Counted from the whole stretch's first letter, positions 1 to 63,723 are shown. The stretch is 63,723 nucleotides of DNA, filler included, from 5 parts of 5 records of this genome joined end to end with filler, not necessarily neighbours in it, one strand, 5' to 3'. Numbers and translations are program-made. The notes: generated by a model from the sequence alone, not told the origin.

Positions 1-962
1 TTGATCATCGACTGGCCGATCATGGCGCAGCCACCCATGCCACCAAAGAAACCGGTAATCACATTGGCCGTGCCCTGCGCGATACATTCCTGGCTGGCCC
101 CGCCCCGCTTGCCGGTAATCTCACCGACAAGGTTCAGCGTCAGCAGGCTCTCGATCAGGCCAATGGCGGCGAGAATGACCGCGTAAGGCAGGATGATCTT
201 GAAGGTTTCAAATGTCAGCGGCACGCTCGGGATATGGAAAGGCGGCAAGCCGCCCTCGATCGACGCCATGTCGCCAACGCGTGGCACATCCAGCCCGAAC
301 GCGATCACCACGCCCGCCACGATAGCGATACCTGCCAGTGGCGCAGGAATGATCTTGGTAAATTTCGGCAAGGCCCAGATGATCAGCATGGTGAGCGCAA
401 CCAGCGCCAGCATCAGCGCGAGCGGCCAGCCGCTCATCCATTCCCCGCCCGACATGCCGTGCCCGGAAACTTCTGCCGTGCCAGGCACCTGGAACTGGGT
501 CAGCTGCGCCATGAAGATCACAATGGCGAGACCGTTCACGAAGCCGAGCATCACGGGGTGCGGCACAAGGCGAATGAATTTGCCAAAGCGGAAGACCCCT
601 GCCGCAAGCTGCAGGATGCCCATCAGCACAACCGTCGCGAACAGGTATTCAACGCCATGCTGCGCAACGAGCGACACCATGACGACGGCGAGGGCCCCAG
701 TCGCCCCGGAAATCATGCCCGGCCGACCGCCGATCAATGCTGTTACCAGCCCGACGATGAAGGCCGCATACAGGCCCACCAGGGGGTGCACTCCCGCCAC
801 GAAGGCGAAGGCCACGGCCTCAGGCACAAGCGCCAGCGCCACGGTCAGGCCCGAAAGCAATTCAATCTTGATCCGGTCCGGAGTGAACTTGGAGAGATTG
901 GCCTGCGAGAAATTCTGCGCGCCGAGGCGATCCGCAAACGCTGCAAAAGACGATTTTACCAC
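1..962 (-). CDS. SulP/SLC26 family anion permease (3' end runs off window)
   Basis: Manual minus-strand translation from GTG at 962 gives [14 protein letters not shown]...[35 protein letters not shown]..., the SulP N-terminal signature. It is absent from the ORF track because there is no stop in the window. Confidence 0.9.
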
Positions 963-1091
963 GGGATGACACTCTTCATTGTGAGGGCAGGAAGATGTTT
1001 GCCGCCGTATGGCCATCTTCATGGCTTGGCGCAACCGCAGGCGTGAGAAAACCAATGCGTTTCCAGCCCCTGCCCGCACCTTGGGCGACTT

Positions 1092-1388
1092 TCAATTTCC
1101 GAAGAACAAACGCGAAAGCGCGCGGGAGATTTCGTACTCATATGCGAGCAAATCTCCCATCCGGCCTTCAAGACTGGATTTGCGAATTCCAGCCAGCAGA
1201 TGAACCCCGAGGATAAATCTGTCCCCGTTTAATACGACTTCCGGTGTGATGATCTCCATCGGCATGGCTGCGCCAGCGGGGTACAGCGGCGCAGCCAGCA
1301 CAATATCTCCCGTGTCCATGCCGGGATACTGCAAGATCACAACTGGTGGCTTGCCGTGACTCAAGCGATGAACGGCGAGACGCTCCAT
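1092..1388 (-). CDS. ccdB: CcdB-family toxin
   Basis: 98 aa with VVILQ..LAAPL..ITPEV and a C-terminal EISRALSRLFFGN resembling the CcdB terminal helix. It lies directly downstream of a CcdA-like gene. Confidence 0.75.
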   Translation of the reverse strand: MERLAVHRLSHGKPPVVILQYPGMDTGDIVLAAPLYPAGAAMPMEIITPEVVLNGDRFILGVHLLAGIRKSSLEGRMGDLLAYEYEISRALSRLFFGN

Positions 1389-1391
1389 TCG

Positions 1392-1802
1392 CTAGAGCGC
1401 CCGCAAATCATCGGACCATAGGCCTTCACACTCGACCAGCTTGTTCCAGCTGTCGACGGCCTCGCGGTTTTTCTCGTTCCATGCATCCATACGTGCCCGC
1501 TTCACGGCTTCTTCTACAGCCGTGCGGGCAATCGCATTGGGATCTAAGCCTAGCGCACGCGCCTCGGAGGCAAGCGCAGGCTCAAACGGAGTAGCCTCTT
1601 CGCTGACACCGCCGGAGATTCCGAGCAATTCCGCCGCTGTTACTTCGCCATCGGTCGCCGACTCAATACGCTTGGCTGCCTCTGTCGAAATTCCGCTTAA
1701 CCCACGCTCAATCCTCATTACCTGAGTATGAGACAGGCCCGCCCGCCGTCCGAATTCCACGAGCGAAAGTCCATTTCGTGATCGCCAATCAGAAAGTTGC
1801 AT
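1392..1802 (-). CDS. ccdA: Cro/XRE HTH fused to a CcdA-family antitoxin domain
   Basis: The N-terminus is a Cro-like HTH (LSLVEFGRRAGLSHTQVMRIERG...IESATDGEVTAAELL). The C-terminus EARALGLD...AWNEKNREAVDSWNKLVECEGLWSDDLRAL matches the CcdA pattern. Confidence 0.75.
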   Translation of the reverse strand: MQLSDWRSRNGLSLVEFGRRAGLSHTQVMRIERGLSGISTEAAKRIESATDGEVTAAELLGISGGVSEEATPFEPALASEARALGLDPNAIARTAVEEAVKRARMDAWNEKNREAVDSWNKLVECEGLWSDDLRAL

Positions 1803-1845
1803 GAAATGTTACTATCATAACTCTCCATGTTCCCGAAATGATCAA

Positions 1846-3231
1846 TCACCCCGGCGAGATCATCTTGGATGGGTCGACGATGTTGTCGAAATCGTCGCCC
1901 GGGATGCCGTCGGCGATGGCCTCCTCGCGAAGCGTCGTCCCGTTCTTGTGGGCCGTCTTGGCAATCTTGGCGGCGCGGTCATAGCCGTATTTTTCCTTCA
2001 GCGGCGTCACCAGCATCAGCGAGTTTTCGAGGCCGCGCTGAATATTGTCGAGGCGCGGCTCGATACCGACAACGCAGTTTTCAGTGAAGCTGATTGCGGC
2101 GTCGGCCAGCAGGCGGACAGACTGCAGGAAATTATAGGCCATCATCGGGTTGAACACGTTCAGCTCGAAGTGACCCTGAGACCCTGCGAAACCGATTGCG
2201 GCATTGTTGCCGTGAATGTGCGCGCAGACCTGTGTCAGCGCTTCACACTGGGTCGGGTTCACCTTGCCCGGCATGATGGAGCTGCCCGGTTCGTTTTCTG
2301 GCAGAGCCAGTTCGCCAAGGCCGGAACGCGGTCCGGACCCGAGGAAGCGGATGTCGTTCGCAATCTTGAAGCAGGACATGGCCACCGTGGTGATCGCGCC
2401 ATGCGTGAACACCATCGCGTCATGCGCGGCCAGCGCTTCGAACTTGTTCGGTGCCGTCGTGAATTTCAGGCCGGTGATCGCCGCGATCTTTTCAGCGACT
2501 TTCTCGGCGAACCCTACAGGCGAGGCGAGACCGGTGCCGACGGCCGTGCCGCCTTGTGCCAGTTCCATCAGCTTCGGCAGGGTCAGTTCGATCCGCTCGA
2601 TGCCATTCTGCAGCTGCTGGGCATAGCCGGAGAATTCCTGGCCGAGCGTGACCGGCGTGGCGTCCTGCGTGTGCGTGCGGCCAATCTTGATGATGTCGGC
2701 CCATTCCTTGGCTTTGGAATCGAGCGCATTGTGCAGAACCTGCAGCGCCGGGATCAGGCGGTGAACGACTTCCTCGGCGCAGGCGATGTGCATCGCTGTC
2801 GGGAATGTGTCGTTTGACGACTGGGACATGTTCACATGGTCATTCGGGTGAACCGGCTTCTTGGAGCCTTTTTCCCCGCCAAGGATCTCGATTGAGCGGT
2901 TTGAGATGACCTCATTCGAGTTCATGTTGGACTGGGTGCCCGACCCCGTCTGCCAGACAACCAGCGGGAAATGATCGTTCAGCTTGCCTTCGATCACTTC
3001 TTCGGCGGCCTGCACGATGACCTTGCCGAGGTCCGGATCCATCTTGCCGAGGTCCATGTTCGCTTCGGCAGCGGCCTTTTTCACGATGCCCAGCGCGCGG
3101 ATGATGGGCTCGGGCTGCTTTTCCCAGCCGATCTTGAAGTTTCCGAGGCTGCGCTGCGCCTGTGCGCCCCAATAGGCATCATCAGAAACTTCGATTGGGC
3201 CCATCGTGTCGGTTTCGGTCCGCGTCGTCAT
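1846..3231 (-). CDS. fumC: Class II fumarate hydratase
   Basis: Motifs [23 protein letters not shown] and [18 protein letters not shown]. Confidence 0.98.
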
Positions 3232-3438
3232 GGTCTTGAATCCTCATGCGTGGAAAAGCTTTCGCGCCGGGTTTAGCCAAGTGGGCGCACATGACAAGGT
3301 GTTGCCGGTTTACTGGCCCTATACGCCGCAGCCGCCTGTCGGACTGCTGGCTTGCGCTCGTCCCCTCGCCGCGCCTAGATTACGCTTGTGCCGGGCCGCC
3401 TGACAGCCCCTCCCCTGCAAGCTGAGCCAGGATACATC

Positions 3439-3750
3439 TTGAATACCTTCGCCCACGCCCTGACCCAGCCGGAGACTCTCGTCCTGGTGGCACTCGCCTT
3501 CGGGCTCGGCTTCCTCGTGCGCGGTATCGGGAAGAACTCGACCTCGCCCCCAATCCTGACACAGGCACAGGTCGAAGATGCCCTCTCTCGCGTCACCAAG
3601 GCCCGCTGGGCCGAGATCGACCGCGCAATTGACGACCGCAAGAAGCTTCTGGCCATCAAACTGCTTCGCGAGCAAACCGGCCTCGGCCTGAAAGCCTCCA
3701 AGGAGGCCATCGAGGCCCGCATGCAATCCCGCCACCGGATGCGCGGATGA
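3439..3750 (+). CDS. Small membrane protein with a ribosomal L7/L12 C-terminal-like domain
   Basis: One TM helix followed by KLLAIKLLREQTGLGLKASKEAIE. Likely start is TTG 3439 after CCAGGA; the ORF track opens at 3388. Confidence 0.65.
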   Translation: MNTFAHALTQPETLVLVALAFGLGFLVRGIGKNSTSPPILTQAQVEDALSRVTKARWAEIDRAIDDRKKLLAIKLLREQTGLGLKASKEAIEARMQSRHRMRG

Positions 3751-4109
3751 GCCTGTCGGACTGGACCAGCGCCGGAAAGGTGCGCGCGCGCATCACCGAT
3801 GAAGGCGCGCTCGAAGTGCGTTGCACGGGCCTGACGACGCAAACCAAATATTACAAGACGCTGCTGAAAGAGTTCTTCCGCAAGGACTTCCCGCCCCTTC
3901 GCCCCGGCTACGGCGATTATTCCGTGCACATCATGATGGAGTATACGGGCGACGCGCCCTGGATGGATCTCGACAATCTCGCCAAGGCCCTGCTCGACAG
4001 TTTGACGGGCAATGTCTTCGAGGACGACCACCAGGTCGCCCGCCTTCTGGTAGAGCGCCGCGTGGGAGAACGCGAAGGCATCTGGCTGAAAGCCGAGGCG
4101 ATGGACTAG
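3747..4109 (+). CDS. RusA-family Holliday junction resolvase-like protein
   Basis: DLDNLAKALLDSL...FEDDHQV catalytic motif; ATGA overlap with the upstream gene. Confidence 0.8.
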   Translation: MSLSDWTSAGKVRARITDEGALEVRCTGLTTQTKYYKTLLKEFFRKDFPPLRPGYGDYSVHIMMEYTGDAPWMDLDNLAKALLDSLTGNVFEDDHQVARLLVERRVGEREGIWLKAEAMD

Positions 4110-4621
4110 AACGGGTTCAGCGTGTACCCGTCCTGCTGCAATTGCGCGTGAGCCGTCATGGCTGACAGCGACATTTCAACGCCCGGCAACAAGTCGGCTT
4201 TCGTGACATCGCGATAGGCCGCCGTCTGGCCGCACAGAATAATGCGCACCCGGTTCTTCAGCAGCGCAGCGATCAGTGGCGCGGAGGCATTGTCCTCACG
4301 CTTCAGCAAGTCAGCATAGGCCCCGCCATGCACCACAACCGCCAGCTGGATATTGCTGGCCGGAATGCCAACCGCTTCATGCATGTTCAGGAAACGCGCG
4401 GCGCTCTCCAGCGTGCGGTTCACCTTGCCGGGTTCAGCCGCGGCGGCCGTATCGAAGGCGATCTTGAAGACGGCGTCCTTGTTCAGGCGTTCCGCGTCCG
4501 GCACGGCGGCGACCTTGCCATAGGTCGGAATAGCCGGGCCTGGCTTGAAATCTTCCGGGCCGGCAAGCGCTGGTAAACTGAGTGAACTGGCCGCGAAGGC
4601 ACAGGCGAGCAGTCGGATCAT
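4106..4621 (-). CDS. DsrE-family exported protein
   Basis: Signal peptide; AVVVHGG and IILCGQT...SAMTAHAQLQQDGY motifs. Confidence 0.8.
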   Translation of the reverse strand: MIRLLACAFAASSLSLPALAGPEDFKPGPAIPTYGKVAAVPDAERLNKDAVFKIAFDTAAAAEPGKVNRTLESAARFLNMHEAVGIPASNIQLAVVVHGGAYADLLKREDNASAPLIAALLKNRVRIILCGQTAAYRDVTKADLLPGVEMSLSAMTAHAQLQQDGYTLNPF

Positions 4622-4739
4622 GGGGCAACCTCCTCTGAGCCCGGGCAGATTAGGCTGCGGCGCGGGCGGCGTCGAGATGCGTCTCGCTTACGGGTTTCCC
4701 CCTAGTTCCCCGTTGTACAGCCATTGGTAGGACAACGCC

Positions 4740-6089
4740 ATGAAACAGGCATGGATCCCCTTCGCGTCGCGCCCTGTCCCGCGCTATACCAGCTATCCGA
4801 CCGCCGCAGACTTTGCGCCGGATGTCTCGGAACCGGATGCCCGCCTCTGGGCCAGCGCGACGATCCCTGACAAGCCGGTCTCGGTCTATATCCACGTGCC
4901 TTTCTGCGAGAAGCTCTGCTTCTATTGCGGGTGCGCGACCAGCGTGCCGAACGGCTATTCCCGGATTGCATCCTATCTGGAAACGCTGCACCGCGAGATT
5001 GACCTGTGGGCCGCAGCGCTCGGAGACCATGCGGGCATGGCGCATCTCCATTTCGGGGGCGGCTCGCCCAATGCGCTGTCGGCAGAGGATTTCAAGGATC
5101 TGGTTGCCCACGCTGCCCGCGCCTTCCATTTGCGGCCCGATGCCGAAATCGCGGTGGAGATCGACCCGCGCAGCCTGTCGCCAGATTTCATTCACGCAAT
5201 GGCCGTGTCCGGCGTCAATCGCGTCAGCTTCGGCGTCCAGACCCTGTCCCCTACCGTCCAGCAGGCCGTGGGGCGCATCCAGCCGAAGATCCTGCTCAGC
5301 GAAGGCATCGACCGCCTGCATGATGCCGGCATTCGGGCAATCAACATGGATTTGATGTACGGCTTGCCACACCAGACCGTGGCCGATGTTGAAGATGCCG
5401 CGCACTTCGCCGCAGAGATGGGCGCGGCCCGCATATCCCTGTTTGGCTATGCGCATGTCCCGTGGTTTGCAAAACACCAGAAGGCCATCGACGAGGACGC
5501 CCTGCCCGGCCTTGAGGCACGGTTCGAACAGGCCGAGGCAGGTGCACACACGCTGGAACTGGCAGGCTATCACGCCATCGGACTGGACCATTTCGCCCGT
5601 GCAGATGACTCGCTTGCCGTTGCTGCGCGCGCCGGAACCCTGCATCGAAACTTCCAGGGCTACACGGATGACCCGTGCGACACGCTGATTGGTATCGGCA
5701 GCACAGCAATTTCCCAGTTTTCAGAAGGGTACGCCCAGAACTTCAAGGATCGCCCAAACTGGCAAGCCGCCATCAATGATGGTCGCCTGCCGGTTGAGCG
5801 CGGCGTGGCCTTCACCGACGATGACAGGCTGCGTTCACGCGCGATCGAGCGGCTGATGTGTGATTTGGAAGTGGATGTGGACGCCGTCTGCGACGAGATG
5901 CAGGCCCCTCGCGGCAGTCTCGCCGATGCGCTGGAGACCGCCCGCTTCCTGCAGTCTGCGGGCCTTTGCGAGTTGAACGGCAAAACGATCCGTGTTCCGA
6001 CTGAGGCCCGCCTCTTCCTGCGCACAGTCGCGCAAAGCCTTGATGGTCGCTACAAACCCGCCGCCCAACGCCACGCCAAGGCGGTCTGA
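4740..6089 (+). CDS. hemN: Oxygen-independent coproporphyrinogen III oxidase (radical SAM)
   Basis: PRYTSYPTA, YIHVPFCEKLCFYCGC, IGLDHFA and RNFQGY. Confidence 0.96.
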   Translation: MKQAWIPFASRPVPRYTSYPTAADFAPDVSEPDARLWASATIPDKPVSVYIHVPFCEKLCFYCGCATSVPNGYSRIASYLETLHREIDLWAAALGDHAGMAHLHFGGGSPNALSAEDFKDLVAHAARAFHLRPDAEIAVEIDPRSLSPDFIHAMAVSGVNRVSFGVQTLSPTVQQAVGRIQPKILLSEGIDRLHDAGIRAINMDLMYGLPHQTVADVEDAAHFAAEMGAARISLFGYAHVPWFAKHQKAIDEDALPGLEARFEQAEAGAHTLELAGYHAIGLDHFARADDSLAVAARAGTLHRNFQGYTDDPCDTLIGIGSTAISQFSEGYAQNFKDRPNWQAAINDGRLPVERGVAFTDDDRLRSRAIERLMCDLEVDVDAVCDEMQAPRGSLADALETARFLQSAGLCELNGKTIRVPTEARLFLRTVAQSLDGRYKPAAQRHAKAV

Positions 6090-6175
6090 TCCAGCGCATC
6101 AAAGCAACCGGCGTCATTTGCAGACAAGTGAACTGGTGATACACGCAGGCTCAACAATCCGGAGCGTGACTTCCC

Positions 6176-6373
6176 ATGGCTGAATTCCTCGTCCTGCATC
6201 AGAAGAACAATGACAAGGTGCGCGTGGTGAACATTGAACATGTGCGCATGCTGCGTCCGCATGACGAATCCGGCACATGGCTGGAATTTGGAGGCGACAG
6301 CGAGTTCTCCAGCCTCCTGGTTCGCGAGGATCTGGCCAGCCTGATGTCCTATCTGGAAGCCGAACACGTTTAG
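6176..6373 (+). CDS. Small hypothetical protein (65 aa)
   Basis: GGAG RBS upstream, fills the intergenic gap, protein-like composition. Confidence 0.6.
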   Translation: MAEFLVLHQKNNDKVRVVNIEHVRMLRPHDESGTWLEFGGDSEFSSLLVREDLASLMSYLEAEHV

Positions 6374-6394
6374 CCCGGGAGGGCTGGATGGTGC

Positions 6395-7237
6395 CTAGCT
6401 GCCAAGCGCCCGCGCATGGTGGGCAATATGCTCGTCCATATAGGTCGCGATGAAGTAATAGTCGTGGCCATACCCATCGCGCAGATTGTAATCCAGCCGC
6501 TGGCCATGCTTTGCGCAGGCTTCGGTAAAGATCTCAGGCTTCAGTTCCCGCTCAAGGAAAGTATCTGCCGTACCCGTATCAACCAGGATTGTCGCCTTTG
6601 TCTGACGTTCCTTGACAAGCTCAGTCGCGTCATACTGCTCCCATGCAACCGAAGGCGCGCCGAGATAGGCGCCGAATGCCTTCTGGCCCCATGGCACCTG
6701 CGCCGGGCTGGTGATCGGACTGAACGCTGAGCAGGATTTGTAAACATCCGGATGTTTCAGGTGCAGCGTGATCGCGCCATGACCGCCCATAGAGTGGCCG
6801 AAGATCCCCTGCCGGCTCATATCCGCATAAGGGAAATTCTCCGCGATCACCTTCGGCAGTTCCTCGGTGATGTACTCGTCCATCTTGTAGTGCTTCGCCC
6901 ACGGCTCCTGCGTCGCCGTCAGGTAAAATCCTGCGCCCTGCCCCAGATCATAGGCCTCATCATCCGGCACATGCTCGCCGCGCGGGCTGGTGTCCGGCGC
7001 GATGATCATGATGCCATGCTTGGAGGCCGCACGCTGCAACCCGGACTTCTCCATCACATTGGCCCAGGTACAGGTCAGGCCCGACAGATACCACAGCACG
7101 GGCACCTTCTCGGGGTTCGCCTGCGAGGGGGTGTAGACCGCAAACCGCATCGTGCAGTTCTGCAAGGCGCTTTCATGATCATGGACAGACAGCGTGCCGC
7201 CAAAGGATTGCCACGAAGAAACTTCAGTTGGTTGCAC
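6395..7237 (-). CDS. fghA: S-formylglutathione hydrolase
   Basis: YLSGLTCT, APDTSPRG, GHSMGGHGA and GYGHDYYFI. Confidence 0.96.
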   Translation of the reverse strand: MQPTEVSSWQSFGGTLSVHDHESALQNCTMRFAVYTPSQANPEKVPVLWYLSGLTCTWANVMEKSGLQRAASKHGIMIIAPDTSPRGEHVPDDEAYDLGQGAGFYLTATQEPWAKHYKMDEYITEELPKVIAENFPYADMSRQGIFGHSMGGHGAITLHLKHPDVYKSCSAFSPITSPAQVPWGQKAFGAYLGAPSVAWEQYDATELVKERQTKATILVDTGTADTFLERELKPEIFTEACAKHGQRLDYNLRDGYGHDYYFIATYMDEHIAHHARALGS

Positions 7238-7532
7238 GCCATGATCCTTTTCGGTTTTGCTTTGGTGGCCGCCGCCCCTCGAGGTTCAGCACCCTTTTGG
7301 GCCTCGAATACGCCACTCCACGCATGTTGGCGATAGTGGCGCAAAGACCCCGCCAAGTAAAACGAAGACAACCGGAAAAAAACAGGCTCAACTCGCTGAA
7401 ACCGCGAAACTTGGGATTCCCTTCGACTTCGCCTCTGGTACAAGGAAACCATCATCACAGGTCGCACCGGTCTTGATTCCGAAAACACCGGGGATACGGC
7501 CGCACAAGACATGCACGCTTAAGGGGACAAGT

Positions 7533-9149
7533 ATGATCCGGATTTTGCTGACTCTTTTGGGGGTTGTGACGGCGTTTGCCGCGAGTGCACAGGCACAGAC
7601 CGTTCAGCGGGACTGGACGCCCTATGAGCAGAACAAGCAATGCATGATTTCCGAGAATTTTTACAATACAACTTATCGAAGTGATGGGACGAAATACTGG
7701 TTCATCCCGGATAATTCGATGGCGACGATAATCCTGAAGTGGCATGTCACCGGCGACCAGTTCCTTAACGAAATGGAATACGTGTCCCGCAAGAGTTTTG
7801 CGGCGTGCTTCAATGGTGAGCGCGAATGTGGACTGCCGCTGAATTATAATATCGCGAATGAGCTCAGCCAGTTCGACGTGCCGGAAAATGGCGTCTCCAC
7901 GGCCTATTTCAAGAACCCGCCGCCGGCGAGCGCCGTGCGCAACGCGATGGCGGTCGTCGGCGATTGTTTCGGTTCCGCCGGCGAGGGCATCTATCTCGAT
8001 GAGGTCGAGCTGACCGAAACGGACCTGCCGATCGATATCTGTTTTCGCGCCGGACAGACGATGTTTTACCGCGGAGAAAATTACCGCAGCGAGGCGCCGC
8101 CGATGACCGACGCCCAGATCGCCAGATACAGGGAATGGGGCATGCTCGCCTACTACCTGATCAATCAGGTGCGCAACAAGCCTGATGAAGGGGCGACGCG
8201 ATGCGGCGTTGCACCCATCGAGCTGATACCCACCTTCATGCAGTATTATGACGACAACAATTATGCCGCCCTTGAAGAGCCCGTGCAGATCGCGGCACGG
8301 GAAGCAGAGGCTGCTGCAGCGGCGCAGGCTGCCGCCGAGAAGCAGGCCCGCGAGGACGAATATCTGCGAAAGTCCAAGCGCGAGCGCCTTCTGGCCCGCA
8401 ACGATTATCAGCGTTTCGGCACGCTCGATGGTTGCCAGATCGCCTATTCCTACGTCTTTGGCGGTATCAATCGGGACAAGATGAGTTTCATCGTCGATCC
8501 GGTGCCGGACAGCGGCATCAGCTGGGCCCTGCAATTCGAGAAGACACAAGCCGCCGGACAGGCATGCCCGGCCATGCCGCAGGAGCTGGGCGACTGGGTC
8601 GCGAAGCAGGACCCGAAACTGTTCGAGGCCTATGGGGCCGAGGAGGAATTCCGGAACAACAAGCCGAACATCTGGAACGAGAATGACTGGAAGGCCTTTG
8701 TTGAACGCTGGATGTGGCGCGACCAGACCTTCGCCGAAACCTATGTTCAGGGCGGGAATTGCCAGGCGGCGATCTGGTATTCGCGCAACATTGCCCATGA
8801 CTGGAGCAAGTTCAGTCAGGCTGAAGAGGATTTCGTCGGTCTCGCCAGAGTCTTCGACCGTTGGGGCGCCCCTGACAAAGCCTTGTGCGCGGCGATCCCG
8901 CCGGATGTGCTGCCACTGGCCCGCAAGACCTGGGAACGTCACTACAATCAGGTGATGCGTGAGAAAGCCCGGCAACAGGCCGAGTGGGACGCCGCCAATC
9001 GCCGGGAAGCCGCGCGCCGTGCCGAAATCGACGCCGCCTATGACGAGCTGCTGAACTGGAAGCCGCCCTATCAGAAGCAGTCCGAATTGCGCTGCTACAA
9101 TGTTGAAGAGACGAAATATGGCACGCGTCAAAGGTGCTTCAGCGACTAG
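7533..9149 (+). CDS. Secreted hypothetical protein with repeated Cys-pair modules
   Basis: ATG 7533 after AAGGGG gives signal peptide MIRILLTLLGVVTAFAASAQA, followed by a long open frame. No family recognised. Confidence 0.75.
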   Translation: MIRILLTLLGVVTAFAASAQAQTVQRDWTPYEQNKQCMISENFYNTTYRSDGTKYWFIPDNSMATIILKWHVTGDQFLNEMEYVSRKSFAACFNGERECGLPLNYNIANELSQFDVPENGVSTAYFKNPPPASAVRNAMAVVGDCFGSAGEGIYLDEVELTETDLPIDICFRAGQTMFYRGENYRSEAPPMTDAQIARYREWGMLAYYLINQVRNKPDEGATRCGVAPIELIPTFMQYYDDNNYAALEEPVQIAAREAEAAAAAQAAAEKQAREDEYLRKSKRERLLARNDYQRFGTLDGCQIAYSYVFGGINRDKMSFIVDPVPDSGISWALQFEKTQAAGQACPAMPQELGDWVAKQDPKLFEAYGAEEEFRNNKPNIWNENDWKAFVERWMWRDQTFAETYVQGGNCQAAIWYSRNIAHDWSKFSQAEEDFVGLARVFDRWGAPDKALCAAIPPDVLPLARKTWERHYNQVMREKARQQAEWDAANRREAARRAEIDAAYDELLNWKPPYQKQSELRCYNVEETKYGTRQRCFSD

Positions 9150-9208
9150 GCGTGACCTTCCTTCAGCAGACTGCACAACATCGACTACACAGGAACGAAA
9201 ACCGTATC

Positions 9209-10303
9209 ATGCCAGGCTACACACTCTACGGCGCCGAAGTCAGCTATTTCACCGGCAAGGCGCGCGCCTATCTCGACTGGCGCGGCGTGGATTATGTCGA
9301 GGAGCTGGCGACGCAACAGGTCTACCGCGACATCATCCTGCCCTCGGTTGGCTGGCCGGTCATTCCGGTGATGAAGACGCCGAGCGGAGAGATCGTGCAG
9401 GATACCGCCGACATCATCGCCCATGTCGAGGCGGCGGAAGGGCTCTCCCCTCCCGCAATTCCGGACACGCCGGTTCAGGCTTTCGTCGCGCAGCTGCTGC
9501 AGCTCTATGCAGATGAGTGGCTCGTCCTGCCGGCAATGCACTATCGCTGGAACTACAATGAAGACTGGGCCTATCAGGAGTTTGGCGCGATCTCTGCGCC
9601 GGACCGCCCGGCGCCGGAACAATATGACATCGGCAAGCGCAATGGAGAACGCTTCAAGGGCGCGTTGCCGCCGCTTGGCGTTTCCCCGACCACTGCGCCG
9701 GCGATCGAGCGCAGCTATGAAGCGTTCTTGCGGGAATTCTCGACCCATTTGGAAGTGCACCCCTATGCGCTGGGGGGGCGTGCCACGCTGGCGGACTTTG
9801 CGCTCTATGGCCCGCTCTATGCTCACCTCTATCGTGACCCGACATCCGGCGACCTGATGAAGCGCTACGCGCCGAAAGTTGCCGACTGGGTGGAGCGTGT
9901 AAAGGCAGGTTCTCCGTCTGAGGGCGAGTTGCTGCCCAATGACGAAATTCCGCTGACACTGGTGCCGATCCTTGCCCGCCAGATGCGGGAACAATTCCCC
10001 GCCCTCCACCAGACGGCGGAACTGTTCGGCGCCTGGGCCGAGACCGCCTCCCCCGGCACGCATGTGCCGCGTGCAGTCGGGCAAATCGAGATTGATATCG
10101 AAGACACTCAGGGCCCGGCGGCGGCGCGCACTTTCCCGCTCTGGCGGTTGCAGGCTGCACTGGACGCATACTCCGCCCTGGAGGGCGACGCGCTAGCCCG
10201 CGCGGATGATCTTCTGGAGCGTATTCGCGGCAGCGCGCTGAAGGAATTCAGCCTGCCTGCGCGCCTTGCGCGGATGGATTACCGGATCGCCTTGGCCGCT
10301 TAA
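9209..10303 (+). CDS. Glutathione S-transferase family protein
   Basis: SYFTGKARAYL, IPVM..QDT, ADEWL..PAMHYRW and LGGRATLADFALYGPLYAHL. Confidence 0.88.
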   Translation: MPGYTLYGAEVSYFTGKARAYLDWRGVDYVEELATQQVYRDIILPSVGWPVIPVMKTPSGEIVQDTADIIAHVEAAEGLSPPAIPDTPVQAFVAQLLQLYADEWLVLPAMHYRWNYNEDWAYQEFGAISAPDRPAPEQYDIGKRNGERFKGALPPLGVSPTTAPAIERSYEAFLREFSTHLEVHPYALGGRATLADFALYGPLYAHLYRDPTSGDLMKRYAPKVADWVERVKAGSPSEGELLPNDEIPLTLVPILARQMREQFPALHQTAELFGAWAETASPGTHVPRAVGQIEIDIEDTQGPAAARTFPLWRLQAALDAYSALEGDALARADDLLERIRGSALKEFSLPARLARMDYRIALAA

Positions 10304-10620
10304 TGGATGGTGGCGTTGCCGATGTCGTCTTCGTCGTCATCCTCGTCGACCATGTCAGCATATGACGTAAACTGAACATCATAGCCGAATGGCTGGTCCT
10401 CGGCGGCGATCTCCGGCTCGGTCTGGTAGACTTGGAGTTCGCCATCGACCTTGAAGCCCAGCCGCTTGCCGATCTGGACGATCATGTCGGCCGCCTGTTC
10501 GGCATCCTCGGCCCAGACTTTCATGCCCATGATGCATGCGCCAATCTCCGTGCCGTAATTCTCGTTCGGCTCGAACACATGTCCGTCAGCGATCAGCGTG
10601 AAATGCGTAAACTCTGTCAT
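10300..10620 (-). CDS. Acidic hypothetical protein
   Basis: Likely start MTEFTHF at 10620; coherent composition, ends NATIH. Confidence 0.65.
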   Translation of the reverse strand: MTEFTHFTLIADGHVFEPNENYGTEIGACIMGMKVWAEDAEQAADMIVQIGKRLGFKVDGELQVYQTEPEIAAEDQPFGYDVQFTSYADMVDEDDDEDDIGNATIH

Positions 10621-10693
10621 GCGCAGACCATGCCGCGATTTGAACCGCAAGGCGAGGCCCGCAGATTGATTTTCCATCCTGCGGGCTGGGGCC

Positions 10694-11071
10694 TTACTCA
10701 GCCAGTTGGCAAAAGGCGCAGATCTTGTTGCCATCCGGATCGCGCAGATAGGCGCCATAGGCCTTGCCCGGCGCATTCGGGCGGAGTCCCGGCGCGCCCT
10801 CATCCGTGCCACCCGCCTCAATACCTGCCTTGTGGAAGGCGTCGACTTCTTCCGCAGACTGCGCCCGGAAACCGATGGTCAGGCCGTTCGCGCAGGTCGC
10901 ATCCTTTCCATCGGCGGGCCGGGCTACGATGAGCATCAGGCCATCCTTTGAAAAGTAGGCCCGGTCGTCTGGCGACACCGTCGCAGTTACGCCAACCGCG
11001 CCGAGCGCCGCCTGATAGAACGCAATGGAGGCCTTGGGGTTGGTGGCCCCCATCATGATGTGAGTGAGCAT
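10694..11071 (-). CDS. VOC/glyoxalase family protein
   Basis: HIMMG, NGLTIGF and AYLRDPDGNKICA. Confidence 0.92.
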   Translation of the reverse strand: MLTHIMMGATNPKASIAFYQAALGAVGVTATVSPDDRAYFSKDGLMLIVARPADGKDATCANGLTIGFRAQSAEEVDAFHKAGIEAGGTDEGAPGLRPNAPGKAYGAYLRDPDGNKICAFCQLAE

Positions 11072-11187
11072 AAATCAGTTCCTGTCTTGCATGGCGCGCC
11101 AGGATACAGCGCGCGCAAATCTGCCCTAGGGAATCGAAAAGGGCGACGCAATCGCGCCGCCCTGAACCGTGTGTTTAGTTGACCGGC

Positions 11188-11565
11188 CTAGCCGCGCATC
11201 ATGGTGCAGATCTTGTTGCCGTCCGGGTCGCGCAGATAGGCAAGGTACAGCTTCATGCCATTCCCTTCGCGCCAGCCTGGCGGGTCTTCAATCGCCGTGC
11301 CGCCAGCCTCGATCCCGGCCTTGTGCCAGGCATCGGCCTGCTCGGTGCTGTCGACCGCAAATCCGATCGTACCGCCATTGGCATGGCAGGCAGGCTCGCC
11401 ATCAATCGGCGGTGTCACGAGGAACGTCCCGCCATTATGCAAATAGATCAGCCGCCCTTTCGGATCGACAATCGCCTCGCGCCCGCCCAGCGCCTTGAAC
11501 AGCGCATCATAGAATTTCTTCGATTTCTCAAGGTCGTTCGTGCCGACCATGACGTGACTGAACAT
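11188..11565 (-). CDS. VOC/glyoxalase family protein (tandem paralog)
   Basis: FSHVMVG, ANGGTIGF and AYLRDPDGNKIC. Confidence 0.92.
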   Translation of the reverse strand: MFSHVMVGTNDLEKSKKFYDALFKALGGREAIVDPKGRLIYLHNGGTFLVTPPIDGEPACHANGGTIGFAVDSTEQADAWHKAGIEAGGTAIEDPPGWREGNGMKLYLAYLRDPDGNKICTMMRG

Positions 11566-11643
11566 GTGTTTCCTCCTTATGGATGGGGAATTTGTGCCTC
11601 AGCCGCCGAAACAGCGCCAGAGGGATTTCGGCCTCCCCTCGCG

Positions 11644-12174
11644 TCAGCTAGCCATAGCCGCCGCCAGCAGCGGGCGTAAATGGCTCAAATAGTCTGCTTT
11701 GCCGATCGCCAGCCCTTCGGCCCGCAGGATGTCGTAGGCGGTGACGAGGTGGAAATAGAAATTCGGCGTCAACCATTCATCGATATAGTCCTGGCCGGTC
11801 ATGGAAAGCGTCGGCATGCCCGGCAATTCAAGCGGGGTCTTCGCCTCGGCGAAGCTTTCCTTTGTGTCGGCTTGCGCCTCGATCCGGGAAATCGTCTCGG
11901 CCACCAGCGCTTGCAGGTCCGCGAAGCTCGCCGTATCAACCTCGAACTCCTTCACGGGCGCGTCATTCAGCTTGCCCAGAAGCAATTCTGCCTGACGGCA
12001 TGCAAACCAGACCTGGTTGGGCAGCGGCAGCATGTCCTCGACCAGCCGGGCCGTCAGCAGGGCTGTCTTTTCCGGGTCCTCCGGAAACAGCTCCGCCTCG
12101 GCCCGGCCAAGGATGTTCTGCAGCGTGATCAGGCGCGTGCGGTAGATGTCGAGATTGCGTTTTACAATGGTCAT
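11644..12174 (-). CDS. DUF1993-family protein
   Basis: ARLVEDMLPLPNQV and PNFYFHLVTAYDILRAEGLAIGKADYL; likely start MTIVKR at 12174. Confidence 0.85.
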   Translation of the reverse strand: MTIVKRNLDIYRTRLITLQNILGRAEAELFPEDPEKTALLTARLVEDMLPLPNQVWFACRQAELLLGKLNDAPVKEFEVDTASFADLQALVAETISRIEAQADTKESFAEAKTPLELPGMPTLSMTGQDYIDEWLTPNFYFHLVTAYDILRAEGLAIGKADYLSHLRPLLAAAMAS

Positions 12175-12211
12175 GGATGGCTCCTTCCCGACCACTCTGG
12201 ACGTGACCGAC

Positions 12212-13321
12212 CTAGTCGTAAACCACCACGCTCCGAATGCTTTCGCCCGCATGCATCAGGTCAAACGCGTCATTGATCTTGTCCAGCTTCATGACGTGGG
12301 TGATCATCGGGTCGATCTGGATCTTGCCGTTCATGTACCAGTCGACAATCTTCGGCACATCCGTGCGCCCCTTCGCGCCGCCAAAGGCCGTGCCGCGCCA
12401 GTTGCGGCCCGTCACCAACTGGAACGGCCGTGTGCTGATTTCCTTGCCAGCCTCGGCCACACCGATGATGACGCTCGTGCCCCAGCCGCGATGGCAGCAT
12501 TCCAGTGCCTGACGCATCACATCCGTATTGCCGGTACAGTCAAAGGAATAATCCGCCCCGCCATCGGTCAGCTCCACAAGGTGCGCGACCACATCGGCGG
12601 TTTCCTTCGGGTTGACGAAATGCGTCATGCCGAACTTCTCGCCCCACTCTTTCTTCGAGTCATTGATGTCGACACCGACAATCATGTCCGCCCCGGCCAT
12701 CTTCGCGCCCTGGATCACGTTCAGCCCGATACCGCCGAGGCCAAACACGACGACATTGTCGCCAACCTGAACCTGCGCCGTGTTCACCACCGCGCCCACG
12801 CCCGTTGTCACGCCGCAGCCGACATAGCAGGCCTTGTCGAAGGGCGCGTCGGTGCGAATTTTCGCGACAGCGATTTCCGGTAGCACGGTAAAGTTCGAAA
12901 AGGTCGAACAGCCCATATAGTGATAGATCGGCTGGCCCTTGTAGCTGAACCGCGTCGTGCCATCCGGCATCAGGCCCTTGCCCTGCGTCGCGCGGATCGC
13001 CGTGCAGAGATTGGTCTTGCCGGAGAGACAGGATTTGCACTGGCGGCACTCCGGCGTGTAGAGCGGGATCACATGGTCACCCGGCTGCACACTCGTCACG
13101 CCCGCGCCGACTTCACGCACAATGCCCGCGCCCTCATGGCCCAGAACGCTTGGGAAGATGCCTTCGGAATCGAGCCCGTCCAGCGTGTAGGCATCCGTAT
13201 GACAAATGCCCGTCGCCATGATCTCGACCAGAACTTCACCCGCTTTCGGGCCTTCCAGATCGAGTTCGACGATTTCCAGCGGTTTCTTGGCTTCAAAGGC
13301 GACAGCAGCGCGCGTTTTCAT
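12212..13321 (-). CDS. frmA: S-(hydroxymethyl)glutathione dehydrogenase / class III ADH
   Basis: GICHTD, GHEGAG, CRQCKSC..TNLC and [19 protein letters not shown]. Confidence 0.97.
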
Positions 13322-13414
13322 GAGGGAACTCCATTCAGTTTGCCTGCCATACTACTCTTGCGAATTCAGCGATAAAGTAGGTAATTCGAAATTCATTGTT
13401 GCAGGATTGGGATA

Positions 13415-14311
13415 ATGCGTGCGAGCTGGGATGGAATCGAGGAATTCGTGGCCGTGGCTACCTGTATGGGCTTCAAGCCTGCGGCCCAGATGCTGAATGT
13501 GTCGACGTCTCATGTCAGCCGCGCGGTCACCAAACTCGAAAACGCCATCGGCGCACCCCTGCTCTATCGCACGACGCGGAAAGTTTCCCTGACAGATACG
13601 GGCCGCACTGTGCTCAGCCAGTGTGAAGCGCTGATCCGCGCGCGCGACGAATTATTCGCAGTCGTGGGCGGAAACACCGAGCCTCAGGGCGAACTCAAGA
13701 TCACTTGCTCGACCTCGCTTGGCGAGCGCTACATCTCGCCCATCGTCCGGCAATTCTGTCAGGACTATCCAAAAGTTGAGATCACACTGGATTTGTCGAA
13801 TCGACTGGTAGACCTGATCGCCGAGGGATTTGACCTTGCCATCCGAACTGGCCAGTTGGAAGATTCCCGCCTGATCAGCTCTCGCGTGGCAAGGCGGCAA
13901 TTCCTGGTCTGCGCTGCCCCGGCCTATCTTGCCGCCAATGGCACGCCGGACCGGCTGGATGATTTGAAGTCCCACAATTGCATCATCGGCTCATCCAGCA
14001 GCTGGCGGTTCCGGCACGGCGGCCAGCATGAAACGATCCGCCCACGGGGAAATCTGAAATGCAATTCCGGCGCGTCCGTGCTGGATGCGTTGCTGGCAGG
14101 CGCGGGTATCGGCCAGCTGCCGCTCTTCTATGTTGCGCCGCATCTCGAAAGCGGTGAGTTGGTGGAATTGTTCGCAGACCTCCGCCCGGAGCCCGAACCC
14201 ATCTGGGCCGTGTACCCGCAGGCCAGACACCTTCAGCCCAAGGTACATTTGCTAGTTGATCGAATCCGCGCCGAGCTACAGGCGAGTTTTGAAACCGGCG
14301 GCACTCAGTAG
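13415..14311 (+). CDS. LysR-type regulator, divergent from frmA
   Basis: N-terminal HTH ending LLYRTTRKVSLTD, and VDLIAEGFDLAIR. Confidence 0.95.
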   Translation: MRASWDGIEEFVAVATCMGFKPAAQMLNVSTSHVSRAVTKLENAIGAPLLYRTTRKVSLTDTGRTVLSQCEALIRARDELFAVVGGNTEPQGELKITCSTSLGERYISPIVRQFCQDYPKVEITLDLSNRLVDLIAEGFDLAIRTGQLEDSRLISSRVARRQFLVCAAPAYLAANGTPDRLDDLKSHNCIIGSSSSWRFRHGGQHETIRPRGNLKCNSGASVLDALLAGAGIGQLPLFYVAPHLESGELVELFADLRPEPEPIWAVYPQARHLQPKVHLLVDRIRAELQASFETGGTQ

Positions 14312-14315
14312 GCGA

Positions 14316-15104
14316 TCAGGAACACGCGCTGGCATGGGCTTCAAATTCGCCCATGCGGGACAGTTTCGGCCCGTCACTATGCATGTCACACCGATCCACA
14401 CTGACATTCCCGTCTTCCAGCCGCACCAGATTGAAGGATGGCGGCTCAGCTCGCAGGCGCACAGACAATGTGCCTGACGATACGGCGAGATAACATCCAT
14501 TTGCGCGCTGACGCAGCGTGACGGATGGTGTGTGGACGTGCCCTGTCAGCAACATTTGAACATGGCTCGCCGCAACCTTGTCAGAGGCGCGCCTGCCCCG
14601 ACGTGTGCGCGTGCGCAAGGGCGCGGCCGGCAGAGAATGGAACGGATGATGACAGGCAATCATCTTCAGCGTGGCATCAGATTCAGCCGCGCGAATAATC
14701 GCCTCATCCAGATCATCCAGATTGACCGTCCCCTCGGCCCAGTTGCGCCGCACCTGCCAGCCACGCGCAGTGTTGAGCCCAACCGCGATCGCTTCGCCGG
14801 CCTCTGCCACATCGAACAAGTCGCTGAACAGGCTCTTGAACCGCTTGAACGGTTCAGCCGCGCGAGCAGCGAGATTGAACATGGGTGTATCATGGTTTCC
14901 GGGCACGACCAGCTTTGGCAGATCGAATTGATCAAGCCAGGTCGCCGCAGCTTCAAATTCAGAACGCTTTCCCCGCTGGGTCAAATCCCCACACAGGACC
15001 AGCATGTCAGGCCCCGCCTCTTCGATACAGGCCGCGGCTTCGGCAATGGCCCGATCATCTTCGGCGCCGAAGTGAACGTCGGAAATCTGTGCAATCAGGG
15101 TCAT
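14316..15104 (-). CDS. Metallophosphoesterase (calcineurin-like)
   Basis: SDVHFG, GDLTQ, PGNHD, CHHP and GHVH. Confidence 0.92.
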   Translation of the reverse strand: MTLIAQISDVHFGAEDDRAIAEAAACIEEAGPDMLVLCGDLTQRGKRSEFEAAATWLDQFDLPKLVVPGNHDTPMFNLAARAAEPFKRFKSLFSDLFDVAEAGEAIAVGLNTARGWQVRRNWAEGTVNLDDLDEAIIRAAESDATLKMIACHHPFHSLPAAPLRTRTRRGRRASDKVAASHVQMLLTGHVHTPSVTLRQRANGCYLAVSSGTLSVRLRAEPPSFNLVRLEDGNVSVDRCDMHSDGPKLSRMGEFEAHASACS

Positions 15105-15979
15105 TGGGACAGATCAGGCACGAAAATCTTGACCGCAGAATCCACACGCTGGAACTGAACCGGGGACGCCATTTCACTCAGCTCCCCATCCAGCGTCAGG
15201 CTGATGCGGTCCTTCTCGGAATTGGCGACCTCGATTTGATCCGCCAACAGAAGATCAACGTCCTCGGCATTCCGCCAGCCATCTACCAGCATTTCGATGC
15301 CAATCTTCGCCAGTCCGAGCAGACCTTCCGGGTCGACGCTCGCAACTTCCAGCTTGCCCGGCGTGTCAGCATTGATGTTCACCGTCACGGCAGTCGATTT
15401 GCGCAGGGTTTGTCCCGGCACCTTCCAATGCAGGTTTGAGCGCAGAGCCAGCGCCGAAGAATCATGCACAATCTCCGCCGCTTCCATCAGATTGCCTTCG
15501 CGCAGCGCTTCGCGGGTCTGGGTGAAGCGTGTCATGTCGCCCATCATCGCGGCCACGAAAAAGCGCGGACCGCCGACAATCTCTCCGCAGGGCATCGGCC
15601 TGACACGTCCGCCCTTCAGGGCCGCGTCCATGAGCGTTTCCCAATCATAATCGCCGCCCAGTGCGCGGGTCGGCAGCATGTTCATAGTTCCACCCGGCAA
15701 GGGCAGGATGGCCGGACCTGTCATGCCGGCATGCGACAGGGCGCAGGCGATTGTCCCGTCTCCCCCCCAGACGATCAGCGTGTCCGGGTCGTCGGCCAGG
15801 GCGTCTTCTACAAGCATCGGCAGATCGCCCTCCCCGGCCACATGGAGTTTTGCTTCATCCGGCAGGCCGGAAAGCTTGGCGCGGATCAGGTCTGCCGCGT
15901 CTGCGGGCGTACTGCCCGATTGCGGGTTGATCACACACGAAACGCGGCCCAGCCGCGAGAGAGTATCTGTTGGAACCAT
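15101..15979 (-). CDS. Diacylglycerol/lipid kinase family protein
   Basis: INPQSG, GGDGT, PGGTMN and LDGE. Confidence 0.9.
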   Translation of the reverse strand: MVPTDTLSRLGRVSCVINPQSGSTPADAADLIRAKLSGLPDEAKLHVAGEGDLPMLVEDALADDPDTLIVWGGDGTIACALSHAGMTGPAILPLPGGTMNMLPTRALGGDYDWETLMDAALKGGRVRPMPCGEIVGGPRFFVAAMMGDMTRFTQTREALREGNLMEAAEIVHDSSALALRSNLHWKVPGQTLRKSTAVTVNINADTPGKLEVASVDPEGLLGLAKIGIEMLVDGWRNAEDVDLLLADQIEVANSEKDRISLTLDGELSEMASPVQFQRVDSAVKIFVPDLSQ

Positions 15980-16064
15980 GCGCTATAAACGCTCGACACG
16001 AGAAATTTGTTCCGCGCGCCCGCGCGCCTCTCGCCCTGACGGAAAAGCCCGCTATAAGGGCGCG

Positions 16065-16898
16065 ATGACTGATCTATCCCCTTCCGATTCGATGCGTGTC
16101 GCCGTGGCCGGAGTGGCAGGCCGCATGGGCCGCCAGCTGGTTGGCGCGGCGCTGGACGCTGGCCTCACCGTAACAGGCGGCAGCGAGGCCCCGGCGTCTG
16201 AATTCCTGGGCAGTGACATTGGCGAGCTTGCCGGGCGTCGCCTGCTGGACCTGAGACCCGCAACCGATCCGGTGGCTGCGGCCAGCAATGCGGATGTCTG
16301 GATCGATTTCACACGCCCTGCCGCGACGCTGGCGGCGCTCGATTCCCTGAAACACACCAGTGTCCGCGCCGTCATTATCGGCACAACCGGCTTTTCCGAC
16401 GAAGAAGAGGCGGAAATCGCGGACGCGGCCAAGACGCTGTCCATCGTGAAGGCGGGCAATTTCTCTGTCGGCATCAATTTGCTGCAGGCGCTCACCCGTA
16501 TGGCCGCCGAACGGCTCGGGCCGGGCTGGGACATCGAAGTCCTGGAAACCCATCACCGCCGCAAGGTGGACGCGCCCTCTGGCACGGCGTTGATGGTAGG
16601 TGAAGCGGCCGCAGCCGGTCGCGGCAAACCGCTGTCGGAATTACGCGCCGCGCCCTATGACGGCCCTGATGCCAAGCGCCGCGCGGGCAGTATCGGCTTC
16701 GCCGTTCGCCGCTCTGGCGGGGTTATCGGCGAGCATGAGGTGAGTTTTGCCTCCGACATGGAAATCCTGTCGCTCAGCCATACTGCCATTGATCGCGCCG
16801 TGTTCGCACATGGCGCATTGGGCGCTGCAGCATGGGCCCTGCGCCAGGATGCCGGCCTTTACGACATGGACGATGTGCTGGGGCTTTCGGGCAACTAG
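16065..16898 (+). CDS. dapB: 4-hydroxy-tetrahydrodipicolinate reductase
   Basis: GVAGRMG, IDFT, GTTG and ETHHRRKVDAPSGTA; start MTDLS at 16065. Confidence 0.96.
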   Translation: MTDLSPSDSMRVAVAGVAGRMGRQLVGAALDAGLTVTGGSEAPASEFLGSDIGELAGRRLLDLRPATDPVAAASNADVWIDFTRPAATLAALDSLKHTSVRAVIIGTTGFSDEEEAEIADAAKTLSIVKAGNFSVGINLLQALTRMAAERLGPGWDIEVLETHHRRKVDAPSGTALMVGEAAAAGRGKPLSELRAAPYDGPDAKRRAGSIGFAVRRSGGVIGEHEVSFASDMEILSLSHTAIDRAVFAHGALGAAAWALRQDAGLYDMDDVLGLSGN

Positions 16899-16996
16899 AT
16901 GGGCTACCCAGTCGCCCAGCAGCTGAATCAGGGTTGACGCTCCTGTTCGCAGTGGCAGCATGACAAGTTCGTAAAGTTTAATAGCCGGAAACGCCC

Positions 16997-17401
16997 ATGA
17001 TCGGAATTGTGGTTGTCAGCCACGGAAAGCTTGCCCGCGAACTCGTCGCCGCGACAGAGCATGTTGTCGGCGAACAGGACCGATTCCGTTCGATCTCCAT
17101 AGAGGTCGAGGACGATATCGAAGCGCGCCGCGACCAGATCCGCGAAACGGCGAAATCCTGCGACAATGGCAAGGGCGTCATCATCCTGACCGACATGTTC
17201 GGCGGCACGCCGTCAAATCTCGCAATGTCGGTGATGAATACCGGCAATGTTGAAGTGCTCTCCGGCGTCAACCTACCCATGCTGATCAAGCTGGCGGAAG
17301 TGCGCGGAGACCTCTCCCTGAAAGACGCCGCCAAGGTTGCGGCAGAGGCCGGGCGGAAATACATCAATATCGCTTCTGAACTTCTCACAAAGTCGAATTG
17401 A
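16997..17401 (+). CDS. PTS EIIA component, mannose/fructose type (ManX-like)
   Basis: IVVVSHG, LTDMFGGTPSN and GVNLPMLIK. Confidence 0.93.
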   Translation: MIGIVVVSHGKLARELVAATEHVVGEQDRFRSISIEVEDDIEARRDQIRETAKSCDNGKGVIILTDMFGGTPSNLAMSVMNTGNVEVLSGVNLPMLIKLAEVRGDLSLKDAAKVAAEAGRKYINIASELLTKSN

Positions 17402-17709
17402 TGCCCGACACCGAAACCGTCACCGCCAGCCAGCGCGCCACCATCGTCAACCGCAAGGGCCTGCACGCCCGCGCCTCCGCGCGCCTGTCACGCCTCGCGG
17501 GGGAATTCGAATCCCGCATCATCGTCTCGCATGAGGGCGAAACGGCGGATGCCCGTTCAATCATGGACCTGATGATGCTGGTCGCACATACGGGCTGCGA
17601 AGTGGAAATCAACGCCGAAGGCCCTGACGCCGCCGAGGCCGTCACCGCCATCGCCAGCCTTATCGCCGACGGCTTCGGCGAACAGGGCGAAGCCGACACG
17701 ATCTGCTGA
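17401..17709 (+). CDS. HPr phosphocarrier protein
   Basis: NRKGLHARAS and ARSIMDLMML. Confidence 0.93.
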   Translation: MPDTETVTASQRATIVNRKGLHARASARLSRLAGEFESRIIVSHEGETADARSIMDLMMLVAHTGCEVEINAEGPDAAEAVTAIASLIADGFGEQGEADTIC

Positions 17710-17754
17710 GGCACCTCCCCCCTTCCAACGCCCGCAAATCATCCCTATATTGGT

Positions 17755-17828
17755 CCTGTCTTCGGACTATGGCGATAAACGCGCGTGTAATAAGCGGTTC
17801 GGACCCGGGGGCGGTACCCGGCGGCTCC
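17755..17828 (+). ncRNA. ssrA: tmRNA acceptor piece (two-piece permuted alphaproteobacterial ssrA), truncated by contig end
   Basis: GGACCCGGGGGCGGTACCCGGCGGCTCC is the alphaproteobacterial tmRNA T-arm/acceptor strand, lacking the terminal ACCA. A TATATT -10-like box lies just upstream. The 5' boundary is approximate. Confidence 0.8.
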
Positions 17829-17928
17829 NNNNNNNNNNNNNNNNNNNNNNNNNNNNNNNNNNNNNNNNNNNNTTAATTAATTAANNNNNNNNNNNNNNNN
17901 NNNNNNNNNNNNNNNNNNNNNNNNNNNN
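17829..17928. other. Artificial contig spacer
   Basis: N-run, TTAATTAATTAA (stops in all frames), N-run. Confidence 0.99.
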
Positions 17929-17932
17929 CACC

Positions 17933-17958
17933 CTTTCGCGGGCGGGGCCCGCTCCCAC
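17933..17958 (-). repeat. REP-like extragenic palindrome, copy 1
   Basis: Reverse complement is GTGGGAGCGGGCCCCGCCCGCGAAAG, with a GTRG foot and hairpin. Related copies lie at 32390-32415 and 63698-63723. Confidence 0.8.
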
Positions 17959-17983
17959 CAGAACCGCCCACAAAGCAAAAGTG

Positions 17984-18044
17984 TTGACAGAGCTTTCACG
18001 GTTGGGGAACACTGCCGGTTACTACGTACGAACATTCGTTCGTA
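17984..18044 (+). promoter_or_regulatory. Sigma70-like promoter with palindromic operator (putative TetR site)
   Basis: TTGACA at 17984, AACACT at 18008 (weak -10), and a perfect inverted repeat TACGAAC-attc-GTTCGTA at 18027-18044. Confidence 0.65.
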
Positions 18045-18077
18045 ATGCACAAAACAGAATAACAAGGGAGAGCAACC

Positions 18078-20216
18078 ATGCACGTTTTGATCGTGGGCGC
18101 CGGCATCGCCGGCCTGACCGCCGCCATCGCGCTTCGCCACAAGGGCATCGACGCGACCATCATTGAGCAGGCCCCGCAGCTTTCCGAGATCGGCGCCGGC
18201 ATTCAGATCGCCAGCAACGGCTCGGTGGTGCTGCGCGAGCTCGGTCTGGAGCAGGCCGTGGCGGCCAAGTCGGTAATCCCGAAGTCGTTCGACATGCGTG
18301 ATATCCGCAACGGCAAGCTGCTGTACGTGTCGCCGCTGGGCGAGGAAGGCGCGCAGCGCTGGGGCGCGCCGCTGTACAACATCCACCGCGCCGACCTGAT
18401 CGAGATTCTCGCCGACGCCCTGCCCTCCGAGTCGGTGCGGCTCGGGGTGCACTGCACCGGCTTCACCCAGGATGACAAGGGCGTCACCGTGCATGTGGAA
18501 GACGGCGACGACCTGCACGGCCATGTGCTGATCGCCGCCGACGGCATCCACTCGGTGATCCGCAAGCAGTTGTTCGGCGAGGACGACGTGCACTTCTCCA
18601 ACATCCTGATGTGGCGGGCGCTGATTCCCGCCGAGAAGCTGGAAGGCATCGATCTGGATGAGCGCGGTAACTACTGGTTCGGCCCCGGCCGCACCCTGAT
18701 CACCTACTGGATCCGCCCCAAGAACCTCTACAGCATCCTCGCCTCGGTGCCCTCCGGCGAGGTGCACCGCGAGTCCTGGACCGAGAGCGGCGACATCGAC
18801 GAACTGCGCGCCTCCTTCGCCGACCTGGAGCCGCGCGCCCAGGCGATGATGGATCAGATCGACACCGCGTTCTTGACCGGCATGTTCTACCGCGACCCCA
18901 TCGACCGCTGGACCGACCGCCGCGTGACACTGATGGGCGACGCCGCCCACCCGATGGTGCCGTTCCTGGCCCAGGGCGCCTGCCAGGGCATCGAGGACGC
19001 CTGGGTGCTGGCGACCATGCTGGAGCACTACGGCGAAGACAATCTGGAAACCGCGCTGGAAGAGTACGAACAGCGCCGCCGCCCGCGCACCACCCGGGTT
19101 CAGTCCGGCGCCCGCGCCATGGTTAAGCTGGTGCACGAGTCCGAGCCGGAGCGCATCAAGGCGCGCAACGGCCGCTGGAAAGGCATGCAGCACATCGACC
19201 CGATGACCGAGGCCACCTGGGCGTTTGTCTGGGATTACAACGTGCTGGAGGAGGTGAAGCGCCCGGCCGGTGAGGTGCAGGGCCTGTCCGCCACCCGCGA
19301 AGACAAGAAGATGGAACGCCCTGAGAGCCAGCGCGCCTTCGATATGTGGAAGTCCGCGTTCACCGCCGAGGACGTGGCGCGCGGCCACGACGGCATGCGC
19401 GAAGGCTACGACCGCTTCCTGACCACCCACTTCCCGGCGCCGGACGACCTGTCCGTGGAGAACGCCGAGCTGGGCGGCGTGGAAGCGCTGCGCGTGCGCG
19501 CCGCCGGCGCCACCGCCGCCGACAACCGCACCACCGTGCTGCACTTCCACGGCGGCGGCTACATGCTCGGCTCCGCCAAGGGGTCGGTGGAGTACGCCGG
19601 CCGGCTGGCCAGGGCGGTGGGCGGCGACTGCGTCACCGTGGACTACCGGCTGGCCCCGGAAAACCCCTACCCGGCGGCGCTGGACGACGCGGTGGACGCC
19701 TACCGCGGGCTGGTCAACAGCGGCGTGGCCCCGTCGCGGATTCTGCTCAGCGGCGAGTCCTCCGGCGCCGGCCTGGCACTGGCCCTGGCGCTCACCCTGA
19801 AGATGGCCGGTGACAAACAGCCCGCCGGCATCATCGCCATCTGCCCGTTCGCCGACCTCACCCTGTCCGGCGCCAGCATCAAGGAGTTCGCCGGCCAGGA
19901 CCCGGCGGCCAACCGCGACACCCTGGCGTTCATGGCGGCCTCCTACTTCCAGGAGCACGAGCCCCGCGACCCGCTGGTGTCACCGCTGTTCGGCGACCTC
20001 AAGGGCCTGCCGCCGCTGTTCCTGTCCGCGGTGGAGGGCGAGTCCCTGTACAGCGACAGCAGCCGCCTGCTGGAACGCGCCCGGGAAGCGGACGTGGACG
20101 TGACCATGGTGCCGGTGAAGGACTCGGTGCACGTCTACGCCCTGTTCCCGTTCCTGCCGGAAACCACCGAAACCCTCAATGAAATCAGCCGCTGGGCGCG
20201 CCGCGTCACCGGCTGA
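18078..20216 (+). CDS. FAD-dependent aromatic hydroxylase-like monooxygenase fused to an HSL-family alpha/beta hydrolase
   Basis: N-terminal GAGIAG, AADGIHS and GDAAHPMVPFLAQGACQGIED; C-terminal HGGGY, DYRLAPENPYPAA, GESSG and SVHVY, all in one 712-aa frame. Confidence 0.9.
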   Translation: MHVLIVGAGIAGLTAAIALRHKGIDATIIEQAPQLSEIGAGIQIASNGSVVLRELGLEQAVAAKSVIPKSFDMRDIRNGKLLYVSPLGEEGAQRWGAPLYNIHRADLIEILADALPSESVRLGVHCTGFTQDDKGVTVHVEDGDDLHGHVLIAADGIHSVIRKQLFGEDDVHFSNILMWRALIPAEKLEGIDLDERGNYWFGPGRTLITYWIRPKNLYSILASVPSGEVHRESWTESGDIDELRASFADLEPRAQAMMDQIDTAFLTGMFYRDPIDRWTDRRVTLMGDAAHPMVPFLAQGACQGIEDAWVLATMLEHYGEDNLETALEEYEQRRRPRTTRVQSGARAMVKLVHESEPERIKARNGRWKGMQHIDPMTEATWAFVWDYNVLEEVKRPAGEVQGLSATREDKKMERPESQRAFDMWKSAFTAEDVARGHDGMREGYDRFLTTHFPAPDDLSVENAELGGVEALRVRAAGATAADNRTTVLHFHGGGYMLGSAKGSVEYAGRLARAVGGDCVTVDYRLAPENPYPAALDDAVDAYRGLVNSGVAPSRILLSGESSGAGLALALALTLKMAGDKQPAGIIAICPFADLTLSGASIKEFAGQDPAANRDTLAFMAASYFQEHEPRDPLVSPLFGDLKGLPPLFLSAVEGESLYSDSSRLLERAREADVDVTMVPVKDSVHVYALFPFLPETTETLNEISRWARRVTG

Positions 20217-20257
20217 ACCAAACGATCAGAACCACAACAACAAAACGAGGACGCATC

Positions 20258-21493
20258 ATGAATAAGCCAATAACAACCAGCCTCTTCGCCATCGCCCTGC
20301 TCGCCAGCGCGGTGGCCGGCGCCGCCGACGGCGGCAAACAAAACGCCAAGGGTATCTCCGGCGACACCGTGAAAATCGGCGTGCTGGCGGACATGTCCGG
20401 CATCTTCTCCGACCTGAGCGGCGAAGGCGCGGTCACCGCCGCGCGCATGGCGGTGGACGACTTCGTCGCCGAGCAGAAACCCGGCTTCAAGGTGGAAGTG
20501 GTCACCGCCGACCACCAGAACAAAACCGACGTGGCCGCCAGCCGCGCCCGCGAGTGGTACGACACCGAAGGCGTGGACATGATCACCGACGTGATCAACT
20601 CCGCGGTGGCCCTGGCGGTGTCCGAAGTGACCCGCGACAAGGACCGCGTGCTGATGGTCACCGGCGCCGGGTCCACCACCATCAATAACGAGCAGTGCTC
20701 GCCCAACACCATCCTCTACGCCTGGGACACCTACTCCCTGGCCAACAGCCTGGGCCGCACCATCACCGAGCAGGGCGACGATAGCTGGTACTTCGTGACG
20801 GTGGACTACGCGCTCGGCAAATCCATCGAATACGACGCCACCAAGGCGGTGGAAAACGCCGGCGGTGAAGTGCTCGGCTCCCTGCACCACCCCATGGGCG
20901 CCTCCGACTTCGCCTCCTTCATGCTGCAGGCGCAGAGCTCCGGCGCCGACGTGATCGGCATCGCCAACGCCGGCGGCGACCTGCACAACGCGGTGCGCGT
21001 GGCTAACGAGTTCGGCATCAACCAGTCGCAGAAAATCGTCGGCCTGGCCGCCAGCATGACCGACGTGCACGCACTGGGCCTGGAAGTGACCCAGGGCATG
21101 CTGCTGGTGGAAGGGTTCTACTGGGATCAGGACGACGAAGCGCGCCAGTGGAGCCAACGCTTCAAGGAAAAGACCGGCAAGATGCCCAACATGCTTAACG
21201 CCGCCACCTACTCGGCGGTCACCAACTACCTGAGCGCCGCCAAAGAGCTGGGCACCGACGACGCCGACGCGGTGCTGGCCCACCTGCACGAGCAGGAGAT
21301 CAACGACCTGTTCGCCAAGAACGGCCGCATCCGTCCGGACGGCCAGATGGTCCACGACGTCTATCTCTATGAAGTGAAAAGCCCGAAAGAGTCCGAAGGC
21401 GAGTGGGACTACTACAAGCTGCGCGAAACCGTGCCGGCGGAAAAAGCCTACCAGCCGCTCTCCGAATCACGCTGCCCTTTGGTTAACAGCTAA
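20258..21493 (+). CDS. ABC transporter substrate-binding protein (LivK/HAAT family)
   Basis: Signal peptide; VKIGVLADMSG, ADHQNKTD and DFASFMLQAQSSGA. Confidence 0.93.
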   Translation: MNKPITTSLFAIALLASAVAGAADGGKQNAKGISGDTVKIGVLADMSGIFSDLSGEGAVTAARMAVDDFVAEQKPGFKVEVVTADHQNKTDVAASRAREWYDTEGVDMITDVINSAVALAVSEVTRDKDRVLMVTGAGSTTINNEQCSPNTILYAWDTYSLANSLGRTITEQGDDSWYFVTVDYALGKSIEYDATKAVENAGGEVLGSLHHPMGASDFASFMLQAQSSGADVIGIANAGGDLHNAVRVANEFGINQSQKIVGLAASMTDVHALGLEVTQGMLLVEGFYWDQDDEARQWSQRFKEKTGKMPNMLNAATYSAVTNYLSAAKELGTDDADAVLAHLHEQEINDLFAKNGRIRPDGQMVHDVYLYEVKSPKESEGEWDYYKLRETVPAEKAYQPLSESRCPLVNS

Positions 21494-21519
21494 AAGAACA
21501 GCTAAGGGAGGGGACAGAC

Positions 21520-22293
21520 ATGACGGACGAGGTACTGGGCACCCGGCGGTTGAGCAAACGCTTCAAGGGCTTCACCGCCGTCGACAACGTGGATCTGTCC
21601 GTGAAAAAGGGGCACATCCACGCCCTGATCGGCCCCAACGGGGCCGGCAAGACCACGCTGTTCAACCTGCTCACCCGCTTCACCGAGCCCAGCGCCGGCG
21701 AGATCCACTTCAACGGGCGCTCGGTGTCCGCGCTGCCGCCCCGCGAGGTGGCGCGGCGCGGCATGGTGCGCTCGTTTCAGATCTCCGCGGTGTTCGCCAG
21801 CCTGAGCGTGCTCGACAACGTGCGGCTGGCGCTGCAGCGCGAGCTGGGCATGTCGTTTCACTTCTGGAAAAGCGACCGGGTGCTCAACCGGCTCAACGAC
21901 CGCGCCATGGAACTGCTCGACTCCGTGGGCCTCACCGGCGTCGCCTCACACGCCGCCGGCAGCCTGCCCTACGGCCACAAGCGGGCCCTGGAGCTGGCCA
22001 CCACCCTGGCCATGGATCCGGTGCTGATGCTGCTGGACGAACCCACCCAGGGCATGGGCTACGAGGACGTGGACCGGGTCACCGCGCTGATCCAGCAGGT
22101 GGCCGTCGGCCGCACCGTGCTGATGGTGGAGCACAACATGAAGGTGGTGGCGTCGATCGCCGACACCCTGTCGGTGCTGCAGCGCGGCCGGCTGATCGCC
22201 AGCGGCAGCTACCAGGACGTGTCCACCAACCCCCGGGTGATGGAGGCCTACATGGGCACCGCCCCCGGGCACGGCAAGGAGAGCGTGGCATGA
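21520..22293 (+). CDS. ABC ATP-binding protein (LivG-like)
   Basis: GPNGAGKTT, LLDEP and VEHNM. Confidence 0.94.
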   Translation: MTDEVLGTRRLSKRFKGFTAVDNVDLSVKKGHIHALIGPNGAGKTTLFNLLTRFTEPSAGEIHFNGRSVSALPPREVARRGMVRSFQISAVFASLSVLDNVRLALQRELGMSFHFWKSDRVLNRLNDRAMELLDSVGLTGVASHAAGSLPYGHKRALELATTLAMDPVLMLLDEPTQGMGYEDVDRVTALIQQVAVGRTVLMVEHNMKVVASIADTLSVLQRGRLIASGSYQDVSTNPRVMEAYMGTAPGHGKESVA

Positions 22294-23012
22294 ACACCGC
22301 AACGCAAACAGCGGCCCTGGCGGTGCGTGATCTGCACGCCTGGTACGGCGAGTCCCACGTGCTGCAGGGCGTGAACTTCGACGTTCAGCACGGCGAGGTG
22401 GTCACCCTGCTGGGCCGCAACGGCGCCGGGCGCACCACCACGCTACGGGCCCTGCTCGGCCTCACCGGCCGGCGCAGCGGGTCAATACGGGTGTTCGACG
22501 AGGAAGTAATCGGCACGAGCACGCACCGCATCGCCCGGCTGGGCGTCGGCTACTGCCCGGAAGAGCGGGGGATTTTCGCCAGCCTCAGCTGCGAGGAGAA
22601 CCTGCTGCTGCCGCCGCTGTTCAAGGGCAGCGAAGCGGGGCTCTCGCTGAATGAGGTCTACCGGCTGTTCCCCAACCTGGAAGAGCGCAAGCACAGCCCG
22701 GGTATGGCGTTGTCCGGCGGCGAACAGCAGATGCTCGCCCTGGCGCGCATTCTGCGCACCGGCGCGCGGCTGCTGTTGCTGGATGAGATCTCCGAAGGGC
22801 TGGCGCCGGTGATCGTCGACACCCTCGGCCAGGCGATCCAGGAGCTGCGTCGGCGCGGCTACACCATTCTGCTGGTGGAGCAGAATTTTCATTTTTCGGC
22901 GGCGCTGTCGGACCGGCTGCTGTTCATGGAGAGCGGCCGCATCATCGACACCCTGACCCCGGACCAACTGGACGACAACGCCGACGAAGTGGCGCGCATG
23001 CTCAGCGTCTGA
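22290..23012 (+). CDS. ABC ATP-binding protein (LivF-like)
   Basis: GRNGAGRTT, LSGGEQQM and LLDEISEGLAP. Confidence 0.94.
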   Translation: MNTATQTAALAVRDLHAWYGESHVLQGVNFDVQHGEVVTLLGRNGAGRTTTLRALLGLTGRRSGSIRVFDEEVIGTSTHRIARLGVGYCPEERGIFASLSCEENLLLPPLFKGSEAGLSLNEVYRLFPNLEERKHSPGMALSGGEQQMLALARILRTGARLLLLDEISEGLAPVIVDTLGQAIQELRRRGYTILLVEQNFHFSAALSDRLLFMESGRIIDTLTPDQLDDNADEVARMLSV

Positions 23013-23031
23013 AAACAATAAAGGGAAGGCT

Positions 23032-23913
23032 ATGGATATATTCGGTGTGCCGGTGCAGGCACTCATGGCGCAACTGATGATCGGCCTGGTGAACGGCTGC
23101 TTCTACGCGGTCCTGAGCCTGGGGCTGGCGGTCATCTTCGGCATGCTGCACGTGATCAACTTCACCCACGGCGCCATGTTCATGCTGGGCGCTCTGCTCA
23201 GCTGGGCCGGCCTCTATTACTTCGAGCTCAACTACTGGGTGATGCTGTTCCTGGCGCCGCTGGTGGTGGGCGTGTTCGGCATCGTGCTGGAGCGTTTGTT
23301 TCTGAAACGCATCTACAAGCTCGACTATCTGTACGGCCTGCTGCTGACCCTGGGCCTGACGCTGATCATCGAAGGCGCGGTGCGCTCCGTTTACGGCGTG
23401 TCCGGCAAGCCCTACGGCCCGGCGCCGATCTCCGGCGTCACCGACCTGGGCTTTCTGATGATCCCCAACTACCGGCTGTGGGTGATCGTCGCCTCGCTGC
23501 TGGTGTGCGCCGCCACCTGGTACACCATTGAGCGCACCCGCCTGGGCGCCTACCTGCGCGCCGCCACCGAGAACCCCAAGCTGGTGGAAGCCTTCGGCAT
23601 CAACGTGCCGGTGCTGGTTAGCCTGACCTTCGGCTTCGGCGTCGCCCTGGCGGCGTTCGCCGGGGTGCTGGCCGCGCCGATCATGCAGGTCTCCGCGCTC
23701 ACCGGCCAGACCATGATCGTGATCGTGTTCGCGGTGGTGGTGATCGGCGGCATGGGCTCCATCGCCGGCACCGTGGTCACCGGCATCGGGCTGGGCCTGG
23801 TGGAAGCGCTCACCAAGGTGTACTACCCGGAGGCCTCTTCCATGGTGATGTTCCTGGTCATGGTGCTGGTGTTGCTGGTGCGGCCCAACGGCCTGTTTGG
23901 AGGTAGAGAATGA
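23032..23913 (+). CDS. ABC permease (LivH-like)
   Basis: INFTHG, VVIGGMGS and RPNGLFG; multiple TM helices. Confidence 0.93.
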   Translation: MDIFGVPVQALMAQLMIGLVNGCFYAVLSLGLAVIFGMLHVINFTHGAMFMLGALLSWAGLYYFELNYWVMLFLAPLVVGVFGIVLERLFLKRIYKLDYLYGLLLTLGLTLIIEGAVRSVYGVSGKPYGPAPISGVTDLGFLMIPNYRLWVIVASLLVCAATWYTIERTRLGAYLRAATENPKLVEAFGINVPVLVSLTFGFGVALAAFAGVLAAPIMQVSALTGQTMIVIVFAVVVIGGMGSIAGTVVTGIGLGLVEALTKVYYPEASSMVMFLVMVLVLLVRPNGLFGGRE

Positions 23914-24929
23914 TAAGCGCCCGTTACGATACCGTCCGCCTGGCGTGCTACGGCGCCCTGCTGCTGGCCCTGGTGGTCGCCCCCTGGGTGGGGCTCTATC
24001 CGGTGCTCGGCACCAAGATTTTGTGTTACGCGCTGTTCGCCTGCGCCTTCCATTTGCTGCTCGGCTACACCGGCCTGGCGTCCCTGGGCCACGCTGCGTT
24101 TCTCGGCGTCGGCGGCTATGTGGCCGGCTACGGCATCAAGGCCTGGGCGCTGTCGCCGGAGCTGGCGCTGCTCGCCGGCCTGTCGGTGGGCGCGCTGATG
24201 GGGCTGGTGATGGGCTATGTGTCGATCCGCCGCTCCGGCATCTACTTCACCATGATCACCCTGGCGCTGGCGCAGCTGGTCTATTTCCTGTGCGTGCAGA
24301 TTCCGCAGACCGGCGGCGAGGACGGCCTGCAGGGCATCGACCGGGGCCTGCTGTTCGGCTTCATCGATCTGCACAACGACCGCGTCATGTACTACACCAC
24401 CCTGACCATCGGCGTGGCGGCGTTCCTGTTCATCGCCCGGGTGGTGCGCTCGCCGTTCGGCCAGGCGCTCACCGCGATCAAGGACAACGAGCCGCGCGCG
24501 GTATCGCTGGGCTACCACCCGGACCGCTACAAGCTGCTGGTGTTCACCCTGTCCGCCGCGCTCACCGGCCTGGCCGGCGCGCTCAAGGCCATCGGCCTGG
24601 GCTTCGTGACGCTCTCCGACGTGCACTGGATGACCTCCGGCCACGCCCTGCTGATGACCCTGGTGGGCGGCCTGGGCACCCTGTCCGGCCCGGTGGTCGG
24701 CGCCGTGGTGCTGGTCACCCTGGAGAACAAAATCGGCGAGCTGGGCACGCTGCTCGCCGGCGTCACCGGCATCGGCTGGTTCGCCACCCTCGGCGAGTCG
24801 GTGATGATGATCATGGGCATCGTGTTCGTGATCTGCGTCCTCGCTTTCCGGCGCGGCATCATGGGCGAGCTCGACGCCCTGCGCCGCCGTGTCCGCACCC
24901 CCAACCCGGCACCGGAGCCTCAATCATGA
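23910..24929 (+). CDS. ABC permease (LivM-like)
   Basis: GYTGLASLGHAAF, GIYFTMITLALAQ, TGGEDG and SPFG. Confidence 0.93.
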   Translation: MISARYDTVRLACYGALLLALVVAPWVGLYPVLGTKILCYALFACAFHLLLGYTGLASLGHAAFLGVGGYVAGYGIKAWALSPELALLAGLSVGALMGLVMGYVSIRRSGIYFTMITLALAQLVYFLCVQIPQTGGEDGLQGIDRGLLFGFIDLHNDRVMYYTTLTIGVAAFLFIARVVRSPFGQALTAIKDNEPRAVSLGYHPDRYKLLVFTLSAALTGLAGALKAIGLGFVTLSDVHWMTSGHALLMTLVGGLGTLSGPVVGAVVLVTLENKIGELGTLLAGVTGIGWFATLGESVMMIMGIVFVICVLAFRRGIMGELDALRRRVRTPNPAPEPQS

Positions 24930-26614
24930 CCACCCATACCCCCGACGCGTTTCACCATCACTGGCCGCCGCGGCTGTCCAAGAGCCTGCGGCCGCCGCGC
25001 ACCACCCTGTGGGACAACCTGGTCACCAGCGCGCGGCGCTATCCGGAAAAAACCGCGATCCGCTTCTTCGATCGCGCGCTCAGCTACCGCGAGTTGCTGT
25101 GCCAGTGCGAGACCCTGGCCGCCTGGCTCAGCGGCGCCGGCGTGCGCCCCGGCGACCGGGTGCTGGTGATGATGCAGAACTGCCCGCAACTGGTGATCGC
25201 CCATTACGCGATCATGCGCGCCAACGCGGTGGTGGTGCCGATCAACCCGATGAACAAAGCCTCCGAGCTGGGTCATTACATCCGCGACGCCGGCGCCAAG
25301 GCGGCGATCTGCTCCGCGGAGCTGGCCCGCGAACTGACCGGCGCCAACAACGACCTGCCCCACGACGAACAACTGCAACGGCTGCTGGTGACCCGCTACG
25401 CCGACGCCTTCGACCGCAGCGCCAGCCAGGACCTGCCAGTGCCCGAAGAGTGGAAAGACTGGCTCTACACCTGCAACCTGCCCCTGGACGGACACACGCC
25501 CGTCACCCCCTGGCTGGAGGCGCTGGCCACCACCCTGCCGCCGCCGGTGCTGATCGGCGACCCGGACACGCCCTGCCTGCTGCCCTACACCAGCGGCACC
25601 ACCGGCGCGCCCAAGGGCTGCGTCCACCACCACGGCTCGATCATGCACAACGCCGTGGCAAGCTGGCAGTGGATCAACGGCGACCCGGAAAGCGTGATGC
25701 TGGCGGTGTTGCCGCTGTTTCACATCACCGGCCTGGTGTGCGTGATGCACGGTACGATTTTCGGCGGCGGCACCCTGGTGATTCTGCCGCGCTGGCAGCG
25801 CGACCTGGCCAGCCATCTGATCGAAAAAGAAGGCATCAGTCACTGGCTGTGCATCCCCACCATGGTGGTGGATCTGCTCGCCTCCCCGGACCTGGAACGC
25901 TACGACTTGTCGCGGCTGGCGTTTATCGGCGGCGGCGGCGCGGCCATGCCGGAAGCCGTGGCGGAACGCCTGAAAGAAACCTACGGGCTCGACTTCGTGG
26001 AAGGCTACGGCCTCACCGAAACCTCCGGCCCCACGCACATGAACCCCTGCCACCGGCCCAAACTGCAGTGCCTGGGCATTCCGTTCATGAGCACCGACGT
26101 GAAAGTGCTGGACCCGGACACCCGCGAAGAGTGCGCGGACAACCAGCCCGGCGAAATCGCCATCTGCGGCCCGCAGGTGTTCCAGGGCTACTGGAACAAC
26201 GACGAAGCCACCGCCAAAAGCTTCCTCTACATCGGCGGCCGTAAGTACTTCCTCACCGGGGATCTGGGGCGGCGCGACGGCGACGGCTACTTCTACATCA
26301 CCGACCGCATCAAACGCATGATCAACGCCTCCGGCTTCAAGGTGTGGCCCGCGGAAGTGGAAAACCTGCTGTTCCGCCACCCGGGCATTCAGGAAGCCTG
26401 CGTGGTCGGCAGCCAGGACGCCTACCGGGGCGAAACCGTACGCGCCGTGGTGGTGCGCCGCGCCTCTCAGCCGGGCCTGGACGCCGAGACCCTGATAGAA
26501 TGGTGCCGCGAAAATATGGCCGCGTATAAAGTGCCGAAAATCGTCGACTTCGTGGACGCCCTGCCCAAGAACGGCAGCGGCAAGATCATGTGGCGGGAAG
26601 TACAGGACCTATGA
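24926..26614 (+). CDS. Acyl-CoA synthetase (long-chain/aromatic acid-CoA ligase)
   Basis: YTSGTTGAPKG, EGYGLTE, TGDLG and DRIKRMINASGFKVWPAEVE; start MTTHT overlaps the LivM stop. Confidence 0.94.
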   Translation: MTTHTPDAFHHHWPPRLSKSLRPPRTTLWDNLVTSARRYPEKTAIRFFDRALSYRELLCQCETLAAWLSGAGVRPGDRVLVMMQNCPQLVIAHYAIMRANAVVVPINPMNKASELGHYIRDAGAKAAICSAELARELTGANNDLPHDEQLQRLLVTRYADAFDRSASQDLPVPEEWKDWLYTCNLPLDGHTPVTPWLEALATTLPPPVLIGDPDTPCLLPYTSGTTGAPKGCVHHHGSIMHNAVASWQWINGDPESVMLAVLPLFHITGLVCVMHGTIFGGGTLVILPRWQRDLASHLIEKEGISHWLCIPTMVVDLLASPDLERYDLSRLAFIGGGGAAMPEAVAERLKETYGLDFVEGYGLTETSGPTHMNPCHRPKLQCLGIPFMSTDVKVLDPDTREECADNQPGEIAICGPQVFQGYWNNDEATAKSFLYIGGRKYFLTGDLGRRDGDGYFYITDRIKRMINASGFKVWPAEVENLLFRHPGIQEACVVGSQDAYRGETVRAVVVRRASQPGLDAETLIEWCRENMAAYKVPKIVDFVDALPKNGSGKIMWREVQDL

Positions 26615-27315
26615 GCGAACCGAAAATACGGCGCACCCGCAACGGCGCGCGTCTGCCGGCCGACCAGGCGACACCGCGCTACCTCGGCGAGAACATCGAG
26701 AAGGACCTGCGGGAGGTCAGCGAGCGGACCGGCGGCGGCACCATGCAAAGCCGCATCCTGGTGGCCGCCATCGCCCTGTTCGCCGAACGCGGCTACGAAA
26801 ACCTCAACATGCGCACCCTGGCCGGCTGGGTGGGTCTCAAGGCCCCCACCCTCTACAACTACTACGCCTCCAAGGAGCAGCTGCTGGTCGAAGCCATCGA
26901 GCTGGGCATGACCGACTTCTTCAGCTACATCCTGGAAGGCATCGACGAGGTGCCCCGCGAAGACCGGCTGTTCGAAATCGTGCGCCGGCACGCCGGCTAC
27001 AAAATGCGCCACCGGCTGATCGCCCGCGCCAACGACCGCCTGATCGATCCGCAATTCGCGCGCATGTTCCTCCCCGAGGACACCGCCCGGCACTTCAGCG
27101 GCCGCATGGCCGGCTACCGCCACACCGTCCAGGACCTGGTGCGCGACTACGTCGCCGACGACGCCCCGGTAAGCCCCAAAGTGGTCACCCTGGCCCTGCT
27201 CAGCCAGTGCGACCGCATGGCCTACTGGTACAACCCCAAGGGCCAGATGACGCCCGACCAGGCACTCGAGCAGGTCAGTATTCTGATTCGTCGGATGCTG
27301 GGTACCGCCGCCTGA
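26611..27315 (+). CDS. TetR-family transcriptional regulator
   Basis: ILVAAIALFAERGY...LKAPTLYNYYASKEQLL; ATGA coupling to the ligase gene. Confidence 0.93.
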   Translation: MSEPKIRRTRNGARLPADQATPRYLGENIEKDLREVSERTGGGTMQSRILVAAIALFAERGYENLNMRTLAGWVGLKAPTLYNYYASKEQLLVEAIELGMTDFFSYILEGIDEVPREDRLFEIVRRHAGYKMRHRLIARANDRLIDPQFARMFLPEDTARHFSGRMAGYRHTVQDLVRDYVADDAPVSPKVVTLALLSQCDRMAYWYNPKGQMTPDQALEQVSILIRRMLGTAA

Positions 27316-27326
27316 AGAGGCGGCTG

Positions 27327-27572
27327 CTAGGAGGGGCGGAAGACATCTTCCAGCGTGTCGACTTCGTAGGGACGGTCAATCCAGCCTTCCAGTTCGGTGC
27401 GGGTGGCGCGCTCCAGCCGGGCATCGACCTCAGCGGGCACGTCACCGAAACGGCGCATCAACTGACGGCGCAGGATGGCCCGGGCCTCATTCGTGGAGCC
27501 CTGCTCAAGGCCTTGCTGCAGGCCGGTTTGGTGGTGTTGGTCCTTCCATTCCTGAACAGTGTCTCTAACCAT
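27327..27572 (-). CDS. Putative intragenic small Rpn antitoxin (RpnS-like, 81 aa), in frame with Rpn
   Basis: AGGAG (27586-27582) lies 9 nt before an in-frame ATG (MVRDTVQEW...) just ahead of the C-terminal domain. Confidence 0.6.
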   Translation of the reverse strand: MVRDTVQEWKDQHHQTGLQQGLEQGSTNEARAILRRQLMRRFGDVPAEVDARLERATRTELEGWIDRPYEVDTLEDVFRPS

Positions 27573-28289
27573 GTCATAGGTCTCCTGCAGGTCATGAATC
27601 TCAGGCAAGTTTACGTTGGGTGCCCAGCGACGCAAACGGCGACGCAGCCACTCCACATAATCCCGTCTCAAATCCTCTTGTCCTGGCTCGCTAAGCCAGT
27701 CTATCAAAAGTGCCAGAATGTCAGGCACCTCCGCTAGCGAGCGATGATGCTCCAGCCGAAATAGCGCCGCCACCAGGTTACTCAGCGGCGCCAGCTCGTC
27801 CATGTCGAAGGCGCCTTCATCAATAAGCAAAAGCGCCTGATCCGGCTGAAACTCAGCCAGTGCCTCGGGGCCCGGCTGAATTAAACCCGACACTCGCGTT
27901 GGCGCTCGCCAACGAGCGGCGCCGTTGTACAGCACGATAGGTAACACCGGTGGCAACTTCCGCGAATTATCCAGCTCCTGGCGACGAACCAGGTCCTGAT
28001 AGAGCAAACCGGTATACGTCAGGATGCGCACCGGCATGAACCGATCAACCGTGGACTGGAATTCCAGGAGCAAGTAAATATAAATCCACTCCTGTCCCCA
28101 CCGTACTCGCCAGATGGCGTCATTGTGGCGGCTGCGCAAATCATCGCTGACATAGCTGCCGTTCATCTTTTCCAAAGAGTTGAGGTCCAACTCGGCGATC
28201 CAGCTCTCAGGCACGAATCCCGTCAGCAGGTCCCTGACCATCTCGGCATGAGAGAACAGCAACCGGTAGCTAGTGTCATGGTCATCCAT
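27327..28289 (-). CDS. Rpn/YhgA-family recombination-promoting nuclease with DUF4351-like C-terminus
   Basis: HDTSYRLLFS, DAIWRV, YLLLEFQS (PD-(D/E)xK variant), LPPVLPIVLYNG, and GLQQGLEQG...RQLMRRFG. Confidence 0.9.
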   Translation of the reverse strand: MDDHDTSYRLLFSHAEMVRDLLTGFVPESWIAELDLNSLEKMNGSYVSDDLRSRHNDAIWRVRWGQEWIYIYLLLEFQSTVDRFMPVRILTYTGLLYQDLVRRQELDNSRKLPPVLPIVLYNGAARWRAPTRVSGLIQPGPEALAEFQPDQALLLIDEGAFDMDELAPLSNLVAALFRLEHHRSLAEVPDILALLIDWLSEPGQEDLRRDYVEWLRRRLRRWAPNVNLPEIHDLQETYDMVRDTVQEWKDQHHQTGLQQGLEQGSTNEARAILRRQLMRRFGDVPAEVDARLERATRTELEGWIDRPYEVDTLEDVFRPS

Positions 28290-28436
28290 ACTTCCCTCCA
28301 AAAGTGTGAAAGAAAGTATGGCGAGCCAAGGCCGATCAGGTTGTACGTCAAAACCTCAATCTATGTCAGCGAAGCGTGCGCCGTTTCGAAGGATAAGGGA
28401 TATTACGGAACTCAAGAACCGATTAAGCTGCTTGAG

Positions 28437-28808
28437 CTATTCTTTAAACTGCCGGGGCCGCCGAAGCTGGCGCACCTCGCGCTCGATGGATTCGCGCTGC
28501 CCCTGCCTGAGCCCAAATAGAGGATTCGCGGTAACGAACTGAACGTCGACGCGACTACCCAGCGCTCGTGCCGCCCGCGATAGAGTATCGATGGTCATTC
28601 CTTCATCGCGTTCATCCAGCAATCTCGCCACAGCCGCCCGACTTGTGTTCATCCGCTGCGCCAAGTCACTCCGGGTCATCTTCACCTGACCCATCCGTTC
28701 CTTAATTTGCCAGGTTATGACGCGTTTTATAGCGGCTGCGGAACAGTCTTCCAGGGTGTCTTCTGCTTCCAGAAAGTCATCAAAACTGGATCCAACATGC
28801 TTATTCAT
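28437..28808 (-). CDS. XRE/HigA-like antitoxin (orphan, C-terminally extended)
   Basis: MNKHVGSSFDDFL...AIKRVITWQI...LAQRMNTSRAAVARLLD...TIDTLSRAARALG. Confidence 0.85.
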   Translation of the reverse strand: MNKHVGSSFDDFLEAEDTLEDCSAAAIKRVITWQIKERMGQVKMTRSDLAQRMNTSRAAVARLLDERDEGMTIDTLSRAARALGSRVDVQFVTANPLFGLRQGQRESIEREVRQLRRPRQFKE

Positions 28809-28851
28809 AGCGTTTCACCTTCTTCAGCCGACGGGCTAGGAGCCGTGTTAT

Positions 28852-28869
28852 TGTACCAATTGTGGTACA
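28852..28869 (-). promoter_or_regulatory. Palindromic TA operator overlapping a TACAAT -10 box
   Basis: TGTACCA-attg-TGGTACA; on the minus strand the downstream arm runs into TACAAT. Confidence 0.6.
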
Positions 28870-28928
28870 GCGCACAATCCTTGCTTACTGTCAGGGGTCC
28901 GGTGGGTGCGAGATTGATTTTCGCCCTT

Positions 28929-28950
28929 GTGGTGCCCATATTGGCACCAC
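28929..28950 (+). promoter_or_regulatory. Palindromic operator upstream of the DUF1778 remnant
   Basis: GTGGTGCC-catatt-GGCACCAC perfect inverted repeat. Confidence 0.5.
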
Positions 28951-28972
28951 ACTCCATATGAAGAGGTGTCGC

Positions 28973-29152
28973 ATGATGACGGCAGCGACTGAGGTCGCCG
29001 AGCGAACCACACGGATCAATGCAAACCGCAGCGCCTTCGAGAACATGATGACGGCCCTGGACCAGCCGGCTCGCGAACTGCCCCGCCTGAAGCGGGCCGC
29101 ACAACACTACAAGGACGTGGTGCATGACTCGGATCCGAAAGCAGCCACTTAG
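28973..29152 (+). pseudogene. N-terminally truncated DUF1778 (TacA/AtaR-like) antitoxin
   Basis: AATEVAERTTRINANRSAFENMMTALDQPARELPRLKRAAQHY resembles the C-terminal half of DUF1778; the RHH part is missing. Confidence 0.6.
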
Positions 29153-29209
29153 CAAGCAACACGACCGGGCCGCTTTGACTGCGGGTCGCGGAACTCAACT
29201 CATTTCTCA
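29124..29209 (+). pseudogene. Frameshifted 5' remnant of a GNAT (TacT/AtaT-like) toxin
   Basis: MTRIRKQPLSKQHDRA, then restoring two 1-nt deletions gives (A)FDCG(V)AELNSFL. It is cut off by the convergent O-antigen ligase gene. Confidence 0.6.
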
Positions 29210-30417
29210 TGGACGCGTAGCAGGCACCAGCAGGCGGTGATCAGGCCCAGGTAGCCGGCCAGGCCGCGGGCATCGCGGAGCATGGACTGGGTGAGGCCGA
29301 AGCCGATAAAGGCGACCACCACCACCAGGCCGGCGACCGCCAGGACCCGGGTGGTGGCGTCAGGGCGGCCACGCAGGGCGCGGGCGAACAACAGCAGCGG
29401 CACGCCGTACAGCATCAGCAAGGAGCCCAGGCCCACCAGGCCCCGGCGGGCAGCGGTGTCGATCAGGTCGCTGTGAAGCTGGTCGTGGAGGCTGACCGCC
29501 GGGTGCAGATCCCAGGCCGCCACCCAGTCGTCACGCCTTTCCTGCAGCCGCCCTTCCCCCCAACCGAACAACGGCTTCTCGGAAAACAGCTGCACGCCGA
29601 CGCGCCACATCTCCACCCGCACGCCGAAGGAGTTGCCCCGCTCACCCTCGTCGTATTGATCCACGCTCTCCAGCGCCTGGCCGACCCGCTCGGTCACCGC
29701 CACCGTGGGCGACAACGACGCCAACAGCAGCAGGCCCAGCAGCGCCGTCACACCGATGCCCAGCACCGGGCGCGGCAGCGTGCGCCAGAAGCCCAGGCCC
29801 ACCACGACCACCAGCGCCGGGAACACCACCCAGCTGCCCCGGGTACCGGACAGCAGCGACGCCCCCAGACCGAACGCCAGCGCCAACAATAACCCGGCCC
29901 GCGCCCAGTCGGAACGCACCGCGAACACCCCGACCCAGGCCAGGGCGCCGAGCAATAAAGAGAGCATGCCGAAAGGAATGGGATTGATACCGTTGCCGGC
30001 GCGCACATCGCCCACCATCCAGACTTCCCAGCCCGCAATCAGCCCGGCCAACAACGCGCCGACGCCAACACCCCACCAGAGCGCCGCGACCGGCGGCCGC
30101 AGGCGCCGCCAGCCCAGCCACACAAAGGCCGCCAGCAAGGCCCAAAGCGGCAACCAAAGCCCGCCCCGCTCAATGGCCCGGGGCCAGACCCCGGTGCGTG
30201 CCACATCCGCCAGCCAGATCAAAGAGAACACCGCCAGGGCGACCAGAAACCAGATGTCCTCGCGGCTCAGCGGCGTCACCGGCCGGCGCCGCGTAGCGAA
30301 AGCCACCAACGCCAGGGCAGCGGCCGCCAGCGGCACCACGGCGTAAGCCAAAGGCCAGGCAACAAGCAAAGACAGGAAAGCGGCCAGAACAAGTCCGGCC
30401 AGGGAAGAAGAGATCAT
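29200..30417 (-). CDS. O-antigen ligase (Wzy_C/WaaL) family membrane protein
   Basis: Many TM helices; NPIPFG, LLSGTRGSW, SFGVRVEMW..G...KPLFGWG and LHSDLID..ARRGLVG. Confidence 0.9.
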   Translation of the reverse strand: MISSSLAGLVLAAFLSLLVAWPLAYAVVPLAAAALALVAFATRRRPVTPLSREDIWFLVALAVFSLIWLADVARTGVWPRAIERGGLWLPLWALLAAFVWLGWRRLRPPVAALWWGVGVGALLAGLIAGWEVWMVGDVRAGNGINPIPFGMLSLLLGALAWVGVFAVRSDWARAGLLLALAFGLGASLLSGTRGSWVVFPALVVVVGLGFWRTLPRPVLGIGVTALLGLLLLASLSPTVAVTERVGQALESVDQYDEGERGNSFGVRVEMWRVGVQLFSEKPLFGWGEGRLQERRDDWVAAWDLHPAVSLHDQLHSDLIDTAARRGLVGLGSLLMLYGVPLLLFARALRGRPDATTRVLAVAGLVVVVAFIGFGLTQSMLRDARGLAGYLGLITACWCLLRVHEK

Positions 30418-30454
30418 GGTGGTAGGAGACGCCTAAGCCGCAAAGGTTCCAGCC

Positions 30455-30595
30455 CTAAGAATCGCTCTGCGGCTCCCCATCATTGGTACTAACTTCTGTG
30501 GGTCTGGCGGCGTAACCTGCTTTCATTTCGCGCACGGCATGAAGCAGCTTTTCTCCCAGCTCTTCACCCGTAATATCATCTTTGGTCTTACCCAT
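30455..30595 (-). pseudogene. Truncated HigA/YiaG-like antitoxin N-terminus, preceded by a toxin C-terminal remnant
   Basis: GEELGEKLLHAVREMKAGYAARPTEV with the HTH lost. The overlapping upstream frame ends KAIREELEHG*, like a RelE/HigB tail. Confidence 0.5.
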
Positions 30596-30730
30596 GCTCC
30601 AACTCCTCGCGGATCGCTTTTGGCAATCACCTGACCGGCTTAGGGATGTGCGGCTATCCAAACACAAAACTAAGCGCTATTCGCCTCTACGTTGGCCTGA
30701 AGTGCTGCAGGTTTTGAAGTGGATCCTCGC

Positions 30731-31228
30731 TCACGCGGCTTCGTCGACGCCTCCAGTGCTCAATTTGCGACCCAGAAGACGCTCCAGAATAGCCACCTCT
30801 TCGTCACTAAACCTGTCGCGAACTTTCATGAGCAGATTAATAACCCGCTCTTTGCCATCCTCCGACAGCCAATCATCAAGGTTAAGGTGGGCCAGGTTCA
30901 GCCAGCCTTGGGGAAGGCGCAACATCACCATATCCGCCGCCGCACGGGCATGTGAGGCCACATACACCGGCCCTTGCACATCTTCACCCAAACGCGCGAT
31001 AGCTGCCGAAGCATCAATGATGCCGTCATTCCCGAAGTAGTCGAGCGCGTCAAATTCGGTGCTCTCGCCGGCCAGACACAACGAAATCCGGACACCGCGC
31101 TTCAGAGCGCGCAGCGTCTCCATGGTGTGCCAATCGCCGGAATCGGGCGAGGTAGGCAAGTTCAGTGCAACGATACCGCTGATATAACGGCGAGGTGTCG
31201 TTTCACTCCAAATCTTCAGCGAAGTCAT
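30731..31228 (-). CDS. Hypothetical protein (possibly type IV TA antitoxin-like)
   Basis: Intact 165-aa ORF with RYISGIVALNLP...GDWH and VASHARAAAD. The family assignment is from recall only. Confidence 0.6.
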   Translation of the reverse strand: MTSLKIWSETTPRRYISGIVALNLPTSPDSGDWHTMETLRALKRGVRISLCLAGESTEFDALDYFGNDGIIDASAAIARLGEDVQGPVYVASHARAAADMVMLRLPQGWLNLAHLNLDDWLSEDGKERVINLLMKVRDRFSDEEVAILERLLGRKLSTGGVDEAA

Positions 31229-31371
31229 GATGAAACCCGCAGGAACAGTGCATGGCTAATAATTGATCAAATAATAGCGTCCGCTCAAAAGGTCTGCAAC
31301 CAGGACTCAGCAGGCTGAATTATCTATAACGCGCTGATAATAAAGTACTTATTAATTTAAAAGGTCAGCCG

Positions 31372-31402
31372 TGGGTGCCGGGCGGCAGGCCGCTCTTTCG
31401 CG
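31372..31402 (+). repeat. 31-bp direct repeat, left copy (REP-derived)
   Basis: TGGGTGCCGGGCGGCAGGCCGCTCTTTCGCG; 30/31 identical to 32367-32397. Confidence 0.85.
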
Positions 31403-31403
31403 C

Positions 31404-32195
31404 TCAAGCACGCCCCTTGGATGGTTTGGCACAGACGGAGCGTAAGCCATCAATGTGTTCGAAAAGATCTGGACGGATTGTCGCCCACATAGCATCCAGG
31501 ACGAAGTCGATACCTTCCCTACGAGCAAGTTTTGCCGCGGGCACAAAATCGGCATCGCCGGACACCAAAACAATCTGGTTGACCTGCTGCTTATATGCCA
31601 AAGAAGCAATATCGAGCCCCAGGCGCATGTCGACGCCCTTCTGCCGCAGATCAAGATTAAAGTCTTCGTCGTTAATATCGCTCCACTTTTTTCGCCCCGA
31701 TGTGAGTTCCTTTAGAACACGGGGTCTCACCTGCCAATTGACATGATTCGTCGGTATTTCCCCCATTCGGAGCGCCACTTTGCGGTGACCGCGTAGCTTT
31801 TCGTGGAATTCGTTTCTCCATTTCGCTATCTCAGTCTTGGAGAAGTCGACAGAATCCTTCTTGAGCGGAGTGTGCCCTTTCCAACTCGCTGGCGGAGCGT
31901 CATAGACGAAGATTCTATACAGCCTCGAAGTTCTTCTTCCGCTGGAATCGTTCAGGTGATCAAGAGCGAGATGGAGCACTTTTTCTGCGGCCAGCTCGGG
32001 GGAGAGCGAACCGAAGATGGCACGGGCACGCTTCAAGAAGAAGCCAGCATCCACCATAACCGCAGTAACGGTAGGAGTGACATGCCTGAGAAGATCGGAT
32101 TTTCTGCCGCCCTGAAAAGAGTTGCCCCCGGGTTCGGCATTCTCTGGATCATTGAGAGAAGACTTACTGCCGGGGGCGGATGATGCTTTAACCAT
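31404..32195 (-). CDS. NYN (PIN-like, LabA/DUF88-type) ribonuclease domain protein; start codon uncertain
   Basis: VMVDAGFFLKR, LYRIFVYDAPP, LRQKGVDMRLGLDIASL and LVSGDADFVPAAKLARREG. Confidence 0.88.
   Translation of the reverse strand: MVKASSAPGSKSSLNDPENAEPGGNSFQGGRKSDLLRHVTPTVTAVMVDAGFFLKRARAIFGSLSPELAAEKVLHLALDHLNDSSGRRTSRLYRIFVYDAPPASWKGHTPLKKDSVDFSKTEIAKWRNEFHEKLRGHRKVALRMGEIPTNHVNWQVRPRVLKELTSGRKKWSDINDEDFNLDLRQKGVDMRLGLDIASLAYKQQVNQIVLVSGDADFVPAAKLARREGIDFVLDAMWATIRPDLFEHIDGLRSVCAKPSKGRA
32124..32177 (-). ncRNA. Putative structured leader or antitoxin RNA upstream of the NYN domain
   Basis: Outer stem GCCCCCGG/CCGGGGGC, internal loop, inner stem TTCTCT/AGAGAA; it lies just downstream of a predicted promoter. 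Confidence 0.5.
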
Positions 32196-32219
32196 AGTCA
32201 AAACCTTTTTCTTATTCAA
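32191..32219 (-). promoter_or_regulatory. Sigma70-like promoter for the hairpin-NYN transcript
   Basis: Minus strand TTGAAT-17 nt-TATGGT. Confidence 0.55.
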
Positions 32220-32366
32220 TATTCTCCGGGAACATTTTTGTAACGCCTGGCTTGGCGGTGGAATGGCCAGCATGGCAGGTCTTGCCCGACTAAACTGTCG
32301 GCCAGAACGTCAATCGTTGTCAGCGAACAGCTATTTTTCTGAGGGAGGGCTTTCACGCTGAGGTGC

Positions 32367-32415
32367 TGGGTGCCGGGCGGCAGGCCGCCCTTTCGCGGGC
32401 TGGGCCCGCTCCCAC
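32367..32415 (+). repeat. 31-bp direct repeat, right copy, running into REP copy 2
   Basis: TGGGTGCCGGGCGGCAGGCCGCCCTTTCGCG followed by GGCTGGGCCCGCTCCCAC at the contig end. Confidence 0.85.
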
Positions 32416-32515
32416 NNNNNNNNNNNNNNNNNNNNNNNNNNNNNNNNNNNNNNNNNNNNTTAATTAATTAANNNNNNNNNNNNNNNNNNNNNNNNNNNNN
32501 NNNNNNNNNNNNNNN
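32416..32515. other. Artificial contig spacer
   Basis: N-run, TTAATTAATTAA, N-run. Confidence 0.99.
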
Positions 32516-33322
32516 AACCGTGGTGTCTATGCGTGATTGAATGTTCACCTGCTCAGCGACGCTAGCGAAAGCGGATCGAAAAGCCGTGTTGGCATCGTCT
32601 TGCTTCATTTTCTCTGCGATATCTGGAATCAGCGCCGGTATAGAGCAGTATACATGCATTCTGAAGTCATTTTAATTTCATACTTCCGACGTATGTATAC
32701 GAGAGGCAAAAAAAGAAAACGGTGGGCAGCACTACAGGAGACACACAGAACATACTACATGCGCTATTCACCTACACGGCTCCGCCGCGACAGGCTGCAC
32801 ACGCGCTCAGCTTAACGACATGCCGCAGCGCACGGCACAGTGCCCCACCGTCGAGAAGGACGGATGCGAGCGTTTCCTCGCTTAGCTTCTTTGAATCACC
32901 ACAAATACTAATTTCGCACAATGTATCCCGAATATATCACTGTTGAAATGGAAGACGCGGGAGCGTAGTTTTACACACCTGGCTTGGGCTCCGAAGCCTT
33001 CTTAGCTGCCCGAGCAGCGGCAGCAGCCGGGCGAGCAACGCGGGAAGAGCGCCCACCCATTCTTCAAAACGCGCACGAGAGTGCGGCCGGTACTCACAAC
33101 TCACGTTACGCGCCTAAAACGTATCAAACCAAACCCACACAAATGGCGCGCGTGCGTGCAAAAATATCCCCGCAGCAGTCAACGAATCGGACCCGCGCCT
33201 CTTACACGATACAACGTGTTCGGACAGCGCGTGCGCAGCGACAAGGATCCCGTGCATAAACATCGTATGGTGGCTATGCAAAAGTGGGTACTGTATTTAT
33301 TTCATTCTAGCGTTACATGAGT

Positions 33323-36300
33323 CTATCCCTCACCCGAGACTAAGGACCTAACCCAACTCAAGCACGGCACGGCGTGGCAAGCTTGGCGCCACGCGGCAGA
33401 GGCCGCACGGCTGCCGGCGTGTGCACATTCCCCGGCGGCACCAAGTGGGGCGGAGGATCTACATGCATAGCACCGCCAACGCACGCAAGACATTGCGTAA
33501 GCAACCTGGTCCACAAGAAACGCCGCCGGCGAGTCGGTCCCGCTGCACAGCGCGCATCGTTCTCCCAAGCAGAATCTGGAAGAAGAAGAAGAAAAGGGCA
33601 TGGCAATGCTGAACAGCAAATGGTTTGAGACCGTATCCTTTCCTGCATACTGTTCGCACCTTGCGTTGGAGATAATGGCATCATCGGCTGCACTGCATTG
33701 CGCACCGGAGGTACCTCCATTGCGGGAGGGCACGGCGTCCGCATCCTGGGTGGCAGCGGCGTTGGCGACCGCGGCTCATCTCTCCCAGACGCTGCAGCGC
33801 GCAAGCGCAGCGCAGCACTGCACCGGGTACACAAGCGTCCGCAGCGCGCGTGAGGATATCATCGCATTAATTGCGAATGCAGATGCAGCAGAACAGAAAT
33901 ACACGTGCAACTGATTTCCGATACACAGAGTGCCGCCGTGTACCCCGCTTTCACCAATCCGGCAAGCCCGCAGCCTCGACCTGCAGAGGCTCAGGGAGCC
34001 ATAGAACGCACCTGCTGCCCAACCGGCGGCGGACCTCGCGAACAAACACACCACCCCCGGCCGAAAGAGAGCGTCTCCGGTCGATAACAACACGGCCTGT
34101 AGAGCAATAAGTAGAAATAAAATCATAATACACGTCAGTTCTGCCAAACAAGCATGGAATACGATCTTTTCCGCCTCCGCCTCCAGGGACGAAAACCAAA
34201 ACAAATCCTCCCGCAGTGGCACAGCGCACGAGCTCTCTCAGCGACTTTGCGTCCACTCTGGTACGCAGATGGTACCGGATTCTCCATGCAGCTGCGGATT
34301 TCGAGCAAGACAACAAATCACACCACTCGCGCATAACACGCCAACTATGGTCGAATGCAAAATTTTTCTCAGCATGGGGCATATTATTGCGGCGTACGAG
34401 CTACACATACCTCCGCGTCCGATTCGACCATGACCGTGAAAAATGAAGCCGCTGTAGCGCGAATCCTGCGTAAAGAGTCCTTGGAATGCATCCGACGCAT
34501 CATCTACCCGAGGCAGCCTGGACAAAAGACAATACCGGAACCGTACGACAACTTGTCAGAGAACATAGCGATGTATTCCAGCACAGCGTTAGGAACCCAA
34601 GAGCAAAAAAAAAAAAAAAAAAGGATCCATGTGGAACAGACGGTGTTCTGGTGCAGCGGAAACGAACGGGTCGAGCGCATCGCGTTCCCAATTCGCAACA
34701 ACGTACTCAACAGACCGGATACGGCCGAGTGGCTCCGCCGAGCGCTGCGCATCTCCCTCCTCTTCGTCACGCCCTGTACTTCGTGGAGGTGCTACGCGAG
34801 CTCTGAACTCGCAGTTGCTACTCGAGAGATGGAATGGCTTCACCTTGGCACCCGCAATGCCAGCACGGAGCGGATGATACGGCGCAGGCACCACGCGCTG
34901 CGGAGGAACAGGCACGCACTGCTGTTCCACACTGCCCGACGGTGACATCCGCACCTGAGCACAACGTCCACCACAGCCCCCGGATACAAAAAAAAGAATA
35001 GATGGAAAATGGGGGGGCGCCCTTGTCAGGCAACACACGATCACAAAGCTCCAACGCTATACACTGATTAGCGATAGTATCTATGCTGAACAACTCGCAC
35101 TGCAATTGAGTCCACCTCCTTTTGCACCGCAGCCGCACAACGCGGTCGCTTGAAGCGCACCCTGAGCATATGCGGAGCGTCGCTTCGCGGCGGCGCGATC
35201 ACACTTGTCGAGGCAGTCTCGTTGGCGACGATGTTCAGGTGCACGTTGAGCAGCTCTCGCTTCAGCACGTCGCGACGCCGCACAATCTCCACCAAATCCC
35301 GCGCCCTGTACAGAACCATTGAGACCGAACGATGCGATCCCCTCAGAAAAAAGTTGCTACGCCCCCCCCCCTACACCCGCAAGTGGCAGCGATACCGAGG
35401 CCGGCGCCCTATGGCAAAGCCGGGTGGATTCCCTTCGCCTCGCCACTCCCACGCAGTGCCTCGCGGCCGGAACGGGCAGCAGTGGACGTGTCGTTGAAGA
35501 TCGTTTCTCCAACATACAAGATCAACCCAGATAGAGACATAATGATTTCCAGTTGTCGCTTACGACATTCGCATTGCAGGGCAACAGAACATACAGCGCG
35601 CAAAAGCGAAGCTCGCTACAGTGCACCATAGGCGTATCGAGAAGCAATGGGCACGCGAAACACTCGCATCGCGCCGCTACGCAACAGCACACTATACTCG
35701 CTCGGCGCGGCCGCATACCTATCCAGCGAAATCCGGATTTCGCGCAGTTTATCGATTGCAGCCTGCGTCCGTTTTCGAGCGCTAGCATCGTCCTGCACCG
35801 CAAGCATTCGAAGCGCGCAGGGAGTGGATTCGTGGTCATGCGGGAGCAGCAGGGGTTGCGGCGCGCGGGCCCGGCAGCGCAAACGGAAAAGCGATGCACA
35901 AAGAGGAGCGCGGCCCACACACACACCACATACAAAGTGATACCAAACCATTCGCTGGTAACGGATGCTAATTTTACAGAAGCGTCCCCGCTGCCCACAA
36001 AAAAAATAGCATATCGCACCTCGGCTCGTAGGCGAAAGATGACTCGCGGATCTTGATTCTGCGGATCAGGGGGTACCCGGTACTGCCGGTACAGCGGTTC
36101 ATCGCATCGTTCGCGTTTCTCCATCCAATACGTCGCGACCTTTTTTGTCGCAACGCGAGCCGGCCCATATACAGATCATGACACAAATACAGAGCGATAG
36201 TTTATGAAATCAGCACGTCACTACTATGAATGGATGAAAGGATGTGGTGCGAGCCGCATCGCGTCCCTATCGGTAGAACTTTGCATCATCGCAGCGGGTC

Positions 36301-38067
36301 CTGCGCGCGCACGAACCTTTCCCACAACAAAGGATCGCCCCATCGCCGAGATCGCCTCCACGGCGTTTTCTTCCGTAAACTCTTCACCTGCCTTGGACGT
36401 TCCGCATGCATGCTCGAGTTTGTCCATCATTTGCTCGAATTCATCGTCCGTGATTTCCTACGCAATCCCAACGCATCGGAGTGATGAGTGCACGCAAGGT
36501 GCGACAAACAGCATGCGGAGATTCCCGACGCGCTGGCCAACGACCACAGACACCAAAGGGACTTTCTGCAGACGATCCGAAGCAGCCGCTTCAGAACCAA
36601 CGAACAGCTCAGAGTTCCGGAACGCGCAACACGTGATGCGCCGGCGACTTTTTTGTCAGCATACCCTTCCGTCGGAGCGAAGTGAAGACAGGAACTCGAG
36701 GTCTTCATCGTCAATGTCATACTGGACAGCACCCTGTGCAAGAAACAAACAAACAAACGTTGTCCGCCGCACACATAGATTGCAGCAGTGCGCCACACGC
36801 CGATGATTCCACAGGAAGAGAACGGATACAAAGGGATCTGGACATATGGCAGCCAGAAGATGCTGGGAAATAGCTTGTCTGTGAACTTGCATCCCCGCGG
36901 CAAAATCGAAGGACACACGCAAGAGTATATTCGGAACGATGGGCTTCCGCGGGAGCGCGCCGCAGCGCGCAGGCACCACTTCGCCACGGCAGCCCGCGCT
37001 ACCCACGCGAAAGCTCCTGGCGCAGCAAGGCATGCGCGACAACGAACCTCAACCATCGGATACGGAGTATCAGGAATAAAAGCAGGTTTCGACGTTGACA
37101 GTGCCGTTCCATTTCCGTCTGCACATACATGGCCGGGGTCAGATGACAGCGCGAACGTCAGGAGCGCAGAGGGCAGAAGTGCGAGCGAAGCGTGCTGGCA
37201 GCTCGCGCGCATTTTCGTGTCGGCGCGCAAAGCACCCGTACCAGGGCGGCGAATGCGACGCGCCGTGACGTATTGTCGAGGTAGCTCAAACGTAGATGGA
37301 TACAAGCTTGTGTATGTTTCCGAGTTCTGGATGGTCGGAATGACGATGTCTTTGACGGAAAACGCCTCGTTTTCCCGACCGATCCCCGTCTCCGCCTGCG
37401 GCGGCGACGACGAGCCAAAGCAGCAGCGCAGGAAAACACGGTGACGGCGAGCGTAAGCGGGCGAGCCAACACGGGGCGCGTCTGCGTTCACGACAAAATG
37501 CTCGGAATACAACGCCCCGTGATCTTTGTGAATCAACGGCTGGTAGGAGAATCATTCGAGCACACGAGCGCGTGGTGCGGACGCGGAAGCCAGCAGCTAC
37601 TGCACCCGGCCCCCCACCCGCTCGGTGAGGTAAGGCGCGCAGCCGTTCCGCGCCGCGTGCCCTTTCGCCGCCGCAAGTGCGGCACGCAATCAGACACCGT
37701 GTACAAAGTAGAGTGCGCACATCGATATTTTACAATGAACAATAACTTGCGAAATGTGCCTTACCAGCGAGAGATACACAGCAGAGGTGGATGGACGCTG
37801 CCAAGTTCGGCATAGGGAAACGCACAAGGAACGGTGCAGCAGCACCACGCTGCAAAACAGAAGCGCGAGCACACAAGTCAGGCGCGTACCGCGCAACCGC
37901 GTGCGCGCGACACATCCAGACAAAACGCGTACCTGAGGGTCTATGTACCCCCGAAGAGCATGGCGAGGAGGAACTTCATATATCTCCTCTTCATATCCTT
38001 GCTTTACGGGCAACTCTCTGTCGATCTCGACCTGCCGCGTGCGCGACAGTGTCCGCGTGCTCCCCAT
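33323..38067 (-). CDS. Multi-exon eukaryotic Enhancer-of-polycomb (EPC/Epl1, NuA4 subunit)-like gene; 3' end approximate
   Basis: Ordered exon peptides RTRQVEIDRELPV (exon 38067-37933), IVIPT..YTSLYPSTFELPRQYV, YDIDDEDLEFL, FEQMMDKLE, KRERCDEPL..PP..DPRVIFR, KLREIRISLD|RARDLVEIVRRRDVLKRE, and RIGRG|GRVVIDR across GT-AG intron 34410-34097. AATAAA at 33301-33296. Confidence 0.8.
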
Positions 38068-41000
38068 GGTGTGCGCGCTCGCCAGTACCGTCTCGCCGCA
38101 GGAGGCGAACCAAAGCGCTCAGGCGGAAACAGGAGAATCTCCAGCGCACACTCGGCTTTTCCTCACAACTTTTGCAAAGCTACGGGCCAGAAGCAAACGC
38201 GTTGTTGTTTCCTCTGAATTCTTTGTCTCTTGCTTCCAAACGGGACGCTATTCCTCCCCAAAGAGCCCAGTACCATATATATATAAAAAGAAAGACTAGC
38301 TCGCCAGCCTTCTTTCGAGCCGGACGGGCGAGGAGTTCAGCGCGGAGAACGCTGCGCGTACTCGTTCGCGCCAACACGTCAGGCGAGCGTCTACGAGAGC
38401 TCGCAGCGACTCTCCCAAGAGCTGGCGATCACCCCGAAGTACAGACACACGCTCTTCCAGCGAGCAATAATTCTCCGCGCTTTCTTTCAGAATGATTGAT
38501 AAAGTAAGCAATGCAAACCGAACCGCAATCCTGAAGAGACGAGGCTTTCCTTCCAGGAGATGCGGTGCGCAGGCGCTTCGGCCAAGTTGTCACGCCTTTC
38601 ACAGCGCGCGGCACCGAAGCGCAGGTACTCTGAGCTGCCCTTTTCCTCCAAAGAGCCACAAGTGCAAGAATACCGCGTACAGCGGAGTATCTAACAACAA
38701 GATGGAGTGCGACGGCACACACGCACGCGCGCACACCCTTGGTCTTGAGCGGCTCCAGGCGTGCCTCGCGGCGCGCAAACAGGAGCGGCGCGGAACGCGC
38801 GTCGCACGAGCAGCCAGCAAGCGCGCGCAGCATAGCAGAGTACAGAGTGCGGTGCTTGCCTTTATGCGCGAATGCAAAATAGGGATTGTTCGCTCCTGGT
38901 TATGCAATATGATTACGACTACATTTGCACGACCCGAGAATCTGCTTTGTTGCAATTTTGGATGGAACATGTGTGACAGCCGTCAGGCAGTAGCCAACCC
39001 TCTCCTCGTGGTCTAACCCTAGCTATCTCAAACAAATGAGCAAACTTTACGTGCACGCCGTTTCACCAAAGTCTCGAACAGATCAGCGCTTTGGATCGCC
39101 CCACACGCTTGCACGCGCCGCACTCATCGTTGTAGATAAAGCATTAATAGAATTACTAAAAATTTCTTCCATGCGATGGAATTCCAGAAGAAAACGCAGA
39201 AACATCTGCGTAGAAGACGGAGAAATGTACCGCGCCGTGCAATGTGACTGAGGAGGAAGCGGTTTTGCGGCTGTGTTCTGCGAGTGCGCCCTGCCGCTCT
39301 GCGCGCGCAAGTGGTCTCACGGCTGCTCCTTTATCCAGTTTGCAGGGCATCGAAAAGAGAAATGAACGACTACGATATCGGGGAGCAGAATCTCTACATC
39401 CGCTGAGGGGTGCTTTTTGCATTCTTTCATTCATTCATTCTTTTTCTTCTCTTTTCTCCCTTTAGAGCATTCGCTGAGCCCAAACGTGTAAGCCAGAAGA
39501 GCACGGGCGTGTAGAAGCGTTTGTGCCGACCGCCTAGGGTTACAGACGTCGCGCTGCAAGCCTCAGCACGCGGGTACGGCGTGCGTAGCCTCCGGCGCGC
39601 TGCTGCTGCCGCGCGGACACGCGATAGCTCTGCCGGCGGAGAGCGAGAGCCAAGCGCGGGCGCCGCTCCGTCGCGTAGTCTCCCGAAAGGTGCACGGGCC
39701 GCTCTTGGCCCAGCAGTACTGCTGGAAACGCGAATTGCACGGGTATGATTGGAAAATATGGATTATCTGACACTTGATGAATTTACGCGTTCCTTTCAAT
39801 GGGTTCTGCGGGCAAGCACGGCGCTTGTACTGCCTCTTCGATCGGCGCCGTGGACCGGAAGCAGGACCCGGTGTGGCAGCGCTCCACAACTTTCTTAGTT
39901 GCGCCAATCCCCTTTCGCTTTCGTCCTTGTTCGACAGCGGGTACTCAATCTGGCACATTCTCCGTAGAGTTGACCGGTAGACATTGGAGTGGTTAACTCT
40001 ACGTTTCTCGGGTAGGATTTGTTGCGCGGGATGTTGACCTCTCGTGGGGCGGGCGAAACAGTGCCGGGATGCTACCTCGATGCCGCGGGCTTTGCTCGTG
40101 CGGCGCAGTGTAGTTCACTGCTCCTTGTTGCACGCTGAACCCCCGTCAAGTGCCTGCGCCGTAAACCACAGCGAGCCCCTTCCCGCGAAGTCCGGACTGA
40201 CGGCGAGTTTTACCGTATTCCCGCGACCTCGTATCCTAAGCTCCGGTCTTGCTATCATATGCATAAATATGATTCGCAAGTTGGCGTGAAACCGGGTGCG
40301 CGTGCTTCCGTCGAACTCCTGCGTGCTCGTCACATCGCGGATGCGAGCTCGTGTCGGCAGTCGCATCTTCCCATACTTCCCTAGTGCTGGACCAGCCAGC
40401 TCCTCTTCGTTTCCACCTTGTGCTGCTTTGCCCCACCGTACTGTGAGGTTCCCGCACGATATTCGCCTCTTAGTGTTCTCTTAAGTACTACAATGAATCT
40501 TCTGTGGATCTGTAGTGTCCTCCTCGCGTACGTGCTGCAGCTTTTGGCGCGTCCGGCGTTTCTCGGAGACTCTGTGCGCCGGCTCGTTTGCGCTGCTGCC
40601 CTGCGTTCTACGTGGCAACTATCATACGACGGTTCTCCTGTTTGCGCCAAAGCGCAAGCGAGCGTGCCGACAAGCACGCAAGGACACTGTCACTCTTTGT
40701 TGGTGGTGGTGGTGGCGGCGGCGTTTCTTGTTTGTTTGTTCGTTTGTTTGTTTGTTTTTGTTCCCAGCGCGCGACGCGGATGTGTGCGTTTTTTTCAGAT
40801 TCTATCGTTTGAGCTTTTGGCATTTTGCTTCGTTTCTGCACTTGGCGCGCTCGTCTGGCAAACGCGATCAACGTGCGCAACGCGGCCGAAAGCGCTTCCT
40901 GCTGATACGAGGCGATAGCAACGCGCCGTGCTGCTTCGCACCCGTTCATTGCTGCGTGCTGGGAACGACTGCTGCTTACATGTATCTCGCTCGATATGTC

Positions 41001-41188
41001 TGCACTTGCGTCTTTATTTTATGTAGGTGTTTTGTTTCTGGAGGGAGAATGACGGCTTTGCTGTAGTGGTCTTTTTCCTTATCCTGTGAAATCGGAGCTC
41101 GCACTACACGAACAATCTGAGACGCTGCGCGTCCTGCTCGCAGGATAGCGTGGCGGAGACGCGCGCGCGTGCGAAATAGCAGCCCAGA

Positions 41189-42673
41189 ATGCCTCGCTCC
41201 GAAAACGAGGAGCCTCTGCTACCGCCCCAGGCTACGATAAAGAATCGATGGAGAATCGAGAGGCAGGTCGGCCAGGGCGCATTTGGGCAGATTTATAGAG
41301 CGTTTGACATGCAGCACAATATGCAACGGGTTGCGATCAAGGTGCGCCATTGCGTCGCGCGCGCGAGGCTACCAACTCCGCGCTGCGCGTCTCTACACCA
41401 TCGCATGCTCCGCTCTACTGCTGAGAAATCAGCGAGTTTTAAACGCTGCAAATATCTTGCAAGTATCTGAATTGTTAGATATTCGCGCAAACGCAAGCGA
41501 AATCGTGCCGTTTCTGACCCCAAGGCGTCGGGATTCGCGGGGGTGCACTCTGCTTTGTCGAATATCGACAGGTCGAACGCTGGGACTCTCGGAAGAGCGT
41601 CCTGAAGCTCGAGGTTGTGGTGTTGAAGAAAATGCAGTTTTCACCATACTCATGCCGATACTTGCACTGTGGTCACCAAGTAAGTTCCAGTACATGTGCG
41701 TGCTGAGACGTATTGGAGGGGGAGGAAGAAACGGTTTTGTTGGCTATGTATGAAAGCTGGAATGGCCGGGAAAAGTGCGAGTGTGTGGACACTGCCAGTT
41801 CCTGTTGCTGTGCGTGCGCGAATTGTGTAAGCTCATCCCTGGGGCCGACGTGTTCATGTTGTCACAAGAATAGCTTGTATTGCTCTGCAAGGATCTGTGG
41901 ATGTCAATCGTATGTTGGATGATGTTCTCTCAGGTGAACTGCTGGCGCCGGTGGAGGGACTGGCACGCCTCTGTTGCAAGGTTTCCTCTCGGTGCTCCTC
42001 GACACAACCCTTCGCTTGCACGTGCAGCCTCAATGACGCGATTGGTCACCACTGCCAATGGGGTATTGTGCTGACACGCATCTGCTGGTGCTCCCTTGGA
42101 AACCTTTGTACTTCATCTTTGTGTACGTTGTTTGGTAGAATGACATCAACTACCTCGTCATGGAACTTGTTGGCGAAAACCTCTCTGAGCTACGGCGGAA
42201 AATGCCAGCGCAGTGTTTCTCAACGCAGACTACCGCCCTCCTGGGGATCGAGATGATCAAGGCGATTCGTGATATACATGCCGTCGGCTTTCTTCACAGG
42301 TACGAACTACGTTTTTGGTCAGTGCGTAGTATGTGCAGCGCATAGCGGCTTTAGTGCACTGCACAAAGTCGCCAGGGTTCCGTAGCCCTCAGGGGGCGGG
42401 AAGCCGCTGTGCTTGTATTGCTGACTCGTTGCTGCGCTGCAAGATCGTACTTTGTGTTGTGGTCTCGTGAAAAACGCTGATAAAGTGTAGCAGAAGGCTT
42501 TGTTTGTTCCAATAGGCGCCCTCTGCCCTGGACCTTGGACCGTGATCAATGCGGAGAATTTTGCGCGTCAACTGTTGTACTGCAGGGATATCAAGCCCTC
42601 CAATTTTGTTACCAAGCCGCAAGCGGACCGACGAGCCCAGATAATCATGATCGACTTTGGTCTTGCGCGCAAG
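41189..42673 (+). CDS. Eukaryotic CK1-superfamily (tau-tubulin kinase-like) protein kinase, first four exons, partial
   Basis: Exons 41189-41341, 41572-41679, 42139-42299 and 42586-42673 have phase-compatible GT-AG introns and encode GQGAFG, VAIKVE, VLKLEVVVLKKMQ, MELVGENLSELRR, HRDIKPSNF and IDFGLARK. Confidence 0.9.
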
Positions 42674-43002
42674 GTGCGGACCTGAGCCTCCGCAGAATGC
42701 CGCGCGGCAATTGCCCGGGCGATGTACCTATAAAGTTGCAACCTCTTATTTTTTCTCCAGATTACCTGCAGCGAGAGTACTTTCGTACGCCACCGGAGAA
42801 TGGAATTATAGTCACAAGCCTTAGATGACCGTGATCCCACACTATTTTGCACGTCTGGTGCAAGAGTACGCTGCCGGGTCCGGAGCGTGCGAGAAGGCGC
42901 CCGCTTGTGTCGAGCAGGCTGGATAGCAATATAATTTGCTGTTGGAGCGGATCCGGAAGAATGGGAGCGCAGGTAATTCGACACTGCCTTGTGTGCTGCT
43001 AG

Positions 43003-43102
43003 NNNNNNNNNNNNNNNNNNNNNNNNNNNNNNNNNNNNNNNNNNNNTTAATTAATTAANNNNNNNNNNNNNNNNNNNNNNNNNNNNNNNNNNNNNNNNNN
43101 NN
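43003..43102. other. Artificial contig spacer
   Basis: N-run, TTAATTAATTAA, N-run. Confidence 0.99.
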
Positions 43103-43594
<492 letters not shown>

Positions 43595-43606
43595 GAAAAA
43601 TTGTTG

Positions 43607-44212
43607 CTACAACATATTGTGTACGGGTTTGAACGAACGTCTATGGTGTGGGGTTACCCCAAGTTCTTGAAGCGCCTCTATGTGTCTTTTTGATCCATAT
43701 CCCATGTTGGTTTCCCAGCCATAACCGGGGTGCTGTTGCGCAAGGGACAACATGACACAATCTCGACAAATTTTGGCCATAATTGAGGCAGCTGAAATGC
43801 TCTGCGAACGGCTGTCCCCCTTGATGATGGTCTGCGCGGGCAGGATCAGATCACGGGGCAACATATTCCCATCCACCAAAACATAGTCGGCCGGCGTCTT
43901 GAGCCCCTCAAGCGCGCGCATCATCGCCAGATGGCTGGCGCGCAGGATGTTGATCTCGTCGATTTCCGCTACTGTGGCATGGGCGATGCTGACCTCGGCC
44001 ACTTCCATAATCTCTTCATACAGGCGTTCACGGGCTTTCTTGGTCAGCTTCTTTGAATCATTCAGCCCCTCGGGGATACATGCAGGATCTAAAATCACCG
44101 CCGCCGCCGTCACCGGTCCTGCCAAAGGGCCACGGCCCACCTCATCCACACCTGCAATGCGGGTGTAGCCCTGCGCCATGGCGGCGCGTTCAAATTCAAA
44201 ATCCGGTTTCAT
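43607..44212 (-). CDS. rnhB: Ribonuclease HII
   Basis: GVDEVGRGPLAGPV, LNDSKKL, SISAASIMAK and HRRSF. Confidence 0.97.
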   Translation of the reverse strand: MKPDFEFERAAMAQGYTRIAGVDEVGRGPLAGPVTAAAVILDPACIPEGLNDSKKLTKKARERLYEEIMEVAEVSIAHATVAEIDEINILRASHLAMMRALEGLKTPADYVLVDGNMLPRDLILPAQTIIKGDSRSQSISAASIMAKICRDCVMLSLAQQHPGYGWETNMGYGSKRHIEALQELGVTPHHRRSFKPVHNML

Positions 44213-44325
44213 ACCCCCTCAAGACCGCAATCCTGCCCAAGGCTCAATATAAAAAAGGGAGGATGCCCGAACATCCTCCCCAGTCTTCCGGGTGAAGGGA
44301 CACCCACCCGGATCACAGCGCGATG

Positions 44326-44853
44326 TTATCCTCGCGCCAAACGGAACCCGTGCTCACGCAAGCAGCGTGCCTCATATCCACGGCGGTCGCCGCGACGGGT
44401 GTTAAAGGTATAATTGCACTGGCGCGGCAGACGGTGTGTGTAGCTGTAGTTGCGTTGCAGACACCGGCTGGCGAACATGCGCACATGGCCACGATGGGTT
44501 TTTACCCGGCGCAGGCATTCCTGCGGCAAAAGCTTGCGGCTCACACGGTCGGGCAGCGGGCGCGGCTTGGGCTGGCCATACCGCGGCGGCTGATTGGCGG
44601 GCGCACCGTAGGTAGGCTTCTGGCGGATCGGCCTGTCATAGGTTGGCGCGCGATACTCCGGTTTCGACTGATGGTGGCTTGCCTGCTTTTTCTTGTCATT
44701 CCTGTCGTGGATGATCTTGCCCACAACAGCCAGCCCCACAATCGCGGCAATTGTATTGACGGTGCGGCGGTCACCTGCGGCGGCGGGCAGCGCGCCCAAT
44801 ATGGTCAACGCAATAGATGCGGCGGCTACGGTTGCGATAAACTTGCGATACAT
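44326..44853 (-). CDS. Exported hypothetical protein (Roseobacter-type, Cys/Arg-rich)
   Basis: Signal peptide, hydrophobic segment, and LLPQECL..RCL..LPRQC..ARCLREHG. Confidence 0.7.
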   Translation of the reverse strand: MYRKFIATVAAASIALTILGALPAAAGDRRTVNTIAAIVGLAVVGKIIHDRNDKKKQASHHQSKPEYRAPTYDRPIRQKPTYGAPANQPPRYGQPKPRPLPDRVSRKLLPQECLRRVKTHRGHVRMFASRCLQRNYSYTHRLPRQCNYTFNTRRGDRRGYEARCLREHGFRLARG

Positions 44854-45022
44854 AACTGTGATCCTCTCTGTTGCGCGGTGCGGGACAGCCCGTGCTTTTG
44901 TGGGATCAGATTGGGTCGGGGCCTGTCAGACAGGCAATAACACCCCCCCGCTATCCGATAACAACGGGGCTGAGGGCGCGTGGTTATTGAATATCGCCGC
45001 GCAAAGGCTCAAGGATGGGGGC

Positions 45023-45313
45023 ATGAAACAGTTTTCTCTTCCCCTCGCCCTCGGGCTGTTGATCGGCTGTGCTCTGCCCGCCCATGCGGCAGGCTGCTAT
45101 GCTGATTACAAGGCCAAGCAGGATGACCCCTTGCGCCTGCATTACGGTGTCGCACAGGTCAACGGGCCCTGTGATGTCGGTTCAGCCGCCGCTGAACTAA
45201 CCCCGCGTCTTGCTGCCCAAGGCTGGACGCTGCTCAATGTCATCTCCACTTTCGGCGACGACGGACTTGATCAAAGGAAAGACAGTGCCGGACAAAACTA
45301 CCTCCGCTTCTGA
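45023..45313 (+). CDS. Small exported hypothetical protein
   Basis: Signal peptide MKQFSLPL..AHA, then CYADYKAKQDDPLRLHYGV. Confidence 0.75.
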   Translation: MKQFSLPLALGLLIGCALPAHAAGCYADYKAKQDDPLRLHYGVAQVNGPCDVGSAAAELTPRLAAQGWTLLNVISTFGDDGLDQRKDSAGQNYLRF

Positions 45314-45977
45314 TCTGCGCCGCTTTGTCGGCTTTGGCATTGCCGCAATTGTCACCCTGCTGATCGTCGGGGCAATTGTGTTGTTCTGGGCTTTACCGGA
45401 CGCAAACCTGTTCAATGCGCAGGTCGAACGCATTTTTGTCGAGAACGACGATTTGACCAGCGGTGCCACAATCAAACTGCTGGAGATCCTTGCGCAATCA
45501 GGCACCGCGTTTTCCGACACATTGGCCAGTTACCGCATGGTGATCTTTGTGCTGCTGGTGTTCGCTGCGGCAATGCTGGCCGCTGCGCTGGTATTTCTGA
45601 TCATGTTGATCACCTTCAACCGCCGTATGGCCCAGATTGAACGGGTCGGCATTCAGGTGAATTCACTGTTGATCAGCCGCGAGGAAAACACCGTCTACCT
45701 GAACAACCTTGGTTTCAAGCTGACCGATGCCGCGATGGAAACCATGTCGGTGCTGGCCGAAGCACGGATGGATGATGATGTGATGTCCGGCTCTGAAATC
45801 GAAGGGGTTATTTCGGGTCGTCTGGCCGCGGACTGTGACGAAGCGGCGGGGGCGACACGCATCAAACGGTTGCGCGACACGCTGGGCAACCAGATCGTCA
45901 GCGAACTGTTGGTCAAGAACATCGCGCGGCGGGGATATATGCTGGCCATCGACAAGGATGTGATCAAGGTGATTTGA
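45285..45977 (+). CDS. Membrane protein with C-terminal winged-helix DNA-binding domain
   Basis: Two TM helices; ATRIKRLRDTLG...KNIARRGYML (OmpR/trans_reg_C-like); GTG start after AGGA. Confidence 0.8.
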   Translation: MPDKTTSASDLRRFVGFGIAAIVTLLIVGAIVLFWALPDANLFNAQVERIFVENDDLTSGATIKLLEILAQSGTAFSDTLASYRMVIFVLLVFAAAMLAAALVFLIMLITFNRRMAQIERVGIQVNSLLISREENTVYLNNLGFKLTDAAMETMSVLAEARMDDDVMSGSEIEGVISGRLAADCDEAAGATRIKRLRDTLGNQIVSELLVKNIARRGYMLAIDKDVIKVI

Positions 45978-46047
45978 CACAGGGCCTCTGGTCATTCTCC
46001 CCCGCCCGGGTCTAGGCTGCGCCAAACCCCGATCAAGGACATGTCAG

Positions 46048-46821
46048 ATGCCAGCCCCGCAAAACCCGTTCAAGAAAGCCCTGTCCGAAGGGAAGGTACA
46101 ATTCGGCTGCTGGCTTGGCCTTGCCGATACTTTCAGCGCAGAGCTGATGGGCACCACCGGATTCGATTGGTTGGTCATTGATGGCGAACATGCGCCCAAT
46201 GATCTGCGCAGCATTCTTGCACAGCTACAGGTGCTGGAAGCCTCGAACAGCCATGCGGTTGTGCGCCTGCCGGTTGGTGAAACCTATATGATGAAACAGG
46301 TGCTCGACGCCGGGGCGCAAACCGTGCTGGTTCCGATGGTGGAAACTGCGGATCAGGCGCGCCAGCTGGTGCGTGATGTGACCTATCCGCCGCTTGGCGA
46401 TCGCGGTGTCGGCTACGCGCTTGGCCGGGCCTCGCGGTTTTCGCAAATCACCGATTACGGCACCACGGCGGATGCGCAGATTTGTCTGCTGGTACAGGTT
46501 GAAAACCTGAAAGGGCTTGCAGCCCTTGATGACATCCTTGCAATCGACGGGATTGACGGCGTGTTCATTGGTCCTGCAGATCTGGCCGCCGACATGGGGC
46601 ATATGGGCAATGCGTTGCACGACGACGTGCAGGCCACAATCATGGAGGCGCTGACGCGTATCCGTGCGGCGGGAAAGGCCCCCGGTATCCTGTCGACCCA
46701 TGACCCGATGACAGAGGCCGCGCTGGCCGCCGGTACACAATTTGTCGCTGTGGGGGCGGATGTTTTGCTGCTGACACGCACCGCGCAGGCGCTGAGCGCA
46801 AAGTGGAAAGACCTTACATAA
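46048..46821 (+). CDS. HpcH/HpaI aldolase family protein
   Basis: GFDWLVIDGEHAPND, QVE and DGVFIGPADL. Confidence 0.93.
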   Translation: MPAPQNPFKKALSEGKVQFGCWLGLADTFSAELMGTTGFDWLVIDGEHAPNDLRSILAQLQVLEASNSHAVVRLPVGETYMMKQVLDAGAQTVLVPMVETADQARQLVRDVTYPPLGDRGVGYALGRASRFSQITDYGTTADAQICLLVQVENLKGLAALDDILAIDGIDGVFIGPADLAADMGHMGNALHDDVQATIMEALTRIRAAGKAPGILSTHDPMTEAALAAGTQFVAVGADVLLLTRTAQALSAKWKDLT

Positions 46822-46822
46822 T

Positions 46823-47998
46823 ATGAACGCAGGTATCTTTTTGTTGGGGCTGGCCTATGTGCTCAGCCAATTTTTCCGCGCCTTTCTTGCGGTACTCTCC
46901 GAAATTCTGGAACGTGATCTGGGGGCTCTGCCGGACGATCTGGCGTTTGCGTCGGGACTGTGGTTCCTGACCTTCGCCGCCTGCCAAATCCCGATCGGGG
47001 CCGCGCTGGACAGCATCGGGCCACGGCGCACCGCAGGCTGGCTGCTGCTGGTCGGTGGTGCGGGCGGTGCAACGGTTTTTGCCCTTGCCAGTTCGCCCGT
47101 TCATATCAGCATCGCCATGGCTCTAATCGGGGTGGGCTGCGCGCCAGTGCTGATGGCCTCCTACTATATATTTGCGCGGGAATACCCGCCTGCAACCTTT
47201 GCCATTCTCGCCTCTGTCATGGTTGGCGCGGGCAGTCTGGGCAATCTGGTTGCGGCCTACCCAACAGCACTGGCTGCGGAAATTCTGGGCTGGCGCAACA
47301 CACTTTGGGGGTTGGCGGGGCTGTCCGGTCTGGTTGCCCTTGGCACTTTGGTCTGGGTCAAGGATCCGCCACGTGTCACCGATGGGGTCAAGGGATCCAT
47401 GTCCGAACTGCTGCGCATCCGTGCGCTTTGGCCGATTTATTTGCTGATCGGAGTCAGCTATGCCTTTCCCGGTGCGGTACGCGGGCTGTGGATCGGACCC
47501 TATCTGGCGGATGTGTTCGGCACCGACACTGCGACCATCGGGCAGGCCAGCCTTTTGATGGGGATTGCGATGGTGCTGGGCGCGCTGGCCTATGGCTTTG
47601 TGGACAAGATCAGCCCCTCGCGCAAATGGATGATCGCAGGGGGCACCGCACTGGCTATATCAGCGGGGGCCTCTCTGGTCGCTCTGCCTGCCAGCAGCAT
47701 TTCCTTCAGCGTGTTTTTGATGTGCGCCATTGGCTTTTTCGGGGCGGGCTATCCTGTGCTGATGGCTCATGGCCGCAGTTTCTTGCCCAGTCATCTGATC
47801 GGGCGTGGGGTGACCTTGCTCAACCTGTTCAGCATCGGCGGCGTGGGAATCGCGCAATTCCTGTCCGGCCGTGTCTACCGTGCAGCCCTGCCCGGGGATA
47901 CCAGTGCCGCACCCTATGTCGCGGTTTTCGCCATGTTCCTGATTGCGCTTTCCATCGGTTTTACCGTCTATCTGTTCAGTAAAGACAACTCAGACTGA
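46823..47998 (+). CDS. MFS transporter
   Basis: About 12 TM helices; GAALDSIGPRR (motif A). Confidence 0.9.
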   Translation: MNAGIFLLGLAYVLSQFFRAFLAVLSEILERDLGALPDDLAFASGLWFLTFAACQIPIGAALDSIGPRRTAGWLLLVGGAGGATVFALASSPVHISIAMALIGVGCAPVLMASYYIFAREYPPATFAILASVMVGAGSLGNLVAAYPTALAAEILGWRNTLWGLAGLSGLVALGTLVWVKDPPRVTDGVKGSMSELLRIRALWPIYLLIGVSYAFPGAVRGLWIGPYLADVFGTDTATIGQASLLMGIAMVLGALAYGFVDKISPSRKWMIAGGTALAISAGASLVALPASSISFSVFLMCAIGFFGAGYPVLMAHGRSFLPSHLIGRGVTLLNLFSIGGVGIAQFLSGRVYRAALPGDTSAAPYVAVFAMFLIALSIGFTVYLFSKDNSD

Positions 47999-49138
47999 AC
48001 GTCCCTTCATGCGGGCAGCGGCCAGCGTATAGCCGCCCGCACCACCATCAATGAAATGCACATGATCATCGGTCATGATCGAGGGCACGATACAGGTCAT
48101 CATCGCCGTGTCCTGCGTGGCGGTGCCATAGTCGATATGACCCTGCGCCTTGGCCGCACTTAACACCGCCTCAATCTGCGTCTGGGTGGCCGGATCACAA
48201 TCCAGCGTCATTTTCAGACCGTCATCCCGTTTGCGAAAATCCGCATTTTCTCCGACCATACGGGCATAGCGGCGGGCATCGAAACCGCCCAGTTTGATAC
48301 CCGTGCGGATCAACAGCCAAGCCACAAAAGCCTCAAACAAAACCTTGCGCCGCGCACTGCCCAACGACCCGGAGCCATGGGTGGCATGCGCCTCAAGCGC
48401 CGCCCCCTCGGGCGGCCAGGCGGTCCCCGGTCCCTTGGCCGGTGCCGGGTGTCCCCCCCGTTCCAACCCCTGTGCAAGGGTGACAATGCGGTCATAGACC
48501 TGTGTGACAACTTCGTCGCTGGCCCCTGCAACCGGTGAAACAAGGATCGAGAGAATCGTGCCATTGCGCGCCGGCATCGGCGACCAGCGGCATGACAGCC
48601 CGGTCAGGTCCGGCTGGCTGCCCTGTGCCGCAGGGGGAATTGCATATGCCCCCGCCTTCATCTGCGCCTCCGCCCAGTTCACCCCCCCGCCATCGAACAT
48701 GGCATAATCAACACCGTCAGAAACCTGAAACCGCGCCACACGCACATCCTGCCCGGCAGCCCGTACATCCGTGACCGGCACCAAGGCAACGCGCATTTCG
48801 ATGCCAAATTCGGCCTGCGCCCAGACGGCGACCCGCGCCAGCGCTTCGCGCGCGGCAGCTTCATCCTGTGGTGGTACCGCAAATCCGGCACCATCCCCAC
48901 CGAAGACAAAGGGAAATGCCGCCCCTTTCAACGCATTCATCATCGCAGAAATGACAGCCGCGCCCACCATATTTACGGTCTTATACTGGCCCGCCTGCAC
49001 CAATCCTGTGGAATTGACGATGTCCGACACGCCAACAAACCAATCCTCTGGCAGGGGGGTAAACCGATCCGTCTGCGTCAGCTGGTCAAACTCCCTGACA
49101 CGGCTCAACTGATCGTAAAATGGGTCCCTTTGGGTCAT
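47990..49138 (-). CDS. DUF3095-family protein (cyclase-like)
   Basis: SDIVNST, YKTVNMVGA, PFVFGGDGA, DLTGLSCRW and HVHFIDGGAGGY. Confidence 0.85.
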   Translation of the reverse strand: MTQRDPFYDQLSRVREFDQLTQTDRFTPLPEDWFVGVSDIVNSTGLVQAGQYKTVNMVGAAVISAMMNALKGAAFPFVFGGDGAGFAVPPQDEAAAREALARVAVWAQAEFGIEMRVALVPVTDVRAAGQDVRVARFQVSDGVDYAMFDGGGVNWAEAQMKAGAYAIPPAAQGSQPDLTGLSCRWSPMPARNGTILSILVSPVAGASDEVVTQVYDRIVTLAQGLERGGHPAPAKGPGTAWPPEGAALEAHATHGSGSLGSARRKVLFEAFVAWLLIRTGIKLGGFDARRYARMVGENADFRKRDDGLKMTLDCDPATQTQIEAVLSAAKAQGHIDYGTATQDTAMMTCIVPSIMTDDHVHFIDGGAGGYTLAAARMKGRSV

Positions 49139-49275
49139 GTGGCCTGCCTTCTTGATTGTCACAAGCATAACACGCGCCACGTTGCACAAGCCAGTCCTGC
49201 CAAGCAGGGGTCTTTCCTCGGGTCGGCAAGCGGTGTATGTGCGCCGCACCACCCCTTATATAACGGAGAAATAAG

Positions 49276-50298
49276 ATGGGTTATCGCGTCGCCGTCGTGG
49301 GCGCCACTGGCAATGTGGGCCGCGAAATGCTGAACATCCTGGCTGAACGCCAGTTCCCTGTGGACGAGATCGCGGCCTTGGCCAGCCGTCGTTCCCTGGG
49401 TACGGAAGTAAGCTTTGGCGAAAAGACGTTGACGTGCAAAGACCTGGACACTTTCGACTTCACGGGATGGGATATTGCGCTGTTCGCGGTTGGCTCGGAT
49501 GCGACCAAGAAATATGCGCCCGGTGCCGCCAAGGCGGGCTGCGTGGTGATCGATAACTCCTCGCTTTACCGCTATGATTCCGACGTGCCGTTGATCGTAC
49601 CTGAAGTGAACCCGCAAGCGGTGCATGATTATGCCAAAAAGAACATCATCGCGAATCCGAACTGTTCAACCGCGCAGATGGTTGTGGCGCTGAAGCCCCT
49701 GCACGACCGCGCCACGATCAAACGTGTGGTGGTCAGCACCTATCAATCGGTGTCCGGTTCCGGCAAGGAAGGTGCGGATGAACTCTGGGATCAGACCAAG
49801 TCGATCTATAACCCGACATCGGACGTGCCGCCGAAAAAATTCACCAAGCAGATCGCGTTTAACGTGATTCCGCATATCGATGTGTTCATGGAAGACGGAT
49901 CCACCAAAGAAGAGTGGAAGATGGTCGCCGAGACGAAAAAGATCGTCGACAAGGACATCAAGGTCACCGCGACCTGTGTACGCGTTCCGGTATTCGTCGG
50001 TCACTCCGAAGCGATCAACATCGAATTCGAGGATCATCTGGACGAGGATGAGGCCCGCGACATCCTGCGCGAAGCGCCCGGCATCATGGTGATCGATAAA
50101 CGCGAGGACGGCGGCTATGTCACGCCTGTTGAATGTGTCGGTGATTTCGCCACCTTCATCAGCCGCATCCGGCAGGACAGCACAATCGACAACGGTCTGA
50201 ACCTGTGGTGCGTGTCCGACAACCTGCGCAAAGGTGCGGCATTGAACGCGGTGCAGATCGCCGAATTGCTGGGCCGTGAGGTTCTCAAGAAAGGGTAA
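49276..50298 (+). CDS. asd: Aspartate-semialdehyde dehydrogenase
   Basis: GATGNVG, IANPNCST, STYQSVSG and DNLRKGAALNAVQIAE. Confidence 0.98.
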   Translation: MGYRVAVVGATGNVGREMLNILAERQFPVDEIAALASRRSLGTEVSFGEKTLTCKDLDTFDFTGWDIALFAVGSDATKKYAPGAAKAGCVVIDNSSLYRYDSDVPLIVPEVNPQAVHDYAKKNIIANPNCSTAQMVVALKPLHDRATIKRVVVSTYQSVSGSGKEGADELWDQTKSIYNPTSDVPPKKFTKQIAFNVIPHIDVFMEDGSTKEEWKMVAETKKIVDKDIKVTATCVRVPVFVGHSEAINIEFEDHLDEDEARDILREAPGIMVIDKREDGGYVTPVECVGDFATFISRIRQDSTIDNGLNLWCVSDNLRKGAALNAVQIAELLGREVLKKG

Positions 50299-50326
50299 TT
50301 TCCCTTTCAACATCATGCCTTACCAG

Positions 50327-50360
50327 ACGCCCCTGCCCAGCGCGGGGGCGTTTTACTTTT
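50327..50360 (+). terminator. Rho-independent terminator after asd
   Basis: ACGCCCC...GGGGCGT hairpin followed by TTTACTTTT. Confidence 0.6.
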
Positions 50361-51144
50361 CAGATGGCAAGGGACGCCATTCGGTATCGATCACGTCGCA
50401 CTCCGACGTATCCACGTTCTGGATCACAGGGTTCCTTTTAAGCCACTTCTGGCCGTGCCGATGACCGGGCATCGCCGCGCCAAACCGTTTCACCAGCTTG
50501 CGGTATCGAAACCCAACCGTTGCCGTATTGCAGAGGTGCCGCCCGTCTTTCGCACCATATATCGCCAGCCCCGTACCCTGCGGGCGCAGGGTATAGCCCC
50601 GTTTTCGCAAGACTTCCGTAAGCGACGCCCAGTCAGGTGCCGCTTCAAACAATACCGCCAAATGGTATTTCTCTCGTTCTTTGTGCGCAAAATCCGCCGC
50701 CTTGCCCTCTGCAGGGTCCACTGCAAAACACATGCCCAGATCACCGTGGGGATGATCCGGCATCGCCATACGAAACCGGCGCAGCAATGTGGGATAGGCA
50801 AAACCCAGCTCGGAGCCTTTGCACACAAGGGTGCCGCAGGATCGTTTGTGCAGCGCGATGCCACCGCCTGCTGGACGCAGCGTGTACCCGTGCCGGGCCA
50901 GCCGTCGGTCAAGGTCATCCCAGCCCGTTGCCTCAGCCATATCGCGGGCGAGGAGCGCTTGAAGAGCAACGACAAGCGATTCATCCGCCCGGTTTGACAT
51001 CTTCGGATGAAGGCGGCGCTGAACTTCACGAGCCAGCAATTGCCGCACCAGATGGCCGATGGTCACATCCTGCCCCGCGGCAACAACACCTGCCTCACTT
51101 AGCAGTCTGGGTGGCAGTTTCAGGGTTACGGTTTCCAGTCTCAT
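50353..51144 (-). CDS. Hypothetical protein with RHH-like N-terminus and an internally duplicated domain
   Basis: Two copies of W..L...L...GYTLRP.G.G(I/L)A....G...C.....GF.Y..L..RF..AMP.H.HG. Confidence 0.75.
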   Translation of the reverse strand: MRLETVTLKLPPRLLSEAGVVAAGQDVTIGHLVRQLLAREVQRRLHPKMSNRADESLVVALQALLARDMAEATGWDDLDRRLARHGYTLRPAGGGIALHKRSCGTLVCKGSELGFAYPTLLRRFRMAMPDHPHGDLGMCFAVDPAEGKAADFAHKEREKYHLAVLFEAAPDWASLTEVLRKRGYTLRPQGTGLAIYGAKDGRHLCNTATVGFRYRKLVKRFGAAMPGHRHGQKWLKRNPVIQNVDTSECDVIDTEWRPLPSEK

Positions 51145-51179
51145 CGTCAAAGACTGAAAGCGAATCGGTTAATGCCGCG

Positions 51180-51491
51180 TTAAAACCGTTCTGCCCGCAG
51201 CACGTCGCAATCACTGACCGAAACCACACCGATATGACGCTCCACCACCGCGAAAGCTCCCTCCAGCAGGTCATCCAGACGCTCTGGCCGGATAATGCAA
51301 ACCACCTGCACCATACCAGAGGCCCGGCTGACTTGGCCGGATCTGCTCCATGCCCCGGACCGGCCTGACCCGCCCAGCACCGGCAACACGGTATATCCGG
51401 TCACACCCGCCTTGCTCAACGCATCGGTCAGCCGCGATTGCATCACCGATTCAATGGTAATCTCTACCCGTTTTGCACGATGGGTCTGCAT
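51180..51491 (-). CDS. PII-like regulator (SbtB-like)
   Basis: KRVEITIE, GVTGYTV..GGSGRSG; directly follows the SbtA-like gene. Confidence 0.85.
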   Translation of the reverse strand: MQTHRAKRVEITIESVMQSRLTDALSKAGVTGYTVLPVLGGSGRSGAWSRSGQVSRASGMVQVVCIIRPERLDDLLEGAFAVVERHIGVVSVSDCDVLRAERF

Positions 51492-51494
51492 GGT

Positions 51495-52478
51495 TCAGCC
51501 TCCGGTCATGGCTTGGGACACCGCCACATAAAGCGGAATACCAAGGGTCAGGTTAAACGGGAAAGTCACGCCCAGCGACAGTGTCAGATAAAGCGAGGGA
51601 TTGGCCTCTGGCAGCGCCACGCGCATGGCCGCAGGCACCGCGATGTAAGAGGCTGAGGCGGATAACACCATCATCAGGGCCATGCCACCGTTTGACAGCC
51701 CCAAGGCAAGGGCAAACCCCAGCCCGATGACCGATCCAATCAACGGCATCAGCACGCCAAAGGCCAGCACCGCAGGGCGCAAGATCTTGCCGCCTTCACG
51801 CAGGCCCCGCCCTGCGACCAACCCCATGTCCAGCAGGAACAGGCACAAGACACCTTTAAACGGTGACACAATGAAACTGGAGATTTCCGCCAGCCCGTCT
51901 TCACCCGTGGCCCAGCCGATGAAAAACGATCCCACCAGCAAGACGATGGAACCGTTCAACATGATCTCGCGCAGCAGGGCGCTGTCCATGCCTTTTGTGC
52001 CATCACCGCCACCCTTTGCGACCAGCCACAGCGCTGAAAGGATGGCAGGGGCCTCCATCGCGGCAGCAACCGCGACCATATAGCCCTCATAGGCCACGCC
52101 ACGGCTGTCCAGAACCGAGGTCGCTGCCACAAAGGTCACAATTGAAATCGACCCGTAGTGGGCCGCGACCGCGGCCGCATCCAGTCGGCTCATCTGTGTC
52201 ATCACCCGCAGCAGCGCAAAAGCAACCAGCGGCAACAGCGCCGAGAGGACCACCCCGGCCAGCAGCGCCAGACCCAAAGTTGCGTCAATGCCATGGGCCG
52301 CCACACTGACGCCGCCCTTGAAACCGATCGCAAACAGCAGATAGATCGACAGCCCCTTGGCCACCGCTTCGGGGATGCTGAGATCAGAGCGCGCCAATGA
52401 CGCCGCAACCCCCAGCACGAAACACAGGATGATCGGCGAAATCAGATTCTGTCCCGCCAATGAAAGCAATTGATCCAT
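51495..52478 (-). CDS. sbtA: Sodium-dependent bicarbonate transporter family (SbtA/DUF897)
   Basis: YLLFAIGFKGG, AHYGSISIVTF, MEAPAI, LFLLDMG, SASYIAVPAA and TFPFNL. Confidence 0.9.
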   Translation of the reverse strand: MDQLLSLAGQNLISPIILCFVLGVAASLARSDLSIPEAVAKGLSIYLLFAIGFKGGVSVAAHGIDATLGLALLAGVVLSALLPLVAFALLRVMTQMSRLDAAAVAAHYGSISIVTFVAATSVLDSRGVAYEGYMVAVAAAMEAPAILSALWLVAKGGGDGTKGMDSALLREIMLNGSIVLLVGSFFIGWATGEDGLAEISSFIVSPFKGVLCLFLLDMGLVAGRGLREGGKILRPAVLAFGVLMPLIGSVIGLGFALALGLSNGGMALMMVLSASASYIAVPAAMRVALPEANPSLYLTLSLGVTFPFNLTLGIPLYVAVSQAMTGG

Positions 52479-52490
52479 CGTTACCCCGCC

Positions 52491-53144
52491 TTAAACGACG
52501 TGGAACTTTCCCGTTTCGGGGTTGTAATGTTCCAATCCACCCTCGCCGATATCTGTCCACAACCCATGCAGGCTAAGCGTGCCTTCTTCCACCTTTGACG
52601 CAAGCCAAGGGAAGGTCATCAGATTTTCCAAAGAGGTAACCACCGCCTCTTTCTCGAACGCGCGGGTTTGTTCTTCGGTGTCTTGCATATCAGCAACCAC
52701 CTCAAAGCGCGGGCGCAGAATGTCCATCCAGCGGCCAACAAAACTGTCCTTGGCCTCCAGCTCGGGCGCATGACCCTTGCACATGTCGATACAGCCCTTG
52801 ATGCCGCCACAGTTGGAATGGCCCAGGATCATCAGGTTGCTGACCTTCAACACCCGCACCGCATATTCCACCGCTGCGGATGTGCCGTGGTGATCACCGT
52901 CCGGTTCATAAGGCGGCACAAGATTCGCGATGTTACGGTGAATAAAGAACTCACCCTGATCCGCGCCAAAAATTGACGTCACATGAACACGGCTGTCACA
53001 GCAGGAAATCACCATGGCACGCGGGTGCTGCCCATCACTGGCAAGCCGTCGATACCAGGTTTTGTTATCGGCATATCCGGTTGCTTTCCAACCATGATAG
53101 CGTTGCACCAGATAGTTAGGTAACGGTTTAACCCGATCCAGCAT
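52491..53144 (-). CDS. Beta-class carbonic anhydrase
   Basis: CCDSRV, RNIANLV and GHSNCGG zinc ligands. Confidence 0.95.
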   Translation of the reverse strand: MLDRVKPLPNYLVQRYHGWKATGYADNKTWYRRLASDGQHPRAMVISCCDSRVHVTSIFGADQGEFFIHRNIANLVPPYEPDGDHHGTSAAVEYAVRVLKVSNLMILGHSNCGGIKGCIDMCKGHAPELEAKDSFVGRWMDILRPRFEVVADMQDTEEQTRAFEKEAVVTSLENLMTFPWLASKVEEGTLSLHGLWTDIGEGGLEHYNPETGKFHVV

Positions 53145-53290
53145 TCACATCATCCTTGTATTCGTTCGCAACTGGTTATCCCAAACTTTCTAAAAGTTCG
53201 AGAGAAAAGACGTGGCCGCCTCAACCATTTCATCATCACTTGCGGGCAAAACCCCAGCAGCCGTGGGGGCTGAATTAGGGGTGAGTATAG

Positions 53291-53668
53291 ATGCAGGTTC
53301 TGCAAATTAGACCGACGGAAAATGTAAGCGTTGATCAGGATCGGCTGGGCGCGCTTTATTCCCAGCTTGGCGCTGCCGGTGCCGAGGATGTCGTCTGCCG
53401 CGCGCTGGAAGAGCTGGCGCTGCGCATGTCGCATTGCGAAAAACTCTACCGCGAGGGGCATTGGGAGGAATTGCGCAAGAACACCCGCTCGCTGATCGCC
53501 ATCGCTGATCAAATCGGCATGCTGGCGCTCAGTGATGTCGCAGGCACTGTCACCGACTGTATTGATCAGGGCAATGGTGTGGGTGTCGCCGCCACCCTGT
53601 CCCGGCTGATGCGGGTTGGCGATGGATCGCTATCGGCGGTTTGGGACATTCAGGATATCACCATCTGA
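53291..53668 (+). CDS. Hypothetical protein (Hpt-like helical bundle)
   Basis: LYSQLGAAGAEDVVCRALEEL...SLIAIADQIGM; lacks the canonical His. Confidence 0.7.
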   Translation: MQVLQIRPTENVSVDQDRLGALYSQLGAAGAEDVVCRALEELALRMSHCEKLYREGHWEELRKNTRSLIAIADQIGMLALSDVAGTVTDCIDQGNGVGVAATLSRLMRVGDGSLSAVWDIQDITI

Positions 53669-53745
53669 TGATCCCGCCCTGACCCATTGCGGGGACCTGT
53701 AAAAAGCGTAGGTTACGCGAAGCTAATTTCAGATACAGGTCCAAC

Positions 53746-55128
53746 ATGCCCCTTTCTTTTGCCCCCTCCGGTACGGCCACCATTCCCATGCATATCCTCG
53801 CCGAGGACCAGCTGGAGGCTTGGCTGGATACACAGCCCGATGCCACCCGAAACGCGCTGACATCCCAGGGTTTTACCGGTGCATTGGGGCAGACCGTCAG
53901 CCTTGCCGGCCCGGATGGTGCGCCCGCGCTGGCTGTTGCGGGCTATGGCACAGCTGCCACGCGCCAGCGTGGCCGGTTTCACCTGGCCGCTGCCGCCCCC
54001 AAACTGCCCGAAGGCGACTATCACCTCGTCAGCGATCTGGACGCCGATGCCCTCTCTGCAGAGGCTCTGGGCTGGCTCCTCGCGAGCTACAGGTTCGACC
54101 GTTATCGCAAACAATCCCCGCTGCTGGCACGGCTGGTTGCACCGCAGGGCATCGACGCCCCCCGGATCGAGGCACAGGCCAATGGGGAAGCCCTGACCCG
54201 TGATCTGATCAATACACCTGCCAACGATATGGGGCCGCCCGATCTGGAACAGGCCGCCCGTGATCTGGCAGCGCAACATGGGGCCGACATCACCGTCATC
54301 ACCGGTGACGACCTGCTGACACAGAATTTCCCACTGATCCATACCGTGGGCCGTGCTGCCGATCGCGCGCCGCGGCTGATCGACCTGCGTTGGGGCGATG
54401 CTGGTCCAAAGCTAACGCTGGTAGGTAAAGGGGTCTGTTTCGATACCGGCGGGCTGAACCTGAAACCCGGTGCCTCCATGGCATTGATGAAAAAGGACTT
54501 GGGCGGGGCCGCTGCCGTTCTGGGGCTGGCCCATATGATCATGGCAACCGGGGCCACGGTTCAACTGCGCATCCTGATCCCGGCGGTTGAAAACGCTGTC
54601 GCGGGCAATGCCTTCCGCCCCGGAGACATCCTGACTTCACGCAAGGGCCTGACGGTGGAAATCAACAATACCGATGCCGAAGGGCGGCTGGTGCTGGCCG
54701 ACGCACTGGCCCTCGCAGATGAGGACGATCCCGATCAGATCATCTCGATGGCCACGCTCACCGGGGCCGCCCGTGTGGCCGTAGGCCCCGACCTCGCCCC
54801 TTATTTCAGTGACAACCCCGCCTTTGTCACAGCTCTGGAAACGGCTGCTGCGCGGGTACAGGACCCGGTCTGGCGGATGCCTTTCCATACCCCTTACGAG
54901 GCGATGATCGAACCGGGCATTGCCGATCTGGACAATGCGCCGAAAGGCGGATTTGCCGGGTGCATCACCGCTGCCCTGTTCCTGCGCCGCTTTGTGACCG
55001 AAAGTGCTTATGCGCATTTTGACATTTACGGCTGGCAACCCACCGATGCTCCCGCCCGTCCGAAAGGCGGCACTGGTCAGGCCACCCGTGCGCTGCTCGC
55101 AGCCCTGCCCGCGCTCCTGAAATCATGA
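53746..55128 (+). CDS. M17 leucyl aminopeptidase family protein
   Basis: VGKGVCFDTGG, MKKDLGG and NTDAEGRL. Confidence 0.95.
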   Translation: MPLSFAPSGTATIPMHILAEDQLEAWLDTQPDATRNALTSQGFTGALGQTVSLAGPDGAPALAVAGYGTAATRQRGRFHLAAAAPKLPEGDYHLVSDLDADALSAEALGWLLASYRFDRYRKQSPLLARLVAPQGIDAPRIEAQANGEALTRDLINTPANDMGPPDLEQAARDLAAQHGADITVITGDDLLTQNFPLIHTVGRAADRAPRLIDLRWGDAGPKLTLVGKGVCFDTGGLNLKPGASMALMKKDLGGAAAVLGLAHMIMATGATVQLRILIPAVENAVAGNAFRPGDILTSRKGLTVEINNTDAEGRLVLADALALADEDDPDQIISMATLTGAARVAVGPDLAPYFSDNPAFVTALETAAARVQDPVWRMPFHTPYEAMIEPGIADLDNAPKGGFAGCITAALFLRRFVTESAYAHFDIYGWQPTDAPARPKGGTGQATRALLAALPALLKS

Positions 55129-55898
55129 GCGATCCGCGCCTGACCCCCGATCCGTCAATCATCACAACGGATCAGCCTGCGCAAATCACCCTGCCGGTGG
55201 TGGACCTTTGTCGCTCCCCTTCCGACCCACGCGACCGGCAGTTGCTGTTTGGCGATGCCCTGCGCCTACTCAACTCCTCCGCCGGCTGGTCCTATGTCCA
55301 ATCGGAAAAAGACGGCTATTGCGGCTATATCCCTGCAGACAGCCACGGCCCCGCTGCCGCCCCGACCCATAAGGTCAGCGCTTCCGCGACCCATGCCTAT
55401 ACAGGCGGCGATTTCAAATCCCCCGACCAGATGCGCCTCAGCCATGGGGCCCGCGTCACCGTCATCGGCCAGGACGGGAAATTCGCGCAGACCGCCGCTG
55501 GCTTTATCCCCGCCCAACACCTGATGCCGATAGATCAATTCCGGAACGACCCGGCCACTATCGCCGCCCTCTACCTTGGCACGCCGTACCTCTGGGGCGG
55601 TAACAGCCGCGATGGCATCGACTGCTCCGGCCTTGTTCAGGCGGCGCTGCTGGCCTGCGCCATCCCTTGCCCCGGCGACAGCGACATGCAGATGTCCCTC
55701 GGACAGGAGGCCACGGCCCCCTATCAACGCAATGACCTGCTGTTCTGGAAAGGCCATGTGGCGCTGGTGACTGACAGCGACACCCTGATCCATGCCAACG
55801 CCAGCGCAATGGCCTGTACCTATGAGCCGATCACAAGCGCCATTGCCCGCATCGCAACACAGGGCGACGGCCCCGTCACGGCACATCGCAGGCTCTAA
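55125..55898 (+). CDS. NlpC/P60 peptidoglycan peptidase with SH3-like N-terminus
   Basis: GTPYLWGG, GIDCSGLV and WKGHVA. Confidence 0.92.
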   Translation: MSDPRLTPDPSIITTDQPAQITLPVVDLCRSPSDPRDRQLLFGDALRLLNSSAGWSYVQSEKDGYCGYIPADSHGPAAAPTHKVSASATHAYTGGDFKSPDQMRLSHGARVTVIGQDGKFAQTAAGFIPAQHLMPIDQFRNDPATIAALYLGTPYLWGGNSRDGIDCSGLVQAALLACAIPCPGDSDMQMSLGQEATAPYQRNDLLFWKGHVALVTDSDTLIHANASAMACTYEPITSAIARIATQGDGPVTAHRRL

Positions 55899-55936
55899 AC
55901 CCTCTTTCCCCTCTTTTTGGCCTTATATACTGTCCG

Positions 55937-56036
55937 NNNNNNNNNNNNNNNNNNNNNNNNNNNNNNNNNNNNNNNNNNNNTTAATTAATTAANNNNNNNN
56001 NNNNNNNNNNNNNNNNNNNNNNNNNNNNNNNNNNNN
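55937..56036. other. Artificial contig spacer
   Basis: N-run, TTAATTAATTAA, N-run. Confidence 0.99.
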
Positions 56037-56838
56037 TGATGGAGTCGAGCAGAATCACCACGTCCTGTTTGTGTTCCACCAGCCGCTTGGCTTTCTCGAT
56101 CACCATCTCGGCGACCTGCACGTGGCGGGCCGGCGGTTCGTCGAAGGTGGAGGCCACCACTTCCCCGCGCACCGTGCGTGACATCTCGGTCACTTCCTCG
56201 GGCCGCTCGTCGATCAGCAGCACGATCATGTGCGTTTCGGGGTTGTTGCGGGCGATGGACTGGGCGATACCCTGGAGAAGCATGGTCTTACCGGCTTTGG
56301 GCGGCGCCACGATCAGGCCGCGCTGGCCTTTGCCGATCGGCGCCACCAGGTCGATCACCCGGGCGGTGATGTCCTCGGTGGAGCCGTTGCCGACTTCCAT
56401 GACCATCCGCTCGGTGGGGAACAGCGGGGTCAGGTTCTCGAACAGGATCTTGGTTTTGGCGTTTTCCGGCCGGTCGGTGTTGATCTCACTGACCTTGAGC
56501 ATGGCGAAGTAGCGTTCGCCATCCTTGGGGGGCCGGATCTTGCCGGCGATGGTGTCGCCGGTGCGCAGGTTGAAGCGACGTATCTGGCTGGGCGACACGT
56601 AAATGTCATCCGGGCCGGCCAGGTAAGAGCCTTCCGCGGAGCGCAGGAAGCCGAAGCCGTCCTGCAGAATTTCCAGCACCCCATCACCGTAGATGTCCGA
56701 GCCGTTCTTGGCGGCTCGCTTGAGGATGGAGAAGATAACGTCCTGTTTGCGGGTTCTCGCCAGGTTCTCCAGGCCGAGTTCCTTGGCAATATCCAGAAGT
56801 TCGCCGATCGGCTTCTGTTTCAGTTCGGAAAGATTCAT
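56037..56838 (-). CDS. rho: Transcription termination factor Rho, partial
   Basis: [27 protein letters not shown] and IDERPEEVT. Confidence 0.98.
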
Positions 56839-57289
56839 TGGTGTTTTACAGGATGTCCAGAAATGAATTGACGGAATACACCTTGGATTGGTGTCTCTCG
56901 ATGGTCGGATCCGGGCCGGAGAGCCTCGGAATTTCTTATTGATTCATTTGCATTCGCAGGGGCCGTTTCACGGTCTCCCAAGGTCGGGGACATCGTGGAG
57001 AACGGGGCCTGCTTGGCTAAGGCTGACGCATTCAGCGGGAGCGATAAACGATGAAACCCTTGCAAATCATCCGTCGGCGGGGCCTGAATGCCAGGGGCCG
57101 GACAGGATAACTATCTCGGAAAAAGGACGCTCAGAAACGTACGAATTAGAGATCCCTGCCAGAGGGTGCGAATACGTTGATTCGGGAATGTACCACCGGG
57201 CCGGAGGGCTGTCTAGTCCGGGACGCGCAGTCCGTGAGAGGCAAGGGCGGCCACGGGCCGGAGGGCCCGTGGCGCATTCACCGGCTGGA

Positions 57290-57616
57290 TCAGAGCGTGC
57301 TGTCCAGGAACGCGGTGAGCTGGGACTTCGACAGAGCGCCGACCTTGGTGGCTTCCACGTCGCCGTTCTTGAACACGGTCAGCGTGGGGATGCCGCGCAC
57401 GCCGTACTTCTTGGGCGTGTCCGGGTTCTCGTCGATGTTCAGCTTGGCAATGGTGAGCTTGCCGGCGTAATCCCCGGACAGGTCTTCCAGGATCGGCGCT
57501 ACCATTTTGCAGGGGCCGCACCAGGGCGCCCAGTAGTCCACCAGAACCGGACCGTCGGCTTTCAGGACTTTCTCCTCGAAATCCGCGTCGGTCACGTTGA
57601 TAATCTCGCCGCTCAT
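57290..57616 (-). CDS. trxA: Thioredoxin
   Basis: WCGPC; trxA-rho synteny. Confidence 0.97.
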
Positions 57617-57839
57617 TGAAATCTCCTGCTAGGCTTTCGCGGGATGATGACGCCGACACGCAGCCGACGCCGTCACAGGTCGATTAATATCGGGGTCTGG
57701 CGCGCGGATTTCAAGCGCGCCGAACAATGGTGCCGACAGAGCGCGCCTATCGGCGGCGCGCCGAAGCAGCGGGAACGCCCGCGTGGCGCCCGCTCGGGGC
57801 CGTTTCACGGCCGGCTCTGGACCGTCAAGGAGAGGGGTT

Positions 57840-59339
57840 TTGCGACAACCTGAACATCTGGCCGCCATCGATTTGGGGTCCAACAGTTTTCACATGGTGG
57901 TGGCCCGGCAGGCCCAGGGCGAGGTGCGGGTCCTGGAAAGTTTGTCCGAAAAGGTGCAGTTGGGCGCCGGCCTGGGGCCCGACAACCGCCTCGACGAAGA
58001 CGCCCAGACCCGGGCGCTGGACTGCCTGAGCCGCTTCGCCCAGCGCATCAAGGGCATCCCCCGCGGCAATGTGCGCGTGGTGGGCACCAACACCCTGCGC
58101 ATGGCGCGCAACGCCACCCAGTTCATCGCCCGCGCCGAACACGCTCTGGGGCACGACATCGAAGTGGTGGCGGGCCGCGAGGAGGCCCGGCTGATCTACC
58201 TGGGCGTGGCGCACAGCCTCGCCGATGACGCCGGCGCGCGGCTGGTGGTGGATATCGGCGGTGGCTCCACCGAGCTGATAATCGGCGAGCGCTTCGAGTC
58301 CACGGAAACCGAATCCCTGCACATGGGCTGTGTCAGCTATGGGCAGCGCTTTTTCGCCGACGGCAAGATCACCGAGGCGGCGTTCAAGAAGGCGGTCACC
58401 GCGGCCCGTCAGGAAGTGCTGTCCATCGAAACCAACTACCGCCGTTTGGGCTGGGCCCAGGCGGTGGGCGCCTCGGGCACCATCAAGGCGATTGCCCAGG
58501 TGTGCGAGGAGAACGGCTGGAGCACCGAAGGCATCAGCCTGGAGGGGCTCGACAAGGCGCGCCGCAAGGCGATCAAGGCGGGCAGCGCGGACGCCCTGTC
58601 GCTGAAAGGACTGCGCGACGACCGCAAGGCGATTTTCGCCTCCGGCCTGGCGATTCTGCTGGGCATTTTCGAGCAGATGGGGCTGGCCCACATGCAGGTG
58701 TCCAGCGGCGCCCTGCGCGAAGGCCTGCTGTACGACCTGTTGGGGCGCTTTGCCCATGAGGACGTCCGCGAGCGCAGTGTGCAGGCGCTGATGAATCGGC
58801 ACCACGTGGAGCGCGCCCAGGCCGAGCGCGTCTGGGAAACCGCCCGGGGCCTGTACCGGCAGGCCGCCGGCGACTGGGATCTCGAGGACGAAGAAGCGCA
58901 GGCCACGCTGCGCTGGGCGGCCCTGCTGCATGAGGTGGGGCTGGCGGTGTCGCACAGCCAGTTTCACAAGCACGGCGCCTACCTGGTGTCCAATTCCGAC
59001 CTGCCCGGCTTCTCGCGCCAGGCCCAGCAGGCGGTGGCGGTGCTGGTGCGCGGCCACCGCCGCAAGGTGCCGCTGTCCACGCTGGCGGAGTGCCCCGAGG
59101 ATGAACAGGCCCGGCTGCTGCGGTTGTGTCTGCTGCTCAGGCTCGCCTGCCGCATGCACCACGCGCGCAACGGCGCGCCGGTGCCGCCGCTCACCCTGAA
59201 CGCCGGCGAGCGCACCCTGGAGTTGGTGTTCCCGGCCGGCTGGCTGGCCGAGCACCCGCTCACCCTGGCCGACCTGGAGCAGGAGCAGGAGTTTTTCCAG
59301 GCCGCCGGCTACCAGCTCACGGTGACCGACGCCACCTGA
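57840..59339 (+). CDS. ppx: Exopolyphosphatase (Ppx/GppA)
   Basis: AAIDLGSNSFH, GREEARL, DIGGGSTE and ALREG; TTG start after AGGAG. Confidence 0.94.
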   Translation: MRQPEHLAAIDLGSNSFHMVVARQAQGEVRVLESLSEKVQLGAGLGPDNRLDEDAQTRALDCLSRFAQRIKGIPRGNVRVVGTNTLRMARNATQFIARAEHALGHDIEVVAGREEARLIYLGVAHSLADDAGARLVVDIGGGSTELIIGERFESTETESLHMGCVSYGQRFFADGKITEAAFKKAVTAARQEVLSIETNYRRLGWAQAVGASGTIKAIAQVCEENGWSTEGISLEGLDKARRKAIKAGSADALSLKGLRDDRKAIFASGLAILLGIFEQMGLAHMQVSSGALREGLLYDLLGRFAHEDVRERSVQALMNRHHVERAQAERVWETARGLYRQAAGDWDLEDEEAQATLRWAALLHEVGLAVSHSQFHKHGAYLVSNSDLPGFSRQAQQAVAVLVRGHRRKVPLSTLAECPEDEQARLLRLCLLLRLACRMHHARNGAPVPPLTLNAGERTLELVFPAGWLAEHPLTLADLEQEQEFFQAAGYQLTVTDAT

Positions 59340-59351
59340 CGGAGGCGCCGC

Positions 59352-61439
59352 TCAGGCGCCGCCGGACAGAGCCTCAAGCAGCGCCTGCTGGGCCAGGAAC
59401 GGGGCCTCGTGCTCGGCCCGCTGCACGCGGCGGTAGATGCCGTCGCCGTGCAGCTCCCAGGCCTGGCCGTTGTCGCGCAGGTAATACTCCAGACCCTGCT
59501 CCAGCACCTGCGCCTTGAGCGCCGGTTCGTTGACCGGGAAGGCGGTTTCCACCCGGTTGAACAGGTTGCGGTCCATCCAGTCGGCGCTGGAGCAGTACAC
59601 CAGGTCCTCGCCGGCGTGGTGGAAATGGTAGATGCGCGTGTGCTCCAGGAAGCGGCCGATCACCGAGCGCACGCGGATGTTCTCCGACAGCCCGGGGATG
59701 CCCGGGCGCAGGCAGCAGATGCCGCGCACGATCAGGTCGATCTGCACGCCCGCCTGGCTGGCCCGGTACAGCGCCCGCATGATCTGCTCTTCGGTGAGCG
59801 AATTAAACTTGGCGATGATGCGCGCCGGCTTGCCGGCCAGGGCCTGTTCGGTTTCGAAATCGATCCACTGCACCAGGCTCGGATGCAGGGTGAACGGCGA
59901 GTGCTTCAGCTGCTTCAGGCGCGCCGCCTTGCCCATGCCGGTGAGCTCCTGAAAGATCTTGTGCACGTCCTGGCACAGGCCTTTTTCCGCCGTCATCAGG
60001 CCGTAATCGGTGTAAATCTTGGTGGTTTTGGTGTGGTAGTTGCCGGTGCCCACATGGGCATAGCGCTTGATGCCTTCGCCGTCGCGGCGCACCACCAGCA
60101 GCATCTTGGCGTGGGTTTTGTAGCCCACCACCCCGTACACCACCATGGCGCCGGCCTCCTGCAGGCGGCGCGCGCCCTCGATGTTGGACTCCTCGTCGAA
60201 GCGGGCGCGCAGCTCCACCACCGCGGTGACTTCCTTGCCGTTACGGGCGGCGGTCTCCAGGTGGTCCAGAATCTCCGAGTTGGTGCCGGTGCGATAGAGC
60301 GTCTGCTTGATCGCCAGCACCTTGGAGTCGCGGGCCGCTTCGGCGAGCAGATTGACCACCGGTGAAAAGCTTTCGAACGGGTGGTGCAGCAGGATGTCGC
60401 CCTGGTCGATGGCCTCGAAAATGCTCTCGTGCTTCTTCACCGCCGCCGGCAGTTTGGGGCTGAACGGCGGGTAGTGCAGGCGCGGCCGGTTGACGCTGGT
60501 GAACATGCGCGCCAGGTTCACCGGGCCGTTCACCTCGTAGGCGTCCTGCTCGGTCAGTTCGAACTGCTCCAGCAGATACTCGATCAGGTCGCGGGGGCAG
60601 TTGTCGGCCACTTCCAGGCGCACTTCGTCGCCGTAGCGACGGGACAACAGCTCGCCCTTCAGCGCGCTGGCCAGGTCCTCCACGTCTTCATCCACTTCCA
60701 GGTCGGCGTTGCGCGTTACCCGGAACTGATAGCAGCCGGTGGCCTTCATGCCGGGGAACAGGTCGCTGACGTGGGCGTGGATCATCGAGGACAGGAAAAT
60801 AAAGTTGTCGTTGCCGTCCTCGCAGATCTCTTCCGGCAGCCGCATCAGGCGCGGCAGGGAGCGCGGCGCGGGCACGATGGCCAGGCCGGTGGAGCGGCCG
60901 AACGCGTCCTTGCCGTCCAGCGACACAATGAAATTCAGGCTTTTGTTCACCAGCCTCGGGAAGGGGTGCGCCGGGTCCAGGGCGATGGGCGTCAGTACCG
61001 GATAAATCTGGTCGCGGAAGTACTTTTTCACCCACTCGGTCTGCGCCGGCGTCCAGTCCTCGCGGCGCAAGAAGTGCACGCCTTCCTCGGCCAGCGCCGG
61101 CAGCAGGATGTTCTGCAGAATATGGTACTGACGCTGCACGGCGTCGTGGGTCACGCGGGCCACCTCGGCCAGCACTTCCTCGGCGAGCATGCCGTCCGGC
61201 CCCGGGCGCCCGGTGCCGGTTTCCAGACGGTTCTTCAGGCCCGCCACGCGAATCTCGAAGAACTCGTCCATGTTGGAAGAGAAGATCAGCAGGAAATTGA
61301 GACGCTCCATCAGCGGATGGTGCTCGTCCATGGCCTGCTCGAGTACCCGTAGGTTGAACTGCAGCAGGCTCAATTCCCGGTTGATGTAGAAGTCCTGATT
61401 GCTCAAATCGGGGCCCTGGATACCGGTGTTGGCGTTCAT
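59352..61439 (-). CDS. ppk1: Polyphosphate kinase 1
   Basis: [35 protein letters not shown] and GRFLEH. Confidence 0.98.
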
Positions 61440-61476
61440 TGCGAGTCCTGAGCTTGGATGCGGAAGGACCTATTGG

Positions 61477-61505
61477 ATGACATTAGCATGACAAGAGGAT
61501 GACAA
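61477..61505 (-). promoter_or_regulatory. Pho-box-like array upstream of ppk1
   Basis: Three TGTCAT repeats on the minus strand at an exact 11-bp period (plus-strand ATGACA at 61477, 61488 and 61499). Confidence 0.7.
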
Positions 61506-61536
61506 GGATCCCTCTTCACTTGCCGGGAATGATAAG

Positions 61537-61555
61537 TATAATGCGAACGATTATC
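61537..61555 (+). promoter_or_regulatory. Fur box overlapping the TATAAT -10 of the TonB receptor
   Basis: TATAATGCGAACGATTATC matches GATAATGATAATCATTATC at 14/19 positions. Confidence 0.75.
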
Positions 61556-61597
61556 GTTAGTGGCTTGTCAGCCAACTGTCATTCCTGGGGAAACATC

Positions 61598-63694
61598 ATG
61601 CTCAATCAAGATTTCGCCGCCGCGGCGGCTCTGATCACGCTGCTGACCGCGCCGGCGCTGGCCGCCGCCCAGCAGGAGAACAACGCCGGTACCCTGGCGC
61701 CGGTGGAAGTGGGCGCCGAAGGCCCCGCCGATGACGGCTACATCAACGTCGACAAGCCGGCCTCCACCGGCAAGCTGGACGTACCGGTGGAGCGCCAGCC
61801 GTTCTCCATCGAGACCGTGGACCGGGAGCTGATGGAAGACACCGGCGCCAAGAATATCCAGGACTCCTTGTTGTATATGTCCGGGGTGTATGGCGCTAAT
61901 TTCGGCTTCGATACCCGCGGCGATTCGGCCATGGTGCGGGGGCTGAGGCCCTCGCTTTACGTGGACGGCCTGCGTGCCAGTTACGGTTCCTACAACAGCG
62001 TGCGGCCCAACATCTATGGCCTGGAGCGCGTCGAAGTGCTCAAGGGGCCCTCGTCGGTGTTGTACGGTCAGGCGGAGCTGGGCGGCATCATCAACGGCGT
62101 GTCCAAGCTGCCCAAGGCGGAGAAGCAGGGCGAGCTTCGCGCGCAGGTCGGTTCCTACGATCGCAAGGTGCTGGCGGCGGACGTCACCGGGCCGCTGTCC
62201 GAAGACGGCAAGCTGTTGTACCGGCTGGTGGCGCTCAAGCGCGACAGCGGCACCCAGGTGGATTACGTGGACGACAACGGATACGTGTTTGCGCCCTCGC
62301 TGACCTGGCTGCCCTCCGACGACACCACCATCAGCCTGCTCTTCAACAGCCAGGAAAACACCGGTGCGGTGTCCGCCCAGTTCCTGCCCACCCAGGGCAC
62401 CCTGGAGCCCGGTCCGCAGGGGGACATCGGTTCCGAGACGTTTGTCGGCGAGCCGGACTGGGACCGCTATGACCGCCGCAAGGACGAAGTCACCCTGTTC
62501 GTCGATCACCGCCTTAACGACACCTGGGGGATCGCCACCACTGCCCGCTATACCGAAACCGAGACCGAAACCCGGGAGCACTGGGCCAATATCGGGGCGG
62601 CACCGGCCGCCGACGGTACCATCGGCCGCACCATTTACATGGCGGACAAAGGCACCGAGATCTTCAATGTGGATGCGCGGCTGGAAGGCGACCTGCGCCT
62701 CGGTGCCACCCGGCATACCCTGGCCATCGGTGTGGATCGACAGAACGCACTGTGGACTGAAGACAACAGTTTCAGCGCGACCGGCGGCGGCACCGATCTG
62801 AACGTTTATGACCCGCAATACGGCAATGTGAATTACGCGGTGCTGGATCCGGAAGATAAAGACGACAACCGCATCAGACAAACCGGTGTGTACGTGATCG
62901 ACCATATGGAGATCGACCGTGTGGTGGTATCCGGTGCGCTGCGTTACGACGATACCACCACTACGGTGCTGGGCACTGACGGCGTCGATACCGATACCGA
63001 CGACACCGCCACCACTGGGCGGCTGGGCCTGATGTACCGGTTCGATTCCGGCCTGTCGCCGTACATCAGTTACTCGGAATCCTTCGTGCCCAACCTCGGC
63101 CTGGACGGTTTCGGCGAAAGCCTCGATCCGACCACCGGCGAGCAGCGCGAGGCCGGTGTGAAGTACCTGTCCCAGCGTCACGGACTCGCCGTCACGGCGG
63201 CCTGGTTTGATATCGAAGAAACCAATCGCGTTGTTGACGGTGCCAATCCGCAAAGCGTCGAGCAGACCGGCGCCGTGGTGGACGGCTGGGAGGTCTCGGT
63301 GAAAAAACGGCTGGGCAACGCCAGCGTTCTGGCCAACTACACCAAGCTGGACGCCCGAGAGGATGAGACCGGTGAGCGGCTGGCGTACGTCGCTGAAGAG
63401 AGCGCTTCGGTTTGGGGCAAATACGAACTGGAAAGCGGTTTCCGCTTCGGTGCCGGGGTGCGCTATGTCGGCGATACCGTGGGCAGCGACTACGGTAGTG
63501 GTGCCGGTCCGGAAGTACCGTCCGTGACGCTCTACGACGCCATGGTCGGCTACCGCACCGGCCCCTGGGACTTCACCGTGACCGGCAAGAACCTGGCGGA
63601 CAAGGAGTATGTGTCCTGGTGCCGTGGTGAAGGTCTCGACTGTGGCTACGGCGAGCGCCGCGTGATCCTCGGCGAGGCAAGCTACAACTTCTGA
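61598..63694 (+). CDS. TonB-dependent siderophore receptor
   Basis: Signal peptide, plug motif LERVEVLKGPSSVLYG, NLADKEY and C-terminal Phe. Confidence 0.95.
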   Translation: MLNQDFAAAAALITLLTAPALAAAQQENNAGTLAPVEVGAEGPADDGYINVDKPASTGKLDVPVERQPFSIETVDRELMEDTGAKNIQDSLLYMSGVYGANFGFDTRGDSAMVRGLRPSLYVDGLRASYGSYNSVRPNIYGLERVEVLKGPSSVLYGQAELGGIINGVSKLPKAEKQGELRAQVGSYDRKVLAADVTGPLSEDGKLLYRLVALKRDSGTQVDYVDDNGYVFAPSLTWLPSDDTTISLLFNSQENTGAVSAQFLPTQGTLEPGPQGDIGSETFVGEPDWDRYDRRKDEVTLFVDHRLNDTWGIATTARYTETETETREHWANIGAAPAADGTIGRTIYMADKGTEIFNVDARLEGDLRLGATRHTLAIGVDRQNALWTEDNSFSATGGGTDLNVYDPQYGNVNYAVLDPEDKDDNRIRQTGVYVIDHMEIDRVVVSGALRYDDTTTTVLGTDGVDTDTDDTATTGRLGLMYRFDSGLSPYISYSESFVPNLGLDGFGESLDPTTGEQREAGVKYLSQRHGLAVTAAWFDIEETNRVVDGANPQSVEQTGAVVDGWEVSVKKRLGNASVLANYTKLDAREDETGERLAYVAEESASVWGKYELESGFRFGAGVRYVGDTVGSDYGSGAGPEVPSVTLYDAMVGYRTGPWDFTVTGKNLADKEYVSWCRGEGLDCGYGERRVILGEASYNF

Positions 63695-63697
63695 CTT

Positions 63698-63723
63698 GTA
63701 GGAGCGGGCCCCGCCCGCGAAAG
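63698..63723 (+). repeat. REP-like extragenic palindrome, copy 3
   Basis: GTAGGAGCGGGCCCCGCCCGCGAAAG just after the stop codon; 25/26 identical to the reverse complement of copy 1. Confidence 0.8.

Follow-up and report, generated by a model that had tools for sequence, protein, structure and literature searches.

A covarying RNA hairpin is linked to NYN-domain RNase genes across bacterial phyla and is predicted to be translated in one proteobacterial clade

The window analysed here is a 63.7-kb stretch of DNA (63,723 nucleotides, filler included) composed of five contigs joined by four N44-TTAATTAATTAA-N44 linkers. A gene for an RNase of the NYN family lies at the end of the second contig (17929-32415), and the longest open reading frame (ORF) at this position covers 31404..32273 on the minus strand. 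The ATG at 32273 is absent even from the 99%-identical locus L001, and homologues of 98-62% identity begin at the methionine encoded by the ATG at 32195, giving the following gene:

31404..32195, minus strand: NYN-domain RNase gene, 263 aa, with start ATG at 32195-32193 and stop TGA at 31404-31406

The ORF matches the Pfam family NYN (PF01936) with an E-value of 4.9e-9 and 37.3 bits, against a cut-off of 24.2, and NYN is the only match of the gene in Pfam, NCBIfam and PADLOC. In an alignment of 23 homologues, D75, D125, D215, D221, D240 and D242 are invariant, and in 46 more diverse sequences the active-site aspartates are invariant or at least 90% conserved. An AlphaFold model built on the 46-sequence alignment has a pLDDT of 88.1, with residues 1-28 falling below 50 and predicted to be disordered, and the closest solved structures found with Foldseek are the LabA-like 2qip (TM 0.64) and the NYN domain of Marf1 (5yaa_C, TM 0.62). 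The Pfam match, the invariant aspartates and the fold match together bear out the original prediction of a lone NYN/PIN-like RNase with intact acidic motifs. The family is large, with 7656 of 8000 scored candidates at E<=0.001 and 1699 representative clusters at E<=1e-3. The gene is also accessory: it is found in 1 of the 101 genomes of the nearest genome's family, no NYN match is present in the nearest genome itself (G001), and the 5.7-kb region around the gene has no DNA match among the three nearest genomes.

The 5' part of this gene carries a 54-nt hairpin with the following parts:

32124..32177, minus strand: 54-nt hairpin, the window's copy of the NYN-associated RNA motif, predicted to code for part of the disordered N-terminal extension
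32170..32177, minus strand: 5' arm of the outer stem P1, GCCCCCGG; 8 of 8 P1 pairs have compensatory changes over 67 sequences
32124..32131, minus strand: 3' arm of P1, CCGGGGGC, supported by the fold, by covariation and by RNAalifold
32165..32168, minus strand: AGUA, 5' strand of the internal loop (sarcin-ricin-type motif), with G, U and A at least 90% conserved
32133..32135, minus strand: GAA, 3' strand of the internal loop, inside a conserved CCGA(A/G)C of which C, C, G and A are at least 90% conserved
32140..32163, minus strand: inner stem P2 (GU/GC, then UUCUCU/AGAGAA) and its 9-nt terminal loop with a conserved AU
32114..32121, minus strand: U-rich tail CUCUUUUC past P1, weaker than the U6-U9 runs of most relatives

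The element folds as had been claimed for it, with an 8-bp outer stem, an asymmetric internal loop and a 2+6-bp inner stem. On its own the 54-nt hairpin reaches -23.3 kcal/mol (z = -2.99), and 1 of 200 shuffled sequences did as well; with its flanks (91 nt) the z-score is only -1.14, and 22 of 200 shuffles were as good. Because the single-sequence fold with flanks is weak, the real support for the hairpin is comparative. Past the stem, the family consensus ends in TTTTTTTTT, about nine T, whereas the window has a weak AACUCUUUUC inside the ORF. A simple terminator scan is blind to this hairpin owing to its loop limit of 3-8 nt, and Rfam at the gathering threshold gave no match anywhere in the window.

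For the comparison, the best 80 of at least 595 genomic loci with NYN homologues were taken and the DNA ahead of the first beta-strand was aligned. These loci come from Proteobacteria, Verrucomicrobia, Planctomycetes, Acidobacteria, Firmicutes, Spirochaetes, Bacteroidetes and others, and nearly all of them have the same element: P1 of 8-9 bp, a 5' loop strand CAGUA(A/C)G, P2 of 5-7 bp closed by a small loop with a conserved AU, a 3' loop strand (G)CCGA(A/G)C, the second arm of P1 and then a U-run. In a MAFFT alignment of 67 hairpins, 93.0% of the cells of P1 and the first two pairs of P2 are paired, compared with 78.7% in shuffles, and compensatory changes occur in 10 of 10 pairs (111 cells), a result reached by none of 500 shuffles, while registers slid against each other pair at 63% at most. 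RNAalifold returned the same 10 pairs. Within P2, covariation is seen for pairs 19-56 and 20-55 in the MAFFT alignment and for the others in a model-fitted alignment, in which 15 of 15 pairs covary, this alignment being itself biased towards structure. Pair 9-64 is unpaired in 15 of the 67 sequences, and several members of the window's clade have one P1 mismatch. The presence of G-U pairs in the stem indicates an RNA of the sense strand.

A covariance model, R1, was built from a seed that included the window and 66 of the 78 genomic loci that it later matched. The model finds one copy in the 63.7-kb window (58.1 bits, E 1.8e-14; the copy being part of the seed), and places the motif directly upstream of the NYN gene on the same strand in 78 of the 80 genomic loci (best 80 of at least 595), 12 of which lay outside the seed (L001, L017, L019, L029, L035-L038, L042, L045, L048 and L071); R1 did not detect the motif in the remaining two, L068 and L069. 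Among IMG/VR contigs, none of which was in the seed, the motif stands upstream of the NYN homologue in 76 of 80 (80 of at least 504). A conserved, covarying hairpin ahead of NYN homologues, which the original prediction had named as a check, is found in genomic and viral loci alike, and over both sets the motif is tied to the NYN family in 154 of 160 loci. R1 also detects it in phage phiE202, in prophage Javan85 and on a Xanthomonas conjugative plasmid. A search of the nearest family (101 genomes) with R1 under stricter filters had no hit at E<=1e-5, which shows only that the element, like the gene, is rare there. The hairpin is one copy of an old, widespread and strongly covarying RNA motif linked to NYN genes. 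Five whole genomes contain full-length copies, one in each of four genomes and two in the fifth, always at an NYN gene; a dispersed palindromic repeat of the REP or MITE-like kind was considered and ruled out on this ground.

A GC-rich stem followed by a U-run would also be expected of a plain insulating terminator, or of an mRNA-stabilising 5' hairpin, that binds a host factor or nothing and does not interact specifically with NYN. Insulation is common for cargo genes of mobile elements, and in phage ev099 and in genome G104 a diverged hairpin of equal size and place keeps the stem and U-run and lacks the AGUA/GAA loop. These two copies, together with the absence of the hairpin from L068 and L069, indicate that the loop is not indispensable. 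We nevertheless regard such a generic role as quite unlikely, since the unpaired GUA, CCGA and loop AU are near-invariant over phyla, which is atypical of terminators, and since the motif stays with a single gene family in nearly all of the genomic and viral loci.

The motif resembles an RNA that is already in Rfam. Locus L032, which has the Firmicute form of the motif, matches RF03535 (TEG147) from end to end, across its 60 positions, with 46.9 bits against a gathering score of 56.1, and L024 (27.4 bits) and L040 (32.1 bits) likewise stay below that score. The alignment of L032 shares with TEG147 a 9-bp P1, the internal loop AGUAG / CGAAA, a short P2, a CAUA-type loop and the U-run, and the secondary structure and loop nucleotides are common to the TEG147 consensus and to the alignment that contains the window's copy. 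The window's copy differs in lying inside a reading frame and in having no RF03535 match, whether 3 kb were searched at E<=1 or 151 nt at E<=10. No TEG147 match was found in 14 control genomes. Taken as a whole, the module represents the TEG147 RNA in a form that is far more widespread, linked to NYN and here embedded in coding sequence.

TEG147 corresponds to the Staphylococcus aureus small RNA Teg147 (also sRNA85 or srn_0960) and is filed in Rfam as staphylococcal. In the accessible parts of the respective papers, Teg147 appears among the "bona fide sRNA" entries for S. aureus HG003, at 60 nt and with a GC content that is unusually high (PMC5826253, Table 1), is located in a genomic island (PMC3053349) and was made an Rfam family in a curation course (PMC7779021), while JAR3D assigns the TEG147 internal loop to the sarcin-ricin motif with 100% acceptance (PMC13085918, likewise from its available portion). 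The same portions of the Teg147 papers state no function and no link to NYN genes, other phyla, phages or plasmids. Its report as a discrete 60-nt sRNA, as far as the available text goes, suggests that the hairpin is able to end a transcript. Our literature search found no described NYN-linked RNA motif and no NYN protein described as a type III toxin; its only related results were the Teg147 papers and HEC-09, an NYN candidate from Hma loci.

Whether the hairpin is transcribed as a leader or is also translated depends on where the NYN frame begins, and two features in front of the hairpin bear on this:

32204..32210, minus strand: weak Shine-Dalgarno-like AAAAAGG, ending 8 nt ahead of the ATG at 32195
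32191..32219, minus strand: proposed promoter, TTGAAT at 32214-32219 and TATGGT at 32191-32196, the latter holding the conserved start codon

We defined the window's proteobacterial clade as the window together with L001-L013. Within it a Shine-Dalgarno sequence and an ATG stand approximately 18 nt ahead of P1, and a strong Shine-Dalgarno sequence occupies the place equivalent to the window's weak one in L002, L003, L006, L007, L009, L012 and L013. The hairpin is in phase 0 with the NYN frame in 14 of 14 clade loci, without in-frame stops, and its spacing to strand beta-1 ranges from 78 to 105 nt, differing only by multiples of three; 6 of the 14 loci have no canonical start past the hairpin. 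Outside the clade the picture is different: the phase of the hairpin relative to the ORF is spread over the three possibilities (14, 17 and 23 of 54 loci), in-frame stops lie between hairpin and gene in 39 of 54, and the canonical start is found 3-4 codons ahead of strand beta-1, leaving the hairpin in the leader. In keeping with this, most family representatives begin at the window's residue ~70. Because the hairpin is in frame in every clade locus, preceded by a Shine-Dalgarno sequence and an ATG and free of stop codons, it is predicted to be read as part of the protein in the window's clade, and the earlier view that it is probably untranslated is contradicted by the frame test. The promoter TTGAAT-17-TATGGT proposed together with that view is present as a sequence, but it agrees with the consensus at 8 of 12 positions and a scan of 31200-32415 returned 0 promoter-like sites; it is probably not an operative promoter, and its "-10 box" more likely holds the start codon. 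A -10 box ahead of the hairpin is weakly enriched over 104 distinct upstream sequences (TANNNT ending 11-14 nt before P1 in 35), and there is a conserved A about 5 nt before P1.

Translation of the element raises the question of which product is under selection. The N-terminal peptide (MxxxSSAPGSK...AEPRGNSF) looks conserved in 20 of 23 aligned proteins and its frame is kept throughout the clade, so that the peptide might be what is conserved and the RNA fold its by-product. We consider this extremely improbable, since outside the clade these nucleotides are found in every reading frame as well as in leaders that are not translated, the segment is predicted to be disordered, and its residues swap radically in step with the pairing, P, L or S opposite G, K, R or W (as in CTT/AAG and TCT/AGA). 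Codons opposed in the stem change together as Pro CCC/Gly GGG, Leu CTT/Lys AAG, Ser TCT/Arg AGA and Pro CCA/Trp TGG. These paired substitutions argue that the RNA structure is still selected inside the frame and that the peptide is a passenger.

The surroundings of the gene vary. Among 137 neighbouring ORFs, 119 are singletons, and there is no conserved protein partner. In the window an AbiEi-like ORF (PADLOC E 3.3e-27) lies 176 nt downstream of the NYN gene, so the claim that no protein antitoxin gene is present does not hold to the letter, but the ORF is not linked to NYN. As a candidate protein antitoxin this ORF was rejected, because it recurs only in the near-identical L001 among 91 loci; contigs in runs X14 and X15 skip it.

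The neighbours that do recur around NYN homologues are genes of defence or mobility. In L004 the NYN gene has hsdS of a type I restriction system before it and hsdR after it, and hsdS precedes it in L003 and L012, the hsdS stop lying 0-20 nt before the NYN ATG in all three loci. An MmeI/Eco57I-type methylase is a neighbour in L010 and a Schlafen/AlbA_2 protein in L006, and tyrosine or serine recombinases adjoin the gene in seven Firmicute loci. In the lambdoid phage ev099 the NYN gene lies between a cI-like repressor and N, which is the rexAB position, in Javan85 between repressor and integrase, and in phiE202 beside the integrase and a toxin-antitoxin (TA) pair. Homologues were found in 65 phage records and in 166 plasmid records, 129 of the latter conjugative. 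The family does occur in defence islands and on mobile elements (restriction operons, prophages and plasmids), which supports the original reading.

Two of these settings have known parallels. PrrC, encoded in the prr locus of type Ic hsd systems, is an anticodon nuclease of the ABC-ATPase type that the restriction complex keeps inactive, and its gene is, like the NYN gene of L004, a latent RNase gene between hsdS and hsdR; the window's own NYN copy differs in lying outside any hsd operon, and we know of no RNA element associated with PrrC. The positions in ev099 and Javan85 recall the defence genes of lysogeny modules, RexAB and BstA, although the proteins are unrelated and the NYN family is only a candidate for defence.

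The element could also act as DNA, for instance in recombination or as an aba-like self-immunity site, or as a small-molecule riboswitch with its aptamer in the terminator stem. Small riboswitches have a similar size and terminator-embedded design, BstA loci reportedly carry a nucleic-acid self-immunity element, aba, in the 5' part of the gene, and in L079 and L143 a second copy of the motif lies directly ahead of an integrase gene. We judge this group of explanations very unlikely. The sarcin-ricin loop is a rigid docking motif with, to our knowledge, no known ligand pocket; the fixed strand and position and the tolerated G-U pairs favour an RNA; and, as regards an att site, no genome showed copies at element ends, the loci L079 and L143 apart.

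The reading that we put somewhat above an even chance is that the hairpin RNA acts in cis on its cognate gene and limits NYN expression through attenuation or autoregulation. The sarcin-ricin (bulged-G) motif is a typical protein-docking module, and the docking-type loop, the terminator-like stem, the strict linkage to one RNase family and the location in settings where a gene has to be quiet until required suggest an RNA made for one protein. Hairpins in their own mRNA regulate RNases elsewhere, as in the hp2 hairpin of the rne 5' UTR and the rnc leader of Escherichia coli and the stem-loop bound by mammalian Regnase-1. The present case resembles these in that a structured hairpin heads an RNase's own message, and differs in the RNase family, in the terminator-like form of the hairpin, in its occurrence on mobile elements and in its coding state in the clade.

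In most lineages the 5' leader runs from a presumed promoter through the hairpin and the U-run to a Shine-Dalgarno sequence and the ATG. Under cis control the hairpin would end or stall most transcripts, with termination presumably at the U-run, and the NYN protein, by analogy with the RNases above, probably binds or cuts the hairpin and would thereby repress its own message. In the window's clade the start codon has shifted upstream, so that the same RNA is translated as a disordered N-terminal extension and translation from the ATG at 32195 across the hairpin would set the amount of full-length NYN protein. A ribosome starting 18 nt before the stem would have to open it, placing translation and hairpin formation in competition, and protein bound to the hairpin could block elongation. 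In this way the hairpin probably holds back a mobile RNase that could do harm.

Cis control is favoured by the linkage to NYN, the covariation, the placement in all phases, the single copy, the sarcin-ricin signature, the relation to TEG147 and the genomic context. It is weakened by the window's own U-run (CUCUUUUC), which is weak, and by a fold that with flanks is no better than that of shuffles; by the P1 mismatch in several clade members; by the costly non-stop transcripts that a translated terminator would give; by the independent sRNA status of TEG147, which fits a role in trans at least as well; and by the AGUA/GAA loop being dispensable in some homologues. A further point against it is that HEC-09, an NYN candidate of possibly different family found within Hma defence loci, did not protect against phages in an experimental test, according to the available part of the report (10.1101/2024.01.29.577857).

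A role in trans is the form that the original prediction gave to its idea of an RNA antitoxin. The hairpin RNA would be a type III-like antitoxin or inhibitor of NYN as candidate toxin, silencing the protein while in excess and decaying when transcription stops, for example upon phage infection, with abortive infection or addiction as the outcome. The order of type III loci is toxI, terminator, toxN, and the succession of hairpin, terminator-like U-run and RNase gene recalls it; as in ToxIN, CptIN and TenpIN, a structured RNA lies directly upstream of an RNase gene, followed in most relatives by a U-run of terminator form (weak and inside the ORF in the window), no protein antitoxin is present, and the loci are associated with mobile elements, type III systems being also phage defence systems. 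A trans antitoxin would further agree with the lack of a conserved protein partner, with the homes in prophage lysogeny modules, plasmids and restriction operons, with one element copy per genome in 4 of 5 genomes, always beside NYN, and with the detection of TEG147 as a discrete 60-nt sRNA in the accessible part of PMC5826253. The differences are substantial: a single hairpin takes the place of the tandem repeats that the toxins of type III systems process (TRF found 0 arrays with a score of at least 30 over 31200-32415, and each locus has one hairpin copy), and NYN is not a ToxN, CptN or TenpN fold. Lacking a tandem-repeat RNA array and encoding a protein of NYN rather than ToxN fold, the locus is not a member of the type III class. 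In the clade, the hsdS stop so close to the ATG in L003, L004 and L012 leaves no room for a private promoter, and with the hairpin translated as well, an excess of stand-alone sRNA is harder to achieve there. We regard a trans antitoxin as unlikely, if still a serious candidate.

A little more doubtful still is the broader proposal that hairpin and NYN form a new class of RNA-protein TA or abortive-infection module, carried across most bacterial phyla by phages, plasmids and restriction islands, in which the sarcin-ricin hairpin would serve as a decoy or antitoxin, possibly mimicking the ribosomal sarcin-ricin loop or the RNase's target, and would silence the RNase up to the moment of infection or of the element's loss. 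If this were true, the clade version would be an antitoxin RNA housed inside the reading frame of its own toxin. Set against the whole of these results, the original prediction was largely right in its observation and half right in its interpretation.

The comparison gives the orphan Rfam family TEG147 a partner gene, a range far past the staphylococci and a testable function, and it singles out the many lone NYN RNases of this family as candidates for regulated toxins or defence genes. The window's clade is a clear case in nature of one sequence constrained both as RNA and as protein, in which base pairing dictates the amino-acid changes, and is a warning for gene callers and for readers of "conserved N-terminal peptides".

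Contigs from RNA libraries span the NYN gene, the hairpin and the DNA upstream of the proposed promoter (X14 31422-32325, X17 32120-32292 and X15 31875-32227); with no end or strand information and possible DNA content, they are at most a weak hint that the proposed promoter is not the operative one. The NYN gene itself is flanked by a pair of direct repeats:

31372..31402, no strand assigned: 31-nt direct repeat immediately past the NYN stop, with its partner at 32367-32397
32367..32397, no strand assigned: 31-nt direct repeat upstream of NYN, adjoining a REP-like palindrome at the contig end

The two copies are 97% identical and 995 nt apart, and no further copy was found elsewhere in the window. 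The contig end at 32415 is only 142 nt upstream of the ATG of the longest ORF (32273), and contig depth is very high at 32372-32415 in all four sequencing runs.

The NYN gene (the 263-aa NYN-domain RNase ORF), together with its conserved hairpin, is flanked by two 31-nt direct repeats (window 31372-31402 and 32367-32397), which are 97% identical, lie 995 nt apart and may mark a small inserted cassette. The upstream repeat adjoins a palindrome of REP-like type with which the contig ends (window 32384-32415); its depth reached hundreds to thousands in all four of the sequencing runs aligned, and the palindrome is thus a highly repeated element.

Downstream of the NYN gene, the same contig carries two small ORFs, an O-antigen-ligase-like gene and, just past the latter, a nuclease/HTH pair:

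Window 30731-31228, minus strand: AbiEi-like ORF, 165 aa (PADLOC AbiEi match, E 3.3e-27)
Window 30455-30667, minus strand: 70-aa ORF, next after the AbiEi-like ORF
Window 29200-30417: O-antigen-ligase-like gene
Window 28437-28808, minus strand: Xre/HigA-like HTH protein, adjoining the nuclease gene
Window 27327-28301, minus strand: Rpn/YhgA-like recombination-promoting nuclease (Transposase_31, E 3.9e-30)

The 165-aa AbiEi-like ORF had no match in Pfam or NCBIfam, and its surroundings contain no gene for an AbiEii toxin. Contigs from two of the sequencing runs, X14 and X15, connect position 31422 to 30452 via 67 other letters, and the pair formed by the AbiEi-like and 70-aa ORFs is therefore strain-variable, being present in some strains and missing from others. 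This neighbourhood is an accessory surface-polysaccharide region that varies between strains.

The window consists of five contigs joined by artificial linkers, and no feature may be read across the following joints:

Window 17829-17928, 32416-32515, 43003-43102 and 55937-56036: artificial linker (44 N, TTAATTAATTAA, 44 N)

Over the initial 3.5 kb of the contig that follows the one with the NYN gene (window 32516-36000), GC content is 47-59%, no ORF longer than 200 aa was listed in any frame, and an Rfam search matched no family.

Among the homologous NYN loci, two (L079 and L143) carry a second hairpin copy past the NYN gene (4933-4995 and 3933-3995, respectively), located 18 nt upstream of a tyrosine integrase gene. 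This copy scores 51.1 bits with the hairpin covariance model, compared with 27.8 bits for the degraded copy preceding the NYN gene, and it could be a remnant either of a recombination event at this element or of an NYN copy since lost. Two further loci, from phage ev099 (L092, 2417-2480) and G104 (L098, 2194-2261), have a hairpin of equal length and position in which the U-run is kept and the AGUA/GAA internal loop is absent; in ev099, a promoter-like pair, TTGACG-17-TAGATT, lies immediately upstream of this hairpin. Across 104 distinct loci outside the window's clade, 84% of the sequences have an A about 5 nt upstream of the outer stem P1, in a loose UUAUC context, and this A may represent the transcription start or a part of the motif.
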